Positions 1-64,000 are shown, counted from the stretch's first letter. The stretch is DNA of 64,000 bases from Perna viridis (GCA_037379345.1 CM074518.1:26412001-26476000); one strand, 5' to 3'. Notes: generated from the sequence alone by a model not told the origin. Program-made: numbers and translations.

Positions 1-2180
1 AAGATCACAGTACATGTTGAGATTTTTCTATAAATACATGTTTAGACAGTAATTAGCTGAAATATGAATCAATGACAAAACATAGAAGTATCTTCATCTG
101 ATATTTAAAGGACTACAATTGTAATTGATTTTTTTAAATGTTAGAAATAAAAATGACATTTAGATGTCTATACTATAGTCAAACTGTTATGTTGTCATAT
201 AATGTCAGTTGCTAAAAAGTTCTTAGAAGTAATTCAGAAAATTATTTCCTTCTAGTATTTAATTTTATGGATATTCAGTACGTTTTTTCTTTGATCTTGT
301 TGACCAATTTCTCTTTGTCTCTCGTACATGACAAAATATCTGTCAAAATATTTTTTGAGTGATTGTGAAGTGTCTCAGGGTGCACTATGCATTTACATTT
401 AGGTGCACTATTTCGCACACCAAGTTGACCCGGTCAAATTTTGTAAAACTTTAAGTTTAAAGTTGAAATTTGTTGCATATATTGTTCAAATGTAGTTAAG
501 CATTTATACATGTACATTGACAGTTGTAATATATGTAATGGTAAACAGGTGTAATTTAAATGAAGAATTGTATCCATGACGTTTCAGTCCCCTGCCATAT
601 TAGGTTCTCTCTTCAGCATCAGATGGCTAATTTTCCAAATACCTTATTTTGCATGAACTTTTGGAACTAAAATTGCGAGAGAATGGATAAAAAAAAAGGT
701 GTTATTATTATTATTACCCTTTTCCCAACTACCCAATGCATGTTTTCATTCTGTGTTAATGTCTAAGTGCCTGATATTTTATAAAACATTTGGCTGTTAA
801 TTGTGGAAAGGCATCCATGATTTGTACTAAAACTTAGCAAAATTTTTTCAGTATGTCACCTTGGCTATTGGATTTTATAACAATAATCACTAAATTACTT
901 ATAAATGACTTGAACCTCCACACACCAAGGATTACAAACATATGTACTTTTTTATGATAAAACAACTGATATTTCTGTGCAGACTGCCTCAAAAAAGCTT
1001 TATTTCAACAAAATGAGACCAAATTTTCAGAATTGACCTAACCATAGAGTACTACCTCAGTCATCTTCTGTTCAGAGTTTTTAAGTTTTGAAAGAAAATG
1101 ATGTCAAGAGCTAATATTATGTAGTAACACTACTAGATTATTCATGTAACACCAAAAACAAATGCAATCTCAAAAATAAATGTACATTACCCTTTCCTTC
1201 ATGGGATTTGGCTGATGTGTAATTTTTTTGCACATAATTCCTACCAAAAATTCAAAATGTTCTAGATGTTTCAAATTTAGTCCAACAAAGCTTAAACTTG
1301 GCAGAAGTATTAAATGGCAAAGTGTTTCAGAAAACAGGTTGCAGAGACTGCTTCATGTTTAATGGAGACAGTTGGGGCCTCAAAGGGGCAGAAAAATGCA
1401 TTTTTGGACAATTTTTTTTACTAAAAATTGGCTCTAAAAACTTTTAAGAAATCAGTATTAAATGGAAGAGTCAGAAACTTGGTAAATCCATAAAACATAG
1501 CATTTGAAAGTATCTTTAGGCTATTTGACAAAGCCGAAAGGTATCCAGATTTTCCTGTCAGCAACCCCTGAACAGATGGGGCACATCTTCCCTCCAGGAC
1601 CTCTTCTTGATTTCTTTTTGGTCCCCAACCACACTGAAAAAAAATGGTCATTTTTTTCTGTAAGCCTTTCAAGTCAAATTGTCCTAAGAAGTGCAGAGAA
1701 ATCCATGATAAAAGCCTTCTGCAAGCCCAAGAAAAAATTATGAAGGAAATGGTTAAAATTAATAAAATGCCAAAATCAGTTTGATAAATGGAATAATTTA
1801 TTTTCAATTTTGATCCTGACAATCTCATGTGGAATAACTCAACTCGCGCTCATTGAGATATTCCACATACATGTAAATATTGTTAGTATCAATATTGAAT
1901 ATAAATGTCAGTCTGTAGATTATCGTAATATATGAATCAACACCTGATTTGGTCGAGGTTTGTTACCTTTGTCTTGATGGATAACCTGGGTATCCAATGG
2001 TTGTCAGTTTAAAAGTTTATGAATGCCTCGGTAACTCATTATTAAACGTATTGTTATTTTGTAGAAAAGTACCATTATTATTCTGTATTAGCCTTACAAT
2101 AGTAGAGATATTCAATACTGATTTTGTCAAAGTTGTGATACATTTTATTTAATATGTTTCCATAATTTTTATTCTTATAG

Positions 2181-2277
2181 CTGATGCAGTCAATTACAAA
2201 GTCCAGTGTATCACAGAATGTTGTAATAGCTATGTCTGGCATTGCCAAAGTTTTTGTTGGAGAAGTTGTTGAAGAAG
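2181..2277 (+). CDS. TAF11: TAF11 penultimate coding exon
   Basis: cttatag|CTGATG...GAAGAAG|gtaaaa; 97 bp. Confidence 0.93.
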
Positions 2278-3530
2278 GTAAAAAATAGTATTTCACACTT
2301 GCGTGTACATGTACATATTGAAAATACAAATGTACCTCAGTCTCGGCAAAGTTGTTTTAAAACTTGCTGGCATGAACTCCATTTCCACACAATGCCTTTC
2401 TTTATAACAAAAACATATGGGCTAATTCTCTCTGGACCAAATCAAGTTTTGCTGGCTTTGTCGTACAGTCCTGTATGATTCATCATCACTTAGGTTTGTT
2501 GGATTATATATACATGTGTATAGATATATTATAGATTAGATCTCATTTTAAAAAGGAAACAGGTTAGATTAAAAAAAAATCCTCAAAAAATTTTCCTCAA
2601 CTGAAATTCTAGCAATCAAGTTACTTAATATTGAACATTTTTAATAGATTTTTTTTAAACCAGCTAAGCTCTGGTTTCATAAAAAATTATCTGAATGAAA
2701 AAAAAATCCTTCATTAATGAAAAATTCCTGGAATCAGATTGCTTTAAATAGAAAATTTGAGGGAATCACAATTTTGGAATTTTTATGAAATTAAGCCCAG
2801 TATCATTAGTTTGAATTCAGATCAATTTAGAATTAAAGTAAGTCCTCACAATGTCCATTGTCACTTTCAAAGGAGATAATTTACTATAATCTGTAATAGA
2901 ACATTAATAATTTATATTCATATGAATCATATCATATTTTTTTCAAAAATCATGAAATTTAGCACACTGTGAAAATAGCCAGCTGTAGATTTTATTAGTA
3001 ATCTGTACTTTTTTCCTTGGATCTTGTTGACAAATATTTTTCTATCGATTGTACTTGACAAGATATTTGTATACATCCATCAGAACATTGGGAGTGATTA
3101 TAATGTCACACACCAACAGTTTGTAGTTCCATTACTCAATTTTGTTTCTAAATGTACATCAAAATAATCAAGCATGCAATAATTATATTAACGATGAACA
3201 GAATAATAGTTACTTTCTATTTTGAAACTGACAATATCATGTGGAACATCTCAACACCGAGTTATACCAAATTATATTGCTAGAATCAAAATTGAAAGTA
3301 ACTGTTATTCTATATCCATCATTGCAAAAATAAAATCAAAAGAATAAATACTGTACTTTTCACGCTGAAAAAATTTTGTATTTGATTTTTTTTCAGCACT
3401 AGATATAATGGAACAATGGAAAGATACTGGACCGATCCATCCCAAACATTTACGTGAAGCTGTGAGGAGACTGAAAAGGAAGAACCATCCTCCCAATACA
3501 AAAACTAAAAAAGTCATGTTTAACACTTAA
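2181..3530 (+). CDS. TAF11: TFIID subunit TAF11, last two coding exons (2181-2277, 3397-3530); upstream exons not found, probably outside the window
   Basis: Spliced translation is [32 protein letters not shown]|[44 protein letters not shown]. This matches the TAF11 histone-fold C-terminus ([27 protein letters not shown]...[12 protein letters not shown]). Canonical AG/GT sites with a phase-1 junction. Confidence 0.95.
3397..3530 (+). CDS. TAF11: TAF11 terminal coding exon
   Basis: tttcag|CACTAGAT...ACTTAA, ending in the stop codon; 134 bp. Confidence 0.93.
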
Positions 3531-4130
3531 AACTTCAAAAAGAGTGGTATGATACATTGAAACATTATGACCAAGGGCTGAAAGGGTGTCCTATTATCTG
3601 AACCCCTGTATTTAAAGCCTTCTAAAGAAAAACTTGCATCAGAAGTTCCAGAAAATGTCTCTGACAAAGAATTATCTGGAAACAGTAGATCTGAATGTGT
3701 CAGTCACTAAAGAAATGCTGCAGCTGTGTGATTAATTGTTATGAGTCTATTATGTACATCTGTTGTTGTTAGTAATGAAAAAAAATATTAAATCTATTTA
3801 GTGACTCACATTAGTTATTATTAAAGAAGATACTGTGTTACTCTATGAAATAACCTTGCAATACTGTCTCTAGTTCATTTACATTAAATTTAGTATCAGG
3901 CTACATGTAAATGTGTATGTGTTTAAAGTCCTATAACTCTTAAACAAAAAATTAAAATTTGGGTGCCACCATAACAACATTGTACTAAAACGTTTAATAT
4001 ATAGAGAAGCATTTTTGAGTAATTCTGGGCAGAAAATTGTGTGCTTAGATACATCCATCATTAAAATAAAGTTCATCATTAGACAACAATACATTGGTTT
4101 ACTTATAAGCAATATGCAACATAACATCAA

Positions 4131-4440
4131 ATGAGTTGTCACCATCTTTGTTTACTCGACTAGCTGTCCTACCCTACACTGTTCTATTGAATGAGTCGTC
4201 ACCATCTTTGTTTACTTGACTAGCTGTCATACCCTACACTTAGAATTGTTCTATTGAATGAGTCCTCACCATCTTTGTTTACTTGACTAGCTGTCATACC
4301 CTACACTGTTCTATTGAATGAGTCCTCACCATCTTTGTTTACTTGACTAGCTGTCATACCCTACACTGTTCTATTGAATGAGTCCTCACCATCTTTGTTT
4401 ACTTGACTAGCTGTCATACCCTACACTGTTCTATTGAATG
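4131..4440. repeat. 60-bp minisatellite, 5 copies
   Basis: Unit atgagtcctcaccatctttgtttacttgactagctgtcataccctacactgttctattga starts at 4131, 4191, 4258, 4318 and 4378. Copy 2 has a 7-bp insertion. No spacers. Confidence 0.95.
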
Positions 4441-4925
4441 GCCAGATAATCTGATATCTGTTACTTACAAAAACTCATAAAGTAATGGAGTGGTACCAAA
4501 AACAATGGCATAGAATTATACTTGAACAATTCAACTGTGGGAATGAAAGTTTGATTTATGTTGATATTCTGAAAAAAAGGACACCCGAAAATGTCAGGTG
4601 CTTTGGTTAAGGCAAGTTTCACTGTACCTATAGGCAATAAAATATCATAGTTGGTAACAAATAATTATTCCCTTGCTCCTTAGGAGGGGTTGTATACTGT
4701 TTTACCCTTGTCTGTGTTTCTGTAACAATTTTTCTCAACAACTCATCACAGTAGCAAAAATTTTAACTCATACTTCCTGTAGGTGTGCCATATGGTGGGA
4801 TTAATTTTTTGGGACAATTTTACAGTAACTTCCTGTTTACAGAGAACTTTGTTTTCCTTATGTTGTGATTAAAAGCAAGGGTATCATCACCAACTTAGTG
4901 TAATTGATAACTCAATGCATATTAA

Positions 4926-5324
4926 GAGGCAGTCAATGTAAAATTCAGGCAAATCCTATATGATATGGGTGGCACAACATAATTTTTTTCTAACTGAATT
5001 TTTTGTTCCATTGTAATGTTAATATCATATGTATGTCACATAGTTTAAAATATTCTTTATTCAACAGTGAATGGCTTTGAATATAATTTTAAGGTTCGTT
5101 AACAAAGCAACCAAATTATGCACAAATTATCTCCCTTTTTCAATGAATTTTAATGCCATTTAAGTAATTTAATTCTCTTTTAATCTTTGTAGATAATAAA
5201 AAAACCAACATTCAACTTTAAGAGAGGACGCATTTGTAAAATATAATAAAATATATGAATTTTTTTTTTTAAACAAAAGTTGTCATGTGCCATCCACTGC
5301 CTGTTTTTTTGCATAGACACCCTC
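4926..5324. mobile_element. Non-autonomous TIR element flanked by TTAA (Kolobok-like)
   Basis: TTAA|gaggcagtcaatgtaaaattcaggca ... tgcctgttttttt(t)gcatagacaccctc|TTAA; imperfect TIRs. Confidence 0.55.
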
Positions 5325-5969
5325 TTAAAGATTCCTAAATCATTTTAGACAGTTATATGGACAGTAGGCATGGTACCCATTTTGTGTAATCTATAACTCA
5401 AAAAGTATTTAACAAATATTATTCATACATTGCACAGTTTTGATTTACATATTGAGGCTGTGCTACTCTATAAATTTTGAGAATTTGAAAAAATTCAAAA
5501 ATCAGAAAATGAACAATAATTTTTCGGTAAAATCAGTAAAATAAACAGCTGAACTTGTCACATGTTATTTTGTGAATAAAACACAATAACTCAGAAAACA
5601 ACCAAACACTGAAAAAGAAACCTTCTATGAAAAATATACTTAAATTACCTCATAGTTTTGAGTTATTGCTGGACATGAAATATGGACAATCAGACAGCAG
5701 TATAAAAACCAAGCAAAATCTGTCTCAAATAGCATTTTATGTAACAATGAACTTTACTGAACTTTTTATGATTGATCTAGTGATGACAGAATTTCATTCC
5801 AAATTACTATAATCAGCATATATCATGCATCTTGATAGGTTGTTCAAAGTCCACAGCCACAGTAATGATAGTTTCTACAGGTGTGTAAATTCCATGTACA
5901 CATGATAAAAAAACATGGCAACCATTGCTTCAACAAAAGATATTAAAACTCTATTATCTGCTTTATACT

Positions 5970-6145
5970 TTTTATGAGCAACTCCGCAGATGTTTCTATA
6001 AAAGCAGAGGACACTTACCCTACTGATGCACCTGGTCCATGCTCCAAGTTTTTAGCTTTTGAGTTGCTCATTTACTTTTGTTACTTTGTACATATTATTT
6101 TGGTTATATTACACTAGAATATTGATTCCCTTGATTACTCTTCCA
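5970..6145 (+). mobile_element. Penelope-like element 3' UTR fragment
   Basis: atgagcaactcc...gagttgctcatttacttttgttactttg, same family as the copy at 42919-43160. Confidence 0.75.
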
Positions 6146-6504
6146 TTCATTCTATATTCAAAACAACAACTTTAAAAGAATATGGTTATCATTATCCCCT
6201 ATTTAATTGACGACCATTGTCATGTTGTTGGCTGTATGATACTGTCATTTGCAATGGGAAGAGGTTAAAATAAGTGATTATTACCAGAAATACATAACGA
6301 ATGATAGATGTGATTGTGTTTAGACCTTATATGATATTTGAATAAAGATGATTGGTCAGGACTCTTGAAAGATAGTATCATTATCAGAAATAGACAACAC
6401 TAAGCATATAATACAGTAAAAACATAGATTCTCATTTAAAATACTTTTAATATTGCACATATCGTCACTTATTAATCTCAAGGTACTTTGTGAAGAAAAT
6501 ACAA

Positions 6505-6507
<3 letters not shown>

Positions 6508-6556
<49 letters not shown>
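6508..6556. repeat. (TA)n microsatellite
   Basis: Direct read. Confidence 0.95.
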
Positions 6557-6561
<5 letters not shown>

Positions 6562-6939
6562 ATTCACAAAAATATGGACAATTTGATTATTATAGTAATA
6601 CATAATGACTGCAGGATTCAAATATTTGTTCCTATACATTCAACCAGATTGGACTATGCAACAATTCTCAAGAATGTATTACATTCTAAAACTAGAATGT
6701 ATCCTGTTTATAATGAAGTAGGGACTAGAAATTAGAAATCAACTTTCCTTCAATCCTTTCATCCAAAATAGGTTACAGCTAGTGTTGTTCAATAGGTAAA
6801 AAATATCAACCTATTATATTTTACTTTAAGTTTATGGTAAATGACCAATTATTGATTGTAATCGGTCGATCTAAATGCCATGCTAAAAAAGATCACAATT
6901 TTGCATAACAATGATAACTGTAATACAGTATTAAAACAG

Positions 6940-7216
6940 TACACAGCCTAATGTGCAACATATGATAATCATATGGTGCTCGATTCATATGATAATCTTA
7001 TGGTAATCATATGACAATCATATGATATTTAACATATAATAGTCATATGATTATCATATGATTCTCATATGTTAATTTTGGCTTGAAAACATATGATAAT
7101 CATGCGATTATCATATGTAAACTAAAAAATATGATTGTCATATGGTGTTCGATTTATATGATAATCATATGATGCAAACCATATGATTCTCATGTGCGGC
7201 AAAATTGCCTGTGTAT
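6940..7216. repeat. MITE-like element with internal CATATGAT-type repeats
   Basis: Inverted ends tacacagc...gcctgtgta enclose many catatgat(aa)t units. Confidence 0.55.
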
Positions 7217-7274
7217 AAAGTTTCTTTTTCATCTTCACATACTTTTGTACAACAGTTATATACTATAAATAGGA

Positions 7275-7605
7275 TAATTAAATGGAGAGTGAATAACCAA
7301 AATATAATTACGAGTGTTGAAGTATGCCTAGATTTGAAGAGCTCAAGGGTTCTTGGTAAATGTGATCATATTTTGTATTCATGATAACCAATTGATTATC
7401 CTATTTATTATATAGATTTCCTCTATTATTTGTTGCTATTTTCAACTTAAGTTTCGAAATTTGTAAATGGCAGATTGATATTCGTGTTTTGACATTTTGG
7501 CGGGAGAAAGCCTGAGATTGAAATTACAAAATGTATTACACGGTGTGAATGATCAAAATGTTTTAAACAGGGAACATTCTGTAAATCACTGTTATCTATA
7601 TAATA
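7275..7605. repeat. Interspersed repeat of about 330 bp; other copies at about 15210-15577 and 16395-16775
   Basis: Shared blocks ataattaaatgga..gagtgaataaccaaaat / gattgatattc..ttttggcgggagaaa / gggaacatt..atcactg.tat.tatataataa, all in the same orientation. Confidence 0.75.
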
Positions 7606-8256
7606 ATTATTACTAACACTCTACTATATAATTATTGTTTTAATATCTCATTTGAAGTGAAACACTGACAATGGAGTAGAAATGATGAAAATTGTCCTCA
7701 TTAATGATCTATGACTAAAGTTTTCATGTTTACAAAGGGAAAAAAATCCCCAAAACTAATATAAAAGTGACTAATAATTTTAACAGATAACCGAAAATTG
7801 AAAATCTCCTTTGATTAATCTTATCTAGAAATTTTGCCTTCAGGAATCTTATAATGGATGCTTAGAATTCATTTTTCATTCCATATAAAAAATTCAGGAC
7901 AATGTAAATTTTTTTTCAGGCAAAAAGAATTTTTACCAACAAGCAGTTTCCCAACAGGACAAGTTAAAATGAATTCAGACTTACAATTGATATGTATCTG
8001 ATGCAACTTTCAAATTTGAGGGAAAAAAACACACATATAATAAAAAAAATATCACAGTTACTTTTTAACTTCTTAATATCAGGAAATAAACACTACCAGC
8101 ACATATTCAGCTTCAATAAAATCAAAATTAGAATATTTTTACTACTATACACATGCACTAAAATTTGGTTCGCATAAGTCAACATATGTCAGAAAGTGTC
8201 AATTTTAAAATCACAGAATAGGCAGACTTGGCACAGATGGAATGTATATTCTACCA

Positions 8257-8318
8257 TCAGTCATTTTCCAGTGCTGTGTTGAACAATAAGGTCTCCAACC
8301 CTGTTCCTGATATAATAC
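8257..8318 (-). CDS. CLN3: CLN3-like terminal exon (G)IISGTGLETLLFNTALEND*
   Basis: Phase-1 acceptor ttttag; TGA at 8257-8259. Confidence 0.85.
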
Positions 8319-11300
8319 CTAAAAATAGAAAACAAAATAACTGAATAAAATAAAATTGTATAAGCGATCAAAGATTTAAAAATTCTGGCATGCAAAGTTC
8401 AGAAGAAATACATGTATTTCAAATATGCATTCTTTTAATGTGTTTAATATTGAAAGTACTGTTGTTCACAGAGTACCAAATTTCGTGGTTTTTGTGGGTT
8501 AGCCAGACAATGGAAATTTGTTCCCAGCAAAAAGGAGATTCACATTGATGTGTATACTGAAAACCTCAAAACAGCAAATTCAAGAAGCCACAAACTTGAG
8601 TATCTTCCCTAATCTACAGAAGTTGGTATCCATGAATTAAAGTACTTTCATCATAGTTCACTATGAATAAAAACTCCAATTCAAACTGCAATGTACATCC
8701 AATTCTTTTTCAAGTTATCAATTTTATACCTGATAATCTGCTGTTTGTTATATCTACATTAATATCTATTCAGTATTTGTCAACCCATCAAACCCCCAAA
8801 ATGCAGTGTGAAATTCAACAATATATGCCAAATTGTTTTACAAGTAAACTTACTGATGCAGTATATATGTAATATCAGAATAATTTTGAATGTATATTTT
8901 TTTAAAGGACTTAACATATCACTCACATGCAAATACAAGAAGTCATCAATTAAATCAACAACAAAAATTATGATTTTAACATTTTTGGAATTCCATCAGT
9001 TAATCATGGGAGTGAGAAAACTCCATTTGGTGAGATTAATAACCCTTAACTTTTCAATGTAAAATGTTCAAAAATACACATGAATAATGTAATGCCAATT
9101 ACTTTTTCTTTAAAAAAATGGCATATCCAAAGGGAGGTCCTTAGGCAACCCAGTCCTGCACCCCTTACCCTGAAAAGTTTGGTTAATAAGGAGGAAGTCA
9201 CAGAAAATTACAGGTGTTGGCCCTCTATTAGGCCACTTAGCCCCTCCCCCCTCTTTTTCAGAAATTAAGGATCTGCCACTGAAAAATTGAATAAGAGACT
9301 TCAAAAGTATACACAGAAGATATCTGCATTTCATTTTGAATTAACCTTCAGGTTTTATGTAAGTGAACTACTGTAATCATATTAAATTTCGTTGTTGCTA
9401 ATTTTCGCGGATTCTGTGAAAAGATAATATTTGTCGGTATCAATTTTTGCAGTTCCGCAAAATAATTATAATTATAAAGTATTAATAATTGATTTTGCAG
9501 GTACTGTTTTTCAAGCTTTTATGTCCCCTGCGAAAATTAGAACACAGCAAATATTAACACGTTTACAGGATAGGAATTTGCTAAGCTTCATTATGTTATA
9601 TCTCCAAGGTTATTTTGTACCCAGATGTTCGGAAAAGAAATTACATAACAGACTCTATTTCTTACCAACAGTAATAAACAAAGCTGCTATGTTGATACAC
9701 AATTCTCGGTCCTTTTCAGGATATTTATCATCATTGAGCAAAATGTAGAAAATGTTGACATAAGAGGCTCCACCTAGTAGCCCTACATATATCATCAAGG
9801 GAGGTAATAAATATACTGGAATGAATTTGATCTGAAAAAGATTGTAATAATTAAATAATTGAATAAATATCAGTTATTGTTAATATTGTATACATACAAA
9901 AAATAGTTAATCTTTGTTTTGAGTAGTGAGACTGAATTTTACAAATTATGGTCAGAATCATGATATCATTGCAAAACCTTTTACTTTTCATAATGTTAAA
10001 TTTTAGAGCATAACACACATTACTTCATATTTCATTTATTTTTCCCTGGTAAGTTTTATCTGCTACGAAAGACCATTATTTATGGGATACCCATTTTGTA
10101 TGTAGTTTTCATGATTAAGACAATTGCCAACAAAATGTAAAACTTTCATTGAAAACGAAATAAAAGTTTAGATATTTCAGCTAAGTCCAAAAATATTTGT
10201 GACTTAAGAAGATTTACAAGAGTAATATGCCTTCCAAGATAATGTTAACTTACATGTACATCAACAAGCCATAAAATCATGTTAATCAGTTGTAACACAG
10301 AAAGAATTTCTATTCTTTTAATGGTAAATAGCTGCACTGAAGATCTGGACACAAAAACTCCAGCCTAGAAAATAAAGTTCTCACATAATTATTTTTCACT
10401 AAATCATAAAATATTTATTTTGGGTAGAAATTTATTTTTACAAGAATGTTTCATTTTACTGAATGTTTCATTTTTGTTTCATCTGCATGTCAAATTGTTG
10501 ACCTTGCACACTTTCAATGGAGCATGCTCTTGACAAAAATGTGAAACTGGTCAACATTTCAACACATCAATTAAACATAAAAAATAAAAAATTCAATTTT
10601 TATAATTACATTTGACGTTTCTCTTATTTTATTTCATCTGTATCAAAGATCTCTGCTGGTGAACATCATTTCTGTTACATTTACATGTAATTTAATTTTA
10701 GAAATGCAATACACAATGATCAATGAAAGTAGTCCCTTAATTTTGGGGGTGGCCTTAATAACCAGAAATGTATTTCATCTATTCTTGACACATCATGTCT
10801 AATCCCAATTATTCAAAGAGATTAGAATGTTTCATTGATATGCATTGTCATTATCTGGCTTGAAAAGGATTCCTTGGTTTATAAAATTTCGTAAAAGTTT
10901 GAAACCATTGACAACCTTCCCTATGATTAAAATGGAATCACAAGATTTATAAATTGTGACATTTTTTTTTGATGTATGGTGCATACACGAGAGAAAACTG
11001 AATGATTCTTTCATCTATGTATTTTCTACTAATCTCTATAACAATTAATTCTTCAACAAATTTAATACTTTGTCAAGTGTTGTTTATATTTATAGTTTTT
11101 TTGCTGGTTGGACAGTATAGAATCAATACCTCCTACAAAGAAAAATGTAATGAAATCAAGTATTTTCCCCAGTTCAGCAGAGTTTACACATTTTGGTTCC
11201 ATTTTGCTACTAGATTTACATGTTAAGGAAGTTTACTGGTCTATACAAGAACAACAAGGATTTCATAGGGTAGTGAAATCTTTTAAAATCTTTTAGTGTA

Positions 11301-14300
11301 GGACAATATAAGTGGAGAACATAGCTGTGTCATTTCTCTAGATTTTCCATAGGTTTTATCTTAGCAGGTTTTACCTATTAAAATCACTGAAAAAATAACA
11401 AGGATATCACAAAAACTTCCCAAATAACATTTTAAGGCATGTTTAATGAAATTAAAAAAAGAAAAGTGGGCGTCAATAGGCAAAAAATATTAATGCTATG
11501 AAATGGATAACACCAGAGGAGACTGGAAATCTGACAAAAATGGTTGAACATGACCAGTGAACATCCTTAAGTGTGGATGAACTGTATTAAGTTTCTTTTT
11601 TTTTGGTCATGAAGACATATTTTTTGATATCCTGTAAAAAATTGGTTGAAAATTGTTTAAGTTTTTTTATGGATAAGTGTAGTATTTACCCCACTGAGAA
11701 TTCTATAGTATACCTGATAACAAAGAGACAGAGCTGCATACAGTTCTGGACATCCTGTGTTGTACTCTGCTTTAGGTCTAACTTTAGCTGCACTTCCCTG
11801 AGCTACATATTCAAACATATAAACAAGGCATAGCTGGAAGAGAAAATCAAGTTTCTCTATAATAGCAATTTTTTTATGATAAATACACTGTGAAAGTATC
11901 ATTCTTCATGGGGTACCAATATTCATGGTTTTCATGGGTTGGGTAAACAACAAAAATTGTTTCATAACGAAAAGGAAATTTCTCATACATTTATATGGTA
12001 CAGTTGTCAAATCCATGAAATCAAGAATCCACAAACTCATAATTTTTCCTAAACCACAAATATTGGTACCCAGGAATAAAAGTACTTTCACAGAAGTCAA
12101 TAACAGAAAAGTTGTTAGTGACTCAGTGAAAAATTCAAAGGAAACTTGGTTTGACACCAATATTTCAATTTGAGTCATGAAAATGGTTAAACATACAGCT
12201 GATATTCAGGATACCATATTGTTTTGGCCTTAGATAAGCAACAGGATTCAGCATGTTATAAACAATTTGAAAATGTTGCTGTTTACAGACTCAACAAATC
12301 AGAACATCTGAAACATGTATATACCTGAAAAGCAATTTTAAACTTACATTCACTGACACCCATAATATCAGTCTAAAACACCTCCATATTCTGCCTAGAG
12401 CTGTCTCTTTTGGCTGAGACTCCATAGCACTGGCTACAAAATAATAACTCTAATCTCAAGATGAGGTTGACAAAATACTATAGCTATATTTATTTTTCAG
12501 TATTCCTTAGTAATAATAATAATGACATTAATATAAGCATTTTATACAAGTTTGAAACACATTTATTCTTTTTTGAATGAAATGTTTTTGTCACTTGTTC
12601 TAAAATATTGCAGGGGTGTGGTGTGGTGGTCATTTAAAGGACAAGAATTTTTACTTAAAAGCCTTAAAATGTAAAATATCCTTATGACACCCTTTTGACA
12701 CATTTCTATTTTGTCCAAAGATTGACATATCTGCTCTGAGCTAACAGTACCAACCACAAACCACGAACATGTACCTCCTGTATAAGGTGTTTCTCTTATT
12801 TTTATTTTACACAGTGAATGTTCATCAATAATAAAATAACCACTAACCCTATCAAGTACAATATTAGAGCATCCAAAAAACAGGAGGTTTCTTTTTCATT
12901 TATAATTTTTCATTTGTTCATTAACTTTTATTTCAATCACAAGCACTATATCACACTGTGATATTTAAGCTCTCTCTACAGTAAAGAAGTAATTTTCAGG
13001 GTATACTCATTTTCTTTATAATTGTGATGGTCAAACAAAACTGTTTTTTTATACAATATGCAATGATAGTTTCTCCTCAGAACTGCAAAATTTGATACTC
13101 ACAAACAAGTTCTTTTACAATAATCATTAAAAATCAATACATTTACAGTACTGAGTGCAGTAATTTTTGTGAAGTGTAATTTTCTAGACTTGCTGGGTCC
13201 TGCATATTGTTCGGTTGTAAATTCCCTCAATAAAACATCTTAACATCTTAAACAAATTAAACAAAGAAATTATGGGATGGGGGTTATTCCTTGATATTTC
13301 ATTACTGTATTGAAAGTTATCCCAATGTAAAAATGCTTATATCTGATGTTTATTGCAAATGAGTCAAAAGCTTACCAGACACTTCATCAAGTTCCCCCTC
13401 AGAGCTGCCATAGAGGAGGGGTTCTTTTTCTCCCAGTAAGTCACTGTCCTTTACATCTATCAATTCTTCTTCACTTGGTCGTTTTATGATCCAGAAAAAT
13501 GCCAGCAGGTAAACCAGAACCACAGGTGATGTTAACAGGAATGCATATCTAAAAGTGATAAGATAAAGATTGATTGATTATTGTTTAACATCCTATGGCA
13601 GATATTTCATGTACTTCAGGATGAGAATGATTGACTATATGAAACAGACCCTGCTTTGTACTAAACCAACACCCTGAGCAGGATTTTAATTGTGCCAGCT
13701 CACAGAAGCAATAGCCAGCTCAGGTAGGCATGCCATCTGCCCTGGACACATCATTCTGATGCTGAGTCAGTTATCACTCTATCCCCTTAAATACCATGTG
13801 TCTGTGAGAGAAGCAATGACTACCAATTTTCAAGTCTTTGGTGTGACTAAACCAGGGATGAACACAAAACCTCCCACATTTGAGGTGATTACACTACCAT
13901 GAAACCAAAGAGGCATGGAACAAGACAAAGAAAAGAACAGAAAATTTATTTACAAAAATTGCATGATTAGAAAACTTAATACAATCCATAACTTATGGCT
14001 TTGAAGGAGACTGGGTTGTTCAATTATATTAGATAAATTTTCTGTGTTTTTCATATTGTTTGTTAATCAATTTTTTAATCTAAGGATTGTTTTCAACTGT
14101 TGGTTTGAATATTGGATACAAATGACTTTGGGTAGTTTACCCTGAAGAAACCATACTTGCCAACTTATCTGCAATTCATCCATTATTTTGTCAAAATTGT
14201 AAATCATGACATTTTTGCCATTTGATACAATTTGGGTGATGCAAAGCAATGGATCTTCTTTTTTTTATTTAATACATGATGTACTAGTGGTGAAGCTGAA

Positions 14301-17300
14301 AGTACTTTTTGTGACTTCAGAATGAATAAAATACGGGAAATTTCATGTGACATCCTCCTCAGTGTATGGATCATGATGTCTTGTACATGTAAAGTTAAGA
14401 ATAATTTTAATTAAAAATCACATATTTTATTACATGTCTGGGGCAATTTTTGTGCTTGTAAAATTTTAGAAACAGGTACAATTACTTGCATTCACCTACT
14501 TGTATTTCACTAATGTTGTGATTTGAGTGCACACAACTGCCTAATTATCATACAAGTATCTGTACATACATGTATGTTATTACTACCATTGTACTTATTT
14601 TCACAGTGTTTCTATTTTCACAATCAGTAAAAAAAATACATGTATGCCTATACAGTGTAAAGCATTTAGCAAGTGGTGACTTGAATATCTGCAAAAAAAT
14701 TAAGAACCATCTATCTCAAAGAGTCAGAACAATTACAGTTATAGCCAGGGTACTTATACGTTTATACCATCTCTTGTTGGGAAACGAGACATACGACTTG
14801 TGAAAGTTTATATCCTTTAATTTTCAAAAACCAAAGTACATATATTTGAGACAGACAACACACACTAATTATCAAACAGAAGACGAAAAATGTTGTTTCT
14901 GGAAAATAATAAATCAAAAGAAATTGAACTCAACTCATGTATATAATACCACTGAAGTTTACAGACACCACATACTTTGTAAGGTTTTTCAGTTTAGCAG
15001 TATTTTGTCCACCTGCACCAACTGCACAACCTAAAAAATATAAACATTAAACATGATATACTAAATAGATACTGTAAATGTAATGATTTTTGTGGAATAA
15101 TATTTTTCGCTATTTTCGCGGTGGACAGAAAACCACAAAAAAAAGTACTGATTTTTAACATTATGTAGCACATATCTTTTTTTTAACCGCAAAAATTAAT
15201 ATCTTTATGGTAATTAAATGGAAAGAGTGAATAACCAAAATATGTTCATGAGTGCCAAATAATGCACAGATGTAACGAGTGTGCAGAACAAGTTTAACAC
15301 AAATTAAATCTTTTTTTGAAAAGATCGATTATTTTTTGGTTAATCATGATAACCTATCAATTATCCTTTTAATTATATTAATTTTCTACTTAATTTATTG
15401 CTTTTTCCAACCTAAATTTTAATTTTGCAATTGGCTGATTGATATTCATCTTTTGACATTTTGGCGGGAGAAAGTCCAAGACTGAAATTGCCTAATTTAT
15501 TTCCCAGTGTGAATTACTGAAATTCTTTACACAGGGAACATTCTATATATCACTGCTATATACCTGGTATATAATAAATTGATATAATGTATCTTTACAT
15601 AATGAGGTACAAATGTAATTCAGACAAATTCTTCTTAAATTTCTTTTTCTATGAATGCACAACTAATTAAACATGTCAAGAGCTGTTTATATAGAATATA
15701 CCACATCTTTACTTTGGAGATTAATAAAAAAAAAATCTTTTCAACTGTAATTTTGTTGTTTCTTACCATAACTGAACATAAAAAATCAACAAATAGTCTT
15801 CAATACATGTATTGGAACTGTGAAAGGGTTTTAAAACTTAATTCTGAAGTACCGGTACATCAACTATAATGCCAATATTCAATAAACACATGGATCCCAG
15901 GTTACTGCAAAAGTATTAATTATCACAGTTGCTAATTCTCGCAGATTCTGTTGAGTCAATATTTACATAGGTACAAATTTTCATGATTTTAAAAAAAAAG
16001 AAATCATTATATAATGTTAAAAATCAATTTTGTGGGTACTATTTTTCACGCTTTTCTGTTTCGCAGGAATATAGTGAAAATTAGTGCACTGACAAAATTA
16101 ACGCTAACCAACCAAATTTTGATGAAAACATGTACTAACTTCAATGTCAGGATATTGACTATGTTTTACTGCTAATTTGCTCAATAAAATAACAAAAATA
16201 ACTGACTTGGAAAAATCAGTTGGTTTATACATTTAACGAGGTTTGAAATTAGTGGGGACCAACTTGCCAATGGCCCCTAAAATTTGGTGTTGGCTACTAA
16301 AATTCTGCATAGGTTAAAAGAAGTATACATATTGGCAGCTGTGGGCTACCAAGCCAAAATTTTAGGTTAAAACCGTGCAGTTTAATTTTAATGAATAATT
16401 AATTGGAAAGATTAAATAACAAAAATAAGATCACGAGTGCCATAGAAAGCCTAGACTAAACGAATGTGCAGAACATGTTCTGTGCACAAGTTAATTCATA
16501 ATGTGTTCTTAACAAAACTGATCATATTTTGACTATTCATGATAACAAATTGATTATCATATTTATTAAATAGATTTCCTCCATTATTCGTTGCTACTTT
16601 CAACATAAATCTTGAATTTTGTGAATAGACAGATTGATATTCATGTTGTGATGCTTTGTATTGTTTTGGCAGGAGAAACTGCGAGAATAAAATTACTGAA
16701 TTTATTTCAAAATGTGAATTATCAATAATTATTACACTGGGAACATTTGGTAAATCACTGCTATCTATATAATAATCTCCTTAATTGACCCTTCATTCTT
16801 TCTTACCAAATATGATATATATTGTTGATCCCAGGACACCTGCCATCCCAGTTCCACTGGACCAGGCATTTACAAATTTACTGGGAAATAAACGTAAATA
16901 TCCTAAGGCAACACTGGAAAATAAACGTAAATATCCTAAGGCAACACTGGAAAATAAACATACAATTACCTACTGTAATAAAGGATTATTACATAAATAT
17001 TTAAGAATAATATAAATTGCATCATAGTGCCAGTGCACACTATATGATGCCCCAATGACATATCCCCTGTGTCAATTCCTTCAATAAACCTTTCTTTTAC
17101 ATTTTGTATATCAAATGCATTATCCATGAATCCATGCTTTGAAGCTAGCAACTATTTACAATAATTTGATGCATCCTCACTGTATTAAATGTTGACATAC
17201 AATCATTTTAATAATTATTGCAATGATCTTATTAGAGTAAATTGCAAAATGATTATTCCCAATGACAAACAAACTACTTGTACCTTTTATTATCATGTTT

Positions 17301-20300
17301 GAAAAAGAAAAAAAGTTACTAATGGCATCTTTGAATTAAATAAACGAGAAAGTTCAAATCATAACCCTTGCAGTCTTATGATAAATCAGCTTCTAATATC
17401 TCTACACACAGGTTAATAGTGTCTATAGATATGAAAAACTTTCCAAAATATGGATTAGGGCCCAAAAAGGCCTGTGTCCCTGTAATGTTACTTACTTTTC
17501 TCCAAATGCTGCACTTGCACCAACAAAAACCTACAAGTGTTGAATGACAATGTATTCACAAAATATAAAAATATATACACCTAACAAGACTAGGGTACAG
17601 GAGATAATCCCTGATTCAACTATTTACAGATATAAACTGCTGCACATATTTAACTATAAAGAAATGCAACATGTAAGCATGATTTTTTTTGATTTTTTAC
17701 TGACTCAGAATAGCATGATGTATTGTTTTGTTCTTGCCTTATATTTTTCTACATACTGAGTGCTTTACATTTTTGTATTTTTTTATTATTATATTTTTTT
17801 TTGTTTTTTATAATTCATTCTGGTCACTGTATACAAATGGTAGCTGAACTCTCCTGATTATACTTACAATGCAAATGATGGCAAACCAAAAATCAAAGGC
17901 AAAGGCCACACCAAAAAGTCCTGTAAAATAAGTCACATTCTTAGATCAACATTAGACTGTAATTAAATTAGTGTTTAAGCCTTCTTTTTTTCTAAACTGA
18001 AAATTCAATGCTCATGTTAAATCCATCAGAAATTAACAATTTTCTTCTTTGTTCTTATTTATAATCTTATTCTTTAGAAAACATGTACAATACAAAAAAA
18101 CTAAAATAGCATTTTTTTGGTATTACCATTTTCTTTATTATATTGAAGTGAGTTGTCATGTTTTTAGTCATAAGCTTCTCATATGTAATGGGAAATTAAA
18201 ATGATGGAACTCACATTTGATTTACACAGGCCAAAGTATTTCACATGAAATTTAAGTGAAACAAGATTCACAAGAAATTAAAGTGAATTTTACATTAACT
18301 TCATGTGATATACAAGTGACATTCACTTCAAAGGATTTTCATGTGAAGATTTTACATTGAAATTTATGTGAGAGCTTAATTCACATAAATTTCATGTTAA
18401 GTCTATCACAATTTCTCAGTGCAGGAGAAAATCACATGAAATTCAATTAAAAATTATTTGAAAAGACTTTACTAGGTCTCACACTCCCTTTCTTTTTAAA
18501 AGAGCAACATACCTTTATATGTGAACAACACGGGCATACTTGTGAGATAAAGAAGACATGACATAAAAATTTCATTTTTTAAATGTTTATATTTATAAAA
18601 ACTATACAAGTTTAGATACGAGTATAACAAAGGTTTTCTCATCGGGTTAGCACTAAATAAAGTTAGAATGATTTATCTGTGTTATCATGACGACCTAATT
18701 AATATGCATAAATGAAAACCAGAAGTAACACCCACTTACCATATATGGAAGTGCTACGTTATTGGTTCTCAATCTCCATTAGAGTGCATTGAAAATGTAC
18801 ACACATGCCGAAAAAAATTAATAAATCTCAAAAATAGCTTGTATATATAATGCAAAGTGGTCCAATGATCTGTGGATGTGTCCGATAATCGTATTTAGAA
18901 AGTAAGAAGACTAAAGTTCTTCTCGTTTTCTGTCAGCTTTTCACTTTCATTAGGCATACATCCCCATGTGGTGAAAACACAACTACTTTGCACACTATTT
19001 TTAGGACTTGAACAGGTGGATGCAAATACAATAGTGACAGTGTGCATTGTTCTTTTTTTGCCGCTGGCTTATATTAATTAACAAGCCCAGTAGACTTAAT
19101 TATGGCCAAGAGAAACCGTGGGCGGCTTCTTTTATCTTTACATGGTTCGGCGCCTTGTGAAACAAGTGTGGATGCAGGCGTATGACTTTGATAATTGAAA
19201 AAATAATTGCATTTCTTTTGTCTCACTAATTTTGAAATAAAACACTTTACATGGAGAATTTGACACAATTTACAATAGGCGACTCAAAGTGAGTTTAATG
19301 GAGCTATTCTGGTACGAACAATACTTTTTTTTTACAGGTCAGTTAAAATATTCAATTTTAGCAAAAAAGATTTAGAACACGAGGAAGCTTCTGCACGAAA
19401 CCTTTATGCATTCTCAAATAAAATTATCAAAAACCAATAAAAAATAAACATTTTCATATTATTCTATAGCTGTACTTGTGGGGTACTGGTATACTTATCA
19501 GGAGTAACATTGCCTAAAAAAGTATTTCCATTGAAGATCGAGATCGGAACAGTTTAAATCTTAGAATGTGAATTTAATTTACTTTATGTAAAAAGTTCAA
19601 TCGAACATGACAGAACATAATGAATTATTTCTATTTAATCTTGAAACAGAAGTGGTGTCGTATCTCTGTGTATTCTAGTCTTCACACATGTAATAGTTAA
19701 ATATTTCTGTTGTTGTTTATCATTTTCATCTTGAAGTTATTCAAATTGATACAACTGTAAGTATATATTCGTTGGCAAACCAAAACTTTCCATATTTTCA
19801 CTCTCAGTTGTAGTAATCATGTAAAAAGTGCAGAAGCCCCATCCATTTCAACCACTCAATCTACGAATTGAGAACCAATGATGTAGCACGGTCACGTGAC
19901 CACATGGCTAATTAAAATTTGTATGGCTTGGGTCATTGTTGACTTTCAACCAATTTATCTTCAATTAAATGACGTAATTGACTACAAGGGGCATTTTTAT
20001 GATATAAATTAGGTGTAATAAATCACCTAATAAATAAACCAAAAATTGAAAAAAAACCCAATTTTTTGTGTCATGTCTCCTGTAACATAGTTTCTAAAAT
20101 TCAAAATCAATTTTCTTCCATTATAATTATACAACTGCTGCATAGGTCTAATGGCTGCAGAAATGCTTTAATCACTTTAATTAATTACTTTAATCACTGG
20201 TGCATCTTGTGATGGACTATCAATACAACATCTACCAGTGGATATCTAAGTACCAGTCCATATAAAATTCACACACTGCATATAGTATTAGTAGAGGTGA

Positions 20301-23293
20301 TTCATGGCATAGAAAAAAAACATCAAACAAATGATGCATTTTTTGTCTACATATGCCATATTTTTATATAACGATAGTCCTTTTTTGTATTTTGATCTGC
20401 TCTTTTGAGAAAACCATACATTCATCTCCCACTAAAATCAACTTTCTTTGGTTTAATTTGGTTTGGTAAACTAAATTAAACCAAATCAAGAACCAATAAC
20501 TCCTGCAAAATGTCATACACAACCTATTGGATTTTTGACATGCATAAATCACCTTGTCTGATTTTTTTAAAGATTGCTTCTTAATGGGAACAACATTGAA
20601 TTACTATTTTTAACTAGGCTGCTCAAAATAAAATTTAATTAAGTACTTACCAACAAGCATAATCATGGCATTGATGAATATTCTAATACCATAAGGTACT
20701 TTGAGCAATAAAAATCCATTTATACCTAAAACAACGTGTATCATTACTAAGTATATAAACATATAGAAATGTTCCTTTGCGAGGTTTTGGGGGAAACAGA
20801 TATTTTAGAAACAAAATGTTCCGAGTATTATAGAAACAAAATTCTCAGAGTAAACTTAAGATTTGTCATTTTGTATAATTTATTTTGCTACCAGCAACAG
20901 TGTGTATTTGAAGGTATAACAACACTTTTAAAATAGCTATTTTATGTTTATGAAATTTAATTACTGTTTTAGTTGTTGTACCAGTTGACATTTTTCACAT
21001 TTTTTAAAATGCAATTTATACATGGTATGAACAGACAACAAAACTGATAACATTTGTATTTGATAAGCTTCAGACTGATTTAGTGGAGTCTAAGTACTCA
21101 TTTACTTTTGTTACTTTGTATTACTTTGGTCATTTTATGTTATTTGTTGTGTTTGTCTGTTTTCCCTGTCTGGTCTTTGTCCATGGATTACATTCTTTTG
21201 ATTTCTGCAAAAATCTTGGTTTCCTTAATTACTCTCTTATACATGTGATACAGCACCAGTGCCACAAAATTTCAAAAAATACTTAGTAAGAGAAAATTCT
21301 TAAATGTCTGTGACATTATTAATGACAAAGACTTTTATTGGAGTTACCATGGAAGTTAAGAAAGTATTTTAAAACTTTTGTGGCGTCAGGCCTGGGATAT
21401 CTGGAAGACTCGTGAATCAACACATGACCTCAAGTATGTTTTTCACATTTAAGGACTTGTATATATGAAGATTGAATCCCATAATTATGCTCTCTCCTGT
21501 CTGGAAAATTAGAAAAATCTGACCTAGAATTTAATCACAGGTATATGTATGTTTTCAACATTTGTGTACTTTAAGAAAGTTACAACCTATATTTTACCTG
21601 AAAATTGACATGTTTTCTATAAATATCTAAATAAAGAAAAAGCTGTGACATATGATTTCAATGAACTTCACATATTTACATCAATACTTACTTTTTACAA
21701 TGACAGACAAAGCTACATTGGCAAAGAAGACCACTCCTACATTGTTCCTCTGGTTAAAACTGTTAATTAAGTGTATCAGCAATTAGTAAAGCAATATCTT
21801 TGAAAATACTATTTACATTCATTTCAGCAATACACTATACCTATAATTCTTGTTATATTTGAGAGAAAATTCATACAATTAATATGTACATTTGCCATAA
21901 AAGTGATGTCTAATTCATTTTAGTGCTGACGGTAAATCTGATGCTATGGCTTTTGAGAAGTATAGCATTAGATGGTGAAACATATGATATTTCAACATCA
22001 AGGTCAGAACATTGTATGAAGTATCTATCAAAATTATTGCTCCCCCTTACAGAAAGTATGGCTCTCTGATGAACATTTGCCGCAAATATATGGCAACTTT
22101 AGCACAAACTTGTGACAAACACTCCATAGCCTAATATGGAAAGCTTTCATGTTTTGGGGAACATCATGACTACAAAATGTATTGTTATGCCAATGGTATA
22201 TGTACCAGTACTAGCTAGATTTCCTGTAATCAATACTTGTACAATCTAAAATTTACCATTGCAATTGTGCCAAATTTTGTTTTACATTGTTTTAAAAATG
22301 TTAATTTCTCCAAATTTCAAGACACAGATTAATGCAAATATATCTCTAGATAGTACTAAGCTACTTGTTTAATGTAGCCTTAATTGATACATTTGTGTAC
22401 TCATTTATAGCAAAGCAGGTAATCCTGCTAACTAATACATGTAATACCTGTTTGATTGCATACTGTATCCAAATTAAGGTATACACAGAATAGTAAATGA
22501 AATGGGAAGATGTTTAATACCCTCAACGATTTAAATTTATAATAGAAATGAGCATGCTAAAAAGAATTTGAAAGTTCTGGTGATCTTTCAGTGAATGTTT
22601 ACCGAAACGTTGCCAGAAGTTTAAGCAATTTGGCCAAAAGAACATCAACTAAATTTCTTGCAAAGTTACCGCAAACATGAATGGTGACTATAAATTATAG
22701 CAATCTCGCAGTTTATAAACAGCTAAAAGCTGCGATGTTTGCAAAATGTTTGCTGCAAGCCACAAACAAACAGCAACCATTGTGGCAAACAAATTGTTTG
22801 CTGCATATTTGCGGCTTGTGCGGCAAGCTTACAGCAAACATTTCTGTTTGGTCAGGGCCAATATAAACATTAAACCTTATTATAATTTAACACTCTGCCC
22901 CTTATGGGAGGTAGATTTATCTTGAGTGGGAACAAATCATCACTATGACATTCTATTCATAGGGTCAGTATCTCATGGTAGACAAAATATCATAAGACCA
23001 GTGGGTCTAATAGATGTACATTTGTACCTGTACATCTGTACATGATGGTTTTCCTTATTCGCCAATTGCCCAGTCCTTTAAACGTGTACATAAATGTATG
23101 AGTACTCGTTCATTTCTATGTACAGGAATGCCTTTTATTATGGGGCATCCTAACAAGAAGACTTTACACCAAATAAAATTAGAAGATCTTAATTATCAAT
23201 AGAGTACACCTACCTATCTGCTATGGTTTTAGCTGCAGATGTCACAATAACATAAGGTAGATTGTTAATAGATCCTAGCAGAAAAAAGCCAAT
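8257..23293 (-). CDS. CLN3: CLN3/battenin (Btn1) family lysosomal membrane protein; 13 exons reconstructed, about 396 aa plus an unresolved N-terminus
   Basis: Exons in transcript order: 23214-23293, 21692-21759, 20651-20725, 17868-17920, 17496-17530, 16807-16913, 14976-15030, 13376-13548, 12348-12433, 11714-11833, 10254-10364, 9666-9831, 8257-8318. All are GT-AG and phase-compatible. Family motifs: FFLLGSINNLPYVIVTSAA, GASAAFGE, AWSSGTGMAG, VYMFEYVAQG, CYQAGVFVSRSS, VGLLGGASYVN, DRELCINI. Confidence 0.93.
9666..9831 (-). CDS. CLN3: CLN3-like exon IKFIPVYLLPPLMIYVGLLGGASYVNIFYILLNDDKYPEKDRELCINIAALFITV
   Basis: AG/GTAAG sites; GLLGGxxYVN motif. Confidence 0.93.
10254..10364 (-). CDS. CLN3: CLN3-like exon AGVFVSRSSVQLFTIKRIEILSVLQLINMILWLVDVH
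   Basis: AG/GTAAG sites; GVFxSRSS motif. Confidence 0.93.
11714..11833 (-). CDS. CLN3: CLN3-like exon LCLVYMFEYVAQGSAAKVRPKAEYNTGCPELYAALSLCYQ
   Basis: Lies inside ORF 11657..11902; VYxxEY and YQ motifs. Confidence 0.92.
12348..12433 (-). CDS. CLN3: CLN3-like exon SAMESQPKETALGRIWRCFRLILWVSVN
   Basis: AG/GTAAG sites; phases 1/0 fit the neighbouring exons. Confidence 0.88.
13376..13548 (-). CDS. CLN3: CLN3-like exon with a TM helix and acidic cytosolic loop (YAFLLTSPVVLVYLLAFFWIIKRPSEEELIDVKDSDLLGEKEPLLYGSSEGELDEVS)
   Basis: AG/GTAAG sites; contains an ExxxLL motif (EKEPLL). Confidence 0.9.
13568..13914 (-). mobile_element. Decayed SINE-like element in a CLN3 intron
   Basis: On the minus strand, a (CAAT)n-type tail (gattgattgatt) at one end and a degenerate tRNA-like head at the other. 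Confidence 0.5.
14976..15030 (-). CDS. CLN3: CLN3-like exon CAVGAGGQNTAKLKNLT
   Basis: AG/GTATG sites; phases 1/2 fit. Confidence 0.85.
16807..16913 (-). CDS. CLN3: CLN3-like exon VALGYLRLFPSKFVNAWSSGTGMAGVLGSTIYIIF; alternative acceptor would extend it to 16946
   Basis: WSSGTGxAG motif; the acceptor is duplicated by a 33-bp tandem repeat. Confidence 0.92.
17496..17530 (-). CDS. CLN3: CLN3-like micro-exon VFVGASAAFGE
   Basis: AG/GTAAGT sites; xGE motif. Confidence 0.88.
17868..17920 (-). CDS. CLN3: CLN3-like exon LFGVAFAFDFWFAIICI
   Basis: AG/GTAAGT sites; phases 1/0. Confidence 0.88.
18551..20081. mobile_element. Non-autonomous TIR DNA element (Kolobok-like) in a CLN3 intron
   Basis: Ends agaagacatgacataaaaattt and aattttttgtgtcatgtctcct; degenerate TTAA-like flanks (ataa/gtaa); inner inverted blocks attggttctcaat (about 18761) and attgagaaccaat (about 19867). 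Confidence 0.6.
20651..20725 (-). CDS. CLN3: CLN3-like exon INGFLLLKVPYGIRIFINAMIMLV
   Basis: AG/GTAAGT sites; PYxxR motif. Confidence 0.9.
21692..21759 (-). CDS. CLN3: CLN3-like exon FNQRNNVGVVFFANVALSVIVK
   Basis: AG/GTAAGT sites; phases 2/1. Confidence 0.88.
22648..22847. repeat. Repeat of about 200 bp with a near-identical inverted copy at 26502-26701
   Basis: ORFs 22681+ and 26668- translate to almost the same peptide because the two copies are reverse complements. Confidence 0.9.
23214..23293 (-). CDS. CLN3: CLN3-like exon IGFFLLGSINNLPYVIVTSAAKTIAD
   Basis: CLN3 TM1 motif FxxLGxxNNxxYVxxxSAA. Confidence 0.92.
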
Positions 23294-24611
23294 CTGAAAA
23301 TAACATAGGCTAGCAAGATTGTTAATACATCATAGAAAAAAAATCTGAAAATAAAATAAAGTATATTTTTCATAGACCCTAGCAGAAAAAAGCCAATCTA
23401 GAAATATAAACATGAACTAGATTGTAAACAGATCACAATCTCAGAAATAAGCGCCGAAGAGGACCAAAGTAGTCCTTTTAGCCATCTAAAACTGGACTCT
23501 TAAACCTACTATACTTTTTTCACAAGAATCATTTAATCAATAGAAAGCATCTAAGTTATTCACCCAGTTTTCATATCAGAAAATAAATCTCATAAAGTAA
23601 TTTTTTTTTACTCTTCAAAGACAAGAACTCCAACATCGATCAACAGATCTTTATGAAAATTTCGGCATTGGTCCATCTCACCATGCTGATCAATTTTAGC
23701 CCATAATAATTTAGCTAATCCCATTTGTTTTCAAGTTATTTCCATGAGTCCTTCATTTTTTGTAATGACCACCAAGTTTTTCCGACAGACTGAAAATCTC
23801 AACACACAGATTATTAAGGATATCCTAACAAGCATTCATGCCATGTTTGGTAACATTATTCATCCAGTAGATTTTCAAAGTTGGAAATATAAAATTCTGG
23901 CATAGGTCCATCCCATCTTTCTGAACAATTTGACTCCCTGCCAAGTTTTAGTTAATCCCAACTGTTTAGAGTTATTTGCAAAATTCTGCAATTTGACCCC
24001 TATGGTCTATTTTCAGTAACAGTGGCCATGTTTTGCACAAGACCAAAAATCCCCAAGCACAGATTGTCAAAGATGTTCTGAAGAAAATAATGCTATGTTT
24101 TGTTTCAATCTATTCAGTAGTTACAGAAAAGAAGATTTTCTAAGTTAGAAATGTCAATTCAAATGCAAAAATCATTTTCAGGACCCATAACTCAATCATC
24201 CATCAAGGAATCTATCTTCAAAATTTAAAAAAAATTGGCATAGGTCCTTCCTATCATGCTGAACAATTTTTCCTCTAAAGAGTTTAGCTTAATCCAACTG
24301 TTGTTCAGTTATTTGCAAAATTCTGCAATTTAATCCATATGGTCGCCTCAAATGGATTGTTAAAACCACCCTAAGGAACATTCATGCAAAGTTTGGTTAC
24401 AATCCATTCAGTAGTTTCTAAGGAGAAGATGTTCTAAAAACTGACAAAGACTATGACCACAACAGGCAATGATGATGGACACAAAGTGATGGCAATAGCT
24501 CTTCTGGCCACATGAGCTAAATATGCAAGTCATTAACAAAAAACATGTGGGAGTCATTTGCTAATTTCAAAAATCAAAAATATGTTGTTCACCCCAATTT
24601 AAATTTCCTAC

Positions 24612-24689
24612 AAGGAAGTTGATAGCTCTTCTTTTAAACGTTTGATCTTCAATTCTAGAAACTTTCTTGAGATTTGATCTACAATGTAT
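24612..24689 (-). CDS. Possible upstream CLN3-like exon IHCRSNLKKVSRIEDQTFKRRAINFL
   Basis: Good polypyrimidine/CAG acceptor and a phase-0 GTAGGA donor that fits exon 23214-23293; no motif support. Confidence 0.3.
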
Positions 24690-26386
24690 CTGCGTAAATA
24701 GAAATTGAAAACATGAATTAGTTTTCCCATACTACACTGAATCAGATAAAAATTTTGAGAATTGGTTAATTTTAATGATTTTCTTAATTTTAATCAACCT
24801 GTACTGCGACCATTCCCTGAATCAACCCCAATCAATGAACATGCCGAACAGCCATTCAATTCAATAGTTGTGCATACTTTAATACTTGTATATATACATA
24901 TATATTAAAATATAATTTCGATAGGTGAATCATCCTCTCTGTTCACACCTATAAAGAGCTAGCTTTACTTGTACATACCCAGTTTCTAAGGTCAGATCCC
25001 ATTGCATAGCTGTAGTTCTGAAATAGAATAGTGTTAATCATGTATAGCTTATCCAAAACAGGTAACAAATTCACCTGTATATCACATACATGTACAGCCT
25101 TGAATCATATTTTATACAAATACAGAGAAAAGTACTATTGTAATATATCCATTCATCCTTCAAAATATTTTTATTTGTAATCTACAGCTACAATTATATA
25201 AAAAGGTTTGTCACTGAAACAACCTTTATTGCCCACATAAAATATGGTGCCAAAAATGAGTTGACTTTGTTTGTTTTTTATCACTGCTTTCTACATACTG
25301 TGAAAGTACTTTAATATGTGGATATCAATTTTTGTGGATTAGGGAAGTTACACCAGTTGATGGATTCTTGAATTCATGGTTTTGAGGTTTTCAGTATACA
25401 CATCAATGGAAATATTTTTTTCTTTTGGAACCAAATTTCGTTCATGTAATCTTTAACCCTCTTTTTTTCATTTCAACATAAAAATATTTTTTATTTTGAC
25501 ATAACAATATTGGGTATGGGTCAGAACAAGGAGCCAAGTGATAATATGTTAAAATTTATGAGTATTCTTAGGTACAGAAGGCAGTGCATTCATGATCACA
25601 TTATTTAAGGGTGAAGATACATTATAAAGTTAGAAAAGCATATTTCCTATCACCAATTGATCTTTGAGGAAATAAAAATTGTAAAACCTATCTGTAATCA
25701 CCATAACAGACCAAATTAATATGAGCTGCAGAATTTCTCCATTCAGCACCACATATACCCAAGTTATTGATCCACCACTACTAACTCATTGTTAGATGAA
25801 TGGATTTTCTGTACCAGATATACCAATTACAATCTATGAGGATCTCCTGTACATGGTGATCGCAATACTGGTATAAAAAAAATATTCCAGAATTGTATAC
25901 CAGTATTGTACCAGTATTGAAAACTATGACAGTAATTTTTTCCCTGGTATGATAAAGCACTCACTTTCAAATATTCAGGTAATAATAAGACTGTTCCTTT
26001 TGAAAAATCATTTCATGTACAAGTAATGGCAACTGCTAGTTATGTCTCTAGATGATCATTAAACATAAGGACAGAACTCCTCATTTCCTTCACAACAAGC
26101 AACTAAGTCTGAACTTTGATCTGGAAGATCACACAAAATTTGTGTTTATGTGTCAATATTTCCTTGAACATGTACATATATCATTATTGAAAATGAAATT
26201 CGTAGAAATCACATGATATAGAAATGGGAGGTTCTACAAAAAGCAAAGCCAGTTTAAGAATACGGACGAAACGGCGATTGTGTAGTACTTAAGGAGTAGA
26301 AATTGATAAAGGTGATTTTTTTTCATGCGGTATGTATGTTGTGTTCCAAAGTAAATATACCAATTTTACCAAAGTTGTCCTTTTCA

Positions 26387-26504
26387 TGTGCTAGATAACG
26401 ACCCAAAAAATCAGGTTATTTCGTCTCCTTACTATGTCGTACCATATGGTACGACATAGTAAGGAGACGAAATAACCTGATTTTTTGGGTCGTTATCTAG
26501 CACA
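26387..26504. repeat. Perfect 118-bp spacerless palindrome
   Basis: 59-bp arms centred on accat|atggt (26445/26446). Confidence 0.97.
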
Positions 26505-26802
26505 GATATGTTTGCTGTAAGCTTGCCGCACAAGCCGCAAATATGCAGCAAACAATTTGTTTGCCACAATGTTTGCTGTTTGTTTGCGGCTTGCAGCAAA
26601 CATTCTGCAAACATCGCAGCTTTTAGCTGTTTATAAACTGCGATATTGCCATAATTTATAGTCACCATTCATGTTTGCGGTAACTTTGCAAGAAATTTAG
26701 TATATATATATAATCGTCTAAATAATAGTCAACTAGTCAACAATCACTCTTACGGGGTGATGGATCGTTAAAAACGATGCGAAACATAACAATAAATAAA
26801 AT

Positions 26803-26901
26803 ATCACCAGAAGATGGTAAAATTTAAATTGAATATTTCGGATAAGGAAGGATATCTGTTATCCGAAATATTCAATTTAAATTTTACCATCTTCTGGTGA
26901 T
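26803..26901. repeat. Inverted repeat with 43-bp arms and a 13-bp spacer, inside a (TA)n-flanked element
   Basis: atcaccagaag...cggataa [ggaaggatatctg] ttatccg...cttctggtgat. Confidence 0.95.
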
Positions 26902-26921
26902 GTTAAACATATTTAGACGTT

Positions 26922-26958
<37 letters not shown>

Positions 26959-26965
<7 letters not shown>

Positions 26966-27354
26966 TCTGAAAAATTCCCAACGATGTTAGAACTGTCAAA
27001 TGTGCGATGCAGATTTTTGGTCGTTTTCTCCGCGGGACTCGAACTCGTACCGCTGTGACATCTATGGCAACACCGCCTTCACAAAGTCCAGCGCCCTAGA
27101 CGACTCGGCTAGCTAGGCTATATAAAATATAGCTTTCGCTGGCCGAGTCATTCCTCCTCGTAGGATTAATCTAGGGCTGTAACTTAGTACACGATGTATG
27201 GTGGTACGGGACAGTTCATTTAGATGTTAATATGTAGGATAGAGGATCAAATTAACACAGCAGTACGAGTTCGAGTCCCGCGGAGGGAACGACCAAAAAA
27301 TTGCATCGCAAATTTGACAGTTCTAACATCGTTGGGAATTTTTCAGACCTTTCT
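26959..27354. repeat. Inverted repeat with arms of about 99 bp around a tRNA-derived (SINE-like) head
   Basis: Arms at 26959-27057 and 27256-27354. The minus strand carries an A-box-like TAGCCGAGTCGT and a B-box-like GAGTTCGAGTC. Flanked by (GA)n and (TA)n. Confidence 0.85.
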
Positions 27355-27461
27355 ATACGTTTAAATATCTTCCCTGTATCAATTTGATCCGATGGAGCAG
27401 TGTAGCAAATAGAGTCGTCACATTCTGAGACATTGTGTATATATATATATATATATATATA

Positions 27462-28070
27462 TCATATCACAACTCATATGTTATGCCAGAGCTTGCCGTA
27501 ACTACACAGACTTTTTGAATCACGCTAGACTTCTTACAATTATATTTCTGGAACAGGGTTATGTTGCTGCAAGATTGAAGTCATCACTGGTACTACAGGA
27601 GTTTTATGGTCGTCCGCATCATGAACTCGTGGATCGTTCACTGAGTACGGTGTATCCATCAGGACCATGGCGGAAAACTGATTTGTTCAACGTGTCATAG
27701 TTTTCCTTTCCTCTTTCGTCTACCACGTACTTGACTTTTATGAGCAACTAGGTGGGTGTTTATAGAAAAACAGAGGACGGTAACCCTACTGGTGCACCTG
27801 GTCCACCGCATGCTCCCAGTTTTTAGTGGAGTCTGAGATGCTCATTTACTTTTGTTACTTTATATGAATTATTTTAGTTACTCAGTGTAATTAAAAATAG
27901 ACATTGGCCTCCGGCGAAACAAATAAAAATCGGAGGGGCTAATTTTAATCAGACGGTTTAGTTACTTTATGCTCTTTGTTTTGTGTGTCTGTTTTCCATT
28001 TCTGGTCTTTGTCCCTGGATTACATTCTTTTGATTTCCGCTGGAATTTTAATTCGCTTGATTACTCTTTC
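27462..28070 (+). mobile_element. 5'-truncated Penelope-like (Naiad-type) RT C-terminus plus 3' UTR
   Basis: ISQL..YARAC..DFL..ARLLT..LEQGY..ARLKSSL..FYGR.HELVDR remnant, followed by the family 3' stem-loop. Confidence 0.8.
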
Positions 28071-28934
28071 TACAGTACTCAAATCAGTTAATTTATTAAC
28101 AAAAAAGTGCCCCGAACAAGTTTACAAATGCAAACAAGTTTGGTTATATAGTGTATTTGAATATCACTTATTTTCTTTCGGTTTGAGCAGGGACTTAATA
28201 TTACAATGCTGGTTGCTTCAAAAGTCTTTTATATTTTTTCCTGCATAGGTTGATGGATATCAGTGCATATGATTGTTTTTTTTTTGTTTTTTGTTTTTTG
28301 TTTATTCACATTACAGGGACCCCAACGAATGTGTGTCATTTGTCCCTTGTCTTTTAATTCGTTTATACTATAGCAATATTTTTTTCTGAATTTTCTGTAT
28401 TTCTATATACATATATTTTTAATATGATGATTTGTTTTAGGGGGATTTGGATGAGAATAAAGGAAATACAAATATACAGTTAGGAGAGTTCCTTTTAAAA
28501 CTCAGGGGAAGCTGAAAATTAACTTTGATTCAATAACAATAACTTTAGATCCTCGGTTGAAAAAAAAAGTAGTTTACTGGCCAAAATGATTTTATGACAG
28601 CATTACCCAAGTACGTTTGGAGACGAGAGGGGGAGGGGGGTTAAGAGCATTAAGACGTGCGTCTGAAGTAATTCAGCACGCGCTGTACATGCATATTTAT
28701 TTTTTCGTGATCGATTTCACATGCCGATTGAAAACACATGCAAACACCATAAATGGTATTTAGATGTTCTTACCGTGGACCATTGAACTGTTTGATCCAC
28801 CGTTTACATATGTAAGCGGTAATGAGTTCCGTAAAACTATGGATTGAAAAAAAACTGTATTTGTTATACATGTAGTTGGTTCTGGCTGTTATACGTTGGT
28901 ATTGTAATGATCATCATATTTATTAATAGAACTG

Positions 28935-29640
28935 AATGTCGAGGTATCAACTGCCAGTGGTAAGTGGAGTACTACAAGGTTCTGTACTGGGTCCTTCGCT
29001 TTTCCTAATATTCATCAAAGATCTACCAGCAGCTTCTTCTATGAACCAGAAAATTTGCTGATGACTGATTCCTCTACAGACAAATATGTTGGAAAGAAGA
29101 TGTGGCAACCTCTCTTCAGCACCTGCGTATGGAGTTTTCATATCACAGCTCATACATTATACCAGACCTTGCCGTAACGGTGCAGACTTGTTGTAACGCG
29201 CTAGACTTCCTACAGGTAGGCTTCTGGAACAAGTATGTTGCTATAAGATAAGAGTCATCACTACAGAAGTTTTATGATCGTGATCACGAACTCGTGGATC
29301 ATTACGGTGTATCAGTCTGTACCATGAAGGCTGATTTTTCGACGTGTCATAGTTTTCCTTTCCTCTTTTGTCTTCCCCAGACTTGACTTTTTATGAGCAA
29401 CTCGGCTATTGTTTCTAGAAAAGCAGGGGACGCTTACCATACTGGTGCACCTGGCCCACAGCCCCAGTTTTTTTATGGCGTCCGATTTGCTCATTAATTT
29501 TCGTTACTTTGTATTTTTTTTGGTTATTTTATGTTCTTTGTAGTGCATGTCTGTTTTCCATGTCTAGTCTTTGTCCCTGGATTACATTTATTTGATTTTT
29601 GCTAGAATCTTGCCCCCCCCCCCTTGATTATTCTTGTAAG
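28935..29640 (+). mobile_element. LINE RT scrap (LPVVSGVLQGSVLGPSLFLIFIKDLP) joined to a Penelope-like 3' fragment
   Basis: GVxQGSVLGPxLFLxxINDLP-like motif at about 28950-29030, then GNLSSAPAYGVFISQLI and the family 3' UTR. Confidence 0.75.
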
Positions 29641-30633
29641 AGTTAAAGTTCTTGATTTAGATGATTTATATAGGAGATGATTGTCTTGTTTTCTAAAACA
29701 AATTAGACATTTACGTAAAAACAAAATAGCGTACGAAGACGATAAAACAGCATTTCAACGATATGTTTTTCTGTACCATTAATCATTTCCTCATTTGCAG
29801 TCATAAAACGAATCGGTAATGAAAATGTTTCTACTTAAAAAAAAAAACCTTAGTTTTTAATTTGTAGGCAGCGCCACAATTACTAAGGAATATTTGTTGA
29901 TGTGGTGTACATAGCTATACCAGTTTATGTCCTACTCCAGCAGTACTAGAAATTGTCTGACAAGCTATTTTCTGACTTGGTGCCATCTTAACTTTAAATG
30001 GAGGAACCTCCGTTGTATGAGTAGTTTATGTCCATAAGATCAAGCAGAAACCCACACTTTGACTAAGTTTATTTTTGAAAATAATAGCTTAGCTTTATGA
30101 TCGTTGCTAATAACTTTCAGAGGTATGTTGCTGCTACTTTTCTTAGAAAACTTAATTTGTAATTATTTTCATTTACTTGTATATATATTATATTTTTTGC
30201 TGAATACATAAAATAGTTGTTAATGCAAATGCATTGCCCGATCGAGCTACAGTTAAAAAGTGCTAATCTTTATGTTTGTTTGAGTGTTCCGTTTCCAATC
30301 ATATAAAAACAAAAAGATATACAAACATAAATCGAAATTAATTTGACCATTTCTCATCGTAAAATGTTTTACTCTGCGATCCAGAAAGGCTGTTTGGTAA
30401 TGTGACTAAGTATGACAGTTATCCACCTGAACATGCTGTCAGCAGAAACTATGCAAAGTTACTCCAAATTATAAAGATGGAATGTTTATTGTATACATGT
30501 AAACACATTATCACAAATGGCACTGGTTATAACAATTATCAACTGAATTCATATATAAAAAAAATGAAGAAATCACGATTTTCTGTTGTCCTTAAAAGTA
30601 AATAGTGTAAAAATAAAAAAATATCTTTTTTTT

Positions 30634-32738
30634 CTAGAAATTAACTCCCCTCATTTGCCAAGATGCCATTTCCCCATAATGGCCGACTTTAGTATTTTTG
30701 TTGTATTTGATCGACACAAGAGGTGTATTTTCCGGTAGAAACACCGATGGTTCGAGTCCTTCATCGTCACCCCATAAACATGGCGGCAATGCAATGTACC
30801 CTTTCTCGTCGTATTTGTTTTCTTTCACATTTCCACGACCGTAAATCGGTACTTGTCTGCATAGCAACTCCATTTCGTGTCCGGTATCATTTCTGTATAG
30901 TTCCATTGAAATGCAAGCTGGCGCGTGACAATGACCTCCAGCGTAAATCAATCTCATGTTTGAAACGGTCCATTTATATACGATCGAATGCACGCAGTTG
31001 CAGTCATCTCCGTTTGGACAATTTCCGGTGCACTTGGTCCCTGGGGTAGGTTTGTTTAAAGGCCAGTTTGGATATCCAGGAATTGGTTTCCCCGGTAGAG
31101 CAAAGGCTGGTGGAATGTCATATTCTCCAGCCCATGCCTCTGTTTGATAGTAAATTCTTGGAAGGTCGTGATGAGATACTTTAGGACCATCAACTTTGTA
31201 TTCCTGGAACCAGAAACGGAACTTCATGTGGTAGCGTAAAAGTTCCGGACGAATAAGCTGATTAGCATCCAACATGATTCGCTTGTGTTTACAACAACGA
31301 AGCCCACCACTGTATTGGATGGAATTGCATGTTGGATTATGTTGTGTCAAAAGTTCACCTGCAGGACCAGGGACACAGTTTTTAACAAAGTTATCACAGC
31401 CGGTACCATCAGTTTGGCACAGCATACCAGCTTTGCCAACATCACAAAGACAATTTGGTTCTTTTTCCGAAAGCAAAGCAATAACACCTTGATCATGAGC
31501 TTTGTGGTATGCAAAAACTTGCGATGAACCGACGGCTGCAATGAGTTTGAGCTGCGAATCCTTTGTTCCATCAAAAGTAAAATATTTCTTTGACATTCCT
31601 GTCAATGACCGTGTTAAAACAATGGTCCGATGACCATCAACCACAGAGTTTGAAACAAGAGTGACACTCTTTGCAAGCGCGTCGCCAGGGCAATGTTCAG
31701 CCTCACTTCCACATGTGCCAATCTGCCTCTCGAATACGCCTGTTGAATTCATGATAAGTGCATAGGGTGAGTCCGCCATATGAGTGGCGTTAAAACCAAG
31801 TCCAAACCAAGCGTCAGGTGGTCCGGTTGCCGTTATTTTAACCATGCTACCAATCTCGATCTTGATGGTAACTCCTATGCTGAATGTATGACTGCCCATT
31901 CGTGTATTGGAAGTAGAACATTGTTTTGTACTGTGGAATTTATTGAAAGTAGCAATCCACTTACCATCTAGGCTTTTTTGAACAGTGCAACCCATTGGCA
32001 CATCATTTGAAGGTGAACTCAGTGTATCATTTTTCGCTACAGTAATTCCTGTTTGCGCCACGGCAGAAAAACACGTATTTGCATCAGTGGGAACTGTTTT
32101 ACATGAAGGTTGTGTTATGAAACCATAGTAATGTTGTGTGTACTTTGTTTTTGTACCCTGTCCATAAATCATCGGATCACCACCATAGCGGCTATTGCAT
32201 GGACATTCAAGCAAACCAGAATAAACTGCACCATCTTTTGGAATACCTAGACCATATCTGGCTTGCAGAGGTTCATCTCCAGGGACAAATTCTGTGCAGT
32301 TGTGTACGTCATCACGAGTGGCACCACAGTCTCGGTTTCGTGTGTCTATTTGCATAGGCGTAATATGCCATTTGTCTGGTGAGTCAATTAACTGAGCAAA
32401 TCCGGAGGGGTATCCATGAAAACTTTTCCTCGATTCCCCGCCGTTACCTTCACTAAACATTTGACTCGTTGGAACATTTTTGTACTGACGATCCTTGGCA
32501 GATGGTAGATCAACAGCCACCCATTTCATCGGGGACCCATGTGCACTAACATCATTAGGGTCAGGGTTTGGTACTTTCACCAATTTTGAGTGATTTCCGG
32601 TCATCCATGCCATGTAATGGTGGTTGTAGGCCCAGTTGATCGGAACTGATACGTCCATCTCCGGATTAACTCCTGGTTTACCTGGTGGATACACCATCAC
32701 TTGATCCTGTTCGTAACCAGTTATTGCCATGACCTTTC
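30634..32738 (-). CDS. Large terminal exon (700 aa) of the SURNod19/DOMON-like gene
   Basis: 698-aa ORF in the track; acceptor ttttag|GAAAGGTCATG. Confidence 0.93.
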
Positions 32739-35700
32739 CTAAAACAGAATTGCATTCGGTTATACTTAATTATTCGATGTCAACACCACAAAATATAGTA
32801 ATTTAGCTCTAAAATTTGTTCTTAGATTATTTACGTTGGCAAGACAAAAGGTTTAAGAGAATATAAATTTTTTTAGTAGTAAATAAGTATCGTATGTCCG
32901 TTTAACGTTACTCGAATTGTACATGTAACATAAAGTCCAAAGGTTTTGACAGTAAAATGTGTATAAAGTGATACACTTCAATATATCAAAGATCAACTGA
33001 CATACCAGAAAATCTGTCAATGATTTCTTTTGGAAGTGGGTTGTTGCCCTGATCAGTCCAGAACACTTCACCATAATGAGTGGCAAGTTCTGGAGAGTAA
33101 ACATCAAAGTACTCATGACCTTTGCTCTTGTAGTCGTCATTAAAAGGCACTGCTTGTTTCCCGCCACTGGCCACAAAGTAACGGCCATTCATGTTACCGC
33201 CTCCAGCTTGTCCTAATCGTGAGGAGGGCACTTCTGGCTTCCCGCCATTGGACACCAAGAATCGATCATTCAGACCCCCGTTTTGAACTTGATCTACAAA
33301 TGATTTGAAAGATTAAGAAATATAAGAGTAATGGTTATCGCATCATTTTATTCTTGAATACAGGAAGCATAATTATGAACTAGCCTACTACCAGTGCGCG
33401 TATAGTTCATCTAAGTAATATATGTACGAGGTAGAGTGCAATCATAATATCCGGGATCAAGCAATTGGAAAACAGGTACAGTATATTTTTAGACTGTACG
33501 TTGTAGATAAATACCAATAAAGCAAGTAGAAGAACGTTAAGTCGATGCATGAACAACATATGCAGAGCTATGCATACCTTACCAGCTATTCTATATATGA
33601 ATGGCACGGCAATGAAGCACGTGATATATTATCAATTTGAGACCTTGAAACTCGTATGTCTAGCTCGACGGTCGCACTATTTGTTTAGACAGCACTTCTT
33701 AATCTAGGGTAACAGCCAGGATAAGATATCATTTTTTTATGTTGAGCGGGGTTAAAGGTTGGATCATCTTGACGAGTAGGAAATTTCAAAATTAAACATT
33801 ACATTCAAATGACAGGAAAACACGGTTCTAGTTAAACTAAGTACTAAATAAAGACTTATAACGTAGATGTAAGGCTCGGTGATTATACAGCCAATAGCAA
33901 GTGGGTTTTGACATCCTCTTTCTTAAGAGCGAAACAAGTCTAGTACTTTTCTATTTAAGAATCAGGTAAAATGTGTATAAGGTGAAGAACGAAAAGAAAA
34001 TAAACGCAGGAATTGAATTGCATTATCCAAGTATGTATATGCCATAACTTCAGGGAATAAATATCTAAGAATTTGTAAAGTTTGCCCTTTTAAGGTATTG
34101 ATAGGTCAAATCTAGTTGAAATGCAGTCTTTTGAAAAATAGCGGGAAAGGTTTTCTCACTTTTCCGTATATAAGCAGTAAAAATATTCATGTTACAGATG
34201 CTTGCGGATAAAATAATTAAGCTTTTCGGTTGTTTTCTAGATGTATTTAATATATTTTAGGCAATAAAGACCAAATTGAGAAAAATGATGTGCTATACAT
34301 TACCTGATTTTTACAAACAATGGTACTTAAATGCATGAAATTGTTTAAATTAAAATTAGTTACTATAATTAGTTAGTATCTAACTCAAGGGAACATTTTT
34401 CCAAATAACCAGCTTCCCAACACCCTCTTTATAGTATAGTATACATACACGTATGTGTGTTTGCACTTAAATCCATGACAAGGTCTATATTCAAGCAAGA
34501 CATAAAAACGAAATACGTGTACGTGCCAACAACTTACTGTAACCTCTAAATGTCATTTCAAGTTTCTAATACTCCATCCGGTATCTTTATCGTCGGCCCA
34601 ACCTACCTACCTCTCCCTATTTCCAGTGGCAATCAAAAATTTTTATACCCCAGGGGCTGCTCTGGCTTCCAAAATTCTGTCGGCAGAAAAATCGCCAGCT
34701 GCCATTTTTTGTCGCCAGTTTTCAGAAATTAAAGCCAAAGGGTGCCAAAAAAATTATACTTTAAAAAAAAAAGACAGTATTAAGTTCACTGGTGAATTAT
34801 CTTTGTCAATTCTCCATTCATGACATACATGTACCCAAGATTCACTCTTGATGCATGTATAAAGCAGGTTTTTAGCTCTAGTCTGTCACTTTCATATGTG
34901 TAAAATATTAAGTACTACTCCAGAAACAGGTATTTTACTTCCATCAAAGACTATATTACTATTCTCATACAGTCCCTGATTTTAAAACATGCATGTTCAC
35001 CTAAGTTGTCCTTTATGGTCTAATTTACCTAATACAATATAATTTACTTTTTTATTATCCCATTATCTTTGTGTCCCATTCCAGTTTTCATTTCATCATC
35101 AATTCATGTTCATCTTATCATGCATTTCATGTTCATCGCCTATATACATATATATAGCTGAAATAGTGTTGCTCGGGCGTTAAACCCCAACTATCAATCA
35201 ATCTTCATTGGCCAAGAAAATACTATATGAGATGCTTTACTCAACCTTCTCATCTTACCCAATTTCAATGTTGGAGTAAGACAATATATAATGTATGTTT
35301 ATATTACATATAAACTTACTTTGTACGTGTACATTTGGAAGAGCATTGTTACTTCCACTCAGCACTGCCCACAGGAGCGTGAATACTCCTGAAAATAGAT
35401 TAACATACAAATTATTTTAAATAATTCATTTTAAATTAATGTCTTTATTCATAGATAATAGATGAAATTTCGCGCTGTTTTTGATCGTATTCGATGTTTG
35501 TAATACCCATCTTCCTATCAATATGTAAACTACAGATTTCGCGAAAAATTGTTGGCTCAGTCAGTACTAACACAGTTTCAGCGATATTTGTTTCAGGGTC
35601 AGCGATAATTAGTCAGGACCAGAAATATTTGCTCAGAACCAGTGATTTTTGTTTCAGGGCCAGCAATATTTGTTCTGGGCCAGCTAGTAATATTTGTTCT

Positions 35701-36505
35701 GTTTTTAATAAAATGAAAAAAAGTTAGTCCAAATTTCATGCAGTTGTGTTAAAATAATATTATTGTACATGTTTATTTTTGGTTTCTTTTATTTTGGTTG
35801 TATTGTTTGTTCTACCGTTTCGAAAAAGATCTTTTTGTCCAGCTTTTATGGGTACCAATATACAAAATGTAAGTTACACGTGTTTTGTCCGATATACAGC
35901 CCAGGAAAACGATAATATAAATAATATATATCGTCGTCTTTTCAATCATATGATAAATTTGGGAGTCCCTACCACTTTTAGGACAGTTGACGGTCATCGC
36001 TATCTTTTAAAATTAAAATCAAAGCGTAAGCGGAAAACAATCAGCACAATGTATGTGTTTTTTTACATACATTGTAAATGTATATATATTTTAAACTGGG
36101 GAGTTTAAATATAAAAATGTTGTAAATACTTTGGGAAACTTTCCCTTACTGTGTCTGAAATAACTAAGAAGTTAATCTGTAGAAAGGAGAAAGGAATCAA
36201 AATAAGTGGTTATATGTAAATCGTGTATATTTTTATTTACAAATATGTAATCTTTGTACAATGTACTTAAATTTATATTCTGGACCAATAAAAGTAATCT
36301 TGTGCACGTAGGCATACTCAACGACACAGAGGAACTCACGAAGTGTTACGTGTATATACATCAGGATACATTATAATTATTCAACTGTACATTGATTTTT
36401 GTAAAATCAGCCATGCATGGCTATTTCTCGTATAATTGTTTCTCGTATCCTGATAAAACATGAGAATTTACCATATCTAAGTCGAAGAGAGATTAGTTTA
36501 GCCAT
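30634..36505 (-). CDS. Secreted protein of about 831 aa: SURNod19-like / type II copper monooxygenase-like scaffold with an internal DOMON domain
   Basis: Exons 36472-36505 (MAKLISLRLRY), 35320-35388 (VFTLLWAVLSGSNNALPNVHVQ, signal peptide), 33006-33293 and 30634-32738; all junctions are phase-1 GT-AG. Motifs: YNHH, GNGGESRK, QIDTR, GGHCH, LLCRQVPIYGRG...EKGYIALPPC, GHYGEM. DOMON signature WFGLGFN..HM.DS...RTIVLTR...AYH. Confidence 0.88.
33006..33293 (-). CDS. Exon 3 of the SURNod19/DOMON-like gene
   Basis: Matches ORF 32986..33258 (EYFDVYSPELATHYGEVFW...PLPKEIIDRFS); tttgtag acceptor and gtatg donor. Confidence 0.9.
35045..35202 (+). mobile_element. SINE 3' end, same family as 54590-55092
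   Basis: attatc.ttgtgtcccat...atagctgaaata...ggcgttaaac...tatcaatcaatc tail. Confidence 0.65.
35320..35388 (-). CDS. Exon 2 (signal-peptide h/c region)
   Basis: ttttcag|GAGTATTC...CAAA|gtaagt; phases 1/1. Confidence 0.75.
36472..36505 (-). CDS. Exon 1 (start codon and basic n-region)
   Basis: ATGGCTAAA...TATG|gtaaat; phase 1. Confidence 0.65.
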
Positions 36506-37180
36506 GAACAAAACAAAATATTACCGATATAATATATATAAACATTAAAAATATAAACATTAGTGCAACATTTATTACGTAATAAATTACACGCTCTATC
36601 AAGGAAAAAATCACCAAGAAACTAAAGTTCCTACCTTTAAGGCCTACCATCATCGAAGTTATAGATAAAAACATCGCTACAGAGGTATTTTATAAACAAG
36701 ATACGTCCTTGATCTTCTTTATCTTGTAGAGTTCACGTTACGTTAACATTTTGTTCTAAATTTCTTTGTTTTACAGGTCGAATACACTACATAAAAATGA
36801 CACTTGTTTACAAACATCACGTGACCACAAACACATGACTTCTTTTAAAGAGCGGAAATGTCAGATGTGTTCCGATTGAGCTAAAAGAAGGAAAGAAAGA
36901 AAATGTAAAAAATCTTTTATTTAGGACACCAATAATGTCTGAAAAATGAAAGCAATATAGTATAATAGTTCACTATAGCATAGATGAACGTATCTTATTA
37001 ACAAGTGTTGGCTTTTTAAAACTCTTATACAGTCCACCACATTATATATTCGTTGGATTAGAAATGAAGTTTTTGAAATAAATAAGTTATGTTGATTATT
37101 AAAGTTTGTTATCTGAGCTCTAGTTTGGTAAAGTTTTGCCTACCATTGTATGAATGAAATACCTAACATTTTATCCATAT

Positions 37181-38260
37181 GGCAAGCCAAAATGGACGAA
37201 AATCAGTATTTTGTAATATTAGAAATTTTGTTATTATTATTATTACAAAATCATTCCTTCAATATTTGAAAAACACCTTTTAATATTACAAATCCATTCT
37301 GTAATATTAAAAAATAATTTTCTAATATCACAAATTCCTGATTTGGTTATATTATAAAATATCACACATTTTGTATTTTACAAATTGGATTTGCAATATT
37401 TGAAATGAATTTGTAATATTAGAAAATGAATTTGTAATATTAGAAAATGAATTTGTAATATTAGAAAATGAATTTATGATATTAACAAATCTCTTTGATA
37501 TATTGCAAAATTTGTCACATATTTTAATATTACAAAACGGTTTTCTGATAAGAAAAATCGTAATTGAATACAAAAAAATCCATTTGTTAATATTAGAAAA
37601 TCAATTTCTTATATAAAAACATGTTTTGTAATATTAAAAATAAAAAAAAACACATTTTGTAATATTAGAAAACATTTTTTATTTGATATTTGATACAAAA
37701 TCATTTTTAATGTCAAGAAATAAAAAAAATCATTTTGTTATATTAAAAAAAATTAGTATTTGATTACGTTGACCCTTATGATTTTATGAAGCTTTGTCAT
37801 TTACATATCGTCCAATGCTAAGTCACTACAATAAACTCTTGAGGGCCGGAATGTAAATACGCTAACGCAGGAATGAGACTAGTAGAATAACCGCTGATAT
37901 CTTCTTTTGTGTATTGATCTTGCTTAAGTATTTATATGACTTTATTGTATTAATTACTTCTACTTATATTTTCTGTTTGTCTGCATGATATGTTTATATA
38001 ATTGTTTGTATTGTCATTACATCTCTTGTAAGAGGAACTAAAGTTGAATATATATAAATATAAGAAAATCAATTTCTAATTTTTTTTTAAATACTAGAAA
38101 TTCGATGTAATTTTTGATATTAAAAACAATCTTTCAATATTAAAAAAGGTTTTTATAGTATTAGAAATCAGATTTGTTATAATAAAAAATGAACATGTAA
38201 TATTAAAAAAAAATAATTTTTAATATTTGAAAACGCCCATTTTTGTTCACATGGCTTGCC
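37181..38260. mobile_element. TIR-bounded element filled with a degenerate 21-bp AT-rich tandem repeat
   Basis: Ends ggcaagcca / tggcttgcc; internal unit ttgtaatattagaaaatgaat with perfect copies at about 37410-37475. Confidence 0.6.
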
Positions 38261-38634
38261 GCATTTTCTGATGGTTGCAGCGAGAATTTAACACCCTCCT
38301 TACGTAAGTGATAACCATCTTATATATGAATGATTACATCAGATGTTGATATTTATTGCTAATATCGCTAATATTGAACATTGCAAATAACAAAGACATT
38401 AGAATCCTAATTATTTTGTCTTTCACTAGTGAATTGATATTGTACGATTTTGTGTTGAGTTTTTGTTTTTAATATTTTTTTTTGGTTTTTTTTTTTTGTT
38501 GTTGACAACTCATGATTGGACTAATATTATCAATGAACTGCTTCGCCTCTTCGATCAATAAGATACTATGCAGTTTTCTTGTTACAAATATCTGTATAGA
38601 AGTAAAATAGGAAAAAAATAAGTTAAGTAGTTTA

Positions 38635-39180
38635 TTGAATTCTTTCTTGTATAAACTAAAGTATAATGGAACTGAAAGCTTTATATGGATGAATCATATT
38701 GAATGTATGTTTAATGAAACTTGCATGAGATGTGTGTTTTTAAATCAAGATGGCCAGTTTGACTTCAATCATGTAACTAAAATTGTACAAGATCAATTTA
38801 TACAAAAGTGGTTTAGTGACATAAGTAATTCTTCAAGAGGACACATTTATGGAAGATGGCTTAATGTACCAAGACAAAAAAGATTGTGTTCTTTATGTAA
38901 AGATGGAATTGGGGATGACTATCATATTTTATTTATATGCAATAATAGTCTAGAAACAGAATTAGGAGCAAACTTAATCCCAACTATTTTATAACTACTG
39001 TCATACTGACCTTAACAAAAAACTAGCTCTTTTTATAAGAAAAATCAGTCATACAATTATTTTGATATGTGCATTGTTTGTCTGTTCTTTCTGTCATGTA
39101 TAATTTGTATATATGTTTGACCTCATGTTAGACACATTATTTGTTCTGAGCGTTATCAATAAAGTTTACAAGTTAACAAG
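38635..39180 (+). mobile_element. Decayed non-LTR retrotransposon (LINE) ORF2 3' end
   Basis: GRWLNVPRQKRLCSLCKDGIGDDYHILFIC CCHC-type C-terminus, followed by aataaa. Confidence 0.75.
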
Positions 39181-41674
39181 AAACATATAGGCCCGAAAGC
39201 GGAATATCCCCCCACCGGATCAATATGAAATGCAAATGTTTAACCAAAGAGTGAATATATACTATGAAAGGACGGAATATATCACAGGGTACCAATGTTT
39301 ACGTTTATATAAGAAAGGACATTTCTAATATATGAAATAAAAACTAAGAGCAGTTCAAGTAGTTGTATTTCAAGTAGAATTATATTCGGGAACCTTTTTT
39401 TCTTCACAGATCCTACTGTAGTTTTGCCACTTAATTTTCGACTTAACCATTTTCAACAATTAACTCAATTGGAGATTTCGTTTTCTTATTTATAAAGTTT
39501 CTAGTGATCTGTAGGCGTGTTATTTTTCCCTTCGCCTTTTGTTGTCGAGGGAATAAAGCAAATTTAAAGTTTTTATTTTAAATTTGAAAACATATGCATG
39601 CAAATTTATATAGTAAGTTAATTGAAGAACACAAATGGAACAGGTGTTAGACTCTATTGCCCCCTCCCCACCTTAACCAGAGAATGTCGCATAAGATGTA
39701 TAATTCATTAACATGTTGCTATACACTTTACAGAAGACAGAGAACAATGCTAAAGGATATTGATTTAAAATCGACAATCGACAATTCAAACTTTTTGGAC
39801 ATCACTCATCATATTCTCCAAGGGTGAATCCAGGATTTCCCAATTTTAAAAGAGAAGGGAGGGGCGTACGCCCGACACGTCCGTCTTTGGATCCGCGCCT
39901 GTCTCCTTTTATGATGGTCAATTTTCCAGTTATGTTACTTTGATGTATCATAGGTAAGTTATGTATAACATATATGCAATTGTCCTTCCAATAAAAAAAT
40001 CAATATAAATCATCTAATACCGGCTATACACTTAATGTAGAAAAATGAAAAAAAAAGATCGAATCTAACCAAGGCTTAATATTGATATTTCACTTCTGGT
40101 GACCTTTGCTTCAATCTGTTAAATTGGTTATTTTGTCAGTTTTTACTTTTACTTCCTATACCTAGAAAAAAGAATGGACATTCCTGCAGTTTTTATTTTG
40201 GTCTTATCTCATCTTCTTAATAATAAATGTACCTTTTTATTTCTTCACATATATTTGCTCCTTTTGATGCATGCCTCCGGACATTTAAGCATAATTGTTA
40301 AACATTGCAGTATGCAAGAACTTTCTTATCTGTTAAAAGGAACGTTCAGGATGAAAATAATTTGTTAATGTTTGTTCCGAGTTAAAAATGGTATTGTTCT
40401 TATCAGCTGAAATGACCTAAAATGCCGATAAAATCTATTTTTAAAGCTATTATTATTAGACAAATAAATTATCTAAATACATGTATGAATTTGATTGAAG
40501 TAAAAAAGATTAATATCTTTTAAATATGGGAATACAGCCTCGATCGAGCATTTCAGGCGAGTCCTACACGATCAAATATTACAAACGTTGGTAGTGTGAT
40601 AGTTTACATAGTCGAGTTTACACATAGCTTTGTTAATTGGCAGAAATATGGTCACAATTAAAACATTCAAAAACACAAGCTGACAAGATTTTTTAAATTG
40701 TTAGGCCAGAACATCCCCAATAATAATACAATCAGAATAATTAAGTGTTCACTGTTTTTAATTTTAATTATGGACCGAGCAGTAACTCGGGGGTAATTCT
40801 GATTTGAATTTCAGTCCTTGCGTATATTCTAAAAAGTAAAAGAACAGAGATTACTATAAGGAACAGGTTATTTATGAACCGGAGACAAAGACTATTTAAT
40901 AAAAAAATAGCTCAACCTAACTAAAAAAAATAAAAGAATAGACACAGAAGCTAAAGAATTAATGATTAACCGATACACTTAAAACTGGAAGTGTTGATCA
41001 GGTGAACCTGTGCGATAAGCGGTATTTGCTCTTAAAAGAAATGGCACCAAACAAGTTGCTCATATGTCAAATCTGGTTAACGACGAAAGAGGGAATTACG
41101 TAATTGATGCCTGTTCTCTTGGTGGAATAGATCATTTGTTATCTACCCACATGTTCATGATGACGATACTCTGCTCTGTTAGATTATTTGTAAGACGGTT
41201 AGCACAGTACAAAACAATTCACGTGGCTTCGACAAGCTTTTGGGAATATAATGTAAAAAAAAAAAAAAAAAAAAAAAACGCTAAAGGAAAGCTGCCACAC
41301 GACAAATTTCCAACTGACCAATTAATGGGAACTCATTACGTTTGTCGTATAGTTTAGTAATAAGTAATTCTACGCAGCGTTTGTAATACACTCTTTCTGA
41401 AGTTTTTGGGCTATATGCAATGTAAAATAATCACCGAATCTAAGATTATTCTATGATAGAACGTCATCTATATGAAGATCTAAACGTATGACAGTTCTTT
41501 GAGAGTAACTGTCAAAGTTTTCCTCTAAAATGCCCCATCAATCCACTTAAAATTCAGCGCCATACATAATCCTTTTGTATACCTGAGCATCAAAATTAAA
41601 AGGATAATTCAGAGACACCAATTCAACTCATAGTATATACATAGCCAAATCGTTAAAACAGGAAAAATTAGACA

Positions 41675-42140
41675 CATTACACCAGAGCTTGCCGTAACAC
41701 TACACATACTTTTTGTACCGCGCTAGACTTCTTACAATTAGGCTTCTGGCACAGGGTGTTGTTGCTACAAGATTGAAGTCATCACTACAGAAGTTTAATG
41801 GTCGTCATCATGAACTCATCGATCATTACGGTACCGGTGGATCCATCTGCACAATTAAAACCGATTTGTTCAACGAGTCATAGTTGTCCCTTCCTCTTTC
41901 GTCTGCACTTGACTTAACTTTTATGGGAAACTCGGCGGATGTTTCTAGAAAAGCACAGGACTCTTACCTTGCCGGTGAACCCGATCCATGCTTCTAGTGG
42001 AGTCCGGGTTGCTCATTTACTTTTGCTTCTTTGTACGTGTTAGTTTTGGTGATTTCATGTTCTTTATTTTCCCTGTCTAGTCTTTATTCTTGGAATACAT
42101 TCATTTAATTACGGCTTTAACTTTGATTCACTGGTTTACT
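41675..42140 (+). mobile_element. Penelope-like 3' fragment
   Basis: RAC...ARLLTIRLLAQG..RLKSSLQKF.GRHHEL remnant plus family 3' UTR. Confidence 0.8.
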
Positions 42141-42470
42141 TTAGCACTACGTGGCACTTCATTTGTTTCAATCGTTTTGTGTTTTTTTTTTTTCAATTTG
42201 ATCACATTTCAAGAATTTGAACCAGACTCAACTATAGTCACGTTTATTTTGACACGAGATCGTATATTTAAATCAGACAGGTGGAGAGTATGCTTACCCT
42301 TCCGTTTCAGCTAGTCCATGCTCCCAGTTTTTAAGGGAGTCCTAGATGCTTGTTTACTTTTTGTTTGTACGTATTATCTTGGTTATTTTATGTTCTTTGT
42401 TGTGTGTGTCTATTTTGTCTGTCAGGTCTTTGTCATTGGTTACAGTTTAGTTTGTTTCATTTATTGCTAT

Positions 42471-43160
42471 ATAGAACTTGAGATAAAGGATACTACAGAC
42501 ACTGTGAAGTCAGCCTCATATCTTGACCTACACTTAGAAATCGATGGTAAAGAAAAACTATTGACCAAACTTTGCGACAAACATGATGACTTTTCATTCA
42601 GAATTGTCAACTTTCCTTTCAGCTGTGGCAACATCCCTTCGGCTCCTGCGTATGGAGTGTTCATATCACAACTCATACGTTATGCCAGAGCTTGCCGAAA
42701 CGACGCAGACTTTTTGTATCGCAATAAAACTCTAACAAATAGGCTTCTGGAACAGGGTTATGTTGCTACAAGATTGAAGTAATCACTACAGAAGTTTTAT
42801 GGTCGTCATCATGAACTCGTGGATCGTTATGGTGTATCCATCAGCACCATGAAAACTGATTTATTCAACGGGTCATAGTTTTCCTTTCCTCGTTTGTCTA
42901 CCCCGGACTTGACTTTTTATGAGCAACTCGGCGGGTGTTTCTAGAAAAGCAGAGGACGCTTACCTTCCGGTGCACCTGGTCCATGCTCCCAGTTTTTAAC
43001 GGAGTCCGAGTTGCTCATTTACTCTTGTTACTTTGTATGTATGATTTTAGTTACTTTATAATCTTTGTTGTGTATGTCTGTTTTCCATATCTGGTCTTTG
43101 TCCCTGGATTACATTCATTTGATTACCGCTATAACCTTGGTTCCTTTGATTACTCTTTCA
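42471..43160 (+). mobile_element. Penelope-like (Naiad-type) RT C-terminal fragment plus 3' UTR; the least decayed copy in the window
   Basis: ELEIKDTTDTVKSASYLDLHLEID...DK.DDFSFRIVNFPF..GNIPSAPAYGVFISQLIRYARAC; premature stop at 42780; no C-terminal GIY-YIG after the RT. Confidence 0.85.
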
Positions 43161-43689
43161 ATAGTTTATTTTTTGTATTTTTTGTTGTTTGTTCAATAAC
43201 TTGTCTATTTTTCGTTGAATGAATTCCGTATAATGTTACATAATCTGAAGAAAGAAAGAAAGAAAGAAATAGAAAGCATCGATGAGTTCTACCTGTACCA
43301 CCTTATTTATTATAAGAAACAGTCCTCATTGTTTTAGTTAATTCAGCTAATCCGAATTATTTGCTTTGCAATTTTTTGTGAATAATATTTGATACATAAT
43401 TCATGTCAGCGGGTTGGTGAATATCCTCAGGGACTTATGCATGTGATCATCATGTACATTGACAAAGTCTTGAGGAGTCTTTGTCTTTAATGGAGCTCAA
43501 TTTTATAATTTTAATATTTTTAAAGAAATTCAGGGATGATTTGAAACAAACACTATTAAACTATTTTCCACCTTAAAATATCAGGTTTATGCACTCTCAG
43601 TTCATATTCTGCAAACAAGGAATAATCAATCATCCAAGACCCTGTTTTTCCAAAAAGTTTATTAACCTCATCATCAAGCACCAGTCAAT

Positions 43690-45020
43690 CTATTTGTGTT
43701 TTTGTAAATCATACAAGTGTTTCTCATCAATAACTTTCAAAAGTTTATCTTCCAAGAAAAATAATGGTATTTCAATAATCTTTCTAATTTTCTCTAATAA
43801 TAGTGCCTTCAAATGCCGTTTCTTACTTAGCCATATTTTATCATTATGGGTTAGTTCTTTCTTGTAGTAGCCCAAACCACTCATTACGTTAATTTCTGGA
43901 ATGAAGAAATGTGGACAAATCTGTTTTTCAATACATAATTTCAGAACTTCAAAAAACACTGTAAAACACATTCCAGGATTTTTGGAAAATTGTTCTGGGT
44001 CACGAGTTTCGCACAGCCACAAAAAGATAGTTTTTATATGGTATGATGTCAATCCGATACGTGATTCACCGCTCTCAAACAATCCATAACTAAGATATTT
44101 TGTCTTAATCAATTTAATGATGACGAACAAATATCGTTGATGAAAAGTAAACTTCTTCGCGAGCTCTTGCTCTGATAAGGAAAACGTTATCTTCCACTGT
44201 AATGTAAAAGCCATAAGTGACGCTCTATGCGTTAGTAAACAACCGCCTTTAACAATTTCTTCAACCACGGATCTATCTGGCCATTTCCGTTCTCGATTCC
44301 GGAAGTTAGATATGGAATGAGGCCATGGAGCTTTAAGAGCGAAGACTTTATCAACTAAAACTCTGAAAGTCAACTCTTTGTCATCGAGAATCTTTTTTTG
44401 TTCGTCAGTTCTAAATGTTCGATAAAGGGGTAACATTTCAACTTTACGTACGTCATCTATTTCTGTCTCACCTAAAATACTTGGCCCGTCCCTTTCCGGA
44501 ATAAAGCAAGTAAATCCTAGAGTTTTCAAATATGTTTTATCGTTTTCTAACTGATTAAAGAATTTGTATCGTTCATTTTCATTTACTTTATCAACGTTAT
44601 GTGTTACCTCAAGAAGACACGAACCGATTGGCATCGTACGTATTGGTTCTGGATCTATTTGTACTGTAACTATGGGTGAGTTCGTACTTGGCAGAACAAC
44701 ATGTGGTATTTCTCTATTGTAAAGTACATCTAACTCAAGCAAGAAAGAACCATCTTCATTTTTTTCTGGAACATACAAGCCGTTCCCAACGCTTCCTACC
44801 ACAGTTACTGAGTCGTGTTGTCTTTGGTTTCTGTAAGTAGCTACTTTATCATTGACATATCTTAGAAGTGGTTGAATCTCTTTAACATTACCATCAGCTA
44901 GACTCATTAGTGAATATAACTTAGCATTAAGACTATCGAATGTCTTATTTTTTATTTCTAAGTCAAACTTGAACTCTTTAATTAAATCAGGCACGTTAAC
45001 GATTGTATGACTCCTTTGAT
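43690..45020 (-). CDS. Mab-21 domain / cGAS-like receptor (cGLR) nucleotidyltransferase, main coding exon
   Basis: VGS...ELD NTase motif, third acidic residue in VDKVFAL, WP...R.RKWP....EIVKGGCLL, WKITFSLSEQEL, LTSYHIKTIFLWLCE, CPHFFIPEINVM. A poly-T/CAG acceptor at 45021 means the ORF's Met at 45051 is probably intronic. Confidence 0.92.
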
Positions 45021-46621
45021 CTGAAAAAAAAAAAAATTTAAAAAATGTCATCGAGAGAAGAATCTGGTATGTAAGGTTAGAAAAATGAAGTGGCTAACAA
45101 TTCTAAAGTCTCGTGATCAACTCATGATTATCTACATTTCAGTATTAACAGTTCTTTAAGTGTTAATCTACTCATACCCAAAAACCCCACTTCAATCGCC
45201 CATTCCGAATTAATATTTTCTATCGCTCCTAATGTATTTATATTTTATTACCTATTCCTTGAATTTCAGACGATATTTTACATTCATTCGTTTTGTAAGG
45301 TTTTTGGTATACACAAATGGTAATCAAGGAGGCCAAGATTCGAGCGGAAATCAAAAGAATATAATCCAAGAAAAAAACAGGGAAAACAGACAAAGACAAA
45401 TAAAACAAAGAACATGGAATGGCCGAAATAACATACACAAAGAAACAAAAGTAAACTGAGTTAATTTATTGATAATGCATTGGTGCAGAACCAGTAGGTG
45501 GTATAGGTATCAGTCTTGTATTACATATTCCTGAGCGGGTGTACTTCAAAACATGGAGGCTAAAACAAATATACTGCGCTTTCGTTTTGAATTTTCATTT
45601 TGTTTTTCGCAAATGATCATTTTAAAAAGTACAGGGTACATTTCAAGCTATGACACAAAAAACTTGTTTCTGAGGAAAAACAGTATTTTCATGAAAAATA
45701 ATGTTTCAAAAAAGGGGTCTATTTTATAAACTCATAATAAAAGTGAAAGTAGAAAAAGTCTATTTTTAGTTTGACCTGTTCTGATGTACTAAAGTTCGTC
45801 CCTTTCTTTCTAAAATGGACCTAAAAATCATTTTTGATATTTTCGTAATGGAACAATATGGTCAACAGTTCGATTGAAACTCCTTGTCTACTTAAAAAAA
45901 AATAATGAAAATTTAATGTATACTATAAGACTGAGACCTATACTCAATTCTAAGTTCCTGTTAGTGCCAGATTATAATTGCTCAAGTGCGTCTGGCATAA
46001 ACAGAAATACCAATTGCCCATCCATTTGGATGTCTGTAATATGAAATTTAAAAAGTATTCCCAGAAAGAAGAATTTGGGGAGTCAGTTGCCTTAATTGGA
46101 TAGAGGCGGGTTGTGTAAAACAAAACAGTCATTTTGTATCCTGAAATGTTTCAAGCGTTTCCTATAATGAATAGATATCAGAATAGTAAGTGAGCTACTT
46201 TGACCCCTATGCTTCTCCCTGCATTGCCTCTCCACACTCCATTGTCAACGCAAAATGCCATACCAACACATTTAATGATCACTTCACCTCATTTATGCAT
46301 GGTCTTTTTCTTTTTAAAGGGATTCGATAGTACAATATTTAACAACGATAATGACTAACAGCATGTTAGACAATTTTACGCATTCCGTCTTTTTGCAAAG
46401 CATACCATGTACATCACCTAAAAGCCTCGCTGCATACGTTAAAGGACATGACTGTTGAGGTCAATTCATTGACAACAGACCACATAGTCTATTATCTGGG
46501 ACTATTCTTTTCGATTCCATATAGCACACATTCAAAAGACATGGTTAATTGATATTTCTGCTTATGTAAGATGCACTTGAACAATAATCTGGCACTTAAT
46601 GAAACTTAGAATTAAGTATAC

Positions 46622-46700
46622 CTCCTGGTTCTGTACTGTTGCAGTAACAATGAGTGAAGAAAATGTTTAATGAGGGTTCTTTCTTACATTCAAGCACCAT
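46622..46700 (-). CDS. Candidate first coding exon of the cGLR (MVLECKKEPSLNIFFTHCYCNSTEPG)
   Basis: Phase-1 donor G|GTATAC matches the phase-1 acceptor at 45020; no homology support. Confidence 0.3.
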
Positions 46701-49700
46701 CAGCGCATCTATATATTTTCATTATTCTCTTCGTTTATCCATAATTGCATTGGAGTAAAGAATCGCCATTTACATTTTGAGAAAGCCTCTACTACTGGAA
46801 TAGGTAGGCTATGCAGATTTTTCTTGCAAAACGAAATTGGCAATTTATCAAGGGTATCCTGTAATACATAGCTATCTGAATAATTAAAGAGGGACGTATC
46901 ATTGCCTTTTATCTTAAACGATATTTGGCTGAATTTACTTGCCAACACTCTGGTATTTACATGGTTTTTGAATAACACGAAGTTGCTCTAAAAAGAATCC
47001 CTACATCACCAAACTAAACGTTACGTATACAATAGTAAGCAAAAAGAGAACGCCACAATAAATCAAAATTTGACTTTGCATTTTTTTTATAAGCCCGACT
47101 GTAAGGTTTGTGAATGAATATATTAACTTACCAAGTGAAGCACGTTCTGTCTGGAAATCATTAAGGTGATCGTTTATTCCTCCGTAAACTGTCTGTTCCC
47201 TAGCCATCACATTTAGTAAATACAATTGATACGTAAACGCAGATTGTTTACAGTTTGTTTTTGCACGATACTATTTACATAGATAGTAAAGTATAATATA
47301 CTTCCTGATATAGACTTGTTACTAGTCCCTCTTTATTACATATATATGACATAGAAAATCTATGTAATCTACCTCTCTGATAACATCACTACTTATGTCC
47401 GTGAAATGATTTGTAGATTTGCTATTAAAGGGATAAATGCAATCAATAAACTTTTTCATATATTCTTTAATATAAAGCGAGGGACTTGTAGCAAGTCTAT
47501 TCCTGATACATAAAACTAATCATAAAGACTAAAGTGGGTTCATAGATCAACTAAGGTGCTGGTATTAGTCCACAAAAAGAACTTCAAGTTAAGAGAGAGT
47601 GGTTTCATTTACGCCTGTCGTTCATCATATCACTTGTAAACTGTGTAATTCTTGTTGATGGCAAAGTTTTACAGAAACATGTAGCTGAAAAATACGTTAA
47701 ATGATAACTGCTATGGCGATCGTGTTTCCGCACTAGTTAAGTAGCACTCCAGCTAAGAATCTTGCAAAATGTGATTCATGGTTGGAACGCCTACATATTT
47801 TTATTTTTGATATTTTGTTTAAAATGCTTTAGTAAACAAAAATTAACATTTGGTTTTTCATATAACCTGTGCTCATAGGAGATAAAAAATGTATAGAATG
47901 CACTGTATAATTAAAAATTTACTGAGATAACTCTGTGAATGACATTCAAATATAATAGAATCTATTGGATTTTCAATGTTGATTATCTCCTAAGAGCAGG
48001 AAGACTTGAATGAATAAATACCCATTTCATAATATAGACCCATAAAACAACTTGAGTACAAAAATAAAAATATGTAGCCTTTTTTTGGGGTGTATCACTT
48101 TCTTTCAGATTTTGCATGATTCTTACAAAGACAGCTACTTAAATAAAAACTAAATTTCAAAGCAAATGTGTCATAACTAGCAATGTATAACTATTTTCTT
48201 CGCAAAATGAACTTAAGTTTATAAAGACGCCAATCGTGTTCAACAATAAACAGAGATATCGTTTACAAAAATATAATCAATTAAAAGTGACAGTTTATAA
48301 GGGAGCGGTCAATATAATCATTATATTGCTGGGCTGGTGCAGTTGTATACTGGACACTTTTTCATAATTTTACAGATGGGGAGAAAGACTTTTTAAAATT
48401 GCACAGGTGCTTTAAAACTGAAATTATTAAAAAAGAACAATAAATCAACAACAAATATACATGAAAAGCTAATTATGTAAGTACGGTAGGAATGTTGCAT
48501 GCATACACTAAAGTTTTTAGATATATTTTATGTAGATACATACATATGTCTCGTTGCAAAACAGTTTCAACAATAAAGAAAATGTTGATTGCAAATGAAT
48601 CTATTCAATGAAAAATGTAAAATATCATGCTGGGCAACTCGTTTCCTGTTCTGTTTTGACGGTTAATTGGCCCTTAGGTCTTTATCTGATGGATCTGCTG
48701 GGTATCTCGATATTTTTGAAGAGAAGGAAAATAGTACCAGCCAAGTACCTCGGCGTAGAACGGCCCCTGAACATTCTTCACCATTTGATATCATTCTATG
48801 CGAATAGTGTAAGCATTTTCAGTAAATTGAACATGGATTTAAAGATTTATCACCCAGTGTTTAATCTGAAATAAATCTAATAATATAATGGTAAGTAATG
48901 TCAAAACTGTATTAAAACCCGAGTCTTTACCTTTTTCAAGAATGATTTGATGAATGAAAATATTTAGTGTGTTTCTTTTCAAAATTTGAACTTTGTTTTC
49001 TTGTAATGAACATGGCAGTGTAAATATTTGACATTAAGTTTTCTTGAGATTGACGGAATACAGTGTTCTTGCGTTTCTTTGTCGGTTCAACAACAGCAAA
49101 CACTTGTTATTAGTCTATATACTTGAATGTCCATGAAACTATGCGTGCTTCAACGATTCTTGAATGCCAACCATTTTATCAGTACTGAAACAAGTCGGTG
49201 TTTGAGTATGGACAACACATCTAACTTTACGTTTTGATAAAATGTTAACCATGAATGAAACACACGGTACAAAAACTGTTGATAAAGTCACCCCACTTGC
49301 TCACCAGTCTTGAGAAGAATTTGACAGAAAACATGTTTCCTTTTTATACATATATACAAATGATGTTTTACTTGGAAACTAAATCGGTAGCAATTGATGA
49401 AAAGTTTGAAGAATGCCATCACATGTCAAGTGAGATTAGTTTACTTAAAATTAGATATTCTACGTTAAAATATATAATCGCCAGGAGGCAATAGAACAAT
49501 AGACATATAGAACAAAGGCAACATTGACAGTATGCAAAAAGATTTTCCTAGTATCACAACTGATTCTGTTCAAAACTTGAACTTGAACCTCATTAATTGC
49601 AAGGCTATGTTCATCATAACGCCAACTTAGGTCAAAAATTCTTCGCTCTCTTTATCGAAATAACACACATAATTAAAACGATACACCCATACTTATTTTT

Positions 49701-50099
49701 ATACCATATTTCATATGTAAACTTGGAGAGTTGAACCAAAAAAAAACTTCAGGAAACATTGTAACGAAAAATATAGGATATTGTTAAGCAGAACGGAAAA
49801 GTTGGGAAAACGAAGGAAAGGAAATGAATGAAGCTGACAAATATCAAAGTCTCACATTAATATCAATTACGAAGTAACTAGGAAGAAATGGTTCAAATCG
49901 AGGTACGAAATGGAGAGAAATTTGCATTATGCCTTTTACATACAGTAATAATGCATGTTTTGTATGCGTATTTTTCACATGACATTTCTTTGCATATTAG
50001 TTTTTGACTTTACCACAGGTACAATAATGCTTTCAACAACAATGTGTACGTTATTCCTAAATAAGGGGAACAACAAAACTACCGAACAGTAATCTGATT

Positions 50100-50985
50100 C
50101 ATAATCCAGTCAATTCCAAAATAAATCTGGCAAAATAGATATTACAATATTACACCACCGGAGCAGCTGGTACCGCAATGGTCCTAAATTGGTAGGGGAA
50201 CTTCAACTGAAGTGGTAGGTTAAATCCAGGTTTTACAGCGCGCTAAACCTCCCTCTTCCATTGCGGCGTAATTGTACCAGTGGTGATTCAAAAGCATTTG
50301 CATGTTATTGACATCATCGGTAAGTCAGTGGTCACATCAGCACAAAGAACAATTTACAAAAAACAATCATGACTCATTGTTTTAGAAGAAACGGAGTTTT
50401 TCAACCAAGGACTGGTATCTCAAAACGAATTTGGTAAGAGACCTTTTAAGACGCATTTTCTCACCCCCCCTTGATTTAGGAGCATGTTACGCAGATATTT
50501 ATGGTGTTGAAAGAAATCAGAGTAGTTAGTCTTGGCTCTAATGTAGTGAATCAATTGTTAAATATAAACACCATATGCAGGAGATGAAGGTATATTGCCT
50601 CACAGATAAAGAAAATTTATGATATTAAAATGAAAGTCGTCTCTTTTATCATAAATGTTAGTGTGGAGATGACCACTGTTGTTAAAAAAAAAATCAGAAC
50701 AGGCTGTTTCTGTGGTCTCCTTTATCTCGAGCTGTGGTGGATATATATTGACGATAACCATTTTCCAAAAGAAGGGTTGTTGACGGACAATACATCATCA
50801 ATATATCTGTATGTAAAGTTAAAGGATTTAGCATCTTTTAAATTTGTATTCTTATGAAGAATTTCAGTCTCGTATGAATATATAAACAAATCGGCTAGGA
50901 GAGGAGCACAGTTAGTACCCACTGGAATGCCAACTTGTGGTTGAAAAATACTCCTTCAAATGAGACAAATATGTTATCAGAATCA
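50100..50985 (-). mobile_element. Decayed Penelope-like RT, second subfamily
   Basis: GIPxGTNCAPLLADLFIYSYE...FNFTYRYIDDVLSVNN...ELEIKETT...GNIPSSPAYGVYI, with frameshifts. Confidence 0.85.
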
Positions 50986-52117
50986 GATTTTAAGAGTAAA
51001 ATGAGTACGAGGTACGTTGAAGATTCACCTTTAATTTATCGCATTAACATATGAGTGTACCACCCCTAGAAGCTTTAATTAATTGTTTGAAATTTATTTT
51101 GGACTTGTTTTGGTTATGAAAAAGACCCTCATATTTCCTACAAAAAATTTTTTCCAGAGAAGTATCAGTTATTGACGTAACCTACGTATTAACAGTATTA
51201 TTATTAACATATATTGATTGAGCAATCACATAAATTAGGTTTGTTACTCTTTTACCACAAACACTAAAATATTTAATTGAAGTCTCTTAATACGTGCATG
51301 TTCTTTTATTTTTTAACATATTTAAAAGGACATCGTTCTTAACATTTGTACACATTTTGTATTTAACCATTGAATTATTTATACTATAAACAGGTAAGTA
51401 TAAAAAAGGGGGCGTTTTATGACAACAGTTATCTTTCCTCGATTATATTGCTTTTTTTATTTTTATATTTTCATCATCGTTTATTGTTTTTTTATAATTA
51501 TTTTTGTAAATTAATCGTAATTTTATTGTCTTTGTGTAATAACGTCAAATTGAATGGGCATTTTGAATAGATTTTAAATTTTGATTTGATTTTCTCCTTG
51601 CGATGTTCGATTGAATGTGTAATTAGAATAGACGTCTCACGGATTAGACAGACGTTTGAAACTTTCAATTTTACTGGTGATTTCAATAGCACATGTATTG
51701 ATTTTTAACCGTTTTTATTCTGCTTTATGAATACAGTACAGGTGTAAGGACGTGTTGTGCGTCTTGGTTACCACTAAGAAATTATTTTTTTTATCATTGT
51801 TTTAATTATTTTTGTTTTAATATTTTTTGTATTCAGTTTGAATAATTAATGTTTCTATTTTGACTAACGTCTAAAGATTATACTGACTATCGTAAGGTTT
51901 ATACGTTGTACATTTGGAACGTTAAGAGCTTTTGAATGGTGTATTGCCTTTCATTTTTATTATAATTTGATTTTTATAGTCGACTAATTCATCACCTATA
52001 ACAGATGAATTCTACCTTTTCATTTTTATGGGGCTCTATCGGGTAAACCGATTTTTTTACATACTTTCAAGTTTTACTCGCGTGTACTTGACATGATGTT
52101 ATGAAAGATTTATTGTT

Positions 52118-52450
52118 GGTTAAGGTTAGAGCTAGGGTTAGAGTTAGACTTAGGGTTAGGGTTAAAATTAGGGTTACGGTTAGGGCTAGGGCTAGAGTTT
52201 GAGTTAGGGTAAGGGTTGGAATTAGGGTTAGGATTATAGTTAGGGTTAGAGTCGGGGTTAGGGTTAGGGTTAGGGTTAGGGCTAGGGTTAGGGCTAGAGT
52301 TAGGGTTAGGGCTAGAATTAGAGTAAGAGTTAGGGTTAGAATTAGGGTAGGAGTAAGAATCAATGTTAGGGTTAGTGTTAAAACAGAAAACTACCATAAC
52401 AGAGTTTAAAGTTTGGGTAAGAGTCAAGGTTAGTGTTATTGTTTGGGTCA
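52118..52450 (+). repeat. Degenerate interstitial telomere-like (TTAGGG)n array
   Basis: 6-bp periodic TTAGGG/CTAGGG/TTAGAG units; four perfect copies at 52258-52281. Confidence 0.92.
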
Positions 52451-53109
52451 AGAAATAAGACTAGACTCCTACATAGAAGTAGTATCTTGGAATAGGTTGA
52501 GGCTTCAACTTAGTTAATTGGCTGCTTACGTTATGGTTTACGTTTGGAAAAGATCAATATCAACATAGTTGTAATAGGAGGAGAACGAGCTACAGTTTGA
52601 TTCATATTATGGAACGAACAATAACTAGTGTTAGACGCAAGGAAAGGATGAAGGAGCGGACAACTACATGAATGATAATAAACAAATATTAAGTTTTATG
52701 GTAAGGGAAATTTCAATAGTACGTATTTTATCTGAAATTGAAGCTCAATGAAACACGTGATATAGTATCATAACAATTAAATATAGAGAAGATTGATCTA
52801 AGCCCTAAGATCTAACTTTATAAAAAAAAAATAACAATAACAAATATATATATATATATATATATATACAATATGAGACAGTTGGTAATTTAAGAAGGAA
52901 ATCACATCATTGAAAGTAACGGGGCGGTAAAAACCAAGCTATAACAGACAGTAACCAAGTTCATGCCTTTGGAATCGATAATACCCCACTTAAAGTAACA
53001 GACGTCAAGTTACTTAGGAGAAGACAACGTGAAATAAAGTTGCGGAAAAAAACAAACTAAATCTTGACCTTCCGATTTAAACTTGAAAAGTAAACACGAC
53101 AAAAATGAA

Positions 53110-53395
53110 CCCAGCGAGCAACACTGACCAATTGCAGCAGAAAGAATGACCCCGAATACAGCCAGCAGCAACTAGAATACGCCCATACTCGAGCAGCAGC
53201 AGATTGAAGCAGCAGGAAGAATGACCCCGAATACGGCCAGCAGCAGCAGAAATATTCCCAAATGTGAAAAGCAGCAGCAGAAATACCCCTTACCCCAATT
53301 ACGAGCAGCAGCAGCTGGAATACCCCCCTTATTCGAGTAGCAGTAGTAGCAGCTACATTACTGGGACAATCCAGCAGAAGCAAATACAAGTATAT
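53110..53395 (+). repeat. Degenerate CAG-rich tandem repeat (Q-rich decayed ORF)
   Basis: gcagcag.aagaatgaccccgaatac.gccagcagca occurs twice, 75 bp apart, followed by further cagcagc..gaatacccc units. Confidence 0.6.
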
Positions 53396-54589
53396 AGGAC
53401 CCATGCAACCTGGTTTATCGGACAACGATACTTTGATGACAGTGCAACACCAAGATGCTTTGATGAACGGGCTACTCCAAGACCCGTATACCACCAATGC
53501 ACTCATGTTTTCCCAAGCACGAAAGCCTGATCCCGAATGAAACTCGCAATTCAAAAACCCAGCAGATGGAAACATTTGTGGTAGACCAGCTGGAGGAAAG
53601 AAAAAAGTCGACCAGAAAACAGATGTGATACCTATAAATGGAACTGTATAGAGAGGATTTCGGAACAAAGATAGTGTGGATGTATTAAGAACGTAAAACG
53701 TACAACGTCAGAATATCAACTAGAAGTGGAAATCAGAGCGGACTATCGATGACCTTAATAAATCAAGAAAATTACAAAAGTTTAACTAGATGAATAATAT
53801 TGATATACGATGACAGAAGATTATACAATGAGAGGATGTTTCATCAAAAATAGCAGGAGCTATATGGAATGTACATTAAAAACCTAGTTCAAAGACCAGA
53901 AGTTATGTAAACCGAAGAACAGAAGGAAGAGAAGAAGCCAACGATACTGGGACGGCAAGACTACCTATAGTAAAGCAGAATCATCAGAAGATCGGATCGT
54001 GAAGTGTTATTTAAAGGGGAAGAAGAACACTGTATGGAACAGACCATTGAGTAGGACCCGGTTTTTGAAAAACAGACGACACACCGACGAATAGAACAAT
54101 GAATATGAATTGTAAATAAAATATACATGTAAAAGAAAAAAATCTTGTTGTGTAATAAAACTATTCTAAAGAAAGACCTCCTTACAAATCAGGGTAGCTC
54201 AAAACCGATAACACCTATTAAAACCGTTAGCGATAACAAACATATTTACTATCAGAGCCTCATAATACGGGTCAAAGTGTGAGTAACTTGAAAACATACT
54301 ATAGCAGTACAAAGTTCGTTATAAAAACCACATCATAAAATACTTAAACCAAAAAAAAGGGGTGTAGGAAACAATTACGAATGCAAATATGGAGAGAAAA
54401 ATAAAATTCCGTAGTTCAATTGTTTACCCCTACAACGGGTCAAATCTTGTACACGTGACATGTAAACATTGAAAGTATGAAAAAGAAATCGGTTTACCCG
54501 AAAGAGCCTCATAACACGTTCAAAGCAAATTTGGGTGTAAGTAACATACTGTAGCAGTAAAAAGTTTAAAATCCTTATAAAAAAAGAGG

Positions 54590-55092
54590 CAAACATTAAA
54601 CGGTCGTACATTATTTCAGCTATATTCAGACAATGATCATGAAATGGATGATAAAATGAACATGAAATGATAATGAAATGAAAAAGGGATGGGACACAAG
54701 GATAATAGGGTCGACAAATTTTGATTGCCTCTAGAAAAAGGGAGGGATGGGTAGGGTTGGGCAATTTAGCCACCTGTGGCGGAGCGCAAAGGTTCCTACT
54801 CCTATCGAATACCACAGTAAGGTTCTTTAACATGCGAGGAAAGTGACATCTTTCCCAACACGGTGCACCACTATGGTTTGCAGTTAGGTTTTCCGTATTA
54901 TAGCCTGACAACCCCAGCATGTAACACGCAAGGGGTACCCCATTCAACCACCTAGGGCACACATCCGAGTTGCTCAGTGGGCAGAGCGCCTAGCCCCCGG
55001 CTAGGTTTCTGAGCACTATGTAGTCGCCTTTTACGACAAGCTTAGCGCTGCTGCAGGCCTATTCTTTTGACACACGGACCTGCACGGGGCCC
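54590..55092 (-). mobile_element. SINE-like retroposon of about 500 bp, nested at the inner edge of the right TIR
   Basis: 3' part shared with 35045-35202; central gcatgttaaagaacc block; structured GC-rich 5' end. Confidence 0.65.
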
Positions 55093-58000
55093 TCACAACT
55101 GTAATGTATTCATAAAACAAAATAAAAAGCGATTAAAAATCAATACACTGGCTATTGAAATCACCAGTAAAATGGAAAGTTTCAGACGTCTGTCTAATCC
55201 GTGAGACATTTATTCTAATTACATAATCAATTGAACATCGCAAGGAGAAAATCAAATCAAAATTTAAAATCTATTCAAGTTGCCCATTCAATTTGACATT
55301 ATTACACAAAGACAATGAAATTACAATTGATTTACAAAAAAAATGATTATGAAAATGTAAAATTTAAAAAAGCGATATAGACAAAGAAAAATAATTCTTG
55401 TCAAAATACATCCCCTTTTTATACTTGCCTGTTTATAGCATACTATATAATGACACTAATTAGAACACTTAATGAGGATACCTATGGAGGTCGTTTCCCC
55501 CTCCTTCCTACATCAAAATGTCCCCATGTTTCCTTTATTGGTCATGGGTCTCCCATCTAAGTCCACTTCCTGTCCTTGACCACCGGATGTGACGTCACGC
55601 GTATGCGCATTTGGGTGCTCCATCCGGACCCGAAAAATAATAAGCGTTTCCCACATGTATACTTCTTATTTGAAAAGTCTTCTGTAATATTTCATGATGT
55701 TAATGTGTATTGTCGATAATGGATATTGAAATTACTGTAAATTCAAGAATTACCCACTAGGGGATCAAGAAATTCTAAAAACGGCGGCAATGGGCCCACT
55801 CAACTGATTTTCAATTTTATACACTTTAATCAACCAAACCTTTTGAGCATAAGGGAGCCCTTTGATCCACATATGATTCATTTAACATTTACCGTTTCCA
55901 TTTTATCGTTTAAAGCATAATAGGGTATATAAGTCTCGTCATGTGACCCCGTGATTTCACGAGAATGGGTCCTAGTCTACCATTCAAAAGCATGGAGATA
56001 AGTTATTTAGAGAGCATTGAGTCCAGTGTTAAGAGCAAAACATCTTTTTGTAAAAAATATCGATAAAAATGACAAATATCTATTTCTACATGATAAAGGC
56101 ATTAAGAAAAAACATAAAATAGAAGATTTTGCATTGTTATACAGCATTTCGTGTACCCGGAAGTAAACAATTAAATGCAGAGCGGTCTTCGGTTTTCAAT
56201 ACATTCTACGTGGGAAATTCCGGTACAGAAAAAGAAACCGGAACGAGACTTACATAGCCTATTGTAACTCTATAATATGCTAAAAAGTACTTTGATTGTA
56301 TATAATCTTGGTCAACAATTATCAACAGTCCTACGTTTTCTAAGAAACTGCTATAATTAATTATGCAAAGTAATGATAAAAATACTGCTTTTTTGTTTTA
56401 CTGCTAAGTAAAATAAGGTAGTTTCAAAATTCCCATTTATACCATAGGCCGTCCCCAATCGCGTTTTCTTGTTTATCATAGAAATATCCGATCTCCGCGA
56501 ATACTATTCCATTTAAATTATAATTATCATAGAAATATACATAAGGTGAGATTCATTTTGTTATACTTGCAAATTTAGAATTATTGTTTTTACTTGAAAT
56601 AAATCGAATTTTGGGGGGAAACACTTTTAAAACCGATTTACCCATGCTTCAGAAACGAAGTACCCACCACATGCGAAATCCTCATTCACAACTTCTATAC
56701 ATAGTTATGAATGGGAGGTTTACTAGTAAATACAAGTACTGTAACAAAACAAGTAATGAGCGTTTTGTATAATTATTCATAAATATCATATTTGAACTTG
56801 TCAGATTCAGATTTATGACGTTATATATGTCCTGTAAAAACAGTAGCACTTTCGTCTATGGACATAACATTTTGTGAGCAATTCTGCGAGTGTTTCTATA
56901 AAAGCAGAGGTCAACTAACTAGCTCTCCCTAAAATCAGATGAATGTTCAATGACGTGTACAAAGTAAGAACTATTCTGTTTTGTTATTTGATTTTGCATT
57001 TTTTTTTAATATGTTTTGTTACACTATTTTCTTTTTAGAGTCGTTTCATTTACAGTTGCTACTTTCCTATAAATACGACATATACACGTTTGTTAGTCTA
57101 AATTCCCAACTGCCTACACTACATGTTTGTCCGAAAATAATTCAAAACAGAAATCTTGTTTTCAAACCGCATACGAGTAACTAAATAAAAAATGCGCTTT
57201 TTAGCACGCTAATCTCCTTTTGAATACTAGTAATAATAACGTTATGAATATCATATCTGAATATATTAAAGATTCTAAACACATAACGTGTTAGGTAATG
57301 CATTCCGGCGCGGATCAAAAGACAGTCGTACCGGGCGAAGGCACATTCCCCAAAAATTGGGAAGAATAATTTTATTGGCATAAAATCTTGATTTTCTTGA
57401 ATTCTATATCCAAATTTATGCAGCTAATTATGACACTTTCGTTCTGTTGATTTATTTATTTTTGTTCGTTGTTGGTTATGTAGTTTACGCTCATCACAGC
57501 CGAAGATTGTACTTTTTGTTCCTTTTTTAATGTTATTGTTATTTTTAAAGGTTTCCGGTAACTATAAGATCTTAAGTTATTTACCGTGGGTGACACCAAT
57601 AAAGAAGATAGAGAGAAAGAAAATATAATTTTCGGCAATACATCCTGACAAATTCTTGAGAATTTGTCCGAACATGAACTTGATAATATTCAGTATACAT
57701 GAAACATAATACCTATTGATTGCAGTTAAAAGGTGGTATACATGCACTAGATCACCATACTCAAACTTTGTCTCAAGTCATATTCTTCCTTTGTGAAATA
57801 ATTCAGTACCAAATAAGTCATTCGCCGAGTCTACTCTACAAAGGTATGCATATCTACAAAACTTCACAAAATATCCGTGTCAAAAACACTAGTTTTAAAC
57901 GCTTTTACATTGCGCAATGCATCCTGAAAGGGAATGACTGTAACATGCTCAAATCCATGAATTTATAGACAGGTAACATTAATCGAGATATGAACTATAT

Positions 58001-59545
58001 GTCAACGTCATAAATTCAGATAAGCTATAGCCAATGGCTGTCGGACATCAGTAACTGTAATAACTCGGACAGGGCTGCTATGTTGACGCTCTGGCCTATA
58101 ATGCCAGTCCACTCACGTGGATTAAGGATGGTTTCTTATTCAAAAGTACAGTGAATGAAGACCTAAAAAGCATTATTTGTTCGGTGGGTTTTTCTACACT
58201 ATGAATCACCTCTTCATTAGGCAGTGTCTAAATTTTATGTGGACTTAAATATATAGTGTCAAAGTCAGTAGGTAGTACCACCTATGCATTTTTTTCTAGT
58301 ATATATTTTTTATTTCTATTTTAAATAGTCACTTTTTGACACAAGTAGAGTCTTTACATGAAAGTCACTTACCATTGCACTATTTTTCATACAAATAACA
58401 TTAAACTTAAAATTCCCATACAAGTAATATATAATGAAAGACAGATCGGTTGTAGTAAATGAAACATACTAAATATAAAAATACCAATCATATCAATATT
58501 CCAAATTTCGATGTGGTCTGCGCGTGGAGTAACACCTCATCAGCATCATTAGAATCAAATACAAAGGAAGGATTGAATAAAAAAAAATAAAGTACTCAAA
58601 CCCAACACTTATCGGAAAAAGAATCCTTATCCATCACCAAGAGGTTCAATCATGTGGGATATAAAGAATGTATCCTCAGTGTTTTAAGTGTTTTGAAATT
58701 TGTTATACTGCAAATTTTGATAAATAAAGTATAATATGATTCGGTGTCATACAAATCTGACTACTGGGTTAGTGAATAACTTTCACCTAGTATCAATGTC
58801 ACCCATTCGGGCTACTTTACTAAGTTAAATTTTGCTTCTATTATGCTTTCATCTATGAAACTGGCATCTTTCAGAATTTACTATTGTTTTTTTTAAACAA
58901 ATTACGTATGTTATCATCATTATCCTCATCTAGACTATGCAACAATGTGCTAATAACATTTTTAATGTTCAAATGAAATGTTCGATTGGAGTTCTTCCGT
59001 GTAGTGCTTCATTATTATGTATCATATTGAGCATGAATTCCACTTCAGCGCAAACAAGAACATTCAGGGAAGCCTTTTTGCAATTGAAATGTACTGATAC
59101 ATCGATCTTTCATCAAACATTTCTCTTGATGAAACAATTCCATAAGACTGTTGCCTTCTTCTTCCTGGAAGTTATCAAGCCATTCAAAATTCGAATTACT
59201 GTGAGTAACTTCAGCATTCAAAGCGACAAGAAGGTATGATACACATGTGTTTGTTTTTCTTTGTAACTCTTAGTCAAGGTCGTATTATCTGTTGTATCAC
59301 GTTCTTTCTTCATTTTTTGTCTGGCACACCTCCAAATTGTATTTGTATATATCGTACATACATATTTCTACAATTGAATTTTTAAATTGTTTTTTTTTAG
59401 CACAATGTTTGAATTTGCCGCGAATCCTTTGGGGTTTTTCGCTGGGCCTCCACACGATCCCGCATTCTCGTTTTGATGAGCCACGCTGCTAGTGCAAAAA
59501 TTTGATAATGGTGACAGGCTGTTTTTGTCAGCTTTGAAAGTTAAA

Positions 59546-62500
59546 TGACGACTGGAGTCGATACTCCGGGTAAACTCAAGGACCTGATAGAAGGGTTAAG
59601 ACGAGGAAAGGGCAGAAGACCCGATTAGACGACGGTGCAAATGCGGCTGACGAATCAGCCGAGGAAAATGATGTCGACGTACAACCCGGAAGCCCCAAAT
59701 CAGACGGTGCACACGATGCTGATGAAGAACTGCAGGATCTAGAAAAACAGTTGAGGGATCTCAGACTTGAAAGGAAAGGAAGAAAGCACATTTACCACAG
59801 CAAATTGAACAACAAAAAGACAGTTTGCGGACTTTGCAAGTCTCGGCGCTGAATTCCGGAATGCATTCGCTGAAGACTGGACCAACGATGTCACCTTCAC
59901 AGTTTCCTTCAAATACAGATGAGCCTATTAGCTTAGTAGATACTTCCAAAGAACAAAAAGTGCTTCAGATTTTGTCATTCATCCGTTGAGCAATTTCAAA
60001 CGTTTGCTTTGGACGGTGAAGTTGAGTTTCGCATAGACAAAAAGAAAACTTTGGATAAGGTTACAATAGAGGAGTGGGGCTACGCGAACATTAAAATCAT
60101 GCAGGAATTGGTGAAACAAAAGCGGCTAACGGACATTAATGGTTACCTCAACTATACCGCCGATATCTATCGCTTAGCCGCCCGGAATGTATGGTATTCA
60201 GTTTTGCTGTACGACAAAGAATATCGTCAAAAGCAGGCCGATGAGTTATTCGAATGGGGAACATATAGACAAGAATTGCGTGACTTTCAGTAAGTGTCAA
60301 AACGGGATAACCCAACATCTAGAGCATTCGCAGAAGCTTCCAAAGTCGCCATTAAGAGTAGAAATCCGAACCAGATTACTGATGATCGGTGGAAAGGTCC
60401 GTTTCTGCTCAATGGACGCGAGAATCTGCCAAAGCTTCAATTACAATTCATGTTATCGTGTAGATTGCAAAATGGTACATAATTGTGCAGTTTGTTTTTC
60501 TAGAGCTCACTCTGCGTTAAATGGTCACAATCAACTAATGAAAGCCAGGAAGTCCCTCAGATCGGGACTAGTTGTGGAGCCGAAGGCGACATCCGCGATT
60601 AACACACATCATTTCGAGGCTTGGTGTCGCCTATTACCAATGGAAACAGAGGACCGAGAATTTATTTTAGATGGAGTAAAAAATGCTTTCGTTTATGTAC
60701 AAAATTTGGCCTGCATTATCCAACCAATCGTGAAAATTATGCATCAGCATTCAAAGTGCGCGAAAAAGTAGAAATTCAGCTACGAAATGAGCTTGCTTTA
60801 GGAAATTATGTGATTACTAAAAAGATTCCAACAATTGTGAGCTCACTCGGGGCTGTCCCAAAACGAAATGGTGAAATACGTTTAATTCATGACGCTAGTC
60901 TAGCCGTAGGAATTTCCCTCAATTCTTATACAAGTGATACAAATTGTTCATATATGGATATGCGACACGCTATTAAACCAAATAGTTTTCTTGCAAAAGT
61001 TGACCTTAAAAGTGCGTATAGATCCGTTAAATGTCACAAGTTAGATCTTCACAGGTGTTGATGTTCCTACTTACATGTATGATTCTAAACTTCCATTTGG
61101 CCATTCGCGAAGCCAAAATATTTTTCAAATGTTGAGTGGGTCAGTTTGTAAAATTATGAAATGTGTATACAATGTAACATGTATCGCTTATCTAGACGAT
61201 TTTTTTAATTATTTCAAAAACAATGTATGATTGTAGTAGGGATTTGCTTTTATTGGTTCGCACATTGAGACAATTAGGTTTTAACATACACTATTCGAAG
61301 GTAGAAGGTCCAGCACAGCAAATAACTTTTTTAGGCATAATAATCGATACCCGTGATTTGACACTTACCATGCCAGAGCAGAAGCAACCTGAATTTTATA
61401 GCCTTCTGTTGTCCTTTGAAAAACGCAAACGTGCAAGTGTTAAACAACTTCAGTCACTTCGCGGCAAGTTAAACTGGGCTTGTCAAATGGTGAAAGGTGG
61501 TAGAACGTTCTTCAGACGTTTAATTGACGCTATTTCTAATGTAGAAAACCGCAGTGACAAAGTGTTATTATCTGCCGATTTTCATGCTGACATTTCTTTG
61601 TGGATTAAATTTATGAAGGTTTTCAATGGCGCAGTAAAATTTATGGACTCGAACAAAATCACTTCATTACAAACTGACGCGTCTTCATTAGGAGGCGCTG
61701 GCTATTACAACGGAGATTTCTTTTATGTTAATTGGTCTGTTGACTTGCCAGTTATTCAAAATGAACATATCAATATTAAAGAAACTGCTGCTGTCATCTT
61801 ATCTGTACTTCGCTGGGCACATTTATGGACAAATAAAACTGTTATAAAGTTTACGGACAATATGACGACCAAATGTATTTTGAATAAGGGGCCGTCAAAG
61901 AACAAGTGGCTGATGAGTTTACTGAGAACTTTGTTTTGATTGTCCGGTATGTATAATTTTGACATTCCTGCAAAATTTTTGAGAGGGCGTTACAACGTTA
62001 TTGCCGATGCCGCCTCACGTCTTCAGGAAGAAGGTCAATTTTCGAGACTTTATGATATATTGACTAGTTACAGTTGCATTCCATTTACGGTACATGAACT
62101 ATTAAGACATGTTTTGTTTGCCTTTTATCTTTTTAGATGGTGCAAATATGATAGCGGACTTGGAGATCGCCGTTGGACGATTGACAGGAAAGGGGTGGGC
62201 TGAATCAACAGCTGGAACGTACGCCACGCACTTGAAGACGTATCTTCAGTTTGGCGATGAGTACAAACTGCAGCCGGTACCATGTGACCAGAAGACTATT
62301 GAGATTTATATCGCATATTTAGTGAACAAGAAACATTTCGCATGTAGTCCTATTCGCTCCTACTTGAACATTATTTCTGTTTTACATACGAAAGCACGAT
62401 ATACAGGATCCTATTTCTAACTCTTGGAATATACAGCACTTACTAACGGGTGTGAAAAGAGAATTAGGAACAAGTCAATTCTGCAAAGCGCAAGTTACGC

Positions 62501-63060
62501 CGGAACTGTTATTGAATTTAAGGAACATTCCTGATTTGTCAAACCACAACAATATTGTTTTTGGGCAGCTTGTTTGACAGGGTTCTTTGGCTTTTTAAGA
62601 CCAAATAATTTCCTTGTAAAGGGAACGTTTAATCCCTACCTTCATCTTCGCAGGGTTGGTGTATTACCATGTAGCTGGGGTATGCTTTTACGTCTAAAAG
62701 TAGTTAAAACGCTTCAATTTCGTTCAAAACCAATAGAAATGGTATTGCCTTGTTTAAGTAATCATCCGTTATGTCCAGCTACAGCCATGTCTCATATATT
62801 AGCTTGAGCCGGAGATCCTCTGGACCCACCTTTTCTCTGGTCAGATAAGTCATGTTTAACATGAACTGTTTTTTTAAAAATGCCTTCCGTTTTGCTTTGC
62901 AAAATTTAAATGTAGATACGCAAGCTATGGTGGTCATTCCTTTCGCCGTGGTGCCGCTACCTGGGGCTTAAAGGCAGGTCTCTCTGACAACGAGATTAAG
63001 TTACTAGGATATTGGTCAAGTGATTGCTTCACAAGATATATAGATAGTGATGTTGATAAA
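59546..63060 (+). mobile_element. Decayed tyrosine-recombinase retrotransposon (DIRS order, Ngaro-like): gag-like ORF1, RT/RNase H, YR
   Basis: ORF1 has a coiled coil and CxxFN..C....C...H.C..C...H. RT motifs SSLGAVPK..IRLIHDAS, KVDLKSAYR, LPFG and YLDDF (about 61189). RNase H motifs TDAS, HINIKE and TDN. YR motifs FFGFLRPNN, LCPA and GHSFRRGAAT...IKLLG.WSSD..TRYI (about 62930-63045). Multiple frameshifts and stops. Confidence 0.92.
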
Positions 63061-63568
63061 CGTTTATAAGCTATTTCCTCCTTCTGTACCCTCTTACCCC
63101 GTTAAAATCGTTCTTTGGGTTTGGACTTTTTTTTATTGTATCTGTTTATCAATGCAGGGGCATGTTTGTAATTGGGGGGTTTGTTTGCTTGGGGGTACCA
63201 AGGTATTAAATTTGCCATACTTATTGCTGTGTATGTATATATATGCCTATCATAGTAGTAATCATACAAAGGTAAATGTATAAAATCGTCAGGTTTTCCT
63301 TGAAAACATTAATTGTTTTATGATTTTTGTTTGAGAATAAGTATTCCTAGTCCGTCGTACTGTAATCTGACAGTTAAAGTTAAACAGTATTAACAGAAAT
63401 TGATCAAACGTTAAAGATTAGGAAATTTCATAAATATTCCAATCCTTGCGATATCCTTTGCATATTTCTGTTTCGTTTTCTTCGCTTCTTCCATTATCTT
63501 CATATAAGATTTATATTCCTCTTCAGAGATGTATTAATCATTGTAAGCGACGATAACACTTGTGTATA

Positions 63569-63778
63569 CTGTAAACGTACTAATTTTCGTGGTGTACTAA
63601 TTTTTTGCTATTTCCGCGGTGGACAGAAAACCGCGAAAAATAGTACACGCGAAATTGATTTTTAATACAATACAATGCGAATCATTTGTTTTGAAACCGC
63701 GAAAATTGATACCCGCGAATATGTTCACTTGACAGAATCCGCGAAATTTAGCAACCACGAAAATTAATACGTTTACAG
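63569..63778. mobile_element. Tc1/mariner-type MITE with TA target duplication; decayed relatives at about 8457, 9369, 11886, 15070, 15903 and 25295
   Basis: TA|CTGTAAACGTACTAATTTTCGTGGT ... ACCACGAAAATTAATACGTTTACAG|TA. Confidence 0.9.
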
Positions 63779-63929
63779 TACTTTGTGAAGCTTGTTATTG
63801 CATTTGTTTAATTTCTATAACCAAGACATTGCCTGGTTTGTAGGATCTCTGAAAGTGCTAAACTAATAACTGGAAAGTTAATTGACATAATTAAATTGTG
63901 GTAACACGAAATAAGATAAAGCTAACTAA

Positions 63930-64000
63930 CTTCCATAGAAGAAAGAGCAATCAAGGAACCAAGATTCTAGCGGAAATCAAAAGAATGTAGTCCAAGTACA
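63930..64000 (-). mobile_element. Penelope-like 3' terminus running off the window; another copy at about 45318-45460
   Basis: gag.aatcaaggaaccaagattctagcggaaatcaaaagaatgta is the reverse complement of the family 3' end. Confidence 0.7.

Follow-up and report, generated by a model that had tools for sequence, protein, structure and literature searches.

The locus examined here, on the minus strand of a 64,000-nucleotide stretch of Perna viridis DNA (the window), raises the question of whether a copper oxygenase may carry a cytochrome-type domain within its catalytic fold. PHM- and DBH-type copper enzymes make amidated peptides and noradrenaline, and the original prediction had read the gene as a secreted, self-reducing relative of these enzymes with a heme-binding DOMON domain in mid-sequence. 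We lean towards a secreted PHM/DBH-type oxygenase with candidate CuM and CuH copper sites and a heme-type DOMON insert, and the protein may represent a novel type of oxygenase that uses both heme and copper.

Gene structure and N terminus

RNA reads defined a gene of four exons on the minus strand with GT..AG joints, identical in three transcript-contig runs and one raw RNA run. Expression was strong, exon 4 being covered in the raw run at a depth of ~80-150x from one strand only. The gene is single-copy in the 723-Mb genome; a 698-aa ORF is present at 30634-32730, and the full-length product of the four exons has ~833 residues. All features described below lie on the same strand, and residues are numbered in the 698-aa ORF.

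Exon 1 (36635..36820, RNA joint 35387/36634) comprises the 5'UTR and the first 13 codons, MFLSITSMMVGLK. RNA molecules ended near 36820, and the sequence together with the translation of the exon placed the start ATG at 36674-36672, with 36635-36674 as the first coding segment. A start and signal peptide at 36505, as originally proposed, is ruled out because the RNA reads place this position within an intron, where the depth was zero. Exon 2 (35320..35388, RNA joints 33293/35320 and 35387/36634) encodes the hydrophobic core of the signal peptide and the cleavage-type motif VFTLLWAVLSGS/NNALPNVHVQ. The mature protein starts in exon 3 (33006..33293, from RNA joints and translation), which also encodes the opening strands of the CuH-like beta-sandwich at the N terminus and is 80-88% identical in bivalve orthologs (tblastn). 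A motif of ~19 residues is duplicated within this exon. Exon 4 (30634..32738; 700 codons and the stop at 30634-30636), delimited by the ORF, the RNA depth and the AlphaFold model, encodes everything from the remainder of the N-domain through the cytochrome/DOMON insert and a Cys-rich linker to the C-domain. Five orthologs have hydrophobic N termini as well, and the many Cys residues remarked on earlier, 26 in the ORF, all fall in conserved Cys columns. Judged from these sequence features and the signal-like N terminus that follows ATG 36674, the product is probably secreted, as first supposed, and would be disulfide-rich given its conserved Cys.

Overall fold and domain order

AlphaFold models of the 698-aa exon-4 product (pLDDT 91.9) and of the Mytilus ortholog (pLDDT 84) were compared with known structures. 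DBH was the top match of the models, with Z up to 13.3 (Foldseek and VIA); for the Mytilus ortholog the values were E 8e-9 and probability 1.00 in Foldseek and Z 13.2 in VIA. The same model matched PHM 1sdw at Z 11.6 over 249/312 residues (VIA), and the exon-4 product matched PHM 6ala at Z 12.9 with an rmsd of 3.9 Å over 219/297 residues. About 30 PHM entries superposed on the exon-4 model at Z 9-13, model residues 1..698 corresponding to PHM 92..324. The two-domain PHM beta-sandwich fold is thus present across both halves (PHM Z 11.6-12.9, 219-249 aligned residues), and the models indicate a catalytic core of the two-beta-sandwich type of the type II copper monooxygenases PHM and DBH, in agreement with the original prediction (Z 11.6-13.3). 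The proposed placement of a DOMON domain in mid-enzyme was borne out too: in both models a cytochrome-type DOMON, superposing on the CDH cytochrome at Z 12.8 and rmsd 2.6 Å (VIA, Mytilus model), sits between the CuH-like and CuM-like halves, where it and a Cys-rich linker take the place of the interdomain linker.

Among the Pfam families suggested for comparison, DOMON and SURNod19 were matched, sub-threshold in the window, but the copper monooxygenase models Cu2_monooxygen and Cu2_monoox_C (PF01082 and PF03712) gave no match at E<=1, whether to the whole ORF of the window, to parts of it or to 35 members of the family. No PDB chain had a significant sequence match to the window protein. Scans with both copper monooxygenase models found at least 10 canonical DBH/PHM-type loci elsewhere in the genome and skipped the gene studied here. 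The protein resembles PHM in probably being a secretory-pathway protein with disulfides; unlike PHM, with which it shares ~10% sequence identity and no Pfam match, it has ~365 residues (cytochrome DOMON and Cys-rich linkers) between the two domains. To our knowledge, DBH is the sole solved protein that joins a DOMON fold to a PHM core, a combination that DBH, MOXD1 and tyramine beta-hydroxylase share with the present protein. Unlike DBH, the latter has its DOMON between the CuH- and CuM-type domains, with an invariant Met/His pair, lacks the C-terminal dimerisation domain and is encoded apart from the canonical loci.

The N-terminal domain

The exon-4 part of the N-terminal PHM-like (CuH-type) domain spans residues 1-135 (32326..32730), as delimited by the PHM superpositions. 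Like the N-domain of PHM it contains an HH pair, in N36-H37-H38 (32617..32625; His codons at 32622-32617), the candidate CuH His-His pair, which was conserved in 43/43 close homologs and in all 32/32 members, 32-43% identical, that cover the site. A canonical HH exon profile also had its best local match there; the exon-profile alignments were non-significant (E 0.05-0.45), and a pairing of HH columns that never vary is to be expected in any case. The canonical third-His exon profile yielded no alignment. Conservation and spacing nominate H105 (SFHGYP, 32416..32418) as the third CuH ligand: it lies 67 residues after the HH pair, compared with 64 in PHM (H108 to H172, numbering from PDB titles), and was kept in 43/43 of the close and 28/34 of the divergent set, six of the 34 having Lys or Leu. 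M126 (TPMQIDTR, 32353..32355) in the last N-domain strand, invariant in both sets (43/43 and 34/34) and in the 66-sequence alignment, is an alternative candidate beside H105.

The original prediction had taken the third CuH His to be replaced, at TPMQIDTR. This now appears doubtful: the identity of this ligand is uncertain when compared with PHM, but it does not follow that the CuH site has been lost, because H105 is PHM-like in spacing and the HH pair never varies. From the sequence, the third His has probably not been lost, with H105 as the candidate. The same evidence makes it rather unlikely that the protein is a mononuclear-copper and heme enzyme, in which the CuH site has degenerated and its part as second electron store, beside a lone CuM-type copper, has passed to the inserted heme b. 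The incomplete conservation of H105, the occurrence of TPMQIDTR at the position originally aligned to PHM H172 and the location of the heme-type domain exactly between the two halves would fit such an enzyme. Against it stand the spacing of H105, the presence of N36-H37-H38 in all sequences that cover this site and the invariance of M126; the latter two speak for an N-domain that keeps a metal or functional site.

The C-terminal domain

From the PHM alignment and the SURNod19 profile, the C-terminal PHM-like (CuM-type) domain and the SURNod19-like block are one (30637..31230), the alignment reaching model residue 698 at PHM 324. As in PHM, this domain contains H-x-H and Met, and the CuM-type signature of candidate ligands, His-x-His ... 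Met, is complete and invariant. H600-C601-H602 (30925..30933), both His of which are invariant in all alignments, stands at the end of strand 592-597 of the AlphaFold model. H684-Y-G-E-M688 (30667..30681, 34/34 in the divergent set) provides the candidate CuM Met (M688 codon 30669-30667) and a family-specific invariant His. By aligned-range arithmetic M688 falls on PHM M314 and, like it, precedes the end of the aligned core by 10 residues. In its best local match the canonical Met exon profile paired M688 with the CuM Met (E 0.05-0.075, non-significant). Differences from PHM are the Cys within the HxH motif, the lack of the canonical Cys after the Met, and M126 and H684 as additional invariant residues.

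The resemblance to SURNod19 (PF07712) noted originally is real, though the window itself, matching at residues 575-646 with 24.5 bits, falls short of the 25-bit cut-off, as does the Mytilus ortholog (20.6 bits). Matches at E<=1 were obtained for 29/35 relatives. Four divergent members were also scanned one by one, and two of them passed the cut-off, with 29.3 and 44.8 bits. Only positions 178-375 of the 377 in the model, in the C-domain, were ever matched, the N-terminal half finding no match in any member scanned. The profile matches point to a distant homology of the C-terminal domain to plant SURNod19/MtN19, a family whose biochemical function is, like that of the present protein, uncharacterised. 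Bean Nod19 has 404 residues, about half the size of the protein studied here (PMC3882225), so that, from length alone, plant Nod19 would have no room for a ~365-residue insert.

Complete conservation of the CuM-type signature also bears on whether the protein is an oxygenase. In known enzymes with the PHM fold, such a His-x-His..Met site serves O2 activation. Family members are found chiefly in marine plankton, for which Fe and Cu acquisition is limiting. A redox protein that handles copper or reduces metals, such as a copper buffer or a cupric/ferric reductase outside the cell, with a heme-DOMON that hands electrons to metal ions, whether bound or free, would suit this distribution. It would also fit the reduction of ferric and cupric substrates by the Met/His-ligated heme b of CYBDOM DOMONs (PMC10784544) and the tracking of copper supply by transcripts of plant Nod19, validated as a target of copper-responsive miR398b and co-regulated with Cu/Zn SOD (PMC3882225). 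With the full CuM-type signature invariant and a PHM-like cleft apparently kept in the models, we consider this unlikely.

The inserted cytochrome-type domain

The cytochrome-b-type DOMON domain extends over residues ~228-421 (31468..32049), as defined by superposition on the CDH cytochrome 4qi3 and by Pfam DOMON. The model segment 228..421 matched 4qi3 at Z 12.8 with an rmsd of 2.6 Å over 136 residues, and 1d7b/1d7c, 6jt6 and 2ivf_C at Z 10.7-11.8. For the CDH and pyranose dehydrogenase cytochrome domains the range was Z 11.6-12.8 and rmsd 2.6-3.2 Å over ~136 residues. Pfam DOMON (PF03351) matched residues 296-399 of the window ORF (31534-31845) with 21-24 bits (24.1 bits for the domain scanned alone), under the cut-off of 32.7. 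The candidate axial heme ligands, M318 (31777..31779) and H409 (31504..31506), were invariant in 66 sequences. Their Met-then-His order resembles the pairs of CDH and HYP1, and their spacing of 91 residues compares with 98 in CDH (M65/H163) and 84 in HYP1 (M90/H174; PMC10784544), the Met and His of the CDH cytochrome domain thus being, as here, ~90-100 residues apart. By aligned-range arithmetic H409 lies within one residue of 4qi3 H176. The domain is followed by a Cys-rich linker (residues 425-500, 31231..31458) with 8 conserved Cys, defined by the Cys columns and modelled mostly as coil with high pLDDT.

The protein might instead be a DBH-like, ascorbate-dependent copper monooxygenase whose DOMON is free of heme and acts as a structural element or binds sugars or small ligands, as has been suggested for DBH. 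In Pfam the segment is matched best by PF03351, the DOMON model of DBH type, and the DOMON of DBH, which is N-terminal, shares the fold yet lacks the pocket and the axial ligands and binds no heme (PMC4846438); CBM9 sugar-binding modules matched the segment too, at Z ~6. These lie far under the top structural matches, all of which are heme-b domains (CDH, PDH, EBDH and Nxr, Z 9.8-12.8), and the invariant Met and His agree in order, spacing and aligned position with the heme ligands of CDH and HYP1. A heme-free DOMON is for these reasons quite improbable. The DOMONs of CYBDOM and AIR12 proteins, also of PF03351 type, carry an extracellular-facing Met/His heme b (PMC10784544). They differ from the present one in being joined to a transmembrane cytochrome b561 or GPI-anchored alone. 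We know of none that is embedded in a copper-oxygenase fold.

Proposed electron path and chemistry

The results obtained here concern the gene model and its expression, the fold with its order of domains, and the conservation of residues; from them we infer metal and heme binding, an electron path and a chemistry for the favoured PHM/DBH-type oxygenase. The C-terminal domain would bind copper through H600, H602 and M688, with H684 nearby, and this CuM-type copper would activate O2 and so oxidise the substrate. A second copper would be bound in the N-terminal domain by H37, H38 and H105 and/or M126. The heme b of the DOMON would act as an electron relay from an outside donor. The earlier term self-reducing overstates the case: the protein has no reductase module, flavin or otherwise, and without one heme b could only pass on the electrons of such a donor. 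The CDH cytochrome domain gives electrons to the copper of LPMO, and by analogy heme b may here pass electrons on to the copper of an oxygenase. In CDH, however, the heme domain is fused to the electron-supplying flavin dehydrogenase and the copper enzyme is separate, whereas here the heme-type domain is built into the copper-type protein.

Conservation across the family

The gene is a member of a large family from marine eukaryotes, so far uncharacterised, which comprises 3,528 clusters at 50% identity. Some non-copper enzymes share the PHM/PNGase F fold. A non-metal protein of this fold (glycanase, lectin or structural matrix), with structural His, Met and Cys, would accord with the matches to PNGase F-type structures (Z 6.5-7.4) and the silence of the copper monooxygenase Pfam families but is highly improbable, PHM and DBH scoring far above the PNGases (Z 11.6-13.3 vs ~7) and the invariant residues being of exactly the kinds that ligate metals, set in motifs that resemble ligand sites (HH, HxH, ExM). 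Codon mapping reproduced exactly the original coordinates of NHH, HxH, the CuM Met and the DOMON Met/His, and these candidate ligand residues were 95-100% conserved among 43 homologs. Such conservation is far above chance, H600, H602, H684, M688, M318, H409 and M126 being invariant even in members just 32-43% identical.

Fold and domain architecture

The gene belongs to a large uncharacterised family, and its product represents a known type of enzyme in a new architecture. The AlphaFold model of its full-length Mytilus ortholog P0002, 76% identical to the window product and used wherever the N-terminus was required, had a pLDDT of 84 and a pTM of 0.72, and that of the product of exon 4 of the window gene, a single 698-codon ORF on the minus strand (30634-32730) whose residue numbers are used here, reached a pLDDT of 91.9 and a pTM of 0.81 with the same fold picture. 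The top Foldseek match was human DBH (4zel, E-values of 8e-9 to 2.5e-8, probability 1.00), for which VIA-align gave Z-scores of 13.2-13.3. PHM was matched with a Z-score of 11.6 over 249/312 residues (1sdw) and of 12.9 over 219/297 residues at an rmsd of 3.9 Å (6ala). About 30 further PHM entries lay between Z 9 and 13, every time aligning residues 1..698 of the model to PHM 92..324. A stretch of about 136 residues, beginning at model residue ~228 or 277 and ending at 421, corresponded to the cytochrome domains of cellobiose dehydrogenase (CDH; 4qi3, 4qi7 and 1d7b/c, Z 11.6-12.8, rmsd 2.6-3.2 Å), and the heme-b domains of pyranose dehydrogenase, ethylbenzene dehydrogenase and nitrite oxidoreductase followed with Z 9.8-11.8. 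The PHM-type two-domain fold is therefore present in the comparison with PHM that had been proposed as a check, and the fold matches of both models bear out the architecture of the original prediction, a PHM-type core with a cytochrome-type DOMON between its two domains. Behind the inserted DOMON comes a linker in which eight Cys are conserved.

Candidate metal ligands

Codon mapping reproduced all motif coordinates on the minus strand. These comprise the candidate copper ligands H37-H38 (32622-32617), H600-C-H602 (30933-30925) and M688 (30669-30667), and the candidate heme ligands M318 (31779-31777) and H409 (31506-31504). Together with H105, M126 and H346, these residues were 98-100% conserved in 43 homologs. 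In a harder test on members only 32-43% identical, with a mean column identity of 26%, M126, M318, H409, H600, H602, H684 and M688 were retained in 34/34 sequences, N36-H37-H38 in 32/32 (the other two sequences being truncated) and H346 in 32/34; a 66-sequence alignment agreed with the conservation seen in this divergent set.

According to PDB titles, the mutations H107A, H108A and H172A abolish the CuH site of PHM, and an M314I mutant exists. Since the PHM alignment ends with model residue 698 on PHM 324, range arithmetic places M688 at 314 if the last strand is gapless. In the 4qi3 alignment (model 228..421 to chain 4..189), H409 falls on 177, one residue off H176, the heme ligand of CDH (PMC10784544). 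Profiles of the genome's own DBH/PHM exons gave, as best local matches, NHH against canonical VHH and ...NTxxGHYGEM against canonical ...NTHFGxGTxDEM, at non-significant E-values of 0.05-0.45; these pairings are only consistent with the putative ligand assignment and are no proof of it. Profile-profile alignment with the canonical HxH and third-His exons of the same genome yielded nothing useful.

The third His of CuH had been predicted to be missing, with TPMQIDTR in its place. H105 (SFHGYP), however, is a candidate for this ligand, 67 residues after the HH pair as compared to 64 in PHM. From spacing and predicted strand order, TPMQIDTR is more likely to be the last strand of the N-domain. 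Its Met, M126, is absolutely invariant, and so is H684, four residues before M688. With H105, M126 and H684, each half therefore has HH or HxH, one further His and one Met.

On balance we incline slightly towards a secreted two-copper PHM-like oxygenase with O2 at the C-domain copper and a heme b relay. O2 would be activated at a C-domain copper held by H600, H602 and M688, a second copper would be held by H37 and H38 with H105 and/or M126, and a heme b on M318 and H409 would relay electrons from an external donor. The best placed of the alternatives is the one originally proposed, a variant with one copper plus heme. In its favour, H105 was present in 28/34 of the divergent sequences, being replaced by Lys in five and by Leu in one, although it is invariant within the bivalve/haptophyte clade.

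Family assignment

The resemblances to SURNod19 and DOMON noted in the original prediction are real but weak in sequence, since both Pfam scores of the window ORF were sub-threshold: 24.5 bits against a cut-off of 25 for SURNod19 (residues 575-646) and 21 bits against 32.7 for DOMON (residues 296-399). The same Pfam check was negative for Cu2_monoox_C, and neither this family nor Cu2_monooxygen matched a single one of the members scanned, even at E<=1; judged by its sequence, the protein is outside both. PDB sequence searches with the ORF, a 45-sequence profile or single domains returned nothing or chance IRF3 matches, and in a language-model atlas the DBH-type clusters were second-tier neighbours only (0.83), which is a lead only.

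At E<=1, SURNod19 matched 29/35 scanned members. Two divergent members, P0164 (44.8 bits) and P0154 (29.3 bits), scored above its curated cut-off at profile positions 178-375, corresponding to the entire C-terminal sandwich and beginning right where the insert ends; the N-terminal half of the Pfam model was unmatched in every member scanned. The family is best described as a sister branch of SURNod19 that carries a DOMON and has a PHM-type fold.

Nod19/MtN19 has been a stress and nodulation marker since the 1990s, without an assigned activity. A C-domain word search for plant Nod19 retrieved marine fragments only, and in the literature searched no link was found between Nod19 and DOMON, PHM, bivalves or algae. 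The papers in it that use the Nod19 annotation phrase were plant expression or QTL studies throughout and reported no biochemical function. In bean, Nod19 has been validated as a target of miR398b, which responds to copper, and is regulated together with Cu/Zn-SOD (PMC3882225). This regulation fits a copper protein without being proof of one, and it also counts in favour of the alternative ranked second, a metal reductase or copper-handling protein.

The DOMON and its electron supply

Heme b stores and passes on one electron, but needs to be reduced by an external donor. Self-reduction had been proposed; the protein has no flavin or other reductase module, and its candidate heme b would need an outside donor. 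The original prediction was confirmed as an observation and in part as an interpretation, in that the architecture stood, the start codon did not, self-reduction does not follow and the loss of the third CuH His is doubtful.

The DOMON of DBH has neither a pocket nor heme axial ligands according to the DBH structure paper (PMC4846438), whereas the DOMON described here carries an invariant Met/His pair, by which it is nearer to CDH, AIR12 and CYBDOM than to the known DOMON-copper monooxygenases. This pair is a real departure from the latter. A heme-free DBH-like enzyme, ranked third, would agree with the DOMON of DBH, which has the same fold and no heme, and the Met/His pair speaks against it. 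A non-metal PNGase-like protein comes last. PNGase F-type structures, like those of CBM9, matched with Z-scores of 6-7, far below DBH and PHM.

The two-copper reading with a heme relay could be taken further, although we consider this extension doubtful. The family would then be an unrecognised class of extracellular heme-copper oxygenases, in which a cytochrome-b DOMON in a PHM-type core feeds the copper sites directly, possibly docking on membrane cytochrome b561 and bypassing soluble ascorbate, and possibly with remodelled His/Met copper sites (H37, H38, H105 and M126 in the N-half, H600, H602, H684 and M688 in the C-half). The substrate would be common to marine algae and bivalves, and the plant Nod19 proteins would in turn be copper enzymes of this superfamily that lack the DOMON. 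PHM, DBH and related enzymes form a small class that has been studied heavily, and it has long been asked how electrons reach their two copper sites and pass from one to the other. A natural heme relay fused between two such copper domains would offer a fresh approach to this question and, after CDH-LPMO and CYBDOM, add a third case of electron transfer from a heme-DOMON to a metal. It would also supply a first biochemical hypothesis for Nod19/MtN19.

Relatives and evolution

A word search returned 728 relatives, with bivalve sequences (Mytilus, Pinctada, Mercenaria, Dreissena, Mactra) at 65-76% identity and many marine protists (including Prymnesium, Alexandrium and MMETSP/EukProt transcriptomes) at 52-65%. 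All relatives have the order N-half, DOMON, C-half, and some of those from protists contain an extra insert of ~100 aa. An exhaustive profile search gave 3,528 clusters (50% identity) at E<=0.001 and 629 at E<=1e-30, including full-length members 32-43% identical to Mytilus, for example from the diatom Seminavis and the parasitic dinoflagellate Amoebophrya. The longer contigs with divergent members were from compact eukaryote genomes with unrelated neighbours (BEACH, HECT, mitochondrial-carrier) and showed no operon-type context. Conservation is very strong, with 55-65% identity between bivalves and haptophytes or dinoflagellates, and such extreme cross-kingdom conservation suggests a common small-molecule substrate or a very constrained reaction. 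Because the family is this large and entirely unannotated, finding a function for it would provide an annotation for thousands of genes in marine eukaryotes.

The bivalve sequences formed one clade (SH-aLRT 99) in a tree of 63 sequences; within it, Pinctada, Mytilus and the window sequence fell together, with Dreissena, Mactra and Mercenaria outside this group. Because this internal order follows bivalve taxonomy, the gene can be taken as old and vertically inherited within bivalves. Between the bivalve clade and the haptophyte, dinoflagellate and stramenopile sequences, the tree was a polytomy with short branches. One 2.1-kb exon (30634-32738) contains 88% of the coding sequence; the exons of the canonical copper monooxygenase genes of the same genome (L002-L032) are ~60 aa long. 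An ancient horizontal transfer from alga to bivalve is possible, the deciding node of the tree being the polytomy. The genome of 723 Mb contains one copy of the gene. Contig C7 of this genome has at least 10 canonical DBH/PHM-type loci, several of them tandem (e.g. 27.39-27.48 Mb; L008, L009, L014, L017, L022, L024, L026), which suggests a lineage-specific expansion in this bivalve.

Gene model, expression and secretion

The window is AT-rich (~30% GC), with sparse, animal-genome-like ORFs. The gene model was derived from one raw RNA-seq run and three transcript assemblies mapped over 31200-37190, with single-stranded and deep coverage (~80-150x in the raw run). Three introns with GT..AG ends, each backed by 4/4 RNA runs, separate minus-strand exons that were placed by RNA joints at ~36820-36635 (exon 1), 35388-35320 (exon 2) and 33293-33006 (exon 3), followed by exon 4 with the 3'UTR, for which the joint at 32738 and the ORF, with its stop at 30634, were used. 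The ATG of the gene is at 36674. The start codon predicted at 36505 falls inside intron 1, where RNA depth is zero, and the signal peptide had likewise been misplaced, its leader being encoded in exons 1-2.

Exon-by-exon translation of the N-terminus reads MFLSITSMMVGLK / VFTLLWAVLSGSNNALPNVHVQ / QVQNGG.... The leader combines a charged n-region with a hydrophobic core and the cleavage-type motif S-G-S. Because of this signal-like N-terminus, the hydrophobic leaders that also open five bivalve orthologs and the Cys of exon 4, 26/26 of which lie in conserved Cys columns, the product is likely to be a secreted or lumenal, disulfide-rich protein of ~833 aa.

Two residues of the assembly, L311 (31800) and L492 (31256), differ from 4/4 RNA runs and from P0001, an independent ENA protein, which have V311, the family consensus, and P492. 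The two leucines represent either private alleles or small errors of the assembly, and no candidate ligand is affected. After the signal peptide, exon 3 (33140-33275, minus strand) contains a motif of ~19 aa in two tandem copies (GGLNDRFLVSNGGKPEVP, GGNMNGRYFVASGGKQAVP), of which the bivalve orthologs compared have one. The 5'UTR has a three-codon uORF (atg tta acg taa) at 36738-36749 on the minus strand, ~65 nt upstream of the main ATG. In intron 2, segments within 33800-35200 showed very high contig depth on both strands in the RNA runs, with many loose ends and odd joints, and look like an interspersed repeat or transposable element. Elsewhere in the window, a 453-aa ORF at 43690-45051 on the minus strand matched Mab-21_C (48.5 bits) and, weakly, Mab-21 nucleotidyltransferase, and looks like a cGAS/cGLR-like innate-immunity gene.
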